From IMG/VR virus record IMGVR_UViG_3300013110_000375, positions 1 to 55,501 of that record: a stretch of DNA of 55,501 bases; one strand, written 5' to 3'. A program made the position numbers and the translations under genes. This document shows positions 1-55,501 of this stretch, piece by piece; positions within the stretch are counted from its first letter, which is position 1; every line of letters starts with the position of its first letter. The stretch is from a virus. Its lineage: Duplodnaviria; Caudoviricetes. Below the pieces are notes generated by a model, which worked only from the letters and a program-made list of their open reading frames with translations, was not told the DNA's origin and made no database searches.

Positions 1-874
1 ATTGCAAGTAACCTGTTCCAACCACTTCCCATTCCATATGGGTTTCGATGTATGAGTTTAAAGGCGCGTAAGGTACCATTGTGACCTTATGTCGCGCAAG
101 GTGTATGACCACTAGGCTATAGGCCGGAAACGCCGATAAATAAGCACCGGGGAAGGTTAAATAGCCTTGGTCTGGCCCAACACAGGCAGCATAACCAAGC
201 AGTTGGGTGCCCTGTTGATTATAAGCAGCTATCGTAACCATAAATACTCCACTTGAACCATATGGTGACCAAGTAAACGTCATTCCGCTCTTTAAAATGG
301 CCGCATCAAAAGCATATGATGGATCCACATAAAACATATTGTAAGGCTCGATAAAATCAAATCCCTCGATTGAGGTGAAAGTAAATTGTTCGTCATAAGC
401 TGATAATGAAACATCATGAATGGCATTTCTATCGTATTGTGTCTCATAAAGATATGCATAATGTTCTCCTATGCTTGATCGGGTTGCCACAAATGAATGG
501 ACAGGCCCTTCGACCGTAACCTCTGGCCCTATGTCGATTGGGTTGGTAGATGGAACTGTAACTAATAATTGATTTGTACATGTGCCCAATTCTGGGATCC
601 AACCTGTGTGGAAATCATTGATTGGCTCATGAAACTTTGTCTTGAACTCAACCAAGAGTTCTTGATTCTCTCCAACGCAAGCGGGACATGCCACTTGTCG
701 AAGATAGTAATTTATATATCCAGCGACACCCTCGATTGAAGGCTCGCTTGAGGGTTCCGAAGCAGGTTCGGGAGATACTTCAACAACAATATCTGATGTG
801 TCTTGTTTTTTGTCAGTGTAGCCAATGAGTCCAACTTCAGTCGAACATGCCAAGGCCAATATTAAACTAATCAT
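1..874 (-). CDS. Putative lipoprotein, about 291 aa, running to the window edge (missing from ORF track)
   Basis: ATG at 874 after a GGAG SD. Translates MISLILALACSTEVGLIGYTDKKQDTSDIVVEVSPEPASEPSSEPS..., with a lipobox-like LALAC, a PSSEPS linker and a CPAC motif. The same frame ends ...HMEWEVVGTGYLQ at position 2. Confidence 0.75.
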   Translation of the reverse strand, partial: MISLILALACSTEVGLIGYTDKKQDTSDIVVEVSPEPASEPSSEPSIEGVAGYINYYLRQVACPACVGENQELLVEFKTKFHEPINDFHTGWIPELGTCTNQLLVTVPSTNPIDIGPEVTVEGPVHSFVATRSSIGEHYAYLYETQYDRNAIHDVSLSAYDEQFTFTSIEGFDFIEPYNMFYVDPSYAFDAAILKSGMTFTWSPYGSSGVFMVTIAAYNQQGTQLLGYAACVGPDQGYLTFPGAYLSAFPAYSLVVIHLARHKVTMVPYAPLNSYIETHMEWEVVGTGYLQ

Positions 875-890
875 TCATTCTCCATATAAT

Positions 891-918
891 ATTATAACAC
901 GCTATTTGGATTTGTCAA
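891..918 (-). promoter_or_regulatory. Sigma70-type promoter
   Basis: TTGACA-16 nt-TATAAT with extended -10 TG, directly upstream of the 874 start. Confidence 0.75.
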
Positions 919-1168
919 GTGTTATTTTTAATAAAACTTCTGAGGACATATCAACCATATCGACTCCATCTTCCATCCATTTCACTTTAACAACTTGATA
1001 ACTGCTTTGGGAGCAGGTTCGGATTTCCAACACAATACCTAAATCACCAGCTATTATCCAAGATCCTTCACCATCTTGATAATAGGGCGCATACATTACT
1101 AAATCTCCAACTTTAAAATGGTTCGACCTTGAAGTGGTCTCGCCATCCTTTGGAAATCTTGATTTCAT
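902..1168 (-). CDS. Small SH3/KOW-like hypothetical protein (paralog family)
   Basis: FKVGDLV...GDLGIV...VKVKW pattern shared with neighbours. Confidence 0.65.
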   Translation of the reverse strand: MKSRFPKDGETTSRSNHFKVGDLVMYAPYYQDGEGSWIIAGDLGIVLEIRTCSQSSYQVVKVKWMEDGVDMVDMSSEVLLKITLDKSK

Positions 1169-1313
1169 TTACTCCAAGCACCTCACTGTTGCACCAAATA
1201 TAAAAATATTCACCACTATCATAAATACAATAATATTTCTCCTTTTCCTTGAAAAAGGAAAAATTCTCAAGACATATTAATGTTCGTCCTTGGAAAGAAT
1301 TTACAAGTTTCAT
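1113..1313 (-). CDS. Hypothetical protein, 66 aa
   Basis: ATGA overlap with the upstream gene; fills the operon. Confidence 0.6.
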   Translation of the reverse strand: MKLVNSFQGRTLICLENFSFFKEKEKYYCIYDSGEYFYIWCNSEVLGVNEIKISKGWRDHFKVEPF

Positions 1314-1567
1314 TTTTTTTCATCCTTTTTTTTATCATAAAGTTTTAGTTCATCTTCAAAATATGCAACCTCCATACCTTTTATAAGAACTGTATAATCA
1401 TAACCGGAAAAATTATTTATTAAATCAGCATATTGTGGCTCTCCTATCACAAGTCCTACTTCTCCTACTTTTATTTTACATTCTTCTATATCTAGCTCTA
1501 ATGGGAACTGATTCACTACTAAATCTCCAAGTTTAAATTTTTTATTACTTTCACTCACATAAATCAC
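1310..1567 (-). CDS. Small SH3/KOW-like hypothetical protein (paralog family)
   Basis: KFKLGDLVV...VGEVGLV...DYTVLIKG...FEDELKLY. Confidence 0.7.
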   Translation of the reverse strand: MIYVSESNKKFKLGDLVVNQFPLELDIEECKIKVGEVGLVIGEPQYADLINNFSGYDYTVLIKGMEVAYFEDELKLYDKKKDEKK

Positions 1568-1599
1568 CTCTACAAAATATTTAGTTTATAGAGGGCAAG

Positions 1600-1866
1600 T
1601 TATTTTTTTAACAATATAAATTTTATACCTTTTGATGTTTTATTAACTACATTTTTATATAATTCTAACTCCTCTTCAAAAAACAAAAACTCTTTTCCAT
1701 TAATGAGAACAAAATAATCAACTCCCCAAAAAGCGAGTGGCTCAGATTCAGAAACTTTGCTAATAATGCCAATGTCTCCCACCGATGCCACAAGTTGATC
1801 TAGGTAAAAAGAAATTTTTTCTGTTACCACTACAAGATCACCAATTTTATATTTTGGTTCGGCCAT
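1600..1866 (-). CDS. Small SH3/KOW-like hypothetical protein (paralog family)
   Basis: KYKIGDLVV...VGDIGII...DYFVLING...FEEELELY; clear paralog of 1310..1567. Confidence 0.7.
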   Translation of the reverse strand: MAEPKYKIGDLVVVTEKISFYLDQLVASVGDIGIISKVSESEPLAFWGVDYFVLINGKEFLFFEEELELYKNVVNKTSKGIKFILLKK

Positions 1867-1878
1867 ATATAATAACTA

Positions 1879-2199
1879 TCATTCAGGCTCCATTTCGGCC
1901 AAAAGAGGAAGTTCATGTTGGATTGCGGCTTGCTTTACTTGAGCGCATTTTGTTTCTGCTATTTCTCTGGTGTAAACTCCTGCTATTCCTTTTCCACTAT
2001 TATGTACATTTAGCATAATCCTTGTAGCTTCGGCTTTTGATTTACGAAATAGTTGTTCCAAGATCACAACTACAAACTCCATCGACGTATAATCATCATT
2101 ATGAAGAATGACTTTATACTTTTTTGGAGGTTCGATCTTATGTCTTTGTCTATCCTTTATACCGATATCTGACTGTTTATCCATTTTTTTCTTTGACAT
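1879..2199 (-). CDS. clpS: ATP-dependent Clp protease adaptor ClpS
   Basis: PPKKYKVILHNDDYTSMEFVV...IMLNVHNSGKGIAGVYTREIAETK...PLLAEMEPE is the canonical ClpS signature. Confidence 0.95.
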   Translation of the reverse strand: MSKKKMDKQSDIGIKDRQRHKIEPPKKYKVILHNDDYTSMEFVVVILEQLFRKSKAEATRIMLNVHNSGKGIAGVYTREIAETKCAQVKQAAIQHELPLLAEMEPE

Positions 2200-2420
2200 T
2201 AAAGATTCCTCCCATCAACTATTAAAAGCGATCCGTGATTGGTCCAATTTTTCAAATGGCTTTTAAACCCGTGACGAACAACTATTTGCTCAACAAGATC
2301 TCTCATTCTTTTGGATTTTCCCGTTATAATTTCAAAAGGCGGAGAATGTTTATAAATAAACTTTATTACCTCGTCCTCAACTGATTCGTGTTCTCTGCCG
2401 TGTAAGTCTAATTTTTCCAT
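2199..2420 (-). CDS. Stand-alone Smr (small MutS-related) domain protein
   Basis: LDLHG, IITGKS and NHGS motifs. Confidence 0.8.
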   Translation of the reverse strand: MEKLDLHGREHESVEDEVIKFIYKHSPPFEIITGKSKRMRDLVEQIVVRHGFKSHLKNWTNHGSLLIVDGRNL

Positions 2421-2572
2421 TGCTCTTCCTCAATCTTACTTTTATATCCATAACCACATGCAAAAACACAAAACAATGTAAATGCTAGCGACAAAACGCT
2501 GGAGCCGTACACCATTAAAAGAAACAATATAGCTATGTTTATGCACATAAACAACAATAATAAATATTTCAT
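2408..2572 (-). CDS. Small two-TM membrane protein, 54 aa (below ORF-track cutoff)
   Basis: MKYLLLLFMCINIAILFLLMVYGSSVLSLAFTLFCVFACGYGYKSKIEEEQWKN; ATGA overlap with the upstream stop; fills the gap. Confidence 0.6.
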   Translation of the reverse strand: MKYLLLLFMCINIAILFLLMVYGSSVLSLAFTLFCVFACGYGYKSKIEEEQWKN

Positions 2573-3261
2573 CCGTCATCCTCCTTAAAAGTTTTTAATC
2601 TCAACTGTTTATCTTTTATTAATATGTAGGTTGAATGTTCGATCCAATCTCCTATGTTAGCATAAGTTTTTATTTTTTCATTTTCGTCAACCCAAATCAC
2701 CACTTCTGGAATATGGGTGTGTCCCATAATAAAAACATCAGCCCCTTTGTTTAATTTCATTATATCCCAAACCCTTCTTAGTTTTCTTTTCTTCTGCTGT
2801 TGTCTAACATACCAAGCGGCAAGGTTCCATTTAAATACTCTCTCCAAAAGATCATGAAAAATAGAAACAACATTCATTGTAAATTTCCAATGAACAATAC
2901 CTTTTTCATATTTGTCGCCATGCTCTATTCTATATCTTCGACCAGCATAATCAAACTCATACTCTTCTACAAACTCGATTCCAGCTACAGTTTTTCCAAC
3001 AAACTTGCTGAAAGCAATATCATGATTTCCAACAATATAAATTATACGTTTCTTTTGTTGATTCATGTTTGCGATTAGTTGAAATAGATCGGCAGTATGT
3101 TCTGTGAATCTTGGTATTTTAATAAAATCTATTATATCACCAGCAAGTATTATTTCGTCAAAATCAGTTGAACTTAATAATTTCTTCAACTTTGATTCTT
3201 TTGAGTGAAAAGAGCCCATATGAATATCAGAAATTACAAGTCTAGTATAATCATCATTCAT
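2569..3261 (-). CDS. Calcineurin-like metallophosphoesterase, LpxH/UDP-2,3-diacylglucosamine hydrolase-like
   Basis: SDIH, GDIID, GNHD, HGD, GHTH and NIGDW motifs. Confidence 0.85.
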   Translation of the reverse strand: MNDDYTRLVISDIHMGSFHSKESKLKKLLSSTDFDEIILAGDIIDFIKIPRFTEHTADLFQLIANMNQQKKRIIYIVGNHDIAFSKFVGKTVAGIEFVEEYEFDYAGRRYRIEHGDKYEKGIVHWKFTMNVVSIFHDLLERVFKWNLAAWYVRQQQKKRKLRRVWDIMKLNKGADVFIMGHTHIPEVVIWVDENEKIKTYANIGDWIEHSTYILIKDKQLRLKTFKEDDG

Positions 3262-3280
3262 GTGGGCTCCGTATATAATA

Positions 3281-3309
3281 AATATATCCTATTTATTGTT
3301 CTATGTCAA
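3281..3309 (-). promoter_or_regulatory. Sigma70-type promoter
   Basis: TTGACA-17 nt-TATATT upstream of 3261. Confidence 0.65.
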
Positions 3310-3310
3310 G

Positions 3311-4264
3311 TTAAAAAGAATCAAAATAAATAACTCCTGATACAACCGCAACACTGAGGGCCAGTCCTAACATAATTTTAAGGAAATCAGCAACCAACAT
3401 TGGGAAGATTACTTTAACCTCTTTATCTTTATTAAACATTCTATAGACAGCTAACTCTCGTCCAGCCAATAATCCAATAAACACCCATGTCGTACTCATA
3501 GGTATATCATTATAAATCTTGAAATACCACAGCACAAGAGCGTAGAATAAATCAATTAGACATGCTGATCGAATAAAGCGAGTTCCACTTTTAGAAAGAA
3601 CAATCTCTTGTATCTTCCCTCCGTTGGTCTTAAACAAGTGTGCAAGCCCAACAACAAGGATACCTATGATTCCAAGCATTATTGGAAGACTAACGCCTTC
3701 TCTTGGCAAATATACAAAGACGTTTGCAATATCGTGAGAAAGCCACATGTGCCACAAAAAGCCCGTAGAAAACCATTGTGCTATGGTCCAAAACTTTCTA
3801 TTGTTTTCTTTAACTTGTTCCTTCTCATTCAGGAAGCGAGACAATGCCGACCAAATAAGATAAGATGCTATGGCTGCAATTGCGTAGCCCATAGCTGATT
3901 TCATGATTATCTTCTCCAACACAAGTCCGCTTGAAAATGCACTCAAAGTTAATAATGTTGTAGAAACTGGTATACCATACCTCGTTAGTCCCAACAAAAG
4001 TGCAGGGGCCAGCGCATGATACCATTGAAATTGGCCCGGATGTGGTATTTCGTTTAGCCTTCCAAATGCCATGTCGCCTTGTAACCAGCCGTACATCAAA
4101 GTGGTGCCCAAGATGACCGATGTAAAAAGCCACATCCAATACCATTTAACTTTTTTACTATTGGAACTTATAAATGTTCCAAGAGTTTGGGCACTATCAT
4201 TTCCAATAACAGAATAAGCCGCCAAAAGAAAGCCAATGGTGCCAAATATTATTGATAAAGACAT
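3311..4264 (-). CDS. PiT/PHO4-like inorganic phosphate transporter (likely start MSLSIIFG at 4264)
   Basis: Multi-TM protein with the two inverted PiT signature halves GNDSAQTLG...PVSTT and HDIAN...PMSTT; GGGAG SD before 4264. Confidence 0.7.
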   Translation of the reverse strand: MSLSIIFGTIGFLLAAYSVIGNDSAQTLGTFISSNSKKVKWYWMWLFTSVILGTTLMYGWLQGDMAFGRLNEIPHPGQFQWYHALAPALLLGLTRYGIPVSTTLLTLSAFSSGLVLEKIIMKSAMGYAIAAIASYLIWSALSRFLNEKEQVKENNRKFWTIAQWFSTGFLWHMWLSHDIANVFVYLPREGVSLPIMLGIIGILVVGLAHLFKTNGGKIQEIVLSKSGTRFIRSACLIDLFYALVLWYFKIYNDIPMSTTWVFIGLLAGRELAVYRMFNKDKEVKVIFPMLVADFLKIMLGLALSVAVVSGVIYFDSF

Positions 4265-4341
4265 TTTTTCTCCCTTCCTTTTAAATAGAAAAGAGTAATT
4301 AACTAATAACTTAAACTGTATAAATGGGACATCATTGTCAC

Positions 4342-4689
4342 TTATTTCATGAACACTTGTATCGCCAAAATAGCGCATGACAATATCAAGCAAAGCATTG
4401 TCTTTAAAGTAAACATGCTTTCATTCAAATGAAGCCAAGTCAGTATCGTAAATACAAAAATACCGCTCGTAAATCCTAAAAAACGACATGTCCACAATGC
4501 TTCAGCAGAGTCATAAATATTTTTTGTCCCAAACCAAAAGAAAAGTGAAACAGGAACAGAAAATATAATAGCTGAGAGAATGGCTTTACCTTCCCAAAAC
4601 TTCCAAACAAACTGGGAATTGAGTTGATACCATGCTAATGTTTGAGCGACAATAAAAAGTGTAAATCCATATACTATTTTTAAATCCAC
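4342..4689 (-). CDS. Four-TM small membrane protein (DMT/SMR-like size); likely GTG start at 4689
   Basis: Four hydrophobic segments; LNES followed by a final TM, as in DMT-family proteins. Confidence 0.55.
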   Translation of the reverse strand: MDLKIVYGFTLFIVAQTLAWYQLNSQFVWKFWEGKAILSAIIFSVPVSLFFWFGTKNIYDSAEALWTCRFLGFTSGIFVFTILTWLHLNESMFTLKTMLCLILSCAILAIQVFMK

Positions 4690-5237
4690 TTGTCCGCCTC
4701 GCAGTGTTTTAAACATCGAGGCTCATACATTTCACCTCCGCCAATTTCTAGTTGTTTATCCGATCCACGTTTTTTAAAAGTATAAAAAGCGTCCGCGCCA
4801 CAAATAGTGCAGACAGCAGGACAGATCTCCACCTTTGTGGCCCAAGGGAGCATCTTAGATATTTCTTCAAATGGCTGACCCTTTGAAGATAGTTGCAAGG
4901 ATGAGATCAATATTGAAAATCCCCTTTTGTATAGATCAATCAAAACTTCAGCAATATTGTCTATCATAAAGGCTTCATCAACGGCAACAATTCCCGATGT
5001 GGCTGATCGTTTTTCTAGATATAGAGTTATGTCCTCTGCTTTTTCTATTGGTGTGGACAGTGTTTCGTAGCCTGTATGTGATACAATTGCTATGCCCTTT
5101 GGATCATAGCGAGTGTCCTTAAGGGGTTTAAAAATGTAGACCTTTTTCTGTCTCAGTCGAAATCGTTCGATAGAACTCAGCAGCCTTGTTGTTTTTCCTC
5201 CGAACATCGGACCAGTAAAAATCACAAATTCATTCAT
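4680..5237 (-). CDS. tdk: Thymidine kinase (type II)
   Basis: GPMFGGKTT, VDEA, CTICG and YEPRCLKH motifs. Confidence 0.95.
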   Translation of the reverse strand: MNEFVIFTGPMFGGKTTRLLSSIERFRLRQKKVYIFKPLKDTRYDPKGIAIVSHTGYETLSTPIEKAEDITLYLEKRSATSGIVAVDEAFMIDNIAEVLIDLYKRGFSILISSLQLSSKGQPFEEISKMLPWATKVEICPAVCTICGADAFYTFKKRGSDKQLEIGGGEMYEPRCLKHCEADKWI

Positions 5238-5260
5238 ATATCACCAATAGAGTTACATAC

Positions 5261-5288
5261 ATTATAACTTATTATTTGCGTTTGTCAA
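5261..5288 (-). promoter_or_regulatory. Sigma70-type promoter
   Basis: TTGACA-16 nt-TATAAT upstream of tdk. Confidence 0.7.
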
Positions 5289-5290
5289 GT

Positions 5291-6880
5291 TTATTCTTCA
5301 ATTTCTTCTTCTTGGCATCCAAGGATGGCATAAGTAATTTCTATTATCTCTCCATCTTTAGGAGCATCAGCAGAATTAAAACTTACTTCATTGTTGTCGG
5401 CATTATACCACCAAGCCGTAGATGTCTGTCCTTCTATTTTAACCTCAATGGTATCTTCTATAGCTCCGTCATCACTTAATGAATAAGATAAAACAGGGAC
5501 AGAATTAAAAGCCATGGACTGTAGCTGCTGGCCCCAGTCGGCTGCACAAATAGAATAATTGGTTCCACCGAAATGATTTACAATATCATAGTATCCATCA
5601 CCAAACGAAGCATGCCTATTGTATGAACCATTATAATAAGAACACCCGGAAGGATAATCTCCAATAACAGAATGCGCGATGATCATTGATTTATCTGCTT
5701 TTAGGGTTTCAATATAATTTGCATAAGTTTGCCATGAATATGAATATCCATCCCTTTCATCTGAGACATACACTATTATTAAACTTGCATCTTGTCTTAA
5801 AAAAGCCGAACCCGGACCTGCATCACCACCAACCTGTAGTGCATCGTGTGACATGCGGATTCCCCTCTCAAAGCCAGAGCCGCTTGTTCCAACCTGAACT
5901 TGGGATGACAATTCGACCACTGGATCTGGTGTGCCGGGAGTGACTATTTGACCTCTAAAGTCAGGATCATCAGTTGTTATAACAGCTATTTGATAATCAG
6001 CGTTGAGAAGTGCAAAAGCAGACATAAAAGAATTCATGTTAATTGCAAGATTTTGTTGAAAGCTGTGCATTGAGCCGGAGTTGTCCACAACAAATAAAAT
6101 ATCAACTCTTCTAATCGAAGCTTGTTCAAAACTATCAGTTATAAATTCTGAATAGTCAGATGTTGCGGAGAGGTCAACGGTCACCATTGGATCAATAGGG
6201 TCGTTAGAATTGATATCGACCATAGCAACATCTGGTATTAGATCTTCAGGGATATATGGAACTTCGATTATTTCCATATCATTCGGTGGAACAATAAGAG
6301 GCAGATTAGGGGCGACAAGGGAGAAATCATTTGGAGGACTGATCCAAAAATCCAAACTATTAATTATTAAATCCATATTTCCAAGATTATTAATCTCTAG
6401 CAAAGTTACCTCCTCACAGCCAAGATAAACAGTTTCCAAATCTGACTCTAAAGGGTTAACATTAATAACTGGTGCGTCACCATAGCCATGAATGGGTATC
6501 TCCACAACTGGTTCATCGGGATCATTAGAAATAATATAAAGATATGCGCTCTTTTCTTCAAAGGTTTCTGGTTCATAATAAACATTAAACTCAACCTTTT
6601 CAGAATTTTCTAAATCATAAGTCACTGGTCGATCAAAAGTAAAGTTTGACTGCCCATAGATTCCAATATCATCTATCTCAAGTAATCCACCACCAGCATT
6701 AACAATAGTGACCAAATCTGCTAGACTTTCAACACCGGCTACAAGGTGACCATATTCAATTGATTCTGGGGAGACAACGATATTTGGAGCGGGGATTTCT
6801 GGGTCAACCTTCTCCACCTTGACTATTGTGTGATCACTACAGCCCATTAAAAAACAAAACAAAAACAATAACTTAAGCAT
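5291..6880 (-). CDS. Lipoprotein with two Ig-like (ASPM/Hydin, choice-of-anchor D-like) repeats and a vWA domain
   Basis: Lipobox FLMGC; two repeats ending SNDPDEP and SNDPIDP; MIDAS DILFVVDNSGSM; VSDERD. Confidence 0.85.
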   Translation of the reverse strand: MLKLLFLFCFLMGCSDHTIVKVEKVDPEIPAPNIVVSPESIEYGHLVAGVESLADLVTIVNAGGGLLEIDDIGIYGQSNFTFDRPVTYDLENSEKVEFNVYYEPETFEEKSAYLYIISNDPDEPVVEIPIHGYGDAPVINVNPLESDLETVYLGCEEVTLLEINNLGNMDLIINSLDFWISPPNDFSLVAPNLPLIVPPNDMEIIEVPYIPEDLIPDVAMVDINSNDPIDPMVTVDLSATSDYSEFITDSFEQASIRRVDILFVVDNSGSMHSFQQNLAINMNSFMSAFALLNADYQIAVITTDDPDFRGQIVTPGTPDPVVELSSQVQVGTSGSGFERGIRMSHDALQVGGDAGPGSAFLRQDASLIIVYVSDERDGYSYSWQTYANYIETLKADKSMIIAHSVIGDYPSGCSYYNGSYNRHASFGDGYYDIVNHFGGTNYSICAADWGQQLQSMAFNSVPVLSYSLSDDGAIEDTIEVKIEGQTSTAWWYNADNNEVSFNSADAPKDGEIIEITYAILGCQEEEIEE

Positions 6881-6917
6881 GAGCGCACCCCCTAAAATAA
6901 CTAGGGCGCAAAAAGGG

Positions 6918-7547
6918 TTATCGCTTAACGAGCCTTATTCTAATTTTATTCTCACCAAGTTTCCTTGGAAGTGTTTCTTCGCCTGAAGTTGGTTCTCCAA
7001 AGGATTGTTCTATCTCTGGTGATATTTTAGAAATTTGAGGCTCTGGTGGAGGAGGAGGCATGGCAGACATTAAGTCTGGGTCACCTATTAAGTCTATAAC
7101 CTTTTTCTTAACTTTCGTTTCTACAGCAGGGAGGTCATAGTGTCCTGATTCTCGCCCAATCTCATAATCGGCATCATGGCTCTTCCAAGCGCGAATTCTA
7201 CCAATAGAAGACTTAGTTTGTGGATCTACAACATACATCTCCACAAGAGTTTTAAAAACTTCTTCAGCTTCCAATTCTGCCTTTGGGGCGTGCCTCCTTG
7301 ATTTTTCAACAATGCTGAATAAATAGGCGAACCCAGCCAATTTAAAAATTTCATTTAACAGCATGTTTTTCTGATAAATAATTTCTCCTCGATTGTCTGG
7401 ATTGTTCGGGTCCAAACTGAGGAGAGGGCCGAAAGATTCAACATTTTCTTTGTATGCTTCAGACATCCAATCTGCCCTTTCTACAATTACAGTTCCTTTA
7501 TAGTCTCTCGCAGTGCTAACAAAACGCTGTGTTTTTCCATTGCTCAT
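6918..7547 (-). CDS. Hypothetical protein with poly-Pro tract
   Basis: 209-aa ORF with AGGT SD and CTATTTA motif upstream. Confidence 0.65.
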   Translation of the reverse strand: MSNGKTQRFVSTARDYKGTVIVERADWMSEAYKENVESFGPLLSLDPNNPDNRGEIIYQKNMLLNEIFKLAGFAYLFSIVEKSRRHAPKAELEAEEVFKTLVEMYVVDPQTKSSIGRIRAWKSHDADYEIGRESGHYDLPAVETKVKKKVIDLIGDPDLMSAMPPPPPEPQISKISPEIEQSFGEPTSGEETLPRKLGENKIRIRLVKR

Positions 7548-7562
7548 AAAAAAATACCTTTT

Positions 7563-8216
7563 TCATATATAAATAGTTTGTTCTTTGTAATCAAAGTTAA
7601 ATAGATTCTTTAAAAAAGAAATAATAATTTTATCCCTTTGTCGATCTGTTTCGGCCTGAGACATAAGCCAGCTATATGTTTTTTGTTTGTCATTTATTTT
7701 TTTATTAATATCTGAAATCTCATCTCTTAAAATTTCATTTATTTTAGTATACTTTGATGGATGAATATCTAGCTCCTCCGCTATTTCAAGCAACATGCCC
7801 CATTTATCATTTTCATAGGCATAAGTTGCTTTTTTAAATGTTTCCTCTTTCTCAGCAATTTCTACTGTCTTTTTCATATTTGAAAATTTGTCTGGATGAA
7901 TTTTTTTGGCAATTGACCTATAAATTCTTTGAAAGACCTTTCGCTTTTTTAATGTTTCCTCAGAAACCTCTATCCTGACTGGTTCTGTTGTATCTTTTGG
8001 TATCGGCTTTTGACCAAACAGATCATCAACTTTTTTTTGATTCTTAGATTCTAGATCGCCAATGGAAATATTATTTTTGGAACAAAACTCTCTATAGTAT
8101 TCCTCAAATACCTGCATGTTATCCGCTATTTCTTGTTCAACATAATCAAGCTCTGAATATCTAAACTTTAACTCATTTATTAGTTTTTTGTAAAGCTTGA
8201 ATGCGGTTATACTCAC
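7563..8216 (-). CDS. J-domain (DnaJ-like) co-chaperone
   Basis: IYRSIAKKIHPDK...FKKATYAY (HPD motif) inside coiled-coil. Confidence 0.8.
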   Translation of the reverse strand: MSITAFKLYKKLINELKFRYSELDYVEQEIADNMQVFEEYYREFCSKNNISIGDLESKNQKKVDDLFGQKPIPKDTTEPVRIEVSEETLKKRKVFQRIYRSIAKKIHPDKFSNMKKTVEIAEKEETFKKATYAYENDKWGMLLEIAEELDIHPSKYTKINEILRDEISDINKKINDKQKTYSWLMSQAETDRQRDKIIISFLKNLFNFDYKEQTIYI

Positions 8217-8388
8217 TTATTATATTCTCCAGATTAGAATCTGATATTTTAATCCTGACGAATGTCTTTTTTTCTCCGTCAGATGATTCCCAAATTTGAA
8301 TGGCGGCTTCGGTTAGGTCGCTCATTTCTAAATAGAATCCGCTGCCGTGATTACCGTCTTTACATAGTCTATATTTTTGATCTTCCAT
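8173..8388 (-). CDS. Hypothetical protein, 71 aa
   Basis: Strong AGGAGG SD. Confidence 0.7.
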   Translation of the reverse strand: MEDQKYRLCKDGNHGSGFYLEMSDLTEAAIQIWESSDGEKKTFVRIKISDSNLENIISEYNRIQALQKTNK

Positions 8389-8406
8389 GAATACCTCCTT
8401 TAATAC

Positions 8407-9318
8407 TTATTCTCGATCTTTTGCAATGCTATTAAATTCTCGATAAGAAAATAACTTTCTAGTTGGCCTTTGTATGTTTTTAGACAAATTCGTGCCCATG
8501 TACTCTCGATATGATTGCCAACAATCCAAATTGGAAAACTCCGGTGTATTATAAACTGTTGACTCTTCCAAATCGAGATCAGTAAAAACCTGAGAGGGAG
8601 AAAAAGATCTAGCACTCCACCTTTCTTCTAAAGGTAATCTTTGTGTTGGAATTGCGTTAACGTCATCAGGATTAGACATATACATTCCTGTTCCCTTTCT
8701 GATGTTTTTTCTATATTTTATAAATTCGTCTTTGCCAAATGTGAAAGAAGCATAATAATCATCCTGAATTGTTTTTTGATCAAAGGACACATAAAAATTC
8801 TTTTGTGTTTTTATTTGTCTTCTAAGTTTTTGTAATGGCCTTGGATCAAACATTCCATAAGGAAAAGAAACATAATACTTGTCTGGTATAATCCACTTAG
8901 ACAGATTGGAGCTAACCTTTAAACATGATACTGCTCCATGAATCACACTCCAAGAAAGACAATCTCTCTTGTCTCTATCTTTTGGATGCACTGGAACCCA
9001 AAAAATTGGTATCCTTCTTCTGTTCTGAGAAGGTCTTGGCCCAAACGTGTTATAAAAATATAAAGGATCTTCTATAAAGTCTCCAACTCTATATCTAATC
9101 AAGGGAGAAATATCGTCATTACATACAATCCATATTGTATCACACCCAGCAAATGCAGCCTCAACAATGGCTGCTTCAATCATAGTATAGTCTGGCCCCA
9201 CTGGTAAAAGACAGTCAGGATACGGCATTTTATAGTCTAAAGGTAATCCGGCAACTGGTATGATTCCCGCGAGGTGGAAATTTGTTTTTGACGGAACAGT
9301 TTTTTCGCTAAATTCCAT
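8407..9318 (-). CDS. Divergent sugar-phosphate nucleotidyltransferase-like (GT-A fold) protein
   Basis: AGIIPVAG...PDCLLPVG...TMIEAAI...AGCDTIWIV resembles the NTP-transferase N-terminus. Confidence 0.6.
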   Translation of the reverse strand: MEFSEKTVPSKTNFHLAGIIPVAGLPLDYKMPYPDCLLPVGPDYTMIEAAIVEAAFAGCDTIWIVCNDDISPLIRYRVGDFIEDPLYFYNTFGPRPSQNRRRIPIFWVPVHPKDRDKRDCLSWSVIHGAVSCLKVSSNLSKWIIPDKYYVSFPYGMFDPRPLQKLRRQIKTQKNFYVSFDQKTIQDDYYASFTFGKDEFIKYRKNIRKGTGMYMSNPDDVNAIPTQRLPLEERWSARSFSPSQVFTDLDLEESTVYNTPEFSNLDCWQSYREYMGTNLSKNIQRPTRKLFSYREFNSIAKDRE

Positions 9319-10079
9319 GTTCTTCCTCGATTTTTGGTTTTCTTTAACATTTCTTCCATATTGTACAATGGTTTGTATTTTTTAACTATCTCGCGATGAG
9401 AATGTTCAATATTGACGGCATAGTGTAGCTGAAGTCCTTTCTTGTTGTAGCCATTTGCTCGACCTCTGATTCCGCTGGCTTTCATCATTTTAAGTGCCTT
9501 AAGTCTTGCATATCCCTCGCTGTACTCGTAATCTAAAATCCTTTTCTTGTTTATAGTAGAAAAAGTAACGACATCTTTTTTAAATCTGTTAAACCCTTTC
9601 CTTTTGGAGGGATAAAAATATAATTTTTTAATAAAATTGGATTTACTATCTCTCAAGAGAGAATGTGAGTGGGACATCCCAGAGCGGACATCAAACCAAT
9701 CATAAACATCTACGGACGATTCCAATATTTTATCAAAATCTATTTTTTCCTTATATGAGACTTTAATTCTATCGTTGTTTTTAGTTGTTATAAAAAATGA
9801 TTTTGCTTGGTTTCTAATGTTTTTAACTATGTTTGGAAATAGCACGATTCCGTTCATTGAAAGTAAAAAACTCAAACGATCCCAAAGTTCAGCTTTGTAT
9901 ATATCTCTAAAATTTTCATAACCTAAAAAACTTAAGTCACAGCCATCATTAATCTTTTCTAGCTCAAAAGGGACGATGGGGTCTTTAATAATAATTGGCG
10001 TATCACTTAAAAAAGAAAATAGAAGAGACTCCAATGAGCCTCCGATAATTATTTTTTTAAAATAATATTCTTGTTTCAT
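9237..10079 (-). CDS. Hypothetical protein, 280 aa (degenerate Rossmann-like N-terminus)
   Basis: KIIIGGSLESL; overlaps neighbours in the operon. Confidence 0.65.
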   Translation of the reverse strand: MKQEYYFKKIIIGGSLESLLFSFLSDTPIIIKDPIVPFELEKINDGCDLSFLGYENFRDIYKAELWDRLSFLLSMNGIVLFPNIVKNIRNQAKSFFITTKNNDRIKVSYKEKIDFDKILESSVDVYDWFDVRSGMSHSHSLLRDSKSNFIKKLYFYPSKRKGFNRFKKDVVTFSTINKKRILDYEYSEGYARLKALKMMKASGIRGRANGYNKKGLQLHYAVNIEHSHREIVKKYKPLYNMEEMLKKTKNRGRTWNLAKKLFRQKQISTSRESYQLPDYL

Positions 10080-10324
10080 AAGTCCTCTTGTTCAAAGTAA
10101 AATATCATGAATTCTTGCGGCACACCAGTAATTAGTTCTCCTCCAAGCATTATATCATAGGCCCAAAAGCAAAATGATTCTTCATCAGGGCTTGCAGTTA
10201 AAGGATAAAGCATATTAGAAGGCGCAGAAATCACCAAACCAACCCTTTCTTTATTATTATCAATAACTAAGCGACCAAATTCGTTTAGTTTTATTAAATC
10301 CCCAATTTTATACTTAGGTGACAC
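10076..10324 (-). CDS. Small SH3/KOW-like protein (paralog family); likely GTG start at 10324
   Basis: PKYKIGDLI...VGLVI...YDIML; GAGGA SD upstream of the GTG. Confidence 0.6.
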   Translation of the reverse strand: MSPKYKIGDLIKLNEFGRLVIDNNKERVGLVISAPSNMLYPLTASPDEESFCFWAYDIMLGGELITGVPQEFMIFYFEQEDL

Positions 10325-11033
10325 CCCGCAAATCCTCATAGGATTGAACAGTGACGGGCCAAAGATCTTTAGATATTTCAAGACAAGCCTGAGCAACCTT
10401 TTGGATTTCCCATTGAGCCCCTTCATGTGTTCGCAAATCAATAAACTTAAGCAAGTTATTAAGATTCACCGTTCCATAATATTCTGTATATAAATTTTGA
10501 GGAAGTATCATCCTAGCTTGCTCTCTACAGACACCCTCTCTTAAGAGTAGATTAAATGCTTTTAATGATTCGTTCGTCGTTCTTTTTAAAAATCTAGAGG
10601 CTGTAACGCCATAACCAGTATCATGCAAATCAGGTATAATGACCGGATCTATTAAGTCATTTTCGTTTGAGGCTTGTCTGTTTGATTTGTGCTGGGTTCT
10701 GAACTCGTTCGGAAGATAAAATTGTAAATCCTTCTGCGTGTATCTCCTAGATATTTCATTATATGACCAAGTTCTATGCCTGTGGTGTTGCGAACGAACA
10801 AATAAAGGCACAGTAAATTTAAGGGTAAGAACACAATGCTCCAATGTAGAAGTGTGCCTGTGCTTAATAAGGTATTTGATAAGTTTAGTGTCTCGTTCAT
10901 CCAGCCAGTGCTTTTGCACACCAAAAGAAACCCTAGCAGAATTGACAACGGTAAGGTCACTACCCATATGAGAAACGTAATCCACACTGCCAACATCGTC
11001 TTCATATATTTTAATTGATCTTTCATAGGTCAT
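10314..11033 (-). CDS. thyX: Flavin-dependent thymidylate synthase ThyX
   Basis: HTSTLEH, RHRTWSYNEISRRY (RHRx7SxR), EQARMILP, LR...AQWEI. Confidence 0.95.
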   Translation of the reverse strand: MTYERSIKIYEDDVGSVDYVSHMGSDLTVVNSARVSFGVQKHWLDERDTKLIKYLIKHRHTSTLEHCVLTLKFTVPLFVRSQHHRHRTWSYNEISRRYTQKDLQFYLPNEFRTQHKSNRQASNENDLIDPVIIPDLHDTGYGVTASRFLKRTTNESLKAFNLLLREGVCREQARMILPQNLYTEYYGTVNLNNLLKFIDLRTHEGAQWEIQKVAQACLEISKDLWPVTVQSYEDLRGVT

Positions 11034-11042
11034 TCTTTACTC

Positions 11043-11720
11043 TCACTGGTTTGTTGGGTTTGGGGGTAGTCCTTGCGGAACAACATGTTCTTCGCCGCCG
11101 ATTTCTTCTGATTCATCAAAAAACGGAATATAAAACTTTTTTCCACCAGCTTGTGAAAACATATCCGATCTCTGTTGAATATCAGCATTCTTAAATACAC
11201 TCGTTCTATAATCAGTAATCTGATAACCAGCCATTGCATATGAATCATCATACTTCAATTCGACAAAGTAATAATGAACTATAACATCATCACCCATTCT
11301 TTCTTTTTTGCCAAAAATGAATGAATGTTGCGGCCAGCCTTCATTACTAGCCCAGTCTGACATTTCACGAATATTGACATCAGGTATAACAACAGAGTTC
11401 TCATCGTTATTAAAAAACCTTCCCTGAATTAATTCGACTGTCTTGTCAGATTGTTTAAGCAAATCCATGAGTTGTTTCATTCTTCTCTCATTATCAAATG
11501 GAGAAGATTGTTGACCCATTGGATTTTCTGCGCTCATGACTCCAAATCCAGCCATTGATTCTTCGGACGGTCCTATAATATCAATAACCCTTTTGAACTT
11601 ACCCTTAAAACGAGGTCGAGGAGCTTCCATAAGAGGGTGCTCAAGAACCATAGTATATTTAGGCTGTGAAGCCTTTGCTTCATTAATCATTTTTCTAATT
11701 GTGTTTGCGTCTAATTTCAT
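11043..11720 (-). CDS. Hypothetical protein (DUF3293-like SAENP motif); candidate virion internal protein
   Basis: MSAENPMG...N..RMKQL...ENSVVI...QHSFIF; N-terminal IRKMINE. Confidence 0.6.
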   Translation of the reverse strand: MKLDANTIRKMINEAKASQPKYTMVLEHPLMEAPRPRFKGKFKRVIDIIGPSEESMAGFGVMSAENPMGQQSSPFDNERRMKQLMDLLKQSDKTVELIQGRFFNNDENSVVIPDVNIREMSDWASNEGWPQHSFIFGKKERMGDDVIVHYYFVELKYDDSYAMAGYQITDYRTSVFKNADIQQRSDMFSQAGGKKFYIPFFDESEEIGGEEHVVPQGLPPNPTNQ

Positions 11721-12001
11721 TTTTTAATTCTCCCAAGAACGTAATTTTCTAATATTAAATAGAATTCATTTTGTTCTACCTCTATTTTTTGTATCATTCT
11801 TTCTTCTACAATTATAGTATCTCCATTATGTAGAGACCCAAGAAGCTTGCTGTCTCCAGCAACATCTAAAACTTTGCACAATTTATAAGGAGGTAGATCC
11901 TTTTTATAATCTTGTGGTAAAACAATAATAGATTGACTTTCTTTTTCAGGTACTTTTAATGGGTTGACTAATATGTGTCTGTTAGTTGGTTCTAACTTCA
12001 T
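11717..12001 (-). CDS. groES: GroES/Cpn10-like co-chaperonin
   Basis: MKLEPTNRHILV, mobile-loop IIVLP, GDTIIV, YLILENYVLG. Confidence 0.75.
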   Translation of the reverse strand: MKLEPTNRHILVNPLKVPEKESQSIIVLPQDYKKDLPPYKLCKVLDVAGDSKLLGSLHNGDTIIVEERMIQKIEVEQNEFYLILENYVLGRIKK

Positions 12002-13990
12002 TTATCCTCCAAAATTTATTTCACATGAATCGTTTGTACAGTATTTAGACCCGACACCACCTTGTTCGGTTTCCATTCTCTGTAATGGCTCAATGTTCAT
12101 GACCATTTGTTCATATTGTTCTTTTGTGATTGGCTCGTATGGAGCCTGCTCGTATCCCGTTTCTTGATATTTCAAAAATGAAACAGCTTTCAGACGAGAT
12201 TCATAAAGTTCTAAGGCATCTTTAATTTGTGATGCTTCTTGTCTATTAAAGGTCACAGTCACTGAAACTGAGTTGTCTGCCCAGTAATGTTGATACTGTG
12301 CGGCGATTTCCAACTGTTCCCACATGGAAACATCTTTTTTACCTTTAACATAAAAAGGTTCTTTAACCGGAAATTCTACGCAATAAGTATTAGGTGAGTA
12401 TTTGTCGTCCTCGATCTTGTAACCTGCGGCCTCAAGAGAGGGAATCAAATCTGAATCTTTTGAAAATCTTATTCTTCTTATATAATATTCACTCTCTGGA
12501 AAATGTATTCCGGGAGTTGAGCCATTTAATAATGACACTGTTCCAGAAGGTTTAATCGAAGTCATGCGAACTGATCGGGGAATACAAAGCCAATCTGAAT
12601 ATTCTTTGTCCATCTCGCATACATGCTCATAGGCATCATCACACCACTGGAACATGGTTCTTCGTGTGTGTTTATTAAATGCTTGGACTACGCCCGATTG
12701 CGAAAGACCAATTCTTCTATTTTTAAGCATAATGGCATTTGTCTCAGGCCAATGCGTGTTGACAAGAGTAACAGTCTTTCCATACATATATGCTATTTCA
12801 AGTGTCTTTAGATAGTCATCGTATGTCTCATGTTTTGCCGGGAAAGTCTCTACAAGGCAGCAAAGCTCTCCATCTTCAAGTTGTTGCTCCACGCACGGAT
12901 TAAAACCCATGACCTTCATATCATCGAATTTTTTACCATCTTTCATTCTTCCATAGTTCCGAGCGTTTTGAAGCCAGATGTAGCCCGGTTCGCCGTTCTT
13001 CTGAGATTGTTTTGCGAACCATGTATAATCCATTCCCTTTTTTGCTTCAAAGGAGTTATTAGAGCCCCAACGATGATGATAAAGTTTTTCTTGATCGTCC
13101 TTCATTGTAAGATATTCTTTGTCTGTTGCTTGACCAAGTGCAAGAGCAGCAGACCTTCGGACATTTCCGGCGACAACACATCGGCCAATCAAGTTTTCAG
13201 TGTCAACAATATCAACTGATCGGATTAACTTGCCGATTCGCTCGTCATACAAATTTTTAAGTGATTCGTGTAACTCAATCAAAGGACCAGCACCGCTTGA
13301 AGTTCCACCGAAGCCCTTTATTAAGGCCCCAGCAGGTCGTATATTAGAATAATCAAATTGCGGAACTTTTTTTCCTTGGAGATAGCCATCAAGAAGCATT
13401 TGAACAGAGTTAACCCAACCTTCGCGTGAATCGTCAATTGCAAAAACATCTTTTGTCCATTCAGGTTCTTCAATTGTTAATGTTTCCGACCCAAGAGTGT
13501 CAAAACCAACACCGATTCCGACCATTAAAGCATCCATCATCCAAGCAAACAAATATCCGCCCTTTGTTGTCAGATCCTTTGTTGATCGAAAGGCACAATT
13601 AAAAAGACCGGCCCCTGTTCGTTCATAAATAAACTTTGTTCCCATCATCCATAAGCCTCGACCCGGAGGTGTCCACTTGAGATTAAACAATCTATCGTAT
13701 GCCTCTTTGGCCGTTCGTTGAGCCTTTGCATCAACCCATTCAAGACCCAAAGCATGAGTGTGTTTTTTTTGAATATCAAACATCCCTTCGATTACTCTTC
13801 GACATGTTTGATACCACTCTTCCGTTCCCGTGGCATGGGGGTTAAACTCGCTCAGGCGGCGAGCATATGTTCTTTTAAAAGTCACATACCCAATCGGACC
13901 CCATGGGACATCTTGGTCCTTGTAGTTATTTATAAACTGGTCCGACAAGCGAAACTTTCTAACATTTTTTATATCTCCGATTTTCAACAT
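12002..13990 (-). CDS. nrdJ: Class II (B12-dependent) ribonucleoside-triphosphate reductase, monomeric type
   Basis: RTYAR, PPGRGLW, FNCAF, GNVRRSA, FNPCVEQ, CCLVE, TSIKPSGT and C-terminal CTNDSC. Confidence 0.95.
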   Translation of the reverse strand: MLKIGDIKNVRKFRLSDQFINNYKDQDVPWGPIGYVTFKRTYARRLSEFNPHATGTEEWYQTCRRVIEGMFDIQKKHTHALGLEWVDAKAQRTAKEAYDRLFNLKWTPPGRGLWMMGTKFIYERTGAGLFNCAFRSTKDLTTKGGYLFAWMMDALMVGIGVGFDTLGSETLTIEEPEWTKDVFAIDDSREGWVNSVQMLLDGYLQGKKVPQFDYSNIRPAGALIKGFGGTSSGAGPLIELHESLKNLYDERIGKLIRSVDIVDTENLIGRCVVAGNVRRSAALALGQATDKEYLTMKDDQEKLYHHRWGSNNSFEAKKGMDYTWFAKQSQKNGEPGYIWLQNARNYGRMKDGKKFDDMKVMGFNPCVEQQLEDGELCCLVETFPAKHETYDDYLKTLEIAYMYGKTVTLVNTHWPETNAIMLKNRRIGLSQSGVVQAFNKHTRRTMFQWCDDAYEHVCEMDKEYSDWLCIPRSVRMTSIKPSGTVSLLNGSTPGIHFPESEYYIRRIRFSKDSDLIPSLEAAGYKIEDDKYSPNTYCVEFPVKEPFYVKGKKDVSMWEQLEIAAQYQHYWADNSVSVTVTFNRQEASQIKDALELYESRLKAVSFLKYQETGYEQAPYEPITKEQYEQMVMNIEPLQRMETEQGGVGSKYCTNDSCEINFGG

Positions 13991-14000
13991 TAACACTCCT

Positions 14001-15371
14001 TCATTTATTCATTGTTTTATATTTACTCTTTAAAAAATCAACAGTAGATTTAGTAGATTGTTGCACGGCATCCTCAAGAGTTTCGTCTTGGGGCTCCAGA
14101 ATCTTCATTGATACATTCGACCAGTCAGCAAATATAGGATAGACAAGGCCGTCAGGCCCATTGCGATTTTTAGCAATAAAAATCCGGCCTTTGTTGGCTT
14201 GCTTATCTTCAATGGTTCTCGATAGAGAAAATATGAAATCAGACACGAAACATTTATTAAATGCTTCGGAGATCGCCTCCATTGTAATGACTTCCGCATT
14301 TAGACCTGACCTGTTTGTTTGCGAAGCTGTCCACACCGGGCAGTCATAGATTTGAGCGGTGCCTCTAAGCTCTTCATAGATATTTTCCAGATCATGTCTT
14401 TTCTCACGGGTTATTTTGACTGGTCTCAACAGGTCAGCGTAATCTACAATAATCATATCCGGTTCAATTCCGCGCTTTTTTAAGCGTTCTATATGATTTT
14501 TAATTGTTTCTGTTGTTGCAGACTTTGTTGGATACTCTTTAATAATTAGAGCACCTTCAACATCTTTTACCCTTTCCAAAACTTTTTGTTTATTAACTTG
14601 CAAATCGCTCAATGGAATGCCAGATATCGCAGAATCATAACGTGACCCCACAACGGTATCGGCTAACTCAAGCGTATAATGAACGACAGTTCGGCCCTCT
14701 TTGACCGCTGATGCTCCTAATGACACAAGTGCCATCGATTTCCCGGCTCCTGTCGGCGCAATGACCACACCCAGTTCGCGTTTTCCGAGACCACCTTTGC
14801 ACAAATCATCAATACGAGAGTGCCCGGTGCTAACCGGATCTCGACTTTTAAGTTGAAAGCGTTTTTCAAAATCTTTTAAATAATCATGTCCGAAATCATT
14901 ATCCGTTCCAAGTTTCAATGCGTTCTCAATCACTTTTTGTATCTCATCAAACGACGATGTTTTAATTAGCTTTACAGACTCCATCATTGCTCTTTTCAAA
15001 ACCTGCTTGCGGCAGAAATCAAGCGCATTGTCCTTAATATACTGAGATCCGTCAACTTCGGACTCCGAAAGGACTTTGGCATAAAACTGCCTTATCTGTT
15101 TCTGAAGAGCATCGGAGTATTCACCAAGGCCCGATGAAATATGAGTCGCCATTATCTTATAAGACGGATGCATCTTATAGTCACGACGATAGTCCATAAT
15201 GGTCTTGATGAATACTCTTAAATACTCATATTGAAGAAACTCAAGATCAAGAACCTCTGATATTTGATCGCAAAATGGTCGATCCTGTAGCATTAGATGA
15301 CATAAGTCTTCTTGAAATGATTTGCCGAATCTTTGAAAAGTTTCGTTGGTGTTATCCATATTTTCCTCCAT
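14001..15371 (-). CDS. Replicative DnaB-like helicase (T4 gp41-like)
   Basis: Walker A APTGAGKS, YTLE, IIVDYADL, WTASQTNR, AKNRNG. Confidence 0.93.
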   Translation of the reverse strand: MEENMDNTNETFQRFGKSFQEDLCHLMLQDRPFCDQISEVLDLEFLQYEYLRVFIKTIMDYRRDYKMHPSYKIMATHISSGLGEYSDALQKQIRQFYAKVLSESEVDGSQYIKDNALDFCRKQVLKRAMMESVKLIKTSSFDEIQKVIENALKLGTDNDFGHDYLKDFEKRFQLKSRDPVSTGHSRIDDLCKGGLGKRELGVVIAPTGAGKSMALVSLGASAVKEGRTVVHYTLELADTVVGSRYDSAISGIPLSDLQVNKQKVLERVKDVEGALIIKEYPTKSATTETIKNHIERLKKRGIEPDMIIVDYADLLRPVKITREKRHDLENIYEELRGTAQIYDCPVWTASQTNRSGLNAEVITMEAISEAFNKCFVSDFIFSLSRTIEDKQANKGRIFIAKNRNGPDGLVYPIFADWSNVSMKILEPQDETLEDAVQQSTKSTVDFLKSKYKTMNK

Positions 15372-15381
15372 GCATTTTTTA

Positions 15382-15412
15382 ATTATATAACATTAAAATG
15401 TAAGTCTGTCAA
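15382..15412 (-). promoter_or_regulatory. Probable sigma70-type promoter
   Basis: TTGACA followed by TGTTATATAAT; spacing imperfect (16-19 nt depending on register). Confidence 0.5.
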
Positions 15413-15422
15413 GTGGGTATTT

Positions 15423-16382
15423 TTATCTTATGATATTTTTGAGAATATTCCATAAGTCCGTGAAATTTAAAGAACCTTGCCCATCTTCAAAAAGCATTTT
15501 TTTAAAATTTAGACCACTACCTAAACCTTCAAAATTGGCAAGGTTGTAGTTAATTGACTCTTTATTAATCAAAGAAAATGATGGGTCATATAATTGCATC
15601 AAATTGTAGTTTTGTTCCACTACGGTTCTCTGATTCAAAATATTCTTATGAATGACCATCTTCTTCTCTATTTTTTCGCATATTTCAAAGATTTCGTCTG
15701 AATCGACCTGTCGAGATTCCGAGAGGAATGAAAAATTTTTGGCGATGGTTTTTAACCCTACCCTGTCCACTCCTTTGAGGTTATCTGAGGGATCTCCCGC
15801 TATTGCCCTTGCCAATGCAAAGTTGTTGGGATGAATGCCGAACCTGTATGTTATCGATCCTTCTGTCTCCAACTCATCTTGGATTGGTCGATAGACAGCA
15901 ATGTTTTCATCACATAACTGAAAGAAGTCCTTATCACTTGATACTATAATCTTTTGCCAATCTTTATAATGATTGTGTTTTGCAACATAGGCGATTATAT
16001 CGTCGGCCTCAACGCCATCATAAGAAAGCTGCATAACAGGGAGTTCGTTCAAATATTCATGAAGTCGAACTTGCTGATAAATGCGATTCTGTTCTTGTTG
16101 TTTTGGGTTTAGTTCAACCATGCGGCGGTTAAAGCGAAGAGGTTTGCGACCAGCTTTGTAGTCCTTATTTTGAGACTTCTTTCTTTGAGAGCCGCCAATG
16201 CCGTCCCAAGCAATAATTACTTCATGGGGGCGGGTTTTCCTCATTAGTTTTTGAAACGATTTAAGAAACCCAATGGAGCCGCCAACGGGGATGCCATTAT
16301 TATCTAAAGTTGGATTAACAACATAGTTTCTTATAAAAAGATTTAATGCGTCAATTATTAATAATCTGTTTTTCTCGGTCAT
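15423..16382 (-). CDS. 5'-3' exonuclease / flap endonuclease (T4 RNase H, Pol I N-terminal family)
   Basis: LIIDALN, AWDG, YKAGR, EADDII, SSDKDF, GDPSDNLKGV.RVG. Confidence 0.93.
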   Translation of the reverse strand: MTEKNRLLIIDALNLFIRNYVVNPTLDNNGIPVGGSIGFLKSFQKLMRKTRPHEVIIAWDGIGGSQRKKSQNKDYKAGRKPLRFNRRMVELNPKQQEQNRIYQQVRLHEYLNELPVMQLSYDGVEADDIIAYVAKHNHYKDWQKIIVSSDKDFFQLCDENIAVYRPIQDELETEGSITYRFGIHPNNFALARAIAGDPSDNLKGVDRVGLKTIAKNFSFLSESRQVDSDEIFEICEKIEKKMVIHKNILNQRTVVEQNYNLMQLYDPSFSLINKESINYNLANFEGLGSGLNFKKMLFEDGQGSLNFTDLWNILKNIIR

Positions 16383-17383
16383 ATTTTCTCCGGAGAGTTT
16401 GAAAGGAATACATGTTTAACAAACGAGTTAGATCTTCCTATTTGATCTGTTATAAAGCTTGTCATTTTGTCATAGGAGTCAAATGTTTTAAGTTCGTTAT
16501 TGTGCTTCAATTTATATATTCCAAGTTTTCTTATAATATCACATTTGTTAACAACCAAATGAGTGGTCCCTGTTTGTCTCACGGCCTCAATCATCATGTC
16601 CAGATTGAGCCAGTTACAGTGTCTTCGTCTGCCCGTTGTAACGCCGAATTCTTGCCCTATATCGCCCAAGGCGGTCAAATCCGGGTCTTTAAAGAGTTCA
16701 TCGGGGAACAATGGGTCCACACCAGAACGGGTGTCATATATCTTAGATATGCCCCATATATGGCGAATCTTTTGCGGGGGAAAACCAAGGGAACAAGCAC
16801 CATACGGCAATGTTGTCGATGACGTTACATAGGGATAGTTGCCTTGATCAACATCAAGGTAATAGCCTTGGGCCCCTTCACACAATATTCGACCAGATAG
16901 TTTTTCATCCCAAAGTAATTTTGAAGGGAGAATGTCTCTTGCCAATTGGCCTGTTCTTGCCATTTTATCGGCATAACATGGTGCGATTCCCTTTGATGTT
17001 GTTCCAAGTTTTTTTGCTAAACTTTTCTTATCTTTATTAATATGTTTATCGGTTACAATATGTGCCCTTGGTGATACTTTAACAAGAGTTCTATCAAAAC
17101 CGCTTCTCTCAAGGTAATCTAACTCTTCTATTAATGAATCAGGATGGACCACGCACTGTGGACCAATAATAGATTTAATCCCGTGGAAAACCCCACTAGG
17201 AACCAGATGAGTTTTATATTTTTTTCCTCTGAGGAAGACGGTATGTCCTGCATTATTTCCCCCTGCCCAACGACATACATAGTCGTAGTTTCCTTTTTTG
17301 GTCAAATGGGAAGTTACCTTTCCTTTTCCTTCGTCTCCCCATGAAATTCCGAACACAACATCAACGTATTTAATTTCTTTCAT
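16379..17383 (-). CDS. purA: Adenylosuccinate synthetase, short type (likely start MKEIKY at 17383)
   Basis: WGDEGKGK, GGNNAGHT, EGAQG, YPYVTSS, EFGVTTGRRR; GGAGG SD. Confidence 0.93.
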   Translation of the reverse strand: MKEIKYVDVVFGISWGDEGKGKVTSHLTKKGNYDYVCRWAGGNNAGHTVFLRGKKYKTHLVPSGVFHGIKSIIGPQCVVHPDSLIEELDYLERSGFDRTLVKVSPRAHIVTDKHINKDKKSLAKKLGTTSKGIAPCYADKMARTGQLARDILPSKLLWDEKLSGRILCEGAQGYYLDVDQGNYPYVTSSTTLPYGACSLGFPPQKIRHIWGISKIYDTRSGVDPLFPDELFKDPDLTALGDIGQEFGVTTGRRRHCNWLNLDMMIEAVRQTGTTHLVVNKCDIIRKLGIYKLKHNNELKTFDSYDKMTSFITDQIGRSNSFVKHVFLSNSPEKI

Positions 17384-17404
17384 ATGGACCTCCGTTGCTT
17401 CTAT

Positions 17405-17432
17405 ATTATAACATATTCTCACGATTTGTCAA
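17405..17432 (-). promoter_or_regulatory. Sigma70-type promoter
   Basis: TTGACA-16 nt-TATAAT with extended -10. Confidence 0.75.
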
Positions 17433-17434
17433 AT

Positions 17435-17461
17435 AAAAAACCCCGAAAATTCGGGGTTTTT
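17435..17461 (-). terminator. Intrinsic terminator after recA (bidirectional form)
   Basis: AAAAACCCCGAA-TT-TTCGGGGTTTTTT. Confidence 0.85.
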
Positions 17462-17480
17462 GGTTGGACTGGTCTGTTGG

Positions 17481-18566
17481 TTATTTTTTATATTTATCAA
17501 TAAATTCTTCTTCAAGAATTGACACGACAACTGATCTAAAATCTTTATCTTTTAGTTTGTTGATCCAGTCTTTAGACTGAAATTTATATTCTTTTCCATC
17601 TTTACCAAAGACTGATTTCCATGCGCCAGAAGCTTTAAATCTATCTGATTTAATATTTGACAAAGCGTGAAGCCATGATTCTTCATCAGCAATACGAACT
17701 TTATCGCCACCCCACATCACATTAAAAATACATTCTCGACCATAACCAGCAGATCGAACCTTTTCAATACGAGCCTTAACCTCAGAGCCAATCTGTGTGC
17801 CGTTTTCATCCAATATGCGGCCTGCTTTTGCTTTGCGTCGAGTCAACCAAATACGCAAAGCGGTATGATAGACAATTGATTTTCCACCGGGTGTGAAATA
17901 TGGTGTTGTCATCATCTCTGCTGGTCTGCCCATATTAGTTTTTAACTGATTGAGCAAAAGAAGTGTTGACTGAGTTCTTTCCAAGGGAATCTGCAATTTC
18001 TTAAAAGCCAATGAAAGTACCCTTGGTTTAACTGCCATAGATGATTGGGGGTTGAAATCGCCCTCAACATCTCTTTCGGTTGGAGTTGCCGCAACAGAAT
18101 CCCAAATAAACAATAATTGTTGTTCTGGCCATTTTTCCATTGCGAACTCTATTATTCCAAGAACCTTTTCAACTGAAATTGCTTGAACATAAAGAACCTC
18201 TTTCATATCACAACCAGCCTTCTCTAAAAAGTCTCTATCGACTGCTGCTTCAGCATCAAAATAGATCACCTTCATTCCCATCTTGTTGGCGTTAGCTGCT
18301 ATAACGGTTGCCATAAACGATTTACCAGCAGATGAAAGACCTGCAAGTTCTGTTATTCTGCCAACTGGAATCCCGGCTTTTTTGCCGGGATATATTGACC
18401 AATCCAGCAAAGATGAACCAGTTGGAATCCAATCTTTAATATGTGCTGGGTTGTCATGTTCTAAATCATAAGCCGCTTCAATACCAAGCTTCTTATTTAT
18501 TGCCTTCACCATATCGGTGGTATCAATCTTTCCCGGCTTAAGAGCCATTTGTAATAGTTTTCCCAT
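17481..18566 (-). CDS. recA: RecA/UvsX-family recombinase
   Basis: IPTGSSLLD, GIPVGRITEL, Walker A GLSSAGKS, WDSVAA, LNQL, TPGGKS. Confidence 0.92.
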   Translation of the reverse strand: MGKLLQMALKPGKIDTTDMVKAINKKLGIEAAYDLEHDNPAHIKDWIPTGSSLLDWSIYPGKKAGIPVGRITELAGLSSAGKSFMATVIAANANKMGMKVIYFDAEAAVDRDFLEKAGCDMKEVLYVQAISVEKVLGIIEFAMEKWPEQQLLFIWDSVAATPTERDVEGDFNPQSSMAVKPRVLSLAFKKLQIPLERTQSTLLLLNQLKTNMGRPAEMMTTPYFTPGGKSIVYHTALRIWLTRRKAKAGRILDENGTQIGSEVKARIEKVRSAGYGRECIFNVMWGGDKVRIADEESWLHALSNIKSDRFKASGAWKSVFGKDGKEYKFQSKDWINKLKDKDFRSVVVSILEEEFIDKYKK

Positions 18567-19152
18567 TTAACCTCCAATAATTTTCTAAATCTTGCCTATT
18601 ATTAATTTTTTGACCATGTTCTTTAATATATTTCCAAGGAATTTTAGGATCATTCAATGAGGTTCCCACCTCTATTGTATAAAATAAACGTCCAAGATCC
18701 TCTTCATCTATTTGACCTTCCAACAAAGGAAGTATCTTTGTTTTCGCTTCGATAGAGCCGAAGTATTTTTTCCTACCTTCATTAAAAGGTTTTACAACTT
18801 TTTCTTGAATCCAAGGATCTAAAGCATCAAGGGTCAGTGCATAATGTTCATTAAAATTGCCATTCCATTTGGCACCAGAATATTCACTAAAGACAAATAT
18901 ATTTGTTTTTTTCTTCCATTCTTCTACCTTTTTAAGGCCGAAGCCCCTTGCCGTACTTACATCATTTTTAGACTTAAGTTTATTTTTGCGAATAACAAAT
19001 TCTGGTTTTGTTTTAAGTTCTACTGTAACCTCTTCATTATCAATAAATGTTTTTGCGTCTGGCCAATATTGGTTACCTCTGTTGGTTTCTGAAAAATCAG
19101 AGAGGCCAAAATGTTTAATTTGGGCCTTTTCTCTAACATCATCTTGTGCCAT
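18538..19152 (-). CDS. PvuII-family PD-(D/E)XK restriction endonuclease-like protein (orphan)
   Basis: PDA...VELKT catalytic motif, VST, IFVFSEY. C-terminal LNDPKIPWKYIKEHGQKI closely matches the PvuII C-terminus (INNPKIPVKYVMEHGTKI, recalled). Confidence 0.75.
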   Translation of the reverse strand: MAQDDVREKAQIKHFGLSDFSETNRGNQYWPDAKTFIDNEEVTVELKTKPEFVIRKNKLKSKNDVSTARGFGLKKVEEWKKKTNIFVFSEYSGAKWNGNFNEHYALTLDALDPWIQEKVVKPFNEGRKKYFGSIEAKTKILPLLEGQIDEEDLGRLFYTIEVGTSLNDPKIPWKYIKEHGQKINNRQDLENYWRLNGKTITNGS

Positions 19153-19171
19153 TTTATCCTCCATAAAAAAC

Positions 19172-19203
19172 GAGGCATCTGTAACCCATGCCCCCCTGCG
19201 GTC
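19172..19203 (-). ncRNA. Cis RNA H-type pseudoknot, copy D
   Basis: GACC-GCAGG-GGGGCAU-G-GGUU-ACAG-AUGCCUC, then U6 and the GGAGG SD of the nuclease gene. Confidence 0.7.
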
Positions 19204-19208
19204 TTAAC

Positions 19209-20147
19209 TCATTGGTTAAGTTTCTTTTTAAGATGCTTTTTATATCCTGAGAAACAGGATGACATCTTATTTTTACCAATAGTCGAACGCTGTGGGCTTT
19301 GATAGAATGACTCTATTATGCCCAAGGCAACCGACTCTTCGTGCATATTAACAACACTGCCGCCTCTTTGTTTGAAGTCGGAGGCTACATTTCTTTGCTT
19401 ACCTCTGGCGACAGACATGGCCCCGATGAAAGACTCAAAAGCACTTGAAATACTCTTGTCGCCAAGAACACCAGTATTTTTGAATACATGGGCCAAACCA
19501 CCAAGTAACTCATTTTGAGCCACCTTTTCATTAGTCCAAGTTTTTTGGATCAAGCTAGAGGCATTAATAACTGGACCTAAACCTGTTTTTTGAACAGTGT
19601 TTCTAAATCCGTTAATCTTGACTCTCCAAGCGGTGTTATTGTGTAACCCACTTGTTGCACCAACAGAGCTACCTTTTTCACCTGTTCCAAGCGACACACA
19701 CAAGCCAGACTTTGCCAAGTTACGGCTATCCTGCATTGCACTTTGGTCGCCAGAATGAACTTGGTGAACAAATACCTCATCGGAACTGAGTGATTTTCGA
19801 CCAGTTTTATTAATAATAACAAAGAGTTCACTTATCTGTTTTAAACTATCAACTTTGATAACTTGAACTGGCATTGTTTTAGCGTTTGGAAAAGCTTTTT
19901 TCCACAACTGGCGGCGATGGTCGCCGTCGAACAACAATCTTGTTCCGTCTGGTAGTTCTGCTACCAGTGGTGGTTGCCATAGGCCCCGATGAAACCCACC
20001 AACACAACTAATATATTTCTTAATTGTTTGGGATTCCGTTTTCCTATTAAGATAGGAAGGAATGTTAACATCTATATCAATAACTTGGACACTCTTGTTC
20101 AAGTTGTTGACTACGAAGCTTCCATTTCCATATAATTTTATTGACAT
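19209..20147 (-). CDS. ParB/Srx-like (DGQHR/DUF6551-type) protein
   Basis: PPLVA...LFDGDHRR...ELFVIINKTGRKSLS. Confidence 0.75.
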   Translation of the reverse strand: MSIKLYGNGSFVVNNLNKSVQVIDIDVNIPSYLNRKTESQTIKKYISCVGGFHRGLWQPPLVAELPDGTRLLFDGDHRRQLWKKAFPNAKTMPVQVIKVDSLKQISELFVIINKTGRKSLSSDEVFVHQVHSGDQSAMQDSRNLAKSGLCVSLGTGEKGSSVGATSGLHNNTAWRVKINGFRNTVQKTGLGPVINASSLIQKTWTNEKVAQNELLGGLAHVFKNTGVLGDKSISSAFESFIGAMSVARGKQRNVASDFKQRGGSVVNMHEESVALGIIESFYQSPQRSTIGKNKMSSCFSGYKKHLKKKLNQ

Positions 20148-20176
20148 TTTAACCTCCATTTTAGTTTCATATCAAT

Positions 20177-20209
20177 TTGGCACATTTCAACCCGTGCCTA
20201 CTCACGGTG
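20177..20209 (-). ncRNA. Cis RNA H-type pseudoknot, copy C (divergent)
   Basis: ACC-GUGAG-UAGGCAC-G-GGU-UGAAAU-GUGCCAA; same spacing as copies B and D. Confidence 0.5.
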
Positions 20210-20219
20210 TTTTTTTATT

Positions 20220-20327
20220 TTATTCAGCTTGGACTGCTGAATCTTGATCTTCTGATTGCACTTCTCCAGTGTCTTCAGATTTATCGCCACAAGCTATAAG
20301 CATTGCAGCTAACACAAAATACTTCAT
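20220..20327 (-). CDS. Tiny acidic lipoprotein, 35 aa (below ORF-track cutoff)
   Basis: MKYFVLAAMLIACGDKSEDTGEVQSEDQDSAVQAE; GGAGG SD; lipobox LIAC. Confidence 0.75.
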   Translation of the reverse strand: MKYFVLAAMLIACGDKSEDTGEVQSEDQDSAVQAE

Positions 20328-20346
20328 GTCTCCTCCATAAAAAAAT

Positions 20347-20380
20347 GAGGCATCTGTTCAAGCCATGCCTCCCTGCGCTT
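20347..20380 (-). ncRNA. Cis RNA H-type pseudoknot, copy B
   Basis: AAGC-GCAGG-GAGGCAU-G-GCUU-GAACAG-AUGCCUC, then U7 and GGAGG; P1 covaries with copy D. Confidence 0.7.
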
Positions 20381-20391
20381 CTAAAAATGAA

Positions 20392-20429
20392 GGGGCGCAA
20401 TTTATCTCCGCCGCGCCCCATGTGGCGGA
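20392..20429 (-). ncRNA. Cis RNA H-type pseudoknot, copy A
   Basis: UCCGCC-ACAU-GGGGCGC-GGCGGA-GAUAAAUU-GCGCCCC: perfect 6-bp P1 and 7-bp P2, just after the ssb stop. Confidence 0.75.
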
Positions 20430-20434
20430 TGGTC

Positions 20435-21196
20435 CTAACTGTTCATGAATTTATTAAACGCAGCATCTACCTTATTTTCGGTATTATACTTTTGCGTTTC
20501 CACAGAACGAGACTCAGAGGTTGCATCGGAGGAAAGATATTCATCCAACAAAGCTTTAACTTCTTGAGTTGTAAGTCGTTGGAACAAAGTCTCAATTTCT
20601 GGGATAGATTCAACAAGTTCCTCACAATTCGCAACAGCCTCATCACATAACGCCGATGGTCTACGGCGCGGCTTTAGTTGGGTTTTGGGGAACGAGCCGG
20701 GAGTTCCGGGAACAGTATAAGTTAGGACCAAATCGGTTCCTGTCTCTGGATGTGTAATATCACCGTAATCTGGGTCAAGGACATATCCAAGAAGAGTTTC
20801 ATATGCCATCTTGCCGTAAGACCAGACCTTAACACCGTCTTTTTCTTTTCCTCTCACAAGAATCGGTGAAAAGTAACGCTTACGAACAAACAGCTTCTTT
20901 GCTTCACGCTTGGCAGTATCATCATTGTTTGAAACGCCATCTCTCCAAAGAGATGAAGCGAAATCACAAATGGGACATTCTTCGCCGTGATTCTTCTTAG
21001 GACAAAGAATTCCGGGATTTCTACCTACGTTATAATGAAAGTGATACTCTTTAAATGGGTCGCCATCTTCAGTGGGCATGATACGAATTGTTTGATCGCC
21101 CTCTTGTGGTCGCCATTTTGTACTGTTTTCACTTTTTTTACCTCCGTTCTTGGAGGCTTCTAGTTTTGCTCTCATTGCTTCTAAATTAATAGCCAT
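20435..21196 (-). CDS. T4 gp32-like single-stranded DNA-binding protein
   Basis: W.P.EG...IRIMP, Zn site FH...CPK...CPIC, YGDITHPETGTDL, acidic tail. Confidence 0.9.
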   Translation of the reverse strand: MAINLEAMRAKLEASKNGGKKSENSTKWRPQEGDQTIRIMPTEDGDPFKEYHFHYNVGRNPGILCPKKNHGEECPICDFASSLWRDGVSNNDDTAKREAKKLFVRKRYFSPILVRGKEKDGVKVWSYGKMAYETLLGYVLDPDYGDITHPETGTDLVLTYTVPGTPGSFPKTQLKPRRRPSALCDEAVANCEELVESIPEIETLFQRLTTQEVKALLDEYLSSDATSESRSVETQKYNTENKVDAAFNKFMNS

Positions 21197-21245
21197 TTTT
21201 TTACTCCTTTGTTGTTTGATCTTTATTGGGGATACACCCTAAAGT

Positions 21246-21265
21246 CGGGGGGCAAAAGCCCCCCG
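21246..21265 (-). promoter_or_regulatory. 5' leader hairpin of the ssb mRNA
   Basis: CGGGGGGC-TTTT-GCCCCCCG, about 10 nt after the -10 box, with no U-tract. Confidence 0.65.
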
Positions 21266-21275
21266 CTCATGTTAT

Positions 21276-21304
21276 ATTATAGCATTATTTTTGCATATTG
21301 TCAA
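21276..21304 (-). promoter_or_regulatory. Consensus sigma70 promoter for the ssb-recA operon
   Basis: TTGACA-17 nt-TATAAT with extended -10 TG. Confidence 0.85.
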
Positions 21305-21539
21305 ATGAAATTTCGACTGTTTTTTTACTCACGGTTCCATGGGCCGTTCCCCAGTTAAAGGTGCGAAAACCTTTTGCATTTACATCATAGACAATTTCTT
21401 GTCCAGTTTGAGTTTGGTGTGGCTTCTTCTTCCCCTCAAAGAGAGAAGATGGCATGTCGCCTGTCCGAACAAAAGTCATTGTACGAGTTTGGCCACCTTT
21501 GGTGGTAAAAGTTCCGGTATATGCGTTGTAGCTACTCAT
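21285..21539 (-). CDS. Small WYL_2/Sm-like SH3-barrel phage protein
   Basis: FTTKGGQTRTM...VYDVNAKGFRTF pattern. Confidence 0.6.
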   Translation of the reverse strand: MSSYNAYTGTFTTKGGQTRTMTFVRTGDMPSSLFEGKKKPHQTQTGQEIVYDVNAKGFRTFNWGTAHGTVSKKTVEISFDNMQK

Positions 21540-21589
21540 TGATTCTCCTTTATTTTAATGATTGCTTTTTTGTCTTAATTGACTCTTAT

Positions 21590-21618
21590 AATATAGCCGC
21601 TTTTGACTATATTGTCAA
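21590..21618 (-). promoter_or_regulatory. Sigma70-type promoter
   Basis: TTGACA-17 nt-TATATT. Confidence 0.65.
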
Positions 21619-21627
21619 GTACTTTTT

Positions 21628-22497
21628 TTATTTTTTTCCTATCATCAATATCTCCCTCGCTTTTTTGGCACTATGGGTGCCGTCAGCGTTTTTCTTCCTT
21701 CTCCCTGCTGTATAAGTTACGTCGAAATAGACTAACTCATGATTGCCTGTGCGTTTTTCAAAGAATTGATCACCGATATCTCTGTTAGACATCAATGTAT
21801 ACGCTCCCTTGTCAACACAGGTATTTAAAAATTTAATAACTCTTTCTTGCATCTTGTCATCAAAATCGACTCCATATTGTGTAAATGAACCTCTGTATGG
21901 TGGGTCCAGAAAGACGTATGAGTCGCTCTGTACATAAGGTGTACTATCGGCAAAATCTCCGTCCAGCAATGTACACTGTTTGAGTGCTGTATGCCATGCT
22001 TTTACGTTATCTTTGTCGTATACCTTGGTCTTTTGATTTAGCAAGCCGCTTGGGGTCCCAAAGCGATTGTTGGTATTTTTATTAATTTGCCAAATGCCGT
22101 TAAATCCGGTTTTCATCAAGAAATAGAGTGACGCGCATTCTTCGGTCTTGGTCCACTTCTCATGATCATATGCATGTTCTTGTCGAAGAGCATAATAGAA
22201 CTTCTTACGACCGTCTTTGTCCAAAGGTAAATATGCATCAGACAACTGATCCATTCTTTTAAGAAACGGCTCTAAATCGCTTTTAATCGCTCGATATATG
22301 TTCATGATTGATTCATTATAATCATTAAGAACAAACTTTGCAGTTGGATTTAATTTATAGGCCCAAATAAACATTGCACCTCCGCCCAAAAATGGCTCAA
22401 CATAATGATTAACAGTTTCAGGCAAATAAGGTGCATATTTTTTAAGCATCTTGTTCTTGCCACCAGCCCACATAAATAAAGGTTTCATCTTGCTCAT
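21628..22497 (-). CDS. D12-class (Dam-like) N6-adenine DNA methyltransferase
   Basis: WAGGK, EPFLGGGA, LND, GFNG, FLDPPY, LMSN. Confidence 0.93.
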   Translation of the reverse strand: MSKMKPLFMWAGGKNKMLKKYAPYLPETVNHYVEPFLGGGAMFIWAYKLNPTAKFVLNDYNESIMNIYRAIKSDLEPFLKRMDQLSDAYLPLDKDGRKKFYYALRQEHAYDHEKWTKTEECASLYFLMKTGFNGIWQINKNTNNRFGTPSGLLNQKTKVYDKDNVKAWHTALKQCTLLDGDFADSTPYVQSDSYVFLDPPYRGSFTQYGVDFDDKMQERVIKFLNTCVDKGAYTLMSNRDIGDQFFEKRTGNHELVYFDVTYTAGRRKKNADGTHSAKKAREILMIGKK

Positions 22498-23009
22498 ATT
22501 ATCTCCTTAGTTAAGGTTTCTATTTCCATTTCCAAGTAATCAATCATATTTTGCTTCAACCAATCGCGTGAAAAGCCACCTTCATTCAAAAAACATGAAG
22601 GCCCCAAGTTGTGAAAAATGTTATATTTGCCTTTGTGGGGCCTATAAAGAGTTTTCCAGATCGGGTTATTGGGGCGAACACCAGAGCCAATTGCATATGT
22701 TACCAATGGGCAGCGGGGATTAGTAGACCTAATATGATCATAATTTTTAAACCAACGCTCTATGGCATTTCCTTCGTCATTTTGTTTCTTTCCCTCAAAG
22801 CTAGCTATAAGATGACCATCATAGAACCAAATTCCGCCATCGGGCTGGCAAGCACCGATACCATCAAGAAAGTATTCTTTGGGCAATTTATGTTTTCTTT
22901 CAAGAAGAGGATATTTTTCCATCATCTCATGGGCCACTTCTTTAGATATTTTTCGTATCATATCGTCATGTGATTTAGATTTTTCATCATATGCTTTTTT
23001 TCCTTGCAT
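22494..23009 (-). CDS. EcoRI-family restriction endonuclease-like protein
   Basis: PDGGI...FEGKKQ...GNAIERWFKN, compared with EcoRI PDGGI/EAKHQ/GNAIERSHKN (recalled). Confidence 0.75.
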   Translation of the reverse strand: MQGKKAYDEKSKSHDDMIRKISKEVAHEMMEKYPLLERKHKLPKEYFLDGIGACQPDGGIWFYDGHLIASFEGKKQNDEGNAIERWFKNYDHIRSTNPRCPLVTYAIGSGVRPNNPIWKTLYRPHKGKYNIFHNLGPSCFLNEGGFSRDWLKQNMIDYLEMEIETLTKEII

Positions 23010-23010
23010 A

Positions 23011-23814
23011 CTATTCTCCTTGGATGAAGTGGGTTGATTTTACTGAGTAATAAAACGATTGCTCATGCGGAGAAGAGAAAACTGCAAAAGATGAAAGAAT
23101 TTCATTTTCCTTGTCCATTGCAACTCTATCTGTAATCAGCGAAAGAATATCGTTTTGTTCTTCAAGTTCCTCTTGATTGATACTATACATGTATCCCGTT
23201 TCCTTTATATTGTCAAGGGGAAATACTAACTTTTCTTCACTTTCTTCTAAGGAACCCAATCCAAAGGTTCTAATCCTTGAAATTTCTTTTGGCTTTGCAA
23301 TGGAGCCCAGAACTGGGTCTTCTTTATTAAAATATTCTATTGTCTCGATAATACTTGCAATCGTTCTGTTAACATTCTCATATACTGAACTAATTGGACC
23401 TTCACCAACAATACTAACCATTTGTTCATTTGAGACAAGATATACGGCGTTTAAGAGCCCTGAGCGTGCAAACTGCTGAAGGACACCAAAGCATACTCTA
23501 TGCCTCTTTAATTGAATTGGGGTCGAGAGAAGTTCATCAGGACAAAGGTAAACAACGTTTATTGTTTTATTCTTTATCTTCTCCAGAATTCTTAAAGTGG
23601 CACCAGATACTTTTCCAGCACCACTAACAAATACCCAACACTCTTTTGCGCGGAATCCAAGCTCTTTCTTAAATGCGGGACATTTAGCCTCGTAATCTTC
23701 AACCTTTTTGCAAGTCGAAGGAAACTTATCCGCAGTGAATAATATTTTTTTATGACCTTTGGAAAAACAAGACGCAACGTTGCATCCAGCTTGACCAATT
23801 CCTATAACTACCAC
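23011..23814 (-). CDS. Divergent tubulin/FtsZ-superfamily GTPase (PhuZ/TubZ-like)
   Basis: T1 loop VIGIGQAGCNVA, degenerate signature SGAGKVSGA, YLVSNE, YENVN. Confidence 0.72.
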   Translation of the reverse strand: MVVIGIGQAGCNVASCFSKGHKKILFTADKFPSTCKKVEDYEAKCPAFKKELGFRAKECWVFVSGAGKVSGATLRILEKIKNKTINVVYLCPDELLSTPIQLKRHRVCFGVLQQFARSGLLNAVYLVSNEQMVSIVGEGPISSVYENVNRTIASIIETIEYFNKEDPVLGSIAKPKEISRIRTFGLGSLEESEEKLVFPLDNIKETGYMYSINQEELEEQNDILSLITDRVAMDKENEILSSFAVFSSPHEQSFYYSVKSTHFIQGE

Positions 23815-24998
23815 ATTAACCTCTCAAAGTTTTTAAGATCCTTCCCAATATGTACTGATGTGTTGAATATACCTAGTTTTGTATCGCTGAAAAGCTCCAA
23901 TAGTGTTGGAAGAACCTGCCTTTCTTCTGTTTTTAAATCGATGATAATCGAGTCATGAACTACAGAATGGACAAATGACTCTTTATCCTTCAGAAACTTA
24001 TTAATTTTAATTGCTGAATATAAGCAGTTATCCGAAGAAGAAGATTGAAGCAAGTAGTTTAATGCATGGAAGTCATCTGATTGGATCTCTCTTCCAAACG
24101 GGGTTGAAACAACGCCATTATTATAATATTTTTTTAGGACCTCGGATCGATTGTAAAACTTCTCTGTTTCTACATCAGTTGAGTTCGGATTATAAAGCCA
24201 AGCAAAGAACCTCTGTTTTGCCTTTGCTCTCGTATCTACTTCGTGGTAGATATTCTTCATATTCCATTCATGAATATCGCCCTCTGGTTGTTCTTTTCCG
24301 GCCAATGATAAAAGCGTTCTAATCTCGGCCCCATTGAAGTCCAATTGGATAAAAACGTCATTCTTTGGAATCACACAATCGGCTATTTCTTTCTTCAAGT
24401 TGAGAATCGGAAATGACCCTGTTTTCGTGGTCAAACGTCCGGTTATAGAACCCCATACATCGTACATAATACGCTGTTCTTCGCCTTTAACTTGGTTAAA
24501 TAGGTGGTACGCCTTCCTATCATTCTTGCTATGCCTAAACAGCCGATTTAGGTCAATAGAGACGATGTTCTCAGAAATATCTTCGGTCATTTCAAGTAGG
24601 TCAACCATGAACTGATGGTTCTTTGGTTTTTCAAGATTTTCAAAGATCCATTGGCAAATTTCGTTCTTTACTTCGCAATAGTGGCGTAGGTGGTGATCGG
24701 GAACAATTTCAAACAAACAAACATCATCAAAGCGGATTTTGGCGTTTGTCATCGACCTGAGAAATCCTTTGATTTTCCTTGATCTCACTTCAAAGCGGTC
24801 AACGAGGTGAGGAGGGCCAACCTCTCCAATGGGCTTTCCTTGACACCATATTTGAGCATATTCGATGTTCTTCCCGGCGAGATTGCGGTTCCATGACCAT
24901 GTTTGATCAAAGCCATTTGGAAGCTTATCGTATGTGAAAGATCCATTAGAATAAACGCCGAAACATTGTTCTCGGTCATCCAAAATTTGAAATATCAT
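23808..24998 (-). CDS. Minimal family A DNA polymerase, 396 aa
   Basis: TGRL, motif A LDFNGAEIR, DIH, motif B RAKAKQRFFAWLY, TPFGR, ALNYLLQSS, motif C VHDS. Confidence 0.88.
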   Translation of the reverse strand: MIFQILDDREQCFGVYSNGSFTYDKLPNGFDQTWSWNRNLAGKNIEYAQIWCQGKPIGEVGPPHLVDRFEVRSRKIKGFLRSMTNAKIRFDDVCLFEIVPDHHLRHYCEVKNEICQWIFENLEKPKNHQFMVDLLEMTEDISENIVSIDLNRLFRHSKNDRKAYHLFNQVKGEEQRIMYDVWGSITGRLTTKTGSFPILNLKKEIADCVIPKNDVFIQLDFNGAEIRTLLSLAGKEQPEGDIHEWNMKNIYHEVDTRAKAKQRFFAWLYNPNSTDVETEKFYNRSEVLKKYYNNGVVSTPFGREIQSDDFHALNYLLQSSSSDNCLYSAIKINKFLKDKESFVHSVVHDSIIIDLKTEERQVLPTLLELFSDTKLGIFNTSVHIGKDLKNFERLMW

Positions 24999-25009
24999 TT
25001 AAACCTCTT

Positions 25010-26383
25010 TTAGTCAAAACCATGTTCAAAACCGGCCCCTGAAGACTCATCAAATTCTTCAATTGTCGTCACTGGGGGCCTACGGTTTGGACGGGTTGGC
25101 CTACGTGATGATTCATCTTTATTTGATTGTGATAGGGGTCCGACTTTAGTCGCAGGTTTGATGTGTGAATTCCTTCTTTTTAGTTTTTTCGCGAGTGAGT
25201 TTAAACCACCCGGCTTAGATTTATATGTTTTTCTAAACTCTTCATTAATATATCCTATATCTTCTTGGTTGTCAATAGAAAAATTACTATTTTTTGCTTT
25301 TTGTATGATTCTATTAATTTTTGGCCTTGAAATAACGCCATTTTCTTCAATGTTTCTTACTTGCACATAAAAATTCAACCAATCATGATGTGAATATTCT
25401 TGATCAAGAGTTTCCATTGTGACTGGTCTTCTTAGAAACATATTAAAAATAGTATTATTTTTACAATTGCAGCCCAACTCTTTTTCAGACACAAAAGAAG
25501 AGGCAAATCTATTATAATATTCAAGAACCAAATCTTTTAATAATAAAATATCTTTATTATATGCAATCTCAAATCTTTTTTCAAATAGACTTTGTGGTGA
25601 ATTTATAATATACGGCAATCGCAAAGAATATTTCATCATAGGTGCGGATAATACATCAGCAACTAATACCCAAGGCGCATTATGTGAAATCAAAAAACCG
25701 TGTTCCTTGCAAATATTGAGATAAAATGGATATATTGGATTATCTAAAAACGATTCTTCTTTTATTTTATCATCATCAATTGGAAGATCAGCTATACTTA
25801 TCGCCAGTCCGGATGTAAAGATGCTGGATAATCTTGATCGTTGCCACGAAGTAAATGTCAAAGGTGCAAGTTTTTTATTGTCTCTTATAAAAAAATGTAA
25901 GTTATTAATAAAGTCTTTTATTTTTAAGACATTCTGTTTTTTATTTTGAGAGACCAAATAATCGTTTATATATTCATCCATCAAATTTTCTATGTATTTA
26001 CTATATTCAACAAAAGGATCAACAAATCCACGGACAGCCTTAATATGAGATAAGAATGGATCATTTGTTGGTATAATGTTGGTTCTACAAGCTTGATCGA
26101 ATTTTTTAACAAGATCGGAAAAAGCATCCGCAACAAAATCTATTGCTCTAGGATTAATATCAGAGGTTTGAATCGAGGTCAAATATTTCATGTATGATTC
26201 TATTGGATATACTGTATCCATTCTTGTATTAATACATCCATACATTGAGCTTTCAACAAAATTTAAATTTCTAACTTGATCGGGACCGGATGGGGTATCA
26301 TAGGCTGTCAATCTATAATCGGCTCTTTCAAAAAAAAGATCAATTGTAGAGTCTATATCATTTTTTCCATAAAAATTGGTCAT
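25010..26383 (-). CDS. Hypothetical protein, 457 aa
   Basis: Long ORF with GGAGG SD, contiguous with the baseplate genes. Confidence 0.8.
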   Translation of the reverse strand: MTNFYGKNDIDSTIDLFFERADYRLTAYDTPSGPDQVRNLNFVESSMYGCINTRMDTVYPIESYMKYLTSIQTSDINPRAIDFVADAFSDLVKKFDQACRTNIIPTNDPFLSHIKAVRGFVDPFVEYSKYIENLMDEYINDYLVSQNKKQNVLKIKDFINNLHFFIRDNKKLAPLTFTSWQRSRLSSIFTSGLAISIADLPIDDDKIKEESFLDNPIYPFYLNICKEHGFLISHNAPWVLVADVLSAPMMKYSLRLPYIINSPQSLFEKRFEIAYNKDILLLKDLVLEYYNRFASSFVSEKELGCNCKNNTIFNMFLRRPVTMETLDQEYSHHDWLNFYVQVRNIEENGVISRPKINRIIQKAKNSNFSIDNQEDIGYINEEFRKTYKSKPGGLNSLAKKLKRRNSHIKPATKVGPLSQSNKDESSRRPTRPNRRPPVTTIEEFDESSGAGFEHGFD

Positions 26384-26401
26384 TCGTTATCCTCCTTTCC
26401 A

Positions 26402-29400
26402 TCAAGAATCTTCTTTCTTCTTTTCGGCCTCCTGCATTTCTTTTAATTTTTTCAATGCGGCTTCATATTCCTTTTTATATTTTCTTTTCCGCCTTTTAAG
26501 CTGGCGGCTGCGTTCGCCCTTTTTCTTTTTCAAGTCGCTTGGTTTGACAGAATACTTTTCATTAAATTCTTCTTGAGCCTTTTGAAGTGCGGTTTTTTCT
26601 GCTGGTTTCTTTTTAGCTATCGACTTGGGCGAGTTCTTATCAGATACATTAAATCCGAAAACGGGAACCTTACCAGCCAAAGCAGCTTCTGTTGCTCGCT
26701 CCACGACACCCGCACACAGAGCATCTGATTTATTGCCTGAGTCTGTAATATCAGAAGAAATTCTAGTTGGTTCGCCAGTGCTTGCAATGAGGCTTGCTTT
26801 TCCATCTCCACTGTAATGGAATTGAGCGTCAACAACTGTTTCAAATTTTTCAGGAGTTATAGTTGATTTTACTTTTGTAACTATGTGATATCCACCAATT
26901 CCCAAAGCATTTGCTATTGAAGCTTCTCTGCGAATTACGTCATTTTTATCCACTTCTTGTGGAATCGTTGGGTCAAAATCTGGTCCTCCGAGGCCCCTCG
27001 GATCTATAAAAAGTTCCATTCCCGGATAATACAAAGTATTTCCAATCATATTAAGGGTGGCTTTATAAACCGCTCCCAACTGCATCAATCCATCGTGACC
27101 ATGATTAAAAAATCGGGCTTCTCTAATGTACTGCATATCGACCTTACTAAATTTAACAGTTTTTAATAAACCTCGATTTGAGCCTATTTGATAATGATAA
27201 ATTCCTTCTTCTTCATCAATATGCTTCTTGCCTTTCCCTGTATGTGTTGAAGCATTCATTGATGTAACGGGGTATATAAAAACATAATTCCAAAAATCAT
27301 CTATATTGGTGCCGTATTCAGAAGTGTTTAAGGGAAGATCTTTGGAATTATGTCTTTTATCGACATTAATCATATATGGAACATTGCCTTTAACTTTGTC
27401 ACCTTTAGATAAAGATCTCATAGCTGCCATTGGCTCATTTCCAGTTGTAGTTGCCAAAGCAAGAATTTGACCTGTTTCCAGAGAAATCGATTTATCAACC
27501 TGCCTATTAATACATGTCTCTAAAAATAAGTTAATTATCATTTGACACAGGTCTCTAATAAAATCTAATACTGGATAAGATTTTCTATCTGGTTCAACTA
27601 CATTCTCTGTCATCCATTTTTGAAAATATTCAAAAGACACTGGTATTTCTGATAAATTAATGTCATTAAACTTTTGTTTTTTATCTTCTGGTGTGCTGTT
27701 ATAATCGTCATATACAAAAGAAGATAAAAGAAGTCTTGTTCGGGCCACATCCGACCTCATTTTACCTTGAGATATGGAACCGGCACCATAAGGATCATAT
27801 TCTTCATCAACAGCCCCAGCAGGCTCATACATGCAATCAAGAATAGTGTGTAACAAGTCTCCTATAAAAAAGAAATTTATCTTTTGTTTGTAATCCCCCT
27901 TATTCATTTGTTCTATCTGATCCAAATCATATTCAAATTTGTTTCTAGCAATATGTATATCCCCATCACCGAGGACTGGCATTTTGCCGTCATTCACAAA
28001 ATCTCTAATATGAACCGAAGTAACATCTGCGTGATAAACTTTTTGCCTTTGAATTAGCCTTCTTTTGATAGATTGGTATTGGGCTTTCACAAAATTTTCT
28101 TGATTTTTAGAAAACAAACCTCTAATATAATTAAGATCAAAATCACTACAATGCCCTCCAGTGATTAACTCTCGCATTTTTTTATCTTGAAGACGCTTCA
28201 CTGCTATTGACTCAGGAGTTGACAAAGCGTCCAAACTGCTGGATCTCAATGTTGATTCTATATAAGCAGCGTAAGTGATCTTAACTTCAACTGTTCCATC
28301 TGGTTTAATATCTAAATCATGATCAATCATATTTAAATAAAATGATTTATTAATTTTATTCAATCCATCGTTAAATGTTGTAAGAGGGTCTTTAATATCT
28401 TTAAATACTGGGTCGAGAGCACACCTTTTATTCAAAATTTGTATAAAAGCATCATCATTTCTAGATTGCCATCCAACATCGGCGCGGATTTTATAATCTC
28501 CAGCCGAATAGCGATATGGGTGCCTATTCGGCTGGTCTTTGGGAGGCGCAGAAGGAAACAATAATAATTCAACAAAGCTATATTCTTCATTTGGAGTAAA
28601 TTTTCTCTTTTTTGTTAAGTCAAGAAAATTTTGAAAATACAAAACCAATTCTGCTTTTATATCTTTTCTAGCAGTCGCTGGGGTGGTCCCATCAAACGAA
28701 AATGAAAAAGATTTAATACCGGCACCATGTCCCTTATCCATAGCAGAATCCATAAAACTATTCATATCAACATTAGTAATATTTTCAAAAATAAATTCAA
28801 CTTCTTTGTATTTATCTCCTGCTCCTTGATTAAACACTTTAAATAATCTTATTTTAGGAGTAAGTGCTGAAATAATATCTGGTGTTACTTCTGTAAACAT
28901 TTTAACTGCGTCTTTTTTTGGAAGAGACAAGAGACTAGGAATTTTTGAATGTTCTTGTCCCGTATGATTTAAAAGATAAAACCTATCGCTATATGCAGAT
29001 CCGGCATGAACAAGGTTATTTCCTTTCTCTCTTATTTCGCTTTTGTTTTGTTCCCGATATTGTTTTTTTATTTTTTCAAGATTTCCCAAAAGCGTGCATT
29101 GACCAGCAAATTTTTCTCTTTCTCTTTGTTTTTCTTTGGCCTTGTCAGCCGCTGCTGATCTTTTATTTGCCAAGTCCATTGCTTCTCTACGAGCTTTAGC
29201 AGCGGCGGCGGCTTTTCTTCGCTCTTCCATTTCTTTTGCCAACGCTGCATCAGCGGCAGATATAACTTTTTCTCTGTTTTTACCGGCCCACTCAGCAAGT
29301 TCAGCGGGTGATTTATCTTTCTTAGCGGCTTGGTCGGCAAGGGCGTACCAAAGGTACACAATTGTATTGTTTGCTTTGATCCATTGGTGCCATTGCCAAG

Positions 29401-31897
29401 TAGCAAATGAAGCATACCAAAGATAATTTTTCAGCATACCGTGAGCACCAATGGACGTATCATCGTCTCTAGCGACTTTGCCAATCGACTTGGCTCGCAA
29501 TCTTGCATTGAAAGCATCGCAAAAAGTGTCGGAAATCATTGCGATTTTATCAAAATGATTATATATTCCTTTAAAACGAGGAATTCGGCCTTGGTTTGCC
29601 ATAAAAGGCTCCAGCAGTGCTTTATCCGCTTCATTGCCTCCAGATTTGTGTTCCTCCATATCCGAAACCTCGGCGGCCCTTTGTGCGTCCACTTTGTTTT
29701 GCAGTTTTCCAACCAAATCCCTTGCGCCAGTGCCTTCCGGGGCGGCCCCATGAGACATCCAACTTTTGAAATTAAATCCTTTAAAAATTGGCTCTTGATA
29801 TTTTTCAAACACACCACCGTTTGTGGAAGACTTTGCGAAATTGGTTGCTTGTTGCATTTTCAGATCATAGGCCGGAATACTGTCTGAAACATAAATTAAA
29901 GGATCTCTCTTATAATCTGCCTCAAGGGGGTTTCGGATCAGATTTGCCATACGTTCGGCCTTTTCTTTTTTTGAAATCGTCGCAGTCGGATATTCAGGAA
30001 CGGGTTTTAGGGCTCCCACTCCGGTTTTGCCTTTGGGATATCCTTCAGTAAAAAATGGAATACCCATATTGTGTATTGCTTGTTCATATTGGGCATCTAT
30101 GGCCTTCGACGGATCGGTTGACCCGTCTGCAAATTTTCCAAAAGCACGAAATATGGCATGTCTGCCATAGGCATTCCATATGGGGGCCCCGAAGCAATAT
30201 GCCAATTTGTGTTTTTTCTGTTTTACAAAAGAATTTTGTACTGCGTTCCATTCACCGGCGGGACGGTCGAGGTTGCCTATTTTAAAAAGCTGTTTTTCGG
30301 AGCCCCACAAATGATAACCCGGATCTTGCGGGTCTTCAGATTTCATCGCGCCCCAAGATTGGGGCACTATTCCGCCCTTGAAATCGGCAAAGCTGAAATT
30401 CTCTGTGGGGGTGTAAGCGGCGGCGACATCCTGACCTGCGAAAGATCCTGAACTGAGGGACTTCCATCCCACCGCGTGGAATGCGCCCTCACCCGCATTT
30501 ATCTTGGGGTGACCATGGACAATAATTTTTGAAAATGCATCACGGGTAATCCCGCCCTCGGAAGTGAGTTGGTCTGCTTCAAGAATACCCGTTAACATTT
30601 CTGCAACGGGCCTTTTTGGCATTGGGGGAGCAGTGTCCTTGTTCATCGCCAACTCCTGCCAATATTTTTGACAACCTCTTACCAGATCTGCTGTCGCCCC
30701 CGCGTCCGGGTTGTAAAGTTGATCATACATGGTCGCCTCGCTCATTTTAGTGAACGGATTGATGCTGTTGCTATTGTCCCAACCAGTCTCAGTGGACGAC
30801 TTTCGGAACTTTGGGGCACCTTGGACGGACGCATCGGCGCGTCCAGAGACAGCGATAGATTTTTTGTTCGTGTAATAGGCATGAGCACAAGGATGCACAC
30901 CGGTTTCACTTGGGGGGCCAGTCATCAAATAAAAGAGAGCACACTCTTCTTTGGTCATATTGATATCTAAGATTCTGTCGCCATCAGAACTATAACCAAT
31001 TTTCTTAGATTGCCACAAATATCTACAAAAGCCCCATGCAATGCTATGTCTTACTCCCGCGCCTGTTTGAAAGCCAATACACTGCATTGGGTGGAAAACA
31101 TACCTTGTCATAACACACTGTCGCCATTGGTTGAAAAGGGCGATTGCTTGGAGATCTTGTGTGCCAAATTTCGCTTTCATTTGGGTACCCCATATGCCTC
31201 CTTCTGCTCCAACAGGATATAATAGAGCACCGCCACCCCATCTGCCGGTTTCACCGTGATTCTGATCTCCTTCTTCGCCCATGCGAGTGCCCTTGAGATT
31301 ATAAACGTCCCAAAGATCGTTGAGGGCTCCGAAGAGAGGTCCAGCCTTGAGGGTTTTTGGGTAGTCTTCATGGGCTGATTGTCTAGCTCCAAAATATCCA
31401 GATGATGAAAATGTCGCCTTCATCAAAGCATCGGAGTTGTTAAGGAGGTTCAGGTCGCAGTCCTTGTCTTCAATATTCCAATTTTCACCGTCTGGCTTCA
31501 ATGTAAAATCAGCCATTGGGTAACACGCAAGTACCCACTTTGAAAAATCTTCTGTCCAATAAAAGTCATCTGAATCGCACATCACATAACTCCAAGCGCA
31601 TCCTGCGCCAAGGGGGAATCTTTCTGGTGGGTTACCATTATTGCTCTGTGCGGGCCAGCCCTTTGGTGGGCGTGCCCATAGCCAACCATCTTCTGTGGTT
31701 GATGGTCCACCAAATTTTCCACTAGTGAGATTTCTTTTCAAAGATTTTATGTGACCAGCATTATCCCGTTTCCATGTATCACCCTTCATCGAAGCTTCAC
31801 CCAAAACATAAGTTAAAAGACTTAAAAAAGCAAATTGTGTTGACATATCGCTTGATGGGGATTTTCCGACTTCTTCAAATACATCTCTAACTCCCAT
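26402..31897 (-). CDS. Very large baseplate hub-like protein (gp27/VgrG-like C-terminal half) with an unknown N-terminal half
   Basis: C-terminal ATLNMIGNTLYYPGMELFI...GGYHIVTKVKSTI...FETVV hub pattern; position after the LysM wedge. Confidence 0.65.
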   Translation of the reverse strand: MGVRDVFEEVGKSPSSDMSTQFAFLSLLTYVLGEASMKGDTWKRDNAGHIKSLKRNLTSGKFGGPSTTEDGWLWARPPKGWPAQSNNGNPPERFPLGAGCAWSYVMCDSDDFYWTEDFSKWVLACYPMADFTLKPDGENWNIEDKDCDLNLLNNSDALMKATFSSSGYFGARQSAHEDYPKTLKAGPLFGALNDLWDVYNLKGTRMGEEGDQNHGETGRWGGGALLYPVGAEGGIWGTQMKAKFGTQDLQAIALFNQWRQCVMTRYVFHPMQCIGFQTGAGVRHSIAWGFCRYLWQSKKIGYSSDGDRILDINMTKEECALFYLMTGPPSETGVHPCAHAYYTNKKSIAVSGRADASVQGAPKFRKSSTETGWDNSNSINPFTKMSEATMYDQLYNPDAGATADLVRGCQKYWQELAMNKDTAPPMPKRPVAEMLTGILEADQLTSEGGITRDAFSKIIVHGHPKINAGEGAFHAVGWKSLSSGSFAGQDVAAAYTPTENFSFADFKGGIVPQSWGAMKSEDPQDPGYHLWGSEKQLFKIGNLDRPAGEWNAVQNSFVKQKKHKLAYCFGAPIWNAYGRHAIFRAFGKFADGSTDPSKAIDAQYEQAIHNMGIPFFTEGYPKGKTGVGALKPVPEYPTATISKKEKAERMANLIRNPLEADYKRDPLIYVSDSIPAYDLKMQQATNFAKSSTNGGVFEKYQEPIFKGFNFKSWMSHGAAPEGTGARDLVGKLQNKVDAQRAAEVSDMEEHKSGGNEADKALLEPFMANQGRIPRFKGIYNHFDKIAMISDTFCDAFNARLRAKSIGKVARDDDTSIGAHGMLKNYLWYASFATWQWHQWIKANNTIVYLWYALADQAAKKDKSPAELAEWAGKNREKVISAADAALAKEMEERRKAAAAAKARREAMDLANKRSAAADKAKEKQREREKFAGQCTLLGNLEKIKKQYREQNKSEIREKGNNLVHAGSAYSDRFYLLNHTGQEHSKIPSLLSLPKKDAVKMFTEVTPDIISALTPKIRLFKVFNQGAGDKYKEVEFIFENITNVDMNSFMDSAMDKGHGAGIKSFSFSFDGTTPATARKDIKAELVLYFQNFLDLTKKRKFTPNEEYSFVELLLFPSAPPKDQPNRHPYRYSAGDYKIRADVGWQSRNDDAFIQILNKRCALDPVFKDIKDPLTTFNDGLNKINKSFYLNMIDHDLDIKPDGTVEVKITYAAYIESTLRSSSLDALSTPESIAVKRLQDKKMRELITGGHCSDFDLNYIRGLFSKNQENFVKAQYQSIKRRLIQRQKVYHADVTSVHIRDFVNDGKMPVLGDGDIHIARNKFEYDLDQIEQMNKGDYKQKINFFFIGDLLHTILDCMYEPAGAVDEEYDPYGAGSISQGKMRSDVARTRLLLSSFVYDDYNSTPEDKKQKFNDINLSEIPVSFEYFQKWMTENVVEPDRKSYPVLDFIRDLCQMIINLFLETCINRQVDKSISLETGQILALATTTGNEPMAAMRSLSKGDKVKGNVPYMINVDKRHNSKDLPLNTSEYGTNIDDFWNYVFIYPVTSMNASTHTGKGKKHIDEEEGIYHYQIGSNRGLLKTVKFSKVDMQYIREARFFNHGHDGLMQLGAVYKATLNMIGNTLYYPGMELFIDPRGLGGPDFDPTIPQEVDKNDVIRREASIANALGIGGYHIVTKVKSTITPEKFETVVDAQFHYSGDGKASLIASTGEPTRISSDITDSGNKSDALCAGVVERATEAALAGKVPVFGFNVSDKNSPKSIAKKKPAEKTALQKAQEEFNEKYSVKPSDLKKKKGERSRQLKRRKRKYKKEYEAALKKLKEMQEAEKKKEDS

Positions 31898-32229
31898 TAT
31901 GACACCACCTGAAGGGCTTCTGAAAGATTAACCGGAATTCTGATTTCATCTCCAATTAAATTATGAGCTTCTGTTGGTTTTTTATTGAAAGAGGCGATAA
32001 TCCACCAATATCTTGAATCACCATAAAATAGCCTTGCCAGCCTCCAATAAGAGTCTCCCATAGACCACATATGAGATTGATATTCAATGGAATCTAAAAC
32101 TTTTTGTTCAACCGGGGTAGAAATAGGAGTTCTATATTGTTCTATTTGAAGAACGCCGCGTTGTTCAAACATTTTATCGTATTGTTCTTCAAAATTAATA
32201 GCTGTTACTCTTCTTGAATATCTAGACAT
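31897..32229 (-). CDS. LysM-containing baseplate wedge protein (gp53/tail X-like)
   Basis: GDSYWRLARLFYGDSRYWWIIASFN...GDEIRIP. Confidence 0.85.
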   Translation of the reverse strand: MSRYSRRVTAINFEEQYDKMFEQRGVLQIEQYRTPISTPVEQKVLDSIEYQSHMWSMGDSYWRLARLFYGDSRYWWIIASFNKKPTEAHNLIGDEIRIPVNLSEALQVVS

Positions 32230-33089
32230 TATCCGTTTCCTTCTGATTTATTTGCGTCTGCTGTTTTCTGTTCCTCTGTAACTTTGGAATCGGCATCTTT
32301 TTGGCTTTGATCGGCTGGCTTCTTGGGTGCAGCGGATTTTCCTTGTTTTATTCCATCGCTTTTATGGGAATGGGGTCCCGGAAAAAAGCTCTGACTCTTA
32401 TATAAAGTTTGTGTTTTATTATCCCTATTCCAGCCGAGATCGGCTTGGTGTAGGACGGTCATTCCAAAGCTTAAATTAATAACTTTGGGATATATGTTCC
32501 CAGACCCATCAAGAAACACGCCCATATCCAAAGCAGGAGACCAGTTTAAACCATCTAAATATCCGAGAAGACCTTCAGAGTCCTGTTTTCCTTGTGATGG
32601 CTTTGAAGATTTTAACAAATTTGCAAATCTAACCTTTACCAAGGGCGGATGCGAGATTACTGATCCCATCGAAACTACTTTCCCAGCATTAACAATTTCC
32701 TCTTTTTTGGCCTTTTTTTTGTCTTCATCGGTTTGTTTTTTTATTCCCAATTCTTGAACACTGATATTGTTATAAGCTGGGTAGAGGAACTTCATTAAAT
32801 GGTCGCACTGTTTTAATGCGGCTTGAGCTTGTGCTATATTTCCCGATGGAATATCAAATGCCAATGATATTGTTCTAGTGGTTCCTTGAAAAGTTGCAAT
32901 TGGATCATTTCTGCCATATACTCTTTCTTCATTCCAATTGGATTTAAAAGCTTGGCTAAAATCGGACAAAAAAGCAGCAAATACTATCTGTTCCAAAGTA
33001 ATCATACTTTGAATGATCAGTTCCCCTTGGCCGCTTTTTCCTGCATAAGCGCGAGTTGCTTTACTATATAATGTACTTGGTATGGTCAT
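32229..33089 (-). CDS. Tail tube initiator / baseplate protein
   Basis: W....VYGRNDPIATFQGTTRTISLAF...LYPAY...PPLVKVRF; position after tape measure. Confidence 0.75.
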   Translation of the reverse strand: MTIPSTLYSKATRAYAGKSGQGELIIQSMITLEQIVFAAFLSDFSQAFKSNWNEERVYGRNDPIATFQGTTRTISLAFDIPSGNIAQAQAALKQCDHLMKFLYPAYNNISVQELGIKKQTDEDKKKAKKEEIVNAGKVVSMGSVISHPPLVKVRFANLLKSSKPSQGKQDSEGLLGYLDGLNWSPALDMGVFLDGSGNIYPKVINLSFGMTVLHQADLGWNRDNKTQTLYKSQSFFPGPHSHKSDGIKQGKSAAPKKPADQSQKDADSKVTEEQKTADANKSEGNG

Positions 33090-33099
33090 AAATAAATCC

Positions 33100-35838
33100 T
33101 CATGCTACTGAAAAGCTAGTATCAGCTTCGGCATCAGCTATTGCTTCTTTAAATAGCTTCTCTGTTGCAGGTCCGTCTAATTTTAGTGTCACTTTCATCT
33201 TTTCTTTGTCCTTTCCGAGCCCCATAATGCTGTCCACGACACTGCCCAAGGCACCAGCGAGACCACCACCAGCGGCACCTTTCATTTTTTCTGCTGAAGT
33301 TCCGGTTGATATTAAAGCCATATTTTCCAAAACAGAAGTTATCTTTACTCCACTTCCGGCCTCCAAGGATTGAAGTTGAGTTTGCGCTTTCCAGAGAGAG
33401 GGTCCGAGTTCGCCAATAGATTTAGATAAATCAACATCTCCTAATTTAGCCAATTCTGTGGCCATAGTTCCAATGGCCTCTGCCATTGATGCCATCGCTA
33501 AAGCTGCGCCAATGACACCAAGAAATAATCCTGCCAAAATGCCCACTGCGGCCCAACTTACCGGATTTGAACCAAGGGCGTTTAAGGCCAGTGTGATAGC
33601 AGCGATTCCCAAAGCTATAAGGAAAAATCCTGCTGCTGCTTGAAAAGCAGAATCTCCAGCTTCAACAAATATATCAACAAGATATGCAAAAGATAAAATA
33701 ATGGCAACAATTCCCAAAGCAATCAAAACTAAAGCACCAGCAACACCAGCCATTGCGCCAGCAAACGACCAAACTCCAGCAGATGCGCCGCCAGCGGCGG
33801 TTCCGAGCGCACTAACACCACCAGCGGCTGTTGAAGACGCAGTGCCAAATAATGGTATCAGTCCATTCAAGGCCGTAATCGGAAGATTCGCGGCGGCGGC
33901 GGCGGTTCCGAGGGTTCCAGTAGCTGTTGCCAAGGCCGCCAACCCACCAGCGGCGACAACGGCTTTTGAAAGGGCCGTCATTTGGACTGCGAGTGCCCCA
34001 ACAGGGACAGCAGCAGGTGTTGATGCTGCTCCCAAAGCTGAAATTGCTGGTACTAATGTAGCTGTTATTGAGATACCAGCAGCCGGGGCGTGCTTGGCTA
34101 TTTTTTTGATAGCTTTAGATTGGGCAATAAGCCCTCCAGCACTAGCAAAAGAAGCAACCTTTAAGGCTTTTATGGGCCCAAGTATGGTTGAAAGGATTGA
34201 TGTTAAAACAAAAAAGACAGCAACAACTCCACCAATCTTTACAAGGAGACCATCTTGCCACGATAGCCATTCAGCCAATTTTTCAATAAACGGGACCAAA
34301 GTTTCTTCAACAAACGGACCCATTGTTATTGCAAATTCCATAAATGCGGCCTTAAGTTTCTCAACAACAGACATTGCTTGCATCATCCTTTCTTGAAATT
34401 CTTCCTCGGCTTTGGCGTTGTCTTTGGCGGCATCTTTAAAGCTTCTATATTCTTTTAAGTTCATACCAAAAATCTTTTGAGCTTTAGACATATCTTTAAT
34501 GCCCACTGTGGCTGCGATTGCTTTTTGAGTAAAGCGATCCATATTTTTAAACTGTTTGCCTTGAGCTTGCATGGTTCTCATTAATATTTCAATTCTTTCT
34601 TCTTCGTTCGCCATTAACATTTTAGTTGAAGAAAGTTGAGTTCCCATAATAGCATTTAGTTTAGCAGTGGATTCAGCAGCACCGGCAAAAGTATCAAATT
34701 TATCTGCAAGACCCAAAAGATCATCAACCTCAACACCAGCGGCTTGTGCGGCGGCGGCCACACCTTTAAATATTTTTGGGGCCTGTTTGCCATAGACAGC
34801 CAAAGACTTCATTGCCTTATTGAAGCCTTTTGTTATTTTACTTGCTGACATGCCTAAAGCCTTTCCAACCATAGCCATTTCTTTAGTGGCATTTGCTGCT
34901 GCTGCTCCTGCTAGTCCTAAGTTTTTACTCATAAACATAATACTTTCTGATGAGTCACTTCCTGAAACTTTCAATTTTTCTAAACCAGCAACAATATATT
35001 CCATTTCTTCGCGGGTCTGAGAACTCAAATTTAAAAATCCGGGGAATGCATTAAAAAGATCCCCGGCGGCTTTTGCTGCATCTTTGGCAGATATTCCAAA
35101 ACGTCTAAAGTTTGATCCAACTTCTGCTATGTCATTATACAAAGCCTTACCTGCGCCTGTCTGCGCTGCGAAGGAGGCTGTTGCTTCGTCAACCGCAAGT
35201 GCATATTTTATTGTTTGTTGTGTAATATTTGTAAGCAAGCCAATAGCGAGACTCATTGGATTAATAACTTCTTTGAAGGCCATTTTCATCCCGGCTATGC
35301 CGCCTTTAGATCTGGCAAATTGTCCTATCGATATCATATTGCCAACTATTTTGTTTCCTTTTTGAGAAACTATTCCCATATGAGTTGCCATATCTTGGAA
35401 CATTGGGCGAAGCTTTTTTTGGGCGGCTTTGCCAGCTTCACCCATTTCTTCATACGCCTCTTTGAGCTTCAATGCCTCTTTTTCCGTTTTTTCCATCTGG
35501 TCGCGGGTGAAACCCATTTGGGCGGCAAATTTAGCCTCGGCGGTGGCGAGGTCTTCTTCGGACTCAATAAGATCGTCCATTGCTTCTTTTTTAGCTTTTA
35601 AAAACTCATTTGCTGCTTCGTATTGTGCAGTTGTGTCTCGCAAGATTCCAGCAAGTTCCATTTCGCGAGCGGATCTTTCTAAAGTAGCACGGGAAGACTC
35701 CTCAGACAATTTGTTATTTTCCAACAGCTTGTCATTCATTTCTTTATAAATCTCTAGTTTTTCTTTTTCAGTGAGATTTAGTTTTTTATTTGCTTCTGTT
35801 TGTTGTTCTGTATTTTGAGTCTTCTTATCTTTGGACAT
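33100..35838 (-). CDS. Tape measure protein
   Basis: 912 aa, Ala/Gly-rich helical with hydrophobic segments, downstream of the tail chaperones. Confidence 0.85.
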   Translation of the reverse strand: MSKDKKTQNTEQQTEANKKLNLTEKEKLEIYKEMNDKLLENNKLSEESSRATLERSAREMELAGILRDTTAQYEAANEFLKAKKEAMDDLIESEEDLATAEAKFAAQMGFTRDQMEKTEKEALKLKEAYEEMGEAGKAAQKKLRPMFQDMATHMGIVSQKGNKIVGNMISIGQFARSKGGIAGMKMAFKEVINPMSLAIGLLTNITQQTIKYALAVDEATASFAAQTGAGKALYNDIAEVGSNFRRFGISAKDAAKAAGDLFNAFPGFLNLSSQTREEMEYIVAGLEKLKVSGSDSSESIMFMSKNLGLAGAAAANATKEMAMVGKALGMSASKITKGFNKAMKSLAVYGKQAPKIFKGVAAAAQAAGVEVDDLLGLADKFDTFAGAAESTAKLNAIMGTQLSSTKMLMANEEERIEILMRTMQAQGKQFKNMDRFTQKAIAATVGIKDMSKAQKIFGMNLKEYRSFKDAAKDNAKAEEEFQERMMQAMSVVEKLKAAFMEFAITMGPFVEETLVPFIEKLAEWLSWQDGLLVKIGGVVAVFFVLTSILSTILGPIKALKVASFASAGGLIAQSKAIKKIAKHAPAAGISITATLVPAISALGAASTPAAVPVGALAVQMTALSKAVVAAGGLAALATATGTLGTAAAAANLPITALNGLIPLFGTASSTAAGGVSALGTAAGGASAGVWSFAGAMAGVAGALVLIALGIVAIILSFAYLVDIFVEAGDSAFQAAAGFFLIALGIAAITLALNALGSNPVSWAAVGILAGLFLGVIGAALAMASMAEAIGTMATELAKLGDVDLSKSIGELGPSLWKAQTQLQSLEAGSGVKITSVLENMALISTGTSAEKMKGAAGGGLAGALGSVVDSIMGLGKDKEKMKVTLKLDGPATEKLFKEAIADAEADTSFSVA

Positions 35839-35841
35839 TTA

Positions 35842-36198
35842 TTATTCCTCATCTTTAAAGGGCCACAATAATCCTGTGGTTGCCTCAAACTTCCTTACTG
35901 CTGTATTTAGTCTTTCTCTGGCTTTTGCGGTTTGAAGATGATCTTTTCCGTGTTGAGAATAAGCATCAAGATAGTTTTTTTCACTAACAATGGCATCAGC
36001 ATAAGATTTAACATCTCTATGTTTGCCTCTAATAATAAATTTAGGACCTTGGACTACTTCTTCGTCGTCTTCATTCAAATTGGCAACCATTTGAACGTCA
36101 TCGCCATACATCCATTTTAAAAGAGTTTTAGACCAAGCTCCAAGTGCTTCCATATAACTCTCTTTTAATAGTTTTTTGTTTGAAAAATCTATAATCAT
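35842..36198 (-). CDS. Hypothetical protein (likely start MIIDFSNKK at 36198)
   Basis: Preceded by a terminator, the CTATTTA motif and a G6 SD. Confidence 0.7.
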   Translation of the reverse strand: MIIDFSNKKLLKESYMEALGAWSKTLLKWMYGDDVQMVANLNEDDEEVVQGPKFIIRGKHRDVKSYADAIVSEKNYLDAYSQHGKDHLQTAKARERLNTAVRKFEATTGLLWPFKDEE

Positions 36199-36206
36199 AA
36201 AAAAAT

Positions 36207-36230
36207 CCCCCCAATCAAGAATAAATAGTT
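36207..36230 (-). promoter_or_regulatory. Putative late promoter plus SD; 24-bp exact repeat of 44110..44133
   Basis: AACTATTTATTCTTGATTGGGGGG occurs identically at both sites. Confidence 0.7.
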
Positions 36231-36233
36231 TGA

Positions 36234-36259
36234 ATAAAAAAATGCCCAAGGGGGCATTT
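36234..36259 (-). terminator. Intrinsic terminator
   Basis: AAATGCCC-CCTT-GGGCATTT followed by a T run. Confidence 0.8.
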
Positions 36260-36261
36260 CA

Positions 36262-36454
36262 TTATCTTTTTCTAGACGCTTTATCATAATGCTTTTTTTC
36301 GTCTTCAAACTGTTTTTCAAGTCTTTTCAAGAACCAAAGTCGAAGTCCGACAGGCAAATTATATGCCTCTGTTAACGACCAACCACCATGATATTTTAAT
36401 AGAAAAAACTGTTCATAAACAGCTTCCATATATCTATCGGTCAGGCCAAAAAAA
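36262..36454 (-). CDS. Second tail-assembly chaperone segment, probably reached by frameshift (alternatively ATG at 36429)
   Basis: FFGLTDRYMEAVYEQFFLLKYHGGWSLTEAYNLPV; frame opens across the T7 run at the end of the upstream gene. Confidence 0.7.
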
Positions 36455-37285
36455 GTCCGCTGTAAAGGGCACCTCCATGTCCTCTTCATGATTACAGGAG
36501 GAGCAAACATAGTTTTCTGTAATCTGGACACTGGGTGTGGCTTCTTTATAACATGCTCTCAAGTGACGAGAGTCCAAAGTTGGCATATTATTTACATAAT
36601 GATTAATAACGCCTTGATCAGTGTGTCCCTCAACTGAAACTATCATTCTTTTATATTGATCAGAGAACATAGCATCGGCATCTTTTGCTTTGGACTTCTT
36701 TAGAGTCAATTGACTAAGATAAGTTTCATCTTTTCCCATTAATAATTTAAATTTTACTTTAAATTTCGATAAAGGCATTTCAGTTGCAAAGTATCCATCT
36801 TCAGATTTGGTTAAGTCTATCTTTTCGTTCAATCGACTTTCATCAATCGTTCTTTTGTTTAGATCAAATGTAAAATGCACTTTCTCCCCACAAGAAGGAC
36901 AGCCAACTTGTGTTTCATAATCTGCCCCATAGCCAGAAATTCTAGCTGAAATCAAAATTGCATTACGATCCCCAACAAGCATTTCCGATGCTTTAAGATT
37001 TTTATTAACAATAATATTATCTAAAAATCTTTCAACAGCAAGACCTTTTTTTAATAATGTGCGAGAAGACAAAATATCTTCATCTTTTGCTGTCATAAAC
37101 CTTATTTCTATTGTTTCTTGGCCGCAGAGGGGGTGACCCTCTGGATATCCAACCCCGACAGAAGGCAGTTCAACAAATTCTGTCGGTGCAACAAAGTGTA
37201 AAGGACTTACACCTGATTCAACTGGAGGAGGCGGTTCAGCCTGAACTGTGGCTCCGGTTCTCTCCAAATTATTTCTTTTACCCAA
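36434..37285 (-). CDS. Baseplate hub / tail assembly chaperone (T4 gp26/gp51-like)
   Basis: VELPS.G..YP, MTAKDEDIL, GDRNAILISARISGYG, two CxxC pairs, terminal FFWP. Confidence 0.8.
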   Translation of the reverse strand: MGKRNNLERTGATVQAEPPPPVESGVSPLHFVAPTEFVELPSVGVGYPEGHPLCGQETIEIRFMTAKDEDILSSRTLLKKGLAVERFLDNIIVNKNLKASEMLVGDRNAILISARISGYGADYETQVGCPSCGEKVHFTFDLNKRTIDESRLNEKIDLTKSEDGYFATEMPLSKFKVKFKLLMGKDETYLSQLTLKKSKAKDADAMFSDQYKRMIVSVEGHTDQGVINHYVNNMPTLDSRHLRACYKEATPSVQITENYVCSSCNHEEDMEVPFTADFFWPDR

Positions 37286-37310
37286 TTTTCACCTCGCTTA
37301 AAAAAGAAAA

Positions 37311-37796
37311 TTATTTTATATCACACCATTCATAGGATATAGTTATCTCTATAGTATATAGTTCGTCATCAGAATAATCTAGCTCTCCATAAGATATCCC
37401 GGAGATAAACCAGTCATTTAATTCAAAAGCTTGACCTGCTTTTGCGCCACTTTTATCAAGAAGTTCAATCAACATTTTTTCTTGAAGGGGGCCTTTAAAG
37501 TTACTCACTATTCCACCTTTGGGAGAAGCTGGATTCCAGTTATGTCCATTGTTATGAACGAGGGCTGTAATCTTTTCTAATGTTTTGCTATCTGCGACAA
37601 GTGTAATTGTAATGTCTTGCCAACTTAAAACCCCTGCAACCTTTGTCATATGATTTAGGACTTGATAAGAATTTTGATTTACTTCAAACGTTGGAAGTGT
37701 TACTGATTTAACAAGATGGATGTCTTCAGTGAGACCTGTGACTTTGAATCTATACTTTCTTAAAGGTTCAGATTCTGTGCTACTCCAAAATCCCAT
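37311..37796 (-). CDS. Tail tube protein paralog 2 (gp19-like)
   Basis: RKYRFKV, WQDITIT, YGELDYSDD, ITISYEW. Confidence 0.85.
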   Translation of the reverse strand: MGFWSSTESEPLRKYRFKVTGLTEDIHLVKSVTLPTFEVNQNSYQVLNHMTKVAGVLSWQDITITLVADSKTLEKITALVHNNGHNWNPASPKGGIVSNFKGPLQEKMLIELLDKSGAKAGQAFELNDWFISGISYGELDYSDDELYTIEITISYEWCDIK

Positions 37797-37809
37797 TTAT
37801 TAACCTCTG

Positions 37810-38340
37810 TTAGGCACCCTCTTGGGTAAAATAAGTCGCACCGTCGGAGTCGGTATGAACAGCCCAGTCATAACGAATTGTAAGTTCAACTGTTTTTAAT
37901 TCATCATTGCTATAATCTAAATCTCCAAATTTAGCAGCTTTAATAAAAGAATTCTTTAACTCCCACTTTTCGACGGATACGCCTTCTTTATCAAGAACCT
38001 CGATTACAACAAGTAAACCACTATTCGTTTTGTCAATGGTAGCTTTGTTCACTGCACTAGTTGAGCCTCCGGGAACAAGATATCCCATCTCCTTCAACAT
38101 CTTATTTAATTCGGCGGCTGCATCGGGAGTAATTGGATCAACCATATTAACGGTAACCTCCGACCAGCTAACTCTACCCGGAAAATAATATTTATTATCC
38201 ATATGATTATGTTCTACCTCAGAAACATCATAAGAGGGTAAAGTACAAGTTTTAGCATACCAAATGGCATTGCCTCCAATGGTAACTTTAAATCTATAAT
38301 TTCTCTTTGCTTCTGAGTCTGCGCTGCTCCAAAATGCCAT
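37810..38340 (-). CDS. Tail tube protein (gp19-like)
   Basis: RNYRFKV, PGRVSW, EKWELK, FGDLDYS, LTIRYDWA. Confidence 0.9.
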   Translation of the reverse strand: MAFWSSADSEAKRNYRFKVTIGGNAIWYAKTCTLPSYDVSEVEHNHMDNKYYFPGRVSWSEVTVNMVDPITPDAAAELNKMLKEMGYLVPGGSTSAVNKATIDKTNSGLLVVIEVLDKEGVSVEKWELKNSFIKAAKFGDLDYSNDELKTVELTIRYDWAVHTDSDGATYFTQEGA

Positions 38341-38381
38341 AATATGTTTTCTCCTGTTACTTTATATTAAGTAGTTGATTA

Positions 38382-41300
38382 TTAAAATTCAATGCCGCTT
38401 CTGGTAACAATAAAGTCGATTGCAATGAATTCGATTGATTTTGTTGGTTTAATAAAAATCTTAGCGTTCATAATGTTCTGATCTTTTTCCGCGTCTGTGG
38501 TTGTTGAGTCATCTAATACAATCTTGTATTCTTCAATACCAAATCTTCCTTGAACATCTCTCAAGATCAAATCGGCTTTGGTGCTAAATTTGGTCCAAGT
38601 AGTTTGCTCGTTCGGATCGAAAAGAATCGAATCAGCAACTTTACTAATTTTCTTTTTAAGATAAACTAGAAGTCTTCGGACATTTACCCTATCGAGTGCC
38701 GAGGCTTCGACCTGAAGTGTTTTTTGTCCAAAAATGACAATTTCGCCAACAGCGGGGAATCTAGCAATCGGGTTAATATTCACCTCATAGAGGTCATCTC
38801 TATCTGATTTAGAAAGATTTTTCCATGTTCCTACACACGCTGGACCTTGGTTTCCACCCAATCGTGATAGACCTCCGCGATTAAACCCAGCAGGGGCAAA
38901 CCAAGGCCCATCGGAGTTCGCATCTGAGAATGCAAGAGCCCCAATGGCACCAACAGACGCTGGAGCCACAAGAACATCGCCATTTGCATTAAGCGTGTCC
39001 CTAAGTCTAATTCTTGGGAAATATGCGGCGGCATAGCTTGTGTCTAATTCTGTTCTAGATGTCATAGTTGATAATACAGATGCAACTGTCCCGCCGGTAG
39101 TAAGTCTGGTTCCGCTGTTTTCATAAGTTTCTTTATAGCCATCATTTAAATCAAGAATGGCCAAAGCATCGCCACGTTTTTCAACTATTTCAATCAAATC
39201 ATCAGTTAGTTGTGTGTTTGTCAGCCCCGGAGCACTAATAACGTCATATTTTACCACTTCTTTATCAGAGACAGCGTCTAAAGCTTTTCCGACAGAATAG
39301 TTGGCATAATGCGCTGTTCGCGAATTGGCAACATCTAAAATATTAACATTTGAAAAGGGATCAACCTGTTCAACATCAAGGCCGTCAAATCCACCGAACA
39401 GCGGAAGTGCAAACTGTTTGACTTTGTCATCAAGAAGGCTTTGTGAGCCGGATGCAGCAGTTTCTGAAACTGGACTTCCCGATACAACGGCACCGTTTCC
39501 AGCAGCAAACGAGCCAGAAAGCCAATAAAACTTTCCATCTAGCTTATGAACTTCGTCTAAAGTGAAAACAAACGAGGGCTCTGTGCTTGTGTTGTTAGAC
39601 TCATGAACATCCAATTGGGCACCCATATGTCTAAGCAAGTCAACATAACTATTATCATTATATGCTTCCTTAGAATTCTTACTAGGGACCTTGTGATGAA
39701 GTCCAAACATATCAGTTTTAAGCCAATTTTTTGAAGCGTTAGTATTTTGTTCAGACATACGCAATTTTGGATAAACGAAAGAAGCAGTGTGGTCTGGCAC
39801 TGAAGAAGATAGATAGCCACCGGCTCCTTGCTGTGCGAGATGTTGCCAACCCATCGCAAGACCACTACCAGAGCAGCTTCCAACAAAGTGATGTGCATGT
39901 TGGGTTGCTACGACCGTCGATCCCGTTGCAATTGCGCCCAAATTATGTATTCCGGTCACGGAGGCAGCCGTGGCGGGGGCTGTGCCATTGTCTCTTTTTG
40001 ACAACCAAGTAAATCCTTTTAATTTAGCTGGGCCGAAAAAGCCCCATGGAATAGCGTAAGAATCAGACAAGCCACCGACACTTTTCAGGGCATCCGCCAA
40101 CTCAATTCTAACATAACTTGAAACATTTTCGTAATCCCCATAAAGGTCATACTTATCATTTTGCGAGTCCCAAGATTGATATTGAGTTCCAATTCTTTTA
40201 CCAATGAAATTGGACGAAGGTTTACTAAGGTTTAGATTTGTATATGTTTCAAGTGCTTTTCCAGCCTTGCTTCTTACAACAAGGGAGAAAGTAGAATTCG
40301 GATCTTTTACGGTTCCAAGTCGAAGGTTCTCAATGGTGATATAGTGGTTATTTTGAAACCATTCTCCATCATGAAGAGAAGTGACTCTGAACAGCTTTGT
40401 TTGAGCGGATGCAGTAAAGGCTCCATGATTTTCTGTAGGAGATGGATTTCTTGAAATAACCCAGCCTGATTTACTTGGCTTTGCTTCTGATTGTCTGTCG
40501 ATCCACGATACAGAGCCAGACACCAAAGGAGCGATGAAAGCCCATTGCTCCCCAACAACTGGTTTGGGAGTCGTAACATAGTGTTTAACTGATTCTTCAA
40601 AAGTTTCTCCAAGAAAATATTTCTTGACTTCTGTTGAAGGATAATTAGTTGAATTTAGTTTTTGAGGATTGGTATTAAGAACATTTCTAATATATCCGTC
40701 TCTCTGATCTGGGTCAAAGTGGAAAACATGACTTTCAAGAGGATTGCCGTTACCATAAGAAGCACCGCCGTGAACACTATCCCAAATGTCCAACCTAAAA
40801 GTGGCTGGTTGGTTGGCAGTGGAAATTGATGTAATAAAGGTTCCAGCCGATGATGTCGTATTACCGGCATGGGTGGAGGCTGATACTCTCATAATATTTC
40901 CACTAAGCGTCATAACGGCACCAGTGGTGTACAAAATAGCAGCCAAGGTTCCAGTGACGTTTGTCGCATTATAGGCACCAGACGGCGCAACCCAAAGGCC
41001 ATAAGCAAGTCTGTTGACGTTTGCAGTAGTACTTTGAACATGTCCGCCAAGATTCCATCCGGCCTTAGTATATCCACTGTCTTGCTCTGGTGAATCAGAG
41101 CCCAGAAGTCGAACAAAAGTAACTGGTGATGTGTTGGAAGCTAACCATGCTTGTGCTGCATAAGAAGCATATGTTGGAACAGATTGGTTTCCATCACGCC
41201 AAACATCAGCATCTTGAACTCCAACACCAGATTGTGGTTTTCCAAAAACAGCGGTAAAATCTTCTATAGTTTTAACCTTAATCGGTTGCATACCGGGTCC

Positions 41301-41417
41301 AGTTCTTGCGGGACCAATCAACAATACGCCATCGTCTCCTGCGGGGCGAGTGACTTGGCTTTCGTCAATCTCTGTAATTTCCACACCGGGGGAAATAAAA
41401 TCAAAAATTCTAGGCAT
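38382..41417 (-). CDS. Contractile tail sheath protein (gp18-like), 1011 aa
   Basis: SPGVEITEID, PWFAPAGFNRG, INPI, FGQKTLQ, LDRVNVRRLL, IKPTKSIEFI. Confidence 0.95.
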   Translation of the reverse strand: MPRIFDFISPGVEITEIDESQVTRPAGDDGVLLIGPARTGPGMQPIKVKTIEDFTAVFGKPQSGVGVQDADVWRDGNQSVPTYASYAAQAWLASNTSPVTFVRLLGSDSPEQDSGYTKAGWNLGGHVQSTTANVNRLAYGLWVAPSGAYNATNVTGTLAAILYTTGAVMTLSGNIMRVSASTHAGNTTSSAGTFITSISTANQPATFRLDIWDSVHGGASYGNGNPLESHVFHFDPDQRDGYIRNVLNTNPQKLNSTNYPSTEVKKYFLGETFEESVKHYVTTPKPVVGEQWAFIAPLVSGSVSWIDRQSEAKPSKSGWVISRNPSPTENHGAFTASAQTKLFRVTSLHDGEWFQNNHYITIENLRLGTVKDPNSTFSLVVRSKAGKALETYTNLNLSKPSSNFIGKRIGTQYQSWDSQNDKYDLYGDYENVSSYVRIELADALKSVGGLSDSYAIPWGFFGPAKLKGFTWLSKRDNGTAPATAASVTGIHNLGAIATGSTVVATQHAHHFVGSCSGSGLAMGWQHLAQQGAGGYLSSSVPDHTASFVYPKLRMSEQNTNASKNWLKTDMFGLHHKVPSKNSKEAYNDNSYVDLLRHMGAQLDVHESNNTSTEPSFVFTLDEVHKLDGKFYWLSGSFAAGNGAVVSGSPVSETAASGSQSLLDDKVKQFALPLFGGFDGLDVEQVDPFSNVNILDVANSRTAHYANYSVGKALDAVSDKEVVKYDVISAPGLTNTQLTDDLIEIVEKRGDALAILDLNDGYKETYENSGTRLTTGGTVASVLSTMTSRTELDTSYAAAYFPRIRLRDTLNANGDVLVAPASVGAIGALAFSDANSDGPWFAPAGFNRGGLSRLGGNQGPACVGTWKNLSKSDRDDLYEVNINPIARFPAVGEIVIFGQKTLQVEASALDRVNVRRLLVYLKKKISKVADSILFDPNEQTTWTKFSTKADLILRDVQGRFGIEEYKIVLDDSTTTDAEKDQNIMNAKIFIKPTKSIEFIAIDFIVTRSGIEF

Positions 41418-41450
41418 TAAAAAGTTCTCCTTTAAATTAATATCTCACAG

Positions 41451-41459
41451 TAAATAGTA
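41451..41459 (-). promoter_or_regulatory. Putative late promoter motif (TACTATTTA) upstream of the sheath gene
   Basis: CTATTTA recurs before structural genes (45101, 48139, 51584, 52417, 36222, 44125). Confidence 0.6.
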
Positions 41460-41477
41460 TTGTTTTAGTGGAAAAAC

Positions 41478-42371
41478 CTATTCTGTATAATCGTTATCTT
41501 TATCTTTCCAAGGCACCTTGTCTCCGACAATTACTCTCTCGTTAGATATGACAGTTCGGACAGCATTTTCTCTTATTGTGATCTTCGGTCGTTCATTGTT
41601 GTTGCCATCACCAATTAGATAACCAAGGACCTTTATTTGAATAGCTGTTTCAAACATTCGTTCATCTTCGCCCATGTCTTTGATATTCTTTGTTTCAGCA
41701 AAATCTTGCTGAATGAAGGACTCATATTTCCATTTGTTTCTTTCAAAGAAAAAACTATTTATACCTCCGGTTCTCGTTATAAATGGAGTAACAAGGTCAT
41801 TCATTTGTTGTTGATATTCTGTTCTCAAAAGAACGTTATAAACAACTGTTATGTAGCTTGGAACTGGAATCGTTATTTGTTGATATAATATCTTTTTTTT
41901 ATCAATAAAATTTCCGTCTTCATCTTTGGCGGGGCGAAGACCTGCGGAGCCAGACCAGTATGTACCTGTTACTCTGCCGTCCTCATAAGCTTGCGAAACA
42001 ATGGTATTTTGATAGTTTCCATGTGCTCTGTGGCTTATTCTTCTATAAATTGTTACTGTTCCGCCTTTATAATCATTATCTTGAAAATAATGCGCCTGAA
42101 ATGCCCCTTTGAAGTTGGGGTCTTTGGTAATAGATTCCCTATTTATAGCAATAATTGGAAGCTTTAAGCGGTTATCAGAGTTTCTTAGTTCTTTGTTCTT
42201 TTTTAGCTGATATGCTCTCTCTGTTCCCAACCAAATGACTGGGACTGGTTTATATCCATCATTGGTTGTGGTGTGCAGATTTAATTTATCCTTAACCCAC
42301 TCATAGAGGCCCATATCGATGTTTTCTAATGTTGAAGGATCAAATGTTATTTCTTTTGGATTAACTGGCAT
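41478..42371 (-). CDS. Tail terminator / completion protein (gp15-like)
   Basis: VPVIW...ER...LKLPII...PVPSYITVVY...QQMN; position between neck and sheath. Confidence 0.7.
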   Translation of the reverse strand: MPVNPKEITFDPSTLENIDMGLYEWVKDKLNLHTTTNDGYKPVPVIWLGTERAYQLKKNKELRNSDNRLKLPIIAINRESITKDPNFKGAFQAHYFQDNDYKGGTVTIYRRISHRAHGNYQNTIVSQAYEDGRVTGTYWSGSAGLRPAKDEDGNFIDKKKILYQQITIPVPSYITVVYNVLLRTEYQQQMNDLVTPFITRTGGINSFFFERNKWKYESFIQQDFAETKNIKDMGEDERMFETAIQIKVLGYLIGDGNNNERPKITIRENAVRTVISNERVIVGDKVPWKDKDNDYTE

Positions 42372-42849
42372 TGAATAAACCGTCCCTTGCTCTTATACAC
42401 TCAGCAGACATTTCAAATTTATGTTCGACTTGTCCGAAAAGGTGTTTTGTGTTAGATATTTTGACTATCTCATAGTATTTATCTCCATATCTAACAAAAT
42501 CACCGACCCTCACTTCAAGATCTTGGTCTTCGGTTAGTCGTCTTCGGTGAAATTTAACCGTGATTTTAGTCATTTCATCGACTGCGATGTTAGACATGTA
42601 GTTTGTTTCTTCCCCTCCATACTCAACAAGGGCATATACACGAATTGGGGGTAAAAAAGTTTTTTCTATGGCCTCGCCATAAAGAGGATGAAAGTTCGTA
42701 TATTCAATATCAATCGGAAAATACAATATTTGTTGTCCGACTACTCTTTCAATGATTTCATCATTTACTTGTTTTACTAAATCTCGTTCTTTTTCTCCAA
42801 GAAATAATGGAGGAGGAGGTTGCGCTGATTTTGACCATTTGTCTGACAT
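42361..42849 (-). CDS. Neck / head-closure protein (gp14-like)
   Basis: GQQILY...LYGE...GDFVRY...YYEIV. Confidence 0.75.
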   Translation of the reverse strand: MSDKWSKSAQPPPPLFLGEKERDLVKQVNDEIIERVVGQQILYFPIDIEYTNFHPLYGEAIEKTFLPPIRVYALVEYGGEETNYMSNIAVDEMTKITVKFHRRRLTEDQDLEVRVGDFVRYGDKYYEIVKISNTKHLFGQVEHKFEMSAECIRARDGLFNAS

Positions 42850-42853
42850 TTAT

Positions 42854-44101
42854 TTACCCCACAAAAATCTTTAATGGTACATTTTCAACCATTTTTTGAG
42901 CATTCTCTGACATTTCTGAGTCTCTCTCAAGAAGCTTGGGATATGTCATTTCATCTAACTGGGTTTTGAGTTCATCTCTTAAAGAATTTTGTTCTTCTTT
43001 AGCTTGAGATAGAAGATCAGTTGCATTTAAAGTTATATTGTCTCCGGGAACAGGAATTGAGCCTCCAAATTTGCCCCTAATCTGCCCCAAAGTCTCTTTA
43101 GACAGAGCGAGGCAAAATCTTCTAATCCATTGTTTTCCAATGGAGTTAATATTTTCATATGGCAAGTTCTCAAATGGAAGTGTATTCATATTATTAACTC
43201 CATTTTGACCTGCTTCTGTGTCGTCGGTCCACGGGTCATCTCCGGGGTCTATTGAGAACCTAAACCAAAATGTATTTTGACGCGCAGTATTTGGTGTGGG
43301 ATATAGCCTCAACTTATTATTAATAATTTCATAAGAATAGTGAGAAGTTCTTGTATATAAATGATCTTCATATGCTATAGCTTGGGCTTTATTTTGCCAA
43401 GCGGGAATCACATTAAAGCTAGAATCATCAGCATATTGGCCATAATTTTGAAAATCTCCAACGACATTAAGACCTCCATAATATCCATAAAACCGCCACA
43501 TTTGGGTTGGGGATATATAATATACTTGATGCACCTTTATTCTTTGATTTCCTATTTTATTATAAAAAGGACTTGATGAGTCATCGGCATGAGTTGCAGC
43601 TATGGTTTGAAGGTCATAATCTTGCTGATCTGTCACAACAGCAATTGAGGCCGAATACATCTCCCGACGACCTCCGACTAAAGCCTCAGATGAATATGAA
43701 TCAGCCAAGCGAAAAGCTGTTTCAAAGGAGAATTTGGGATATTTAAGGGCTATGTTTAGGGACCCAGAGGTAACCTGCCCTCGATGGTTAAAACTCGACG
43801 TAGCGGCCCCTAAGACCGATCCTAGGACGTTTTTTGACTGATGTATGTTAACTATATAAGAGTATTCAAGACATGCTTCTTCATAGTTCGCATATACGTT
43901 ATCTGCCTTAAGTTCAATATCAAGTATATCTCCACCTAATTTCTTATAAGTGTATGCAACTTGAGCAGCAGCACCCGCAAGAAATGCTGAACCTGTATAT
44001 GCTCCCAATGGCAATGCGGCAACAACATCGCCTGTGGCCCCAGTTACTGGAAGAACAAGTGCGCTTTTAGTTGAAGCTGGTGTAAGTGTTGGTAACGCCA
44101 T
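42854..44101 (-). CDS. Neck / head-tail adaptor (gp13-like)
   Basis: KLGGDILDIEL, WIRRFCLALSKETLGQIRGKF, PGDNITLN. Confidence 0.85.
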   Translation of the reverse strand: MALPTLTPASTKSALVLPVTGATGDVVAALPLGAYTGSAFLAGAAAQVAYTYKKLGGDILDIELKADNVYANYEEACLEYSYIVNIHQSKNVLGSVLGAATSSFNHRGQVTSGSLNIALKYPKFSFETAFRLADSYSSEALVGGRREMYSASIAVVTDQQDYDLQTIAATHADDSSSPFYNKIGNQRIKVHQVYYISPTQMWRFYGYYGGLNVVGDFQNYGQYADDSSFNVIPAWQNKAQAIAYEDHLYTRTSHYSYEIINNKLRLYPTPNTARQNTFWFRFSIDPGDDPWTDDTEAGQNGVNNMNTLPFENLPYENINSIGKQWIRRFCLALSKETLGQIRGKFGGSIPVPGDNITLNATDLLSQAKEEQNSLRDELKTQLDEMTYPKLLERDSEMSENAQKMVENVPLKIFVG

Positions 44102-44151
44102 TCATAAAACCCCCCAATCAAGAATAAATAGTTACATCTAATGTAAAGCTA

Positions 44152-44490
44152 CTATTGATTAGTCGTTCTGGTTTTGGTTGTTCTTTTGCGTCTGGTTGTC
44201 TTGGGCTTAGAAGTGGTTGTTTTCTTTGTTGTTTTGTTTAATTTGACCTCAGACTCTTTTTTTGCTTTTAATTCTGCTTCTTTTTTAGCAGCGGCTTCCA
44301 TTGCGGCTTTTTTTGCAGCTTCGGCTTGGGCCTTAAGTCTTGCGGCTTTCGCTTCTTGCTCTTGTTGCTCTTTTAACTTTTGAATACGAACAGAATTCTC
44401 TTCTTGGACTTTGAGTTCCGCTTGTCTTGCGGCTTCTTTTCTGCGTTCAATGATTTTTGCCCTTCTTAGGCGTTGTGATTTTCTAGCCAT
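44152..44490 (-). CDS. Highly basic Lys/Arg/Ala/Thr-rich protein (histone-like or DNA-condensing candidate)
   Basis: AAKK coiled coil and KTTKKTTTSKPKTTRRKRTT tail; AGGAG SD. Confidence 0.65.
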   Translation of the reverse strand: MARKSQRLRRAKIIERRKEAARQAELKVQEENSVRIQKLKEQQEQEAKAARLKAQAEAAKKAAMEAAAKKEAELKAKKESEVKLNKTTKKTTTSKPKTTRRKRTTKTRTTNQ

Positions 44491-44561
44491 TATAACTCCT
44501 TGATAATGTTATAATTAGGCTCAAATCTCAAAAATTGGCCGGAAATAAAATTTGCGGAATT

Positions 44562-44588
44562 AAAAAAAGCCCACACAATGGTGGGCTT
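44562..44588 (-). terminator. Intrinsic terminator
   Basis: AAGCCCAC-6 nt-GTGGGCTT followed by a T run. Confidence 0.85.
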
Positions 44589-44614
44589 GATTTTATTATT
44601 TTGAAGATTAAGGA

Positions 44615-45052
44615 TTATGCACAAGTAATGCAATCGGCAGCACCTGAACATGATTCGCCGGAAACATACCAAAGTGTTCCATCCGTGTATACTTCTACAA
44701 AGTCACCTTGAACAGCATCGGCTGTAATAGTAATAAGATCGAACGCATCACCTTCATTCGCCGGGGATAACTGAACAGCGGCATTATCCGTAAAAGACTT
44801 AACATGTCCAACCATTTGGTTAGCAGTATCAGAAGCATGTTGTGCAATGGTCACTTGTGCGGTTTCGTCGTTGACAACAAATCTGCACCACCAGCCCTTA
44901 CCAGCACTAGACAACAATGGCAACACTACAGCAGTTGCGGCTGCGCCTACAGTAAAAATAGTTCCGCAATCGGCAACATCCACGGTTTTCGCGGTCGCCG
45001 TAAGGTTTTCAACTTTTAATCTATTTGAAGCATATCTTCCAGATTTTGACAT
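44615..45052 (-). CDS. Putative capsid decoration protein
   Basis: Directly after MCP with its own CTATTTA motif; beta-rich; C-terminal VEVYTDGTLWYV resembles the fibre-protein C-terminal domain. Confidence 0.55.
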   Translation of the reverse strand: MSKSGRYASNRLKVENLTATAKTVDVADCGTIFTVGAAATAVVLPLLSSAGKGWWCRFVVNDETAQVTIAQHASDTANQMVGHVKSFTDNAAVQLSPANEGDAFDLITITADAVQGDFVEVYTDGTLWYVSGESCSGAADCITCA

Positions 45053-45114
45053 ATTAATAATCTCCTTAAAATCTTTGCACTTTCAATGTGCGATCAATAG
45101 TAAATAGTATGGTG

Positions 45115-45157
45115 AAAAAGAAAAACCCCCGATGAAATAAATCATCAGGGGCATTTT
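45115..45157 (-). terminator. Intrinsic terminator after MCP
   Basis: GCCCCTGATGA...TCATCGGGGGT followed by TTTTCTTTTT. Confidence 0.8.
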
Positions 45158-45182
45158 TGTAGCATTGCTATTCTAAGTTAGA

Positions 45183-47009
45183 TTAGCTAGCTCCACCTTC
45201 ACCAAGAAGTCCTCGGACGATAACAAGGCCGTACATATCAGCACGAACCATCTTCTTACCGTAACGGGTCATGACACCCTTACGAGGCACGAAGTCCTCA
45301 GTTCCGAAGATCGTTGGAGTGACTTGGAGAGGCACATAAGGTGCATACACATAGCCACTTTCAAGGAAAGAGTTTCCTTTACGACCAACAAGAATAACAT
45401 TTCGATGGAAATAAGGATCAACGATAACATCAAACTTGCGGCTCAAAGAACCAACTTTTTCTGCTCCAATAACGCCTTTATCGGCATCAGCGGTAACATT
45501 AGCGCGGAACCCAGAGGTGAACTCAAGAATGTTAGCAACTTCAGGAGAGCAAACAACAAAGTTTGCGCCACCACGAAGCGTCTTACGATGAATTTGAGCG
45601 GAAATATCATTGATAGTTTCGATCAAGGTTTCATACCATTCACTAACCGTTCCAGTGAAGTCAGGGGCAGCAGCAGTTGCGCCCAATTCCAAACCAGTTT
45701 GGCGGTTCACAAAAAGTCCCGGTGAACGAGACCAATAGTATTTTCCAGCAGTTGCACCGTTAACGAGATCAGCAAGAATCTCACGATCAATTTCAAGAGC
45801 GATTTGCTCAGAAAGGATCGAGGTCAACTCAACTTCAGCATCCAAGTTATGATAAGCATTCAAGTCTTGACCCAATTCTGGAGTCCACTTGGCTTTCAAT
45901 TTCTTGGTTTGTGCCGTGATAGCAATACTATCGACCTTGATGTCGATTTCTGGGATTGCTGCTTCGCCTTCAAGGCCCCACTCAGGTGACCCAACGACAG
46001 CACCAAGAGCACCACCAGCAATCAGATCATCCCTGATTGGAAATTCCAATAATCCAGCACCCAAGTCAGCGGTTCCCGCTGCTGCTGAAGTCCGTGCAGC
46101 CTGAACGCCATTCGCGGCAGGTTGCATCAAAACAAAACGAATTGCTGCTTCTGACAAAGCAGTATCAGCAGCGGCAACTCTTGTAGTCAAACGACGAACT
46201 TGAGTTGTGGCGGCATCAGCTTCATTATTCCATGCAGTATTACCGTCACCAATGGTAAAGGCAGAAAGGTTGTTGGTATCAGCCGGACTTCCACCGTGAG
46301 AAGCAGTAAAACAAGAAATGCCGACATCGACAACGAGAACACCTGTGCCATCAGTAATAGCCAACAAGTCAGGGTCATACTGAATGTGTTTTGCGGCATC
46401 TTCGCTAACTGCACCATTAAGGTCGAAGGCCCTTTGGCACTTAATATTGTTCACATGAATAACGAGGTTTGAGCCAGTTGGGGATGCATAAGCATAACCG
46501 GAAGCACCAGCGCGAATAGGGCCTCCACCGGATTCAATACCGCGAGCATCAACAAGACTCACCCCATCAATGATGTCTTTACCGACATCACTAGTACCGT
46601 AAATTGACTCGGTGCCGCCCATGGTGTTGCCAAAGCGGTCTGCTGTCGTTGCGGAACCTCCAAGTTCATCGCCAAATACGAAGTCAAGGAAGAAAATGAG
46701 ACCTGATGGAAGGCTCATTGGTTGAACGCTAACAAGATCGTTAGCAATAAGTCCAGCGAATACTCGACGGACAATTGGGAAAGCAACAGCAGCAAAACCT
46801 TCGACATCGCCGCCAAGTCCCATAGAAGAAGCCTCACGAAGAAGCTCCTTGGCTTGATTTTCCAAGAGACGAGCCATAGTAGACTGTTCTCGTTGTGTTT
46901 GAAGACCTTCAAGTAAGCCGGTTGCTGACCATTTATTAAGAAGAGCTTCGCCTTCTTTAGCCATGTCGCGGTTTACAATGCCTTCACTAAGTGTTTCTAT
47001 AATAGACAT
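45183..47009 (-). CDS. Major capsid protein, T4 gp23 family, 608 aa
   Basis: LLENQ, PIVRR, VQPMSLPSGLIF, LKAKWTPELGQDL.AYH.LDAE.EL, YAPYVPL, PRKGVMTRYG. Confidence 0.97.
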   Translation of the reverse strand: MSIIETLSEGIVNRDMAKEGEALLNKWSATGLLEGLQTQREQSTMARLLENQAKELLREASSMGLGGDVEGFAAVAFPIVRRVFAGLIANDLVSVQPMSLPSGLIFFLDFVFGDELGGSATTADRFGNTMGGTESIYGTSDVGKDIIDGVSLVDARGIESGGGPIRAGASGYAYASPTGSNLVIHVNNIKCQRAFDLNGAVSEDAAKHIQYDPDLLAITDGTGVLVVDVGISCFTASHGGSPADTNNLSAFTIGDGNTAWNNEADAATTQVRRLTTRVAAADTALSEAAIRFVLMQPAANGVQAARTSAAAGTADLGAGLLEFPIRDDLIAGGALGAVVGSPEWGLEGEAAIPEIDIKVDSIAITAQTKKLKAKWTPELGQDLNAYHNLDAEVELTSILSEQIALEIDREILADLVNGATAGKYYWSRSPGLFVNRQTGLELGATAAAPDFTGTVSEWYETLIETINDISAQIHRKTLRGGANFVVCSPEVANILEFTSGFRANVTADADKGVIGAEKVGSLSRKFDVIVDPYFHRNVILVGRKGNSFLESGYVYAPYVPLQVTPTIFGTEDFVPRKGVMTRYGKKMVRADMYGLVIVRGLLGEGGAS

Positions 47010-47033
47010 TTTTAATACCTCCTAAAGTATGTC

Positions 47034-48104
47034 TTATGAAATTCCTGCTAGTTTTTTCATTTTATCAGAAAATGAAAAACTTTCATTCATTTCTTTTTTG
47101 TTTCTCGGCAAAATATTTGATAAGTTAGATTTTCTTTGAACCGACTCACTAAGTGATTTTGGACCATTTTCTTTTGTTGATCCCACTGTAGCTTTTAGAG
47201 TTTCGCAAAGAGTTTTTGCCTCATTCAGTGTTTTTGCCTGTGCGATAGCTTCGACAATTTTATCTTTTTGTCGCTCATTCAAGGAGGTATCGCTTAAAAT
47301 CTTATTAGAATAAACCAATTTTGCATTTGACAAAAGTGATTCATCCAATTTGACTTTTAATTCTTTAACAGCAGAATACAATTTTTTATTGTCTGCATTA
47401 TATTTGTTAATTCTTTCTTTTAATTCTTTGACCTTTTTATTAAGTTCTTCGTTTTCTTCTTTTGCTTCGGTCGATTCTTGCTTGGCTAATTCCATTTCTT
47501 GTTGGTATTGTCTTGCGCCTGCGTCTGTCGCAAACCAACCAGATTTCGTCTCACCAGCATCAACAATCAACTCTTCTTCAAGAACCTCTTCTTGGTCAAT
47601 TTCGTTCATTAAATTAATAATTTCTTGAAGTGCAAGTTCGTCTTCTCCGCCCTCTGCTCCGAGGTCGCCAAGAGGAGACTCTTCTCCACCTTCTTCTCCA
47701 CCCAAACCAAGATCTGCCATAAGATCGTCTGTTCCCATCATTTCTTCTTCTCCGGGAGGCGGCTCTTCTTGGGCTTGTTGTTGGAGTGCTCCGAGATCAA
47801 TGTTAAAATCTTCAGGGTCAAACTCAAATTCAATAGACATCTCGACTGGTTGATTTGGGCTTTGATCGGCCACAGCAAAAGGTGCCTCAACAGGTGTTGA
47901 AGGTGGTGCCGATGTGGCCATTGAGCCTCCTAGCATTTCGTCCTGTTCTTGGACAATGGTCTTTGTTGAGGACTCCAGCAGTGTATCAACTGCTGCTTTA
48001 ATTTCTGGTGCATATTTCTCAACGATTGCCTGCTCGGCATTCTTTAGGGCGGCTTCACGGAGGGCAGCGGCATCAACTATGGCTTTTTCTAACATTGAAG
48101 ACAT
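47034..48104 (-). CDS. Prohead core / scaffolding protein (gp22-like)
   Basis: Acidic with coiled-coil; NAKLVYSNK; C-terminal MKKLAGI; immediately upstream of MCP. Confidence 0.8.
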   Translation of the reverse strand: MSSMLEKAIVDAAALREAALKNAEQAIVEKYAPEIKAAVDTLLESSTKTIVQEQDEMLGGSMATSAPPSTPVEAPFAVADQSPNQPVEMSIEFEFDPEDFNIDLGALQQQAQEEPPPGEEEMMGTDDLMADLGLGGEEGGEESPLGDLGAEGGEDELALQEIINLMNEIDQEEVLEEELIVDAGETKSGWFATDAGARQYQQEMELAKQESTEAKEENEELNKKVKELKERINKYNADNKKLYSAVKELKVKLDESLLSNAKLVYSNKILSDTSLNERQKDKIVEAIAQAKTLNEAKTLCETLKATVGSTKENGPKSLSESVQRKSNLSNILPRNKKEMNESFSFSDKMKKLAGIS

Positions 48105-48175
48105 TAATAACAACTCCTAATAATACTATTATCATCAATAAATAGTGTTTTATTGAGGAAAAACACTTTTAATGT

Positions 48176-51100
48176 TTAGTCAAGTAATATGGAGCCAGAT
48201 TTCATTGTTCCATTAGAATATCTCACACTAACCATCAACTTATTTGATCCCTCATCAAGATAAAATGAATAAGAACCAGAATGCAAATTTGCGTTATTAA
48301 GAGCAGCGGTTGGAGCACCAACAACGGCTGCACCAGAAACATATAAAGAAGCGTTAAAAGCAGCGGGAACCATATCCACTCCGACCATCCCAGCTTCATT
48401 AACAGAGAAAAGGTTTGCTTTGGTCGGAGTCGTAATTTCTAAAAGACTTGTGTTTCCAGTAATAGACTTTGATGCAGATAATTGAAGTTGAGGACTACTT
48501 CCGAAAGACATCTGAACATCAGAGCCAGAAACTCTCATAGATCCACTGACCGCCAATGACCTATTAGCTGTTCCTGTTGTTCCAATGGCAACTTGGCCGT
48601 CAAGGACAATATTTCCTCCTGCTGGATCTAAAGTGATGTCTCCATCAACATTAAATGTAAGATTAGCAGCAGTAGCATCATCATCAACTGTTGTGATTGT
48701 GGTTGCCCCATGGGCAGTGGTTTGAATCTGAAAATAATCGCCACTATCGGCTGAACTCTCAATTCTAAGATCAACGCCGCCGTCCTCAACATCAAGCTGG
48801 AGTCCGTAGTTGATATCGCCGCCGCCTGCTTCGATCCTTGCACCTTGGACGAAGCTGGAGCCGTTTGTGTTGCCTTGTGCATTTATCAACGCACCGTATA
48901 CAAAGCTGCCACCAGCATCAGCGGCGTGCGTAAGTGTCGGCGTGACGTACAAACCATACATATAGTTGTTGCCATTGGTGGCAGTTGTGTTGTCCATGTC
49001 AATATTGAGACCATACATAGTGTTATCTGATGTGGAATTCCCGGTCTTATCAAAATCTATTTGTAGACCGGTTATTGTTGTTGCGTCAGTATCGGAGTGA
49101 TTCTTATCTATTGTCGAATCTCCTGTTACCGTAAGTGTTGAGCCATCAAATGTTAGGTTCGCTTCGCCATTCATTCCATCTGTGCCTGTTGCTGTTACAA
49201 CCCTGTTGTCTGAACCGTTTGTCATAAAATCCGAAACATCAACAGAAAGACTAGCAATAGAATCAACACCTCCAGAGTAGTCAAGTCCGTTCCCGGCAAG
49301 AGAACCAGAAATAGCAACCTTATCAGAGGTGATTCTGAGAGAGCCTGAAGTTTGTACAGCCATAACACCAGAAGATGCTGTTAATCCATCGCCAGCAAGG
49401 CCAGAAGCAACATCATCATTCATCATGGAATCGGTAATACCGCTTGCTTTTACACGAAGACTATCTGAGTTGACTTCAATAGAAGAGTCATCAACATTAA
49501 CTTTCAATGAAGAAATAGAATCTACTCCACCTAAGTACCCAAGTCCATCACCGGCAAGTGATCCAGTTAGTGCAACTTTGTCACTTTGTATTTTAACTGC
49601 TCCCGATACTTGAACAGCAAGTGCGGCTCCTCCTCCACCAGTAAGTCCATCGCCAGCGACACTAGTTGCAATCTGGTCTGCTTCTACAGAGTTATTAGCA
49701 AGTGTCAAAGCACCGCCAGAAGCCACTGTGGCATCACCTGAGACTTTACTAAAAGTTGCTCCGTATAGATTGGCCCAAGTAATCTTTTTCTCGGTTCCAT
49801 TATCTGAAAACATAAAGTGGTCTTGAGAGTCATGAAGCCCTGTTCCGCCGAGGGCAGATAGGGCATCAATATCAACGGTGTCTGCCGAAGAGGTCAAAAC
49901 GATGTGTCCAGTATTGCTAAGTCCAAGATAACTTCCATTGCCAGCAATTGTTCCAGAAGCGATATTCGGAGCATGAATCTGAGCGGAAGCAGAAACAGTA
50001 TTAATAATAAGTTCTGCGGAAGCAGATACGCTTCCAACTACAGATAGTTTCTGTGCCGGGGAGGCAGTTCCAATGCCAACTCTATCATTTGAAGCACTTA
50101 TAAATAAAGTATTTGAGTCAAAGTTCAATCCATTTGGAAGAGTCACAGCTAAAGAGTTGATCGTGAGGGTGTCAAGGGATGAATTGCCAATAATTGTATT
50201 GCCATTGATCGCAACATTACTATCGAGTGTTATATCACCGCCGGAAGGAGTAATCGTCAGGTCACCGCCGGAGTCTGATCCAAGCGTTACAGAGTTTGAA
50301 GCATCATAAGATAATTTAAGCTGGGTTGTTGATCCGGACAAAATCTCAAGAGCGTGATCGGGATCTGCAACACCGATACCAACGCGACCTGTGGAACTGG
50401 TTATGAAAAGGGCCATTCCACTTGTAACGACTTTAAAATCAGAACCATCAACTTGAACTTTCTTAGTAGCCAGATTTCCATAAGTAGTAAGCATTTGGGT
50501 TCCACCGGCCATGACTCTCCAATTATCTGCGGCAGCGAATCCGAATTTGGTATCAGTATCTCCATCGTGAACCACATCGCCAGCTAATAACATAGAAGAG
50601 CCAGTAATATCTGCTGTTGCATACAAATTAGCAACTTGCGCGAGGCCCCAACGCAAACTTAAATCCCCAGATCCAGAAATGTGTGAACCAATATGCAACG
50701 TAGTAGAGCCAGAAATGGCACCAGTTACTGCAAGAGTAGAGCCATCAAAAGTTAAATTGGCCTCGACATCAATTGTGTCCTCGCCTCCAGAAGTTAGAAC
50801 TCTGTTTACATTGGTTCCGTTATAACTTGTAACAGCAGCATCTCCAAGAACCAATGAAGATAAAGTAGATATTTGAACTTTTTTGGGAAGAGCCACATCA
50901 GCATCATAAATTCCAAAATAGTCACCCGCAGCCAAAGATGCGGCGGTGGCTAAATCATTTGGAGACCACTTTAGACCGCCTACAACAGATTCTAAACCAG
51001 AGGCGGAGCTTAGGTTAACAATGAGTCCTCCACTGCCTGATATAAGACTTGTGCCCTTTAATATTTTTTCTGGGTGGATGAGTCCGGTGATAGCAGAGCT

Positions 51101-51562
51101 TGTAACATTTGTTAAATTCATAGCGTTGCCGTAATAGTATGATGCTGATACCGCATGCGAAGCCGTTATGGCACCAACAACTTGAAGCGCATGGCTAGTT
51201 GGATCAACACCGATTCCGACATATCCAGTTCCCTCATCAACATAAAAATCGAGACCAGAAGTGTCAATTTTAAAATCAGAACCAGCAACTTGAACTCTTT
51301 TTGGACTAAGATTACCATAACATGTTAATATTTGAGTCCCGGCGATGAGAGCAATGTTATCACTGCCAAATCTTATTTTAGTATCGGCATCTCCCGTATG
51401 AATAATGTCATCAGCAACCGCTATATTACTAGCTGTCAAGACACCGCTAAAAGTTTTTTGTCCTTGAATGGTTTGAGTTGTGTGTGTATCAACAAGGTCT
51501 TCAACTGTTCCTTGTCTGGTTCCTACGAAATTAACATTTCCGCTTAATAAATTATATGACAT
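48176..51562 (-). CDS. Repetitive Gly/Ser/Thr-rich fibre-like virion protein, 1128 aa
   Basis: Repeated VGIG...P...L, H.GD.DTK, AGDGL and EANLTFDGSTL.VTG modules. Confidence 0.75.
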   Translation of the reverse strand: MSYNLLSGNVNFVGTRQGTVEDLVDTHTTQTIQGQKTFSGVLTASNIAVADDIIHTGDADTKIRFGSDNIALIAGTQILTCYGNLSPKRVQVAGSDFKIDTSGLDFYVDEGTGYVGIGVDPTSHALQVVGAITASHAVSASYYYGNAMNLTNVTSSAITGLIHPEKILKGTSLISGSGGLIVNLSSASGLESVVGGLKWSPNDLATAASLAAGDYFGIYDADVALPKKVQISTLSSLVLGDAAVTSYNGTNVNRVLTSGGEDTIDVEANLTFDGSTLAVTGAISGSTTLHIGSHISGSGDLSLRWGLAQVANLYATADITGSSMLLAGDVVHDGDTDTKFGFAAADNWRVMAGGTQMLTTYGNLATKKVQVDGSDFKVVTSGMALFITSSTGRVGIGVADPDHALEILSGSTTQLKLSYDASNSVTLGSDSGGDLTITPSGGDITLDSNVAINGNTIIGNSSLDTLTINSLAVTLPNGLNFDSNTLFISASNDRVGIGTASPAQKLSVVGSVSASAELIINTVSASAQIHAPNIASGTIAGNGSYLGLSNTGHIVLTSSADTVDIDALSALGGTGLHDSQDHFMFSDNGTEKKITWANLYGATFSKVSGDATVASGGALTLANNSVEADQIATSVAGDGLTGGGGAALAVQVSGAVKIQSDKVALTGSLAGDGLGYLGGVDSISSLKVNVDDSSIEVNSDSLRVKASGITDSMMNDDVASGLAGDGLTASSGVMAVQTSGSLRITSDKVAISGSLAGNGLDYSGGVDSIASLSVDVSDFMTNGSDNRVVTATGTDGMNGEANLTFDGSTLTVTGDSTIDKNHSDTDATTITGLQIDFDKTGNSTSDNTMYGLNIDMDNTTATNGNNYMYGLYVTPTLTHAADAGGSFVYGALINAQGNTNGSSFVQGARIEAGGGDINYGLQLDVEDGGVDLRIESSADSGDYFQIQTTAHGATTITTVDDDATAANLTFNVDGDITLDPAGGNIVLDGQVAIGTTGTANRSLAVSGSMRVSGSDVQMSFGSSPQLQLSASKSITGNTSLLEITTPTKANLFSVNEAGMVGVDMVPAAFNASLYVSGAAVVGAPTAALNNANLHSGSYSFYLDEGSNKLMVSVRYSNGTMKSGSILLD

Positions 51563-51592
51563 TAAAAGTCTCCATTTTCTTAATAAATAGTT

Positions 51593-52402
51593 TTATTTCT
51601 CAGAGATTACTATTCCTGTATCACTTGCTGTAATTAAGACAACACTGGTTTTATTTTGTGCTAAATCTATCATCGCGCCGCCTGCGATTGTGAGTTTGAC
51701 TGCATTTGTATTATCTTCTTTTATTATTATAAGACCTCCGACAACAGGGTTAGTAATATTTAAAGTGTTTGCGGGATCTGGGGGGTTTCCCATATGACCT
51801 GTAACATCAGTATAGGCATTCCCATCTGAAATATAGTCTTTTTCTTGATTTCCGCTCCCTACATTAACATTTGAAGCATAAATTTTAAAAGGATTTGAAC
51901 CTCCAGTAAAATATCCAAACCCATCGACATGAAGTTTTTGACTTGGTGAGTCTGTTCCGATTCCGACACTAGCAGCACTCGCGTCACATCGTAATACTGG
52001 GTCATTACTATTATTATTACTATTGACAATAAAGTCAATATTATTGTTTCCATTATTGATTGTGACTTGGTGAGGAGAGGAACTTTTCTTATGCATTCCA
52101 ATAAAACCCATTCCACCAGCCTTAAGTCTTATCCTATCATCAGTAAAATTGATATTTGTATCGGCATCTCCATTGTGATAAATGTATTGGTCCACGCCGA
52201 TGTCTCCTGCTACATCAAGATCATAGTCGGGAGTGGTGGTTCCAATACCAACTCTAGATCCAGAAACAATCAGAACATCATTATCGTTCGTCCTCAAAGA
52301 AATATAATCTTCCTCAAAGTCAATACCAGTATTTCTATTTGAATCATCAGAACCAGAAATGTCTCCAATTATCTGATTTCCTCTTGTATATTTATAAGAC
52401 AT
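51593..52402 (-). CDS. Fibre-like virion protein, 269 aa
   Basis: RVGIGTTTP.Y.LDV, HNGDADT and VGIGTDSPSQKLHV modules. Confidence 0.7.
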   Translation of the reverse strand: MSYKYTRGNQIIGDISGSDDSNRNTGIDFEEDYISLRTNDNDVLIVSGSRVGIGTTTPDYDLDVAGDIGVDQYIYHNGDADTNINFTDDRIRLKAGGMGFIGMHKKSSSPHQVTINNGNNNIDFIVNSNNNSNDPVLRCDASAASVGIGTDSPSQKLHVDGFGYFTGGSNPFKIYASNVNVGSGNQEKDYISDGNAYTDVTGHMGNPPDPANTLNITNPVVGGLIIIKEDNTNAVKLTIAGGAMIDLAQNKTSVVLITASDTGIVISEK

Positions 52403-52432
52403 ATTTTACCTCACTTTAAATAGATTTTAAAT

Positions 52433-52464
52433 AAAAAAAGGGCGATTGCCCGAAGACAACCGCC
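52433..52464 (-). terminator. Intrinsic terminator with UUCG tetraloop
   Basis: GGCGGTTGTC-TTCG-GGCAATCGCC followed by CTTTTTTT. Confidence 0.88.
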
Positions 52465-52493
52465 ACAAAATAAAGATAAATGTTAATCTTAGA

Positions 52494-54758
52494 TTATAAG
52501 ATTCTCCATGAACCAGTAACAACATAAACGCACTTAATAGCGGCAAATGGTGATTCAAGAACAACAGAAGTTCCACCGTCACAAGTTTGACCAGCTTGAA
52601 CATTAAGAGTCATTGAGTTGGTTGCAGAGCCAACAGAGTGATTCTTGACTTCAAACCAATCTCCAACAGAAGGATTCTGTGGGAAAGAAGCGGAAGCAGC
52701 AGCGTTAATATTATCAAAATAGGTAAGCTTTCCTTTGGTAAGGGTAGCACCATTAGAACCAGAAGCAATTGTAACTGAAGATGAGAAACCACCATTAACG
52801 GTCAAGTCACCGGTAACAGTGAGGTTATCAGCGACAGTAACTTCAGAAGTACTGTGACCGATAGTAACAGCGATTCCAGAAGTTTCAGTTGCGAGCTTAA
52901 GAGCACCGACAGCATTTGCAATATAAGAATTCGTACCGTCATGATAAATTTTCATATCAAGACCAGTACCAAATTCAGCAGAAGCATTATCAGCAAATTC
53001 AAGCGCATCTGCTGATTTATCCCATACCATATTGGCAGCAGCACCGACGATAGTAATGTCACCAGAAGCATCAGCAGTAAGAACTTTAGAAGCTTCAGAA
53101 GAACCCAAAGTGGTAATATCACTGTAATTCAACTCAGTAGCAGATGCATCAACACCAGCCAACTTGGTCAAGTCAGCGATGACAAGGCCATTACCAGCGC
53201 AGCCAGCAATAACATTTAAGTCAGCAACAACAAGTCCAGAGATACCGTCAAGAACATTAAGTTCAGCCGGGGTTGAAGAAATGGCTGTTGTAGAAGCAGC
53301 AGCAAATGGGATCAAATAACCATCTTGGTTTGCAAGCTGAATCGTTCTGTCGGCAGTTGGATCAACCGCTTTCAAGGTTGTTTCATTATTGTCAGCAGAA
53401 GCACCTTCAAAAATAACACCATTAGAAGTTTGAATAACTTCAATGTCAACAGTGGTTGTAGTACCATTAACAGTCAAGTCACCAGAAACAGTAAGGTTAT
53501 CAGCAATAGTAACTTCAGAACTACTGTGACCGATGGTTACAGCAATACCGGAGTTTTCGGTTGCAATTTTCAAAGCTCCCGTGCTATTAGCAATATAAGA
53601 GTTGGTTCCATCATGATAGAGTTGCATATCGTTGCCAGCCCCAAGACGAAATTTCTTGGAATCTTGCATTGCAAAGTGACCACTAGCATCAGCAACAAAA
53701 CACTTAGAAGCAGAACCAGTACCAGCAGTAATGCCGTCAAGTTGCTCAAGATCAGCTTCGCTCATATCAGCAGAGCCGATAATGAAAGAACCTGCTGCGG
53801 TTACAGTACCATTGAAGGTAGCGTTACCTGCTGCGGACATATCAAGGGTCAAAGCGGTAATCGTAGAACCACCGTCATTTCCTTTGAAAAGCATATCCTG
53901 ATCAGAGATTGCAGAATGAACAACAAAATCACTACTTGCGTTGGTGAAGCGTCCAAACTCAGTACCGCCATCCTTAAGGATGATATCGGCACCGTCAGCG
54001 TCAAGAACGATGTCCGTAGATGAATCAAGTGTTAAATCTCCAGTTGAATTAACAGAAATTGGAGTAGCAGCAATTGTTAAACCAGTTGTACCATCGTGAG
54101 TAAAGGTAGCATCACTGCCAACGCCAAGGCTAAGAACCGCTGAATCAGTTAATAACTTAACGTCATTTCCAAAAATCGCATCTTTTGCAACACTCAAACC
54201 ACCATCGGTCTGCAAAGATCCGTCAGTTGTTGAAGTTGCTTCAGTGGCATCATCAACGATGACACGACCACCAACATAGGCATTCTTAGCAACACTCAAA
54301 CCACCATCGGTCTGTAAAGATCCATCAGTTGTTGAAGTTGCTTCAGTGGTATCATCTGTTTTAAGAATGCCACTATAAGTACCAGTGGTTCCGACAACAG
54401 CAGCAAAACTACCGGGAGCAACAGAAGCAGCACCGATAGTAACACCGTCCATACTACCACCATTAATATCAACAGTGGTAAGAATACCCATGTCAGCCAC
54501 AGTGCGGCCAGCATTGGTCCAGTTATTGGCCATACTAGCAATACCCAAAGCATTGATAGTATCAATGTTCCGAGAAGCATCTAAGACCAAACATTTATTA
54601 GCAGCACCAGTACCATTGGTGATGCCGTCAAGTTTTTCAAGCTCGGCTTCGGTGAGTTCAGCATTGCCAATTGTTAAACTGGTGTCGCACTCAATCGCGC
54701 CTTCTTGTACAAGGGAGCCACTCATAGTGGAGGCCCCTAATTGAAATTTATAAGCCAT
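52494..54758 (-). CDS. Repetitive fibre/decoration-like virion protein, 754 aa
   Basis: Repeats ELxxLDG, TEATSTTDGSLQTDGGLSVAK x2 and YHDGTNSYIAN...DNLTV.GDLTVNG x2; AGGAGG SD. Confidence 0.75.
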   Translation of the reverse strand: MAYKFQLGASTMSGSLVQEGAIECDTSLTIGNAELTEAELEKLDGITNGTGAANKCLVLDASRNIDTINALGIASMANNWTNAGRTVADMGILTTVDINGGSMDGVTIGAASVAPGSFAAVVGTTGTYSGILKTDDTTEATSTTDGSLQTDGGLSVAKNAYVGGRVIVDDATEATSTTDGSLQTDGGLSVAKDAIFGNDVKLLTDSAVLSLGVGSDATFTHDGTTGLTIAATPISVNSTGDLTLDSSTDIVLDADGADIILKDGGTEFGRFTNASSDFVVHSAISDQDMLFKGNDGGSTITALTLDMSAAGNATFNGTVTAAGSFIIGSADMSEADLEQLDGITAGTGSASKCFVADASGHFAMQDSKKFRLGAGNDMQLYHDGTNSYIANSTGALKIATENSGIAVTIGHSSSEVTIADNLTVSGDLTVNGTTTTVDIEVIQTSNGVIFEGASADNNETTLKAVDPTADRTIQLANQDGYLIPFAAASTTAISSTPAELNVLDGISGLVVADLNVIAGCAGNGLVIADLTKLAGVDASATELNYSDITTLGSSEASKVLTADASGDITIVGAAANMVWDKSADALEFADNASAEFGTGLDMKIYHDGTNSYIANAVGALKLATETSGIAVTIGHSTSEVTVADNLTVTGDLTVNGGFSSSVTIASGSNGATLTKGKLTYFDNINAAASASFPQNPSVGDWFEVKNHSVGSATNSMTLNVQAGQTCDGGTSVVLESPFAAIKCVYVVTGSWRIL
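54187..54349. repeat. Intragenic near-identical 61-bp direct repeat, period 102 bp
   Basis: 54187-54247 and 54289-54349 differ at two positions. Confidence 0.85.
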
Positions 54759-54900
54759 ATATTATTTTCCTCCTTAAAATATAACTATACGAATTGGCAC
54801 GCGCACGCACCAATCCTATCGCCATAACTAGAGAGCAGTAATCCATTTAGGCAAAAAAAAATAACTTTTTTTTCTTTTTGTTTATAACATACTAATAATA

Positions 54901-55501
54901 TTAAAAAATAAAATATTTGCTAATACCATCTGTATAGACGTTTATTGCAGCATATGGACTCTCAAGTCTTACAAAACTTTGTCCGTCAATAGTTTGAGAG
55001 CCGCTGGCGTTTATTTTAATAACGTGAGAATTAGCCGATCCTCTTTCATCTTTAAATATAAATGTTTGTCCGCTTGTTAGTGTTGAGGCATCTGGTAGCC
55101 TAACATCGAGGTTTGCTGATGCTGATATTCCAATAAAATAATCTGTAACCGATGCTGTGGTTACAGATGAAATCTGTCTCCGCTTTAAAACAAGACCACC
55201 TTGAAGGGATAACTTATTTCCATCAAAAGTTAAGTTCGCTTCTCCAACAATACCACCGGAACCATTGGCTGTTGTTATTCTGTTGTCTCCGTCATTAGTT
55301 ATAGAAACTGTCCCTCCGCCAAGAGAAGAAGTTAAAACAAGGTTTCCGGCTGTGTTTAGACCAATAAAACTTCCATTACCAGCAATCGAACCAGAAGATA
55401 TATTTGGAAAATGTATTTGACCCGATGCAGATAGATAAGTTCCAATCTCAATTCCACCAGATCCAGTTATATTTCCAGTAACAGTTAGCTTGCCACTCTC
55501 A
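54901..55501 (-). CDS. Partial fibre-like virion protein (C-terminal about 199 aa)
   Basis: Open frame ending ...QTIDGQSFVRLESPYAAINVYTDGISKYFIF*; shares modules with the 1128-aa and 754-aa proteins. Confidence 0.8.
   Translation of the reverse strand, partial: ESGKLTVTGNITGSGGIEIGTYLSASGQIHFPNISSGSIAGNGSFIGLNTAGNLVLTSSLGGGTVSITNDGDNRITTANGSGGIVGEANLTFDGNKLSLQGGLVLKRRQISSVTTASVTDYFIGISASANLDVRLPDASTLTSGQTFIFKDERGSANSHVIKINASGSQTIDGQSFVRLESPYAAINVYTDGISKYFIF

Follow-up and report, generated by a model that had tools for sequence, protein, structure and literature searches.

In the 55,501-nt stretch of viral DNA analysed here (the window), three elements between the gene for a gp32-like single-strand DNA-binding protein (SSB) and the gene for a UvsX/RecA-like recombinase are, as judged by comparison with related phages, real RNA pseudoknots that have been maintained in evolution. 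On this comparative evidence, two of them, B and D, are members of a widespread family of phage RNA pseudoknots, here termed the CAGG-pseudoknot family. The family is apparently undescribed; it may already be listed, without a name, among the candidate RNAs tabulated by Fremin et al. 2023 (PMC10690425). The B/D family probably tunes the expression of the gene that follows. We put the chance that the elements act in cis on the mRNA and so set the amount of each downstream cistron at about one half.

Gene order and transcription unit

All features of the locus are on the minus strand. The unit starts with a consensus sigma70-type promoter (TTGACA-17-TATAAT, 21304-21276) ahead of the SSB gene. 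It was found in a promoter scan that gave seven perfect sigma70 matches on the minus strand of the 55.5-kb window, compared to 0.14 expected. The SSB gene (20435-21196, 253 aa) is assigned by Pfam gp32 (E 7.8e-15) and PHROG 1192 (E 1.1e-25), and its own leader contains only a plain hairpin, without a CAGG motif. Element A (20392-20429) begins 5 nt past the SSB stop codon and continues into a U-rich tail, UUCAUUUUU (20383-20391). It is followed by element B (20347-20380) and by a stretch of A, seven Us and AU that leads into the GGAGG Shine-Dalgarno sequence (SD; 20332-20346) of a 35-aa lipoprotein-like ORF (20220-20327), which is kept in relatives. Element C (20179-20208) separates this small ORF from a 316-aa accessory ORF (ORF316, 19209-20159), to which neither Pfam nor PHROG assigns a function. 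ORF316 had no match in five related genomes, although an empty answer from this search is weak evidence. Element D (19172-19203) begins 5 nt past the ORF316 stop codon, and is followed by G, six Us, AU and a further GGAGG SD (19158-19171), with the probable start of the next ORF at 19152. This accessory ORF (ORF208, 18538-19164, about 204-208 aa), a homologue of which stands after element A in the related contig L038, overlaps the start of uvsX by 29 nt. The uvsX gene itself (17481-18566; Pfam RecA, E 1.4e-33; PHROG 97) is followed by an intrinsic terminator of the classic short-loop type (CCCCG-AAUUUU-CGGGG and six Us, 17456-17435), which closes the unit. The next consensus sigma70-type promoter is at 17432-17405.

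An initial annotation of this DNA had described four H-type pseudoknots, one in each gap downstream of the SSB gene. All the helix strands that it listed are present on the minus strand, as are the loops and the compensatory S1 change common to B and D, and the U tracts and GGAGG sequences after both. For element C the strands were right; the end had been set 2 nt too far, at 20177 instead of 20179. At the ORF208/uvsX junction, the genes overlap and there is hence neither a gap nor an element.

Elements A, B and D all lie inside one unit, between the promoter at 21304-21276 and the terminator at 17456-17435, and the scan of the window found no consensus-grade sigma70 promoter between or adjoining them. 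Other gene ends in the window carry ordinary short-loop terminators. Given their position inside the unit, the elements are not plain end-of-operon terminators; ordinary duplicated terminators were the alternative named in the initial annotation.

The CAGG-pseudoknot family

In element B, S1 is formed by AAGC (20380-20377) and GCUU (20363-20360), and S2 by GAGGCAU (20371-20365) and AUGCCUC (20353-20347). In element D, the corresponding strands are GACC (19203-19200) and GGUU (19186-19183) for S1, and GGGGCAU (19194-19188) and AUGCCUC (19178-19172) for S2. The loop sequences GCAGG and ACAG are common to both elements, and S1 differs by the swap of a G-C for a C-G pair. Related copies define an H-type pseudoknot of about 36 nt, with a covarying S1 of 3-4 bp, an L1 of the form R-C(A/G)GG, an S2 of the form GAGGCAY/RUGCCUC, an L2 that consists of one purine matching the first purine of L1, and an L3 that ends in AYAG and tolerates hairpin insertions. 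B and D show every one of these features; in D, position 2 of S2 is G in place of A and is paired as G-U.

The initial annotation had proposed an unnamed phage cis-RNA family, for which covariation of S1 in homologues and a search with a covariance model were the suggested checks. Covariation is found decisively. A set of 114 distinct copies was selected with S1 left out of account, and in this set the three base pairs of S1 are formed 113, 114 and 112 times; 1000 shuffles gave means of 93.0, 83.6 and 52.9 and maxima of 99, 96 and 70. The 114 copies contain 17 types of S1 triplet. In a 110-row alignment (A2), 95.2% of the cells are paired, compared to 83.3% in shuffles and 26-48% in slid controls. 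Both sides have changed in 153 cells, and the observed values were reached in none of 500 shuffles. G-U pairs, such as the nine at S2 pair 15-40, are consistent with pairing in the sense strand only. The first base of L1 and the base of L2 covary as well (G/G in 67, A/A in 31 and A/G in 14 of the 114 copies). In the pattern-found set, the conservation of L1 and S2 is partly imposed by the scan pattern. In 17 further rows without this pattern, S2 variants are present in 15, some of them compensatory, and C(A/G)GG is kept in all 17.

A covariance model built from other contigs, with no rows from the window (model R2), recovers B with 51.3 bits (E 5.8e-14) and D with 45.9 bits (E 2.5e-12). It gives no other match at E<0.01 in the 55.5 kb, and leaves A and C unmatched at E<=1. 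Another covariance model scores B at 51.6 and D at 49.1 bits. Nested folding of the single sequences returns only the S2 hairpins as the minimum-free-energy structure, with insignificant z-scores of -0.5 to -1.0, so that the case for more than chance is a case from comparison with relatives. For B and D, this comparative support is very strong.

Elements C and A

The four elements are not one family. In element C, S1 is formed by ACC (20208-20206) and GGU (20192-20190), and S2 by GGCAC (20198-20194) and GUGCC (20183-20179). What remains of the family structure is S1 together with the five inner pairs of S2; the CAGG and ACAG sequences and the outer S2 pairs are lost, and there is no U tract. 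Neither covariance model matches it, at E<=10 and E<=1. By synteny with intact copies in three related contigs (L005, L007 and L014), which is the only basis of the assignment, C is a decayed CAGG-pseudoknot copy.

Element A belongs to a separate class, conserved in structure only and located directly past the gp32 stop codon. Its S1 pairs UCCGCC (20429-20424) with GGCGGA (20412-20407), and its S2 pairs GGGGCGC (20419-20413) with GCGCCCC (20398-20392). The stems of 6 and 7 bp are connected by an L1 of 4 nt, an L2 of 0 nt and an A-rich L3 of 8 nt. In the class as a whole, the stems are of about 4 bp (S1) and 7 bp (S2), L1 has about 2 nt and L2 0-1 nt, and L3 is again A-rich and about 8 nt long. 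The stems vary widely between relatives, and the topology is kept. Scores for S1 average 12.41 with native flanks and 3.28 with swapped flanks, and none of 20000 permutations reached the native sum. A score of at least 11 was obtained for 23 of 29 native sequences and for 102 of 812 freely re-parsed chimeras. These statistics come from our own parser and not from an independent alignment, and the 29 classes share descent and are not independent events. A per-sequence shuffle test gave a median p of 0.11; in this test, the greedy choice of S2 took in S1' and lost the S1 of the A copy in the window. MAFFT set the helices of the A-class copies out of register, and the pair counts were not taken from its alignment. 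Taken together, the comparative support for A as more than a chance structure is strong. The 10-nt tail contains at least 6 Us in about 55% of A-class copies, and one subgroup (L019-L031) keeps both helices and has no U tract.

Two other readings were considered and rejected. For programmed frameshifting or read-through where the SSB gene ends, there is no slippery site, and the reading frame is extended by 10 codons that are not conserved. L3 of A does not correspond to a late promoter either, since the candidate late motif of the window is a different word and an A-rich L3 is usual in H-type pseudoknots.

Distribution and gene neighbourhood

Well over 100 contigs of uncultured phages carry the CAGG motif, as do five MAG contigs. 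The latter held the only good copies in a consensus-pattern scan of one genome each from 185,579 species. Within phage genomes the motif is rare, with 0-4 copies per genome of about 185 kb, and one related genome that is 92% complete has none. A blastn search with the region and two motif subtypes against 50,697 GenBank phage records gave no match. In Microcystis phage Mel-JY01, the nearest cultured relative, the gap between the SSB and RecA genes is 8 nt long and contains no motif.

The motif typically begins directly past a stop codon (median 6 nt, in 139 of 147 contexts) and ends shortly ahead of an SD-led start codon (median 25 nt, in 128 of 147 contexts). On its 3' side, an A is followed by a U-rich stretch. 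Positions +4 to +8 are 48-66% U family-wide, and the 15 nt past the motif are 71% A+U and 12% G. The 12 nt after the stem contain at least 6 Us in 61 of 147 copies and at most 3 in 41 (about 28%).

Most copies are neighbours of SSB and recombinase genes. In the pattern-found set, a gp32-like SSB gene is located at most 4 kb upstream in 98 of 126 copies, and uvsX lies downstream in 85, immediately so in 30. Among 121 downstream proteins, 41 match RecA/UvsX, and gp32 is absent from the 25 families listed of the 35 that these proteins matched. Other genes behind the motif encode FKBP (10 cases), Hc1 (7 cases), a lipoprotein-like ORF or a DNA polymerase, and the 121 proteins have no common metabolic theme. 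The FKBP, Hc1 and lipoprotein-like genes have no obvious link to single-stranded DNA. Small-gene arrays can have a copy at every junction (four copies in 1 kb in L217, three in 0.7 kb in L227).

Other phages carry the motif after the gene for an OB-fold protein of 182-225 aa. This OB-fold gene adjoins an ATPase-like gene and precedes a gene for DNA polymerase. In contig L191, the ATPase-like protein has a P-loop and the OB-fold protein an acidic tail. The SSB-like character of the latter comes from a fold search only: a profile comparison with PDB sequences gave nothing significant, and the hhalign result is partly circular, because its target is one of the profile rows. The SSB genes behind which the motif stands come from two unrelated families.

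The gene content of the SSB-uvsX interval varies among relatives, and each gene there has a motif copy ahead. Compared to the closest complete relative, the window contains two extra ORFs exactly at the site of the motif, with the decayed copy C on their left and the intact element D in their middle.

Comparison with known RNA elements

Rfam models do not match the elements, either at the gathering threshold for the whole window or at E<=10 for slices of 1601 and 106 nt, and only chance-level matches are found elsewhere. The elements in five other motif-bearing loci are likewise without a match at E<=1. The likeness to guanidine-III and SAM-II riboswitches that had initially been pointed out is therefore not borne out by the 106-nt slice at E<=10, and the gene context is unrelated. 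More generally, the elements resemble guanidine-III (ykkC-III), preQ1-I and SAM-II riboswitches in size, topology and conserved loop nucleotides. They differ in having no covariance-model match at E<=10, unrelated genes downstream, and a presence in cellular genomes that is limited to the five MAG contigs.

One of the closest known systems is the gene 32 operator of T4, described as a pseudoknot followed by an unstructured A+U-rich tract over the ribosome-binding site, and called perhaps the only viral pseudoknot for translational autoregulation (PMC3014915). Like the operators of T4, T2 and RB69 as presented there (PMC3014915), the elements of the window are compact H-type pseudoknots with stacked stems and are tied to a phage SSB gene; a G-poor, putatively unstructured sequence leads from them to a ribosome-binding site. 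The two helices that characterize the T4 operator have counterparts here, both of which covary in the B/D family and in the A class, with an L2 of 0-1 nt. The T4 operator belongs to the 5' leader of the SSB gene itself, 67 nt before the start codon (PMC3014915). In the window, all four elements come after the SSB stop codon, and the leaders that contain them are those of other cistrons. There are also no UUAA(A) repeats here, the tract is only about 25 nt long, and sequence likeness is absent. The same source reports an RNase E site near the gene 32 stop codon and an exceptionally stable gene 32 mRNA (PMC3014915).

The STAXI motif of Weinberg et al. 2010 likewise consists of tandem pseudoknots by SSB genes, with no function assigned in that report (PMC2864571). 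It is described near Ssb, topoisomerase, antirestriction and integrase genes, and whether it acts as RNA or single-stranded DNA is debated there (PMC2864571). STAXI repeats often have UUCG tetraloops (PMC2864571), and the copies studied here differ from them in being separated by genes and located in phage contigs. Rfam scores nothing on the elements of the window or of the five other loci, so the STAXI model presumably does not score either.

Intrinsic terminators share with A, B and D a GC-rich stem with an immediate U tract. They are distinguished from them by loop length (14, 11 and 9 nt in A, B and D, compared to 6 nt in the terminator of the window), by the covarying second helix that ties the loop to upstream sequence, and by the position of the elements inside a transcription unit. 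The consensus terminator scan was limited to loops of at most 8 nt and does not list A, B and D for this reason.

PeSLs are composite promoter-terminator motifs of T4-type phages, to which the shuffling of gene cassettes is attributed (PMC4122927). As with PeSLs (PMC4122927), the present elements recur between genes, border small ORFs that vary, and are found where close relatives differ by indels. The elements here have no early-promoter half and a pseudoknot in place of the simple stem-loop; there are only 0-4 copies per genome, restricted to the vicinity of the SSB gene.

Possible function

The helices, the membership in a family and the position in the genome are observed; from them we infer an action in cis on the output of the downstream cistron. 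The likeliest mechanism may be attenuation between cistrons or control of translation, perhaps in response to SSB. Element A might act as a pseudoknot-closed partial terminator or as a 3' stabiliser, so that expression would become polar beyond the SSB cistron. For B and D, we propose an operator that lies immediately before the following ribosome-binding site and would be recognised by a factor acting in trans. By analogy with T4 gene 32, the best candidate for the factor may be free SSB, nucleating on the pseudoknot and the U-rich tract, in which case the output of recombinase and replication genes would be coupled to the load of single-stranded DNA. The location of the motif behind SSB genes of two unrelated families lends this idea circumstantial support. 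It is also weakened by the same finding: the conserved core is the same with both SSB families, which argues against sequence-specific recognition by SSB and in favour of a host factor that is shared, of a ligand, or of an activity intrinsic to the element.

SSB and recombinase are needed in balanced proportion on single-stranded DNA, and the motif is placed at SSB-recombinase and SSB-polymerase junctions. The recurrence of this placement with two unrelated families of SSB suggests that phages may have a general device, acting at the RNA level, that sets the order in which replication and recombination genes are expressed; its pseudoknot differs from the one of T4 gene 32. With about 36 nt and an unusually clean pseudoknot covariation, the motif is a candidate ready for assays and would make a new entry for RNA family databases, and it could serve as a compact intercistronic part in synthetic biology. 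For annotation, it illustrates that terminator-like hairpins in phage operons can conceal a second conserved helix.

Several other explanations have to be weighed against control of the downstream cistron. The elements could be partial intrinsic terminators and nothing else, with S2 and the U tract stopping some RNA polymerases after the abundant SSB message, S1 closing an over-long loop, and the conservation of B and D reflecting recent spread or gene conversion of a terminator module. The 7-bp GC-rich stems of A, B and D, each with its U-rich tail, would suit such a role, as would the U enrichment at +4 to +8, the frequent U-rich tails of the A class, and the prediction of S2 as the minimum-free-energy structure in nested folding. 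This explanation is nevertheless unlikely, given the many copies with at most 3 Us after the stem, the A-class subgroup that has both helices and no U tract, and the confinement of the family to SSB-proximal junctions, when other gene ends of the window use short-loop terminators. Moreover, the sequences of L1 and L3 are kept across phages with unrelated SSB and polymerase genes, and closing a loop needs no such sequence. An element of the RNA-processing or stability type (an exonuclease block, an endoribonuclease site or a small self-cleaving RNA), which would divide the message into units of different half-life, could account for copies directly past stop codons and at every junction of the small-gene arrays. 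A steric block would also suit the structure-only conservation of the A class, and the RNase E site and stable message of T4 gene 32 offer a precedent. A pure block has no need for conserved loops, and Rfam shows no match to a known ribozyme family. To our knowledge, all known classes of self-cleaving RNA are larger than 36 nt, and on the whole we consider this type of element decidedly improbable.

B and D could also be the aptamer of a phage-only riboswitch, with a ligand at the S1/S2 junction (conserved L1 and L3, purine-purine) that stabilises the pseudoknot and in this way affects how often transcription stops at the U tract or how accessible the next ribosome-binding site is. The size, the H-type topology and the invariant loop nucleotides beside covarying stems are typical of compact pseudoknot riboswitches, an L3 open to hairpin insertions and a location in the 5' UTR of the following gene are in line with them, and the covariation between the L1 and L2 bases fits a structured junction. 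Known riboswitch classes are found in cellular genomes, and the scan of 185,579 species yielded only the five MAG contigs. The lack of a scoring Rfam riboswitch model, of a metabolic theme among the downstream genes, and of an evident alternative structure competing with S2 also makes an aptamer quite unlikely. A bolder version, in which the CAGG pseudoknot would be a phage-exclusive sensor RNA, either an aptamer of the riboswitch type or perhaps a catalytic RNA of very small size, is similarly doubtful. Its junction would read a small molecule produced in infection (a nucleotide, or a damage or defence signal) and switch on the recombinase, polymerase and nucleic-acid-chaperone genes behind SSB. 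Finally, the elements may act at the DNA level, as short homologous repeats or single-stranded DNA structures for PeSL-like cassette exchange in the SSB-uvsX interval. The variable genes of this interval with their motif copies, the two extra ORFs located exactly at the motif site, and the precedent of the PeSLs would be accounted for. A DNA-level role is very unlikely in view of the pairing-preserving covariation, the one-strand tolerance of G-U pairs and the fixed sense orientation, all of which indicate selection on the folded transcript. The motif is also without an accompanying promoter consensus, and recombination at repeats could be a side effect.

A switch between SD and anti-SD pairing was also considered for the downstream ribosome-binding sites, and rejected: S2' could form only 4 bp with the real SD over an 11-nt loop, in competition with the 7-bp S2. 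In the window itself, the GC-rich stem of each of A, B and D is directly followed by a good U tract, and simple partial termination could suffice there.

Transcription unit from the SSB gene to uvsX

The source record is an uncultured virus, of which the window (55.5 kb) represents a fragment with an estimated completeness of about 30%; all its long ORFs lie on the minus strand. There, a gp32-like SSB gene (21196-20435; Pfam gp32, E 7.8e-15) is followed by a 35-aa lipoprotein-like ORF, a 316-aa ORF (19209-20159), an ORF of about 204-208 aa and a UvsX/RecA-like gene (18566-17481; Pfam RecA, E 1.4e-33). A perfect sigma70-type promoter (21304-21276) is located 5' of the SSB gene; a classic short-loop terminator (17456-17435) and then a further perfect promoter (17432-17405) come 3' of uvsX. 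As promoter-like sites in the interval from the SSB promoter to the uvsX terminator reach merely 9-10/12, the region reads as one transcription unit. All four elements lie within it: A (20429-20392), B (20380-20347), C (20208-20179) and D (19203-19172).

The window holds seven perfect TTGACA-N16-18-TATAWT promoters against 0.14 expected (891-918, 3281-3309, 5261-5288, 17405-17432, 21276-21304, 21590-21618 and 25247-25275), all on the coding (minus) strand, and host sigma70-type promoters appear to serve the early and middle genes of the phage. The closest cultured phage, Microcystis phage Mel-JY01, is distant (34.6% identity for SSB, 31.4% for RecA). It retains the order SSB, RecA, DNA polymerase I (53808-55723 of locus L229), with 8 nt between the SSB and RecA genes and no pseudoknot there. 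The label "T4-like" is loosely apt at best. Directly 3' of uvsX, the minus strand of the window carries a short adenylosuccinate-synthase-like gene (16379-17422; 334-347 aa), which scores 268.8 bits with the PurA and 110.6 bits with the PurZ model, both under the cut-off.

Elements B and D belong to a pseudoknot family

The initial annotation had proposed four H-type pseudoknots at successive gene junctions, and all the strands that it named are present at their coordinates. As it stated, B and D have GCAGG and ACAG in common and are followed by U7 and U6, respectively, and then by GGAGG; in the first stem (S1), one pair is G-C in one element and C-G in the other. Nested folding of the single elements returned the second-stem (S2) hairpins alone, with insignificant z-scores. 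Sequence alone proves nothing, and a comparative test was required.

In the loci of SSB relatives (174 of 181 candidate stretches confirmed), the best 80 of the 174 contained 27 distinct B/D-like copies, B and D included. When viral contigs were scanned with a pattern that constrains no more than part of loop L1 and S2, at least 120 stretches matched. From all loci listed, 114 distinct cores were chosen by criteria blind to S1. In fixed register, the S1 pairs form in 113, 114 and 112 of these, whereas 1000 shuffles gave means of 93.0, 83.6 and 52.9 and maxima of 99, 96 and 70. The cores contain 17 different S1 triplet combinations, such as ACC/GGU, CCC/GGG, CGC/GCG, AGC/GCU, GGC/GCC, CGA/UCG and CCA/UGG. 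The covariation of S1 among homologs, whose absence the annotation had named as a ground for refutation, is therefore clearly present.

In a MAFFT alignment of 110 rows, from which four copies with very long L3 were omitted, the two-helix structure is 95.2% paired, compared to 83.3% in shuffles and 26-48% in slid registers. Changes on both sides of a pair occur in 153 cells, and none of 500 shuffles matched the observed values. Pair 4-22, for example, is A-U in 51 rows, C-G in 47, G-C in 4 and U-A in 4. The tolerance of G-U pairs is consistent with a fold on the sense strand only. Covariation also links the first L1 base with the lone L2 base (alignment columns 7 and 19); they are almost always one and the same purine (G/G in 67, A/A in 31 and A/G in 14 of 114 cores), which suggests a non-canonical purine-purine pair stacked at the S1/S2 junction. 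Four copies have hairpin insertions of 20-25 nt in L3. Outside the motif, the sole conserved features are A at +1 (88%) and a high U content from +4 to +8 (48-66%; n = 163).

A covariance model, the kind of check that the annotation had put forward, was built from other contigs only; it recovered B with 51.3 bits and D with 45.9 bits, and nothing else in the window below E 0.01. In 17 further rows without the scan pattern, S2 variants are found in 15, some of them compensatory, and C(A/G)GG is kept in all 17.

Element A represents a second class, and C a decayed copy

Elements of the A class are found directly 3' of the SSB stop codon in most relatives, in the order S1, L1, S2, S1', L3, S2'. 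Their stem sequences differ widely: S1 is, for instance, UCCGCC/GGCGGA, CCGCU/AGCGG, AGUGU/ACACU, AAGCC/GGCUU, UCGCC/GGCGA, ACGG/CCGU, GGUC/GACC or AAGUC/GACUU. According to our own parser, the medians for 53 distinct sequences are 8 nt from stop codon to S1, 4 bp for S1, 2 nt for L1, 7 bp for S2, 0 nt for L2 and 8 nt for the A-rich L3. When upstream flanks were swapped among 29 S1 classes, the mean S1 score dropped from 12.41 for the native combinations to 3.28, and the native sum was reached in none of 20000 permutations. After free re-parsing, 23 of 29 natives scored 11 or more for S1, compared to 102 of 812 chimeras. These statistics, obtained with our own scripts from classes that share descent, are strong if less formal than their B/D counterparts. 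MAFFT placed the helices of the A-class copies out of register.

Element C, with stems of 3 + 5 bp, lacks a U tract, and neither covariance model reported it. It occupies the position of an intact copy in three other loci (L005, L007 and L014), at the same ORF end and with the same A-rich spacer. It retains ACC, GGCAC, GGGUU and GUGCC, but no longer has CAGG or ACAG, nor the outer pairs of S2. We read C as a decayed copy of the B/D-type pseudoknot. Thus, the unnamed phage cis-RNA family that had been proposed stands for B and D, but not as one family of four, since A belongs to a second family and C is a relic.

In the closest complete relative, the order is SSB, A, small ORF, motif, uvsX. Five related genomes gave no match for the two extra ORFs of the window, although a negative of this search is weak evidence, and a two-ORF insertion seems to have taken place at the motif. 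One of these, the 316-aa ORF, contains a DGDHRR stretch; it has no Pfam or NCBIfam match and only a weak one to PHROG 2558 (E 1.5e-4).

Distribution, and a second family of SSB-like genes

The B/D family is rare: five genomes of about 185 kb have 1, 0, 1, 2 and 4 copies, clustered when there are several, and the window has exactly two. Among the matches listed, a stop codon precedes the start of the motif by a median of 6 nt (in 139 of 147 contexts), and a start codon led by a Shine-Dalgarno sequence follows its end at a median distance of 25 nt (128 of 147). The 121 distinct downstream proteins among these matches include RecA (41), FKBP (10), Hc1 (7) and UDG (3), with single cases such as DNA polymerase, helicase, PhoH and thioredoxin; a Holliday-junction resolvase was recognised in addition with PHROGs. 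For the listed loci found by the pattern only, 98 of 126 copies have a gp32-like gene on their own strand at most 4 kb upstream, uvsX is downstream in 85 (immediately so in 30), and 22 have neither.

In six of these 22 (L133, L148, L153, L191, L197 and L202), the gene directly upstream encodes a protein of 182-225 aa, with an acidic tail in L191 and a Pro/Ala-rich tail in the other five. In L191 (4321-5953) and L197 (3735-5399), this gene (182-212 aa) forms a module with an ATPase-like gene, with a P-loop seen in that of L191, and a DNA polymerase gene behind it; a polymerase gene also follows in L148. The L191 protein, modelled with AlphaFold (pLDDT 82), matched PrgE of plasmid pCF10 (E 2.9e-5), which we take to be an SSB-like OB-fold protein, and the subsequent matches are OB-fold proteins as well. 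A language-model search gave DUF669 as a lead. DUF669 proteins are SSBs, inferred or shown (PMC4889955; PMC13687109), and the module resembles the DUF669 and AAA recombination pair (PMC13687109). The genes that the motif follows thus belong to two unrelated SSB families.

With blastn, 50,697 GenBank phage records yielded no copy. A consensus-pattern scan of cellular genomes, one for each of 185,579 species, gave nine matches of at least 44 bits, on five MAG contigs; one contig bears the label of a 2.8-Mb chromosome, and the other four measure 5.6-57 kb. Some carry arrays of three to four CAGG pseudoknots, each before a small gene (L217, 1157-2150; L227, 445-1131). In L217, there are four copies within 1 kb, and one small gene behind them encodes a CspA-like cold-shock protein; a 145-aa ORF, Hsp20-like by eye, lies just 5' of the first copy.

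Relation to known RNAs and possible function

The elements have no match in Rfam 15 at any threshold tried, which excludes ykkC-III, preQ1, SAM-II and known small ribozymes, and presumably STAXI; the likeness to guanidine-III that had been considered is rejected. In the literature searched, neither the motif strings nor uvsX together with a relevant pseudoknot were found; the paper with both terms is, by its title, a coliphage genome report. The motif may already stand unnamed among the thousands of candidate RNAs from IMG/VR in Fremin et al. 2023, 12 of them upstream of GP32 (PMC10690425). STAXI is closest by context (PMC2864571), PeSL by genome dynamics (PMC4122927), and the T4 gene 32 operator by concept. 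In the latter, cooperative binding of gp32 along an A+U-rich tract is nucleated at a pseudoknot that lies 67 nt 5' of the start codon (PMC3014915).

The two helices, the sense strand, the placement at junctions, the SSB neighbourhood and the position within an operon are established, and the elements would exert control in cis on downstream cistrons. The favoured reading of element A is a pseudoknot-closed partial terminator or a 3' stabiliser, which would set polarity behind an SSB message that is needed in abundance. Plain termination is improbable as the whole story, because the elements sit inside a unit that must express uvsX too, because the U tract is absent from 41 of the 147 family copies listed, and because conservation of the loop sequences extends to phages whose replication genes are unrelated. 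An A-class subgroup (L019-L031) also keeps both helices and has no U tract.

In the favoured reading, B and D would act as operators directly 5' of the next ribosome-binding site. Their layout of pseudoknot, U-rich and G-poor tract and ribosome-binding site echoes the T4 gene 32 logic, and suggests, by analogy, repression of the next cistron by free SSB, or by a different factor, until ssDNA titrates the repressor away. SSB as the specific reader is at odds with a single core common to two SSB families, and with the absence of the motif from the leader of the SSB gene itself. A shared host factor, a small ligand or a processing activity are live options instead. The function of the elements can be tested directly.

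A strong hairpin, GGGGGGC-UUUU-GCCCCCC, opens the SSB leader (21197-21284, minus strand), and from there an unstructured, A-rich sequence extends to the Shine-Dalgarno sequence; this leader may be the counterpart of the gene 32 operator in this phage. A candidate late-promoter motif, CTATTTAYT, occurs seven times on the coding (minus) strand of the window (7318-7326, 36220-36228, 41449-41457, 44123-44131, 45099-45107, 48137-48145 and 51582-51590). Both strands together have eight matches compared to 1.65 expected, and six copies are seen 20-40 nt 5' of large, probably structural genes.
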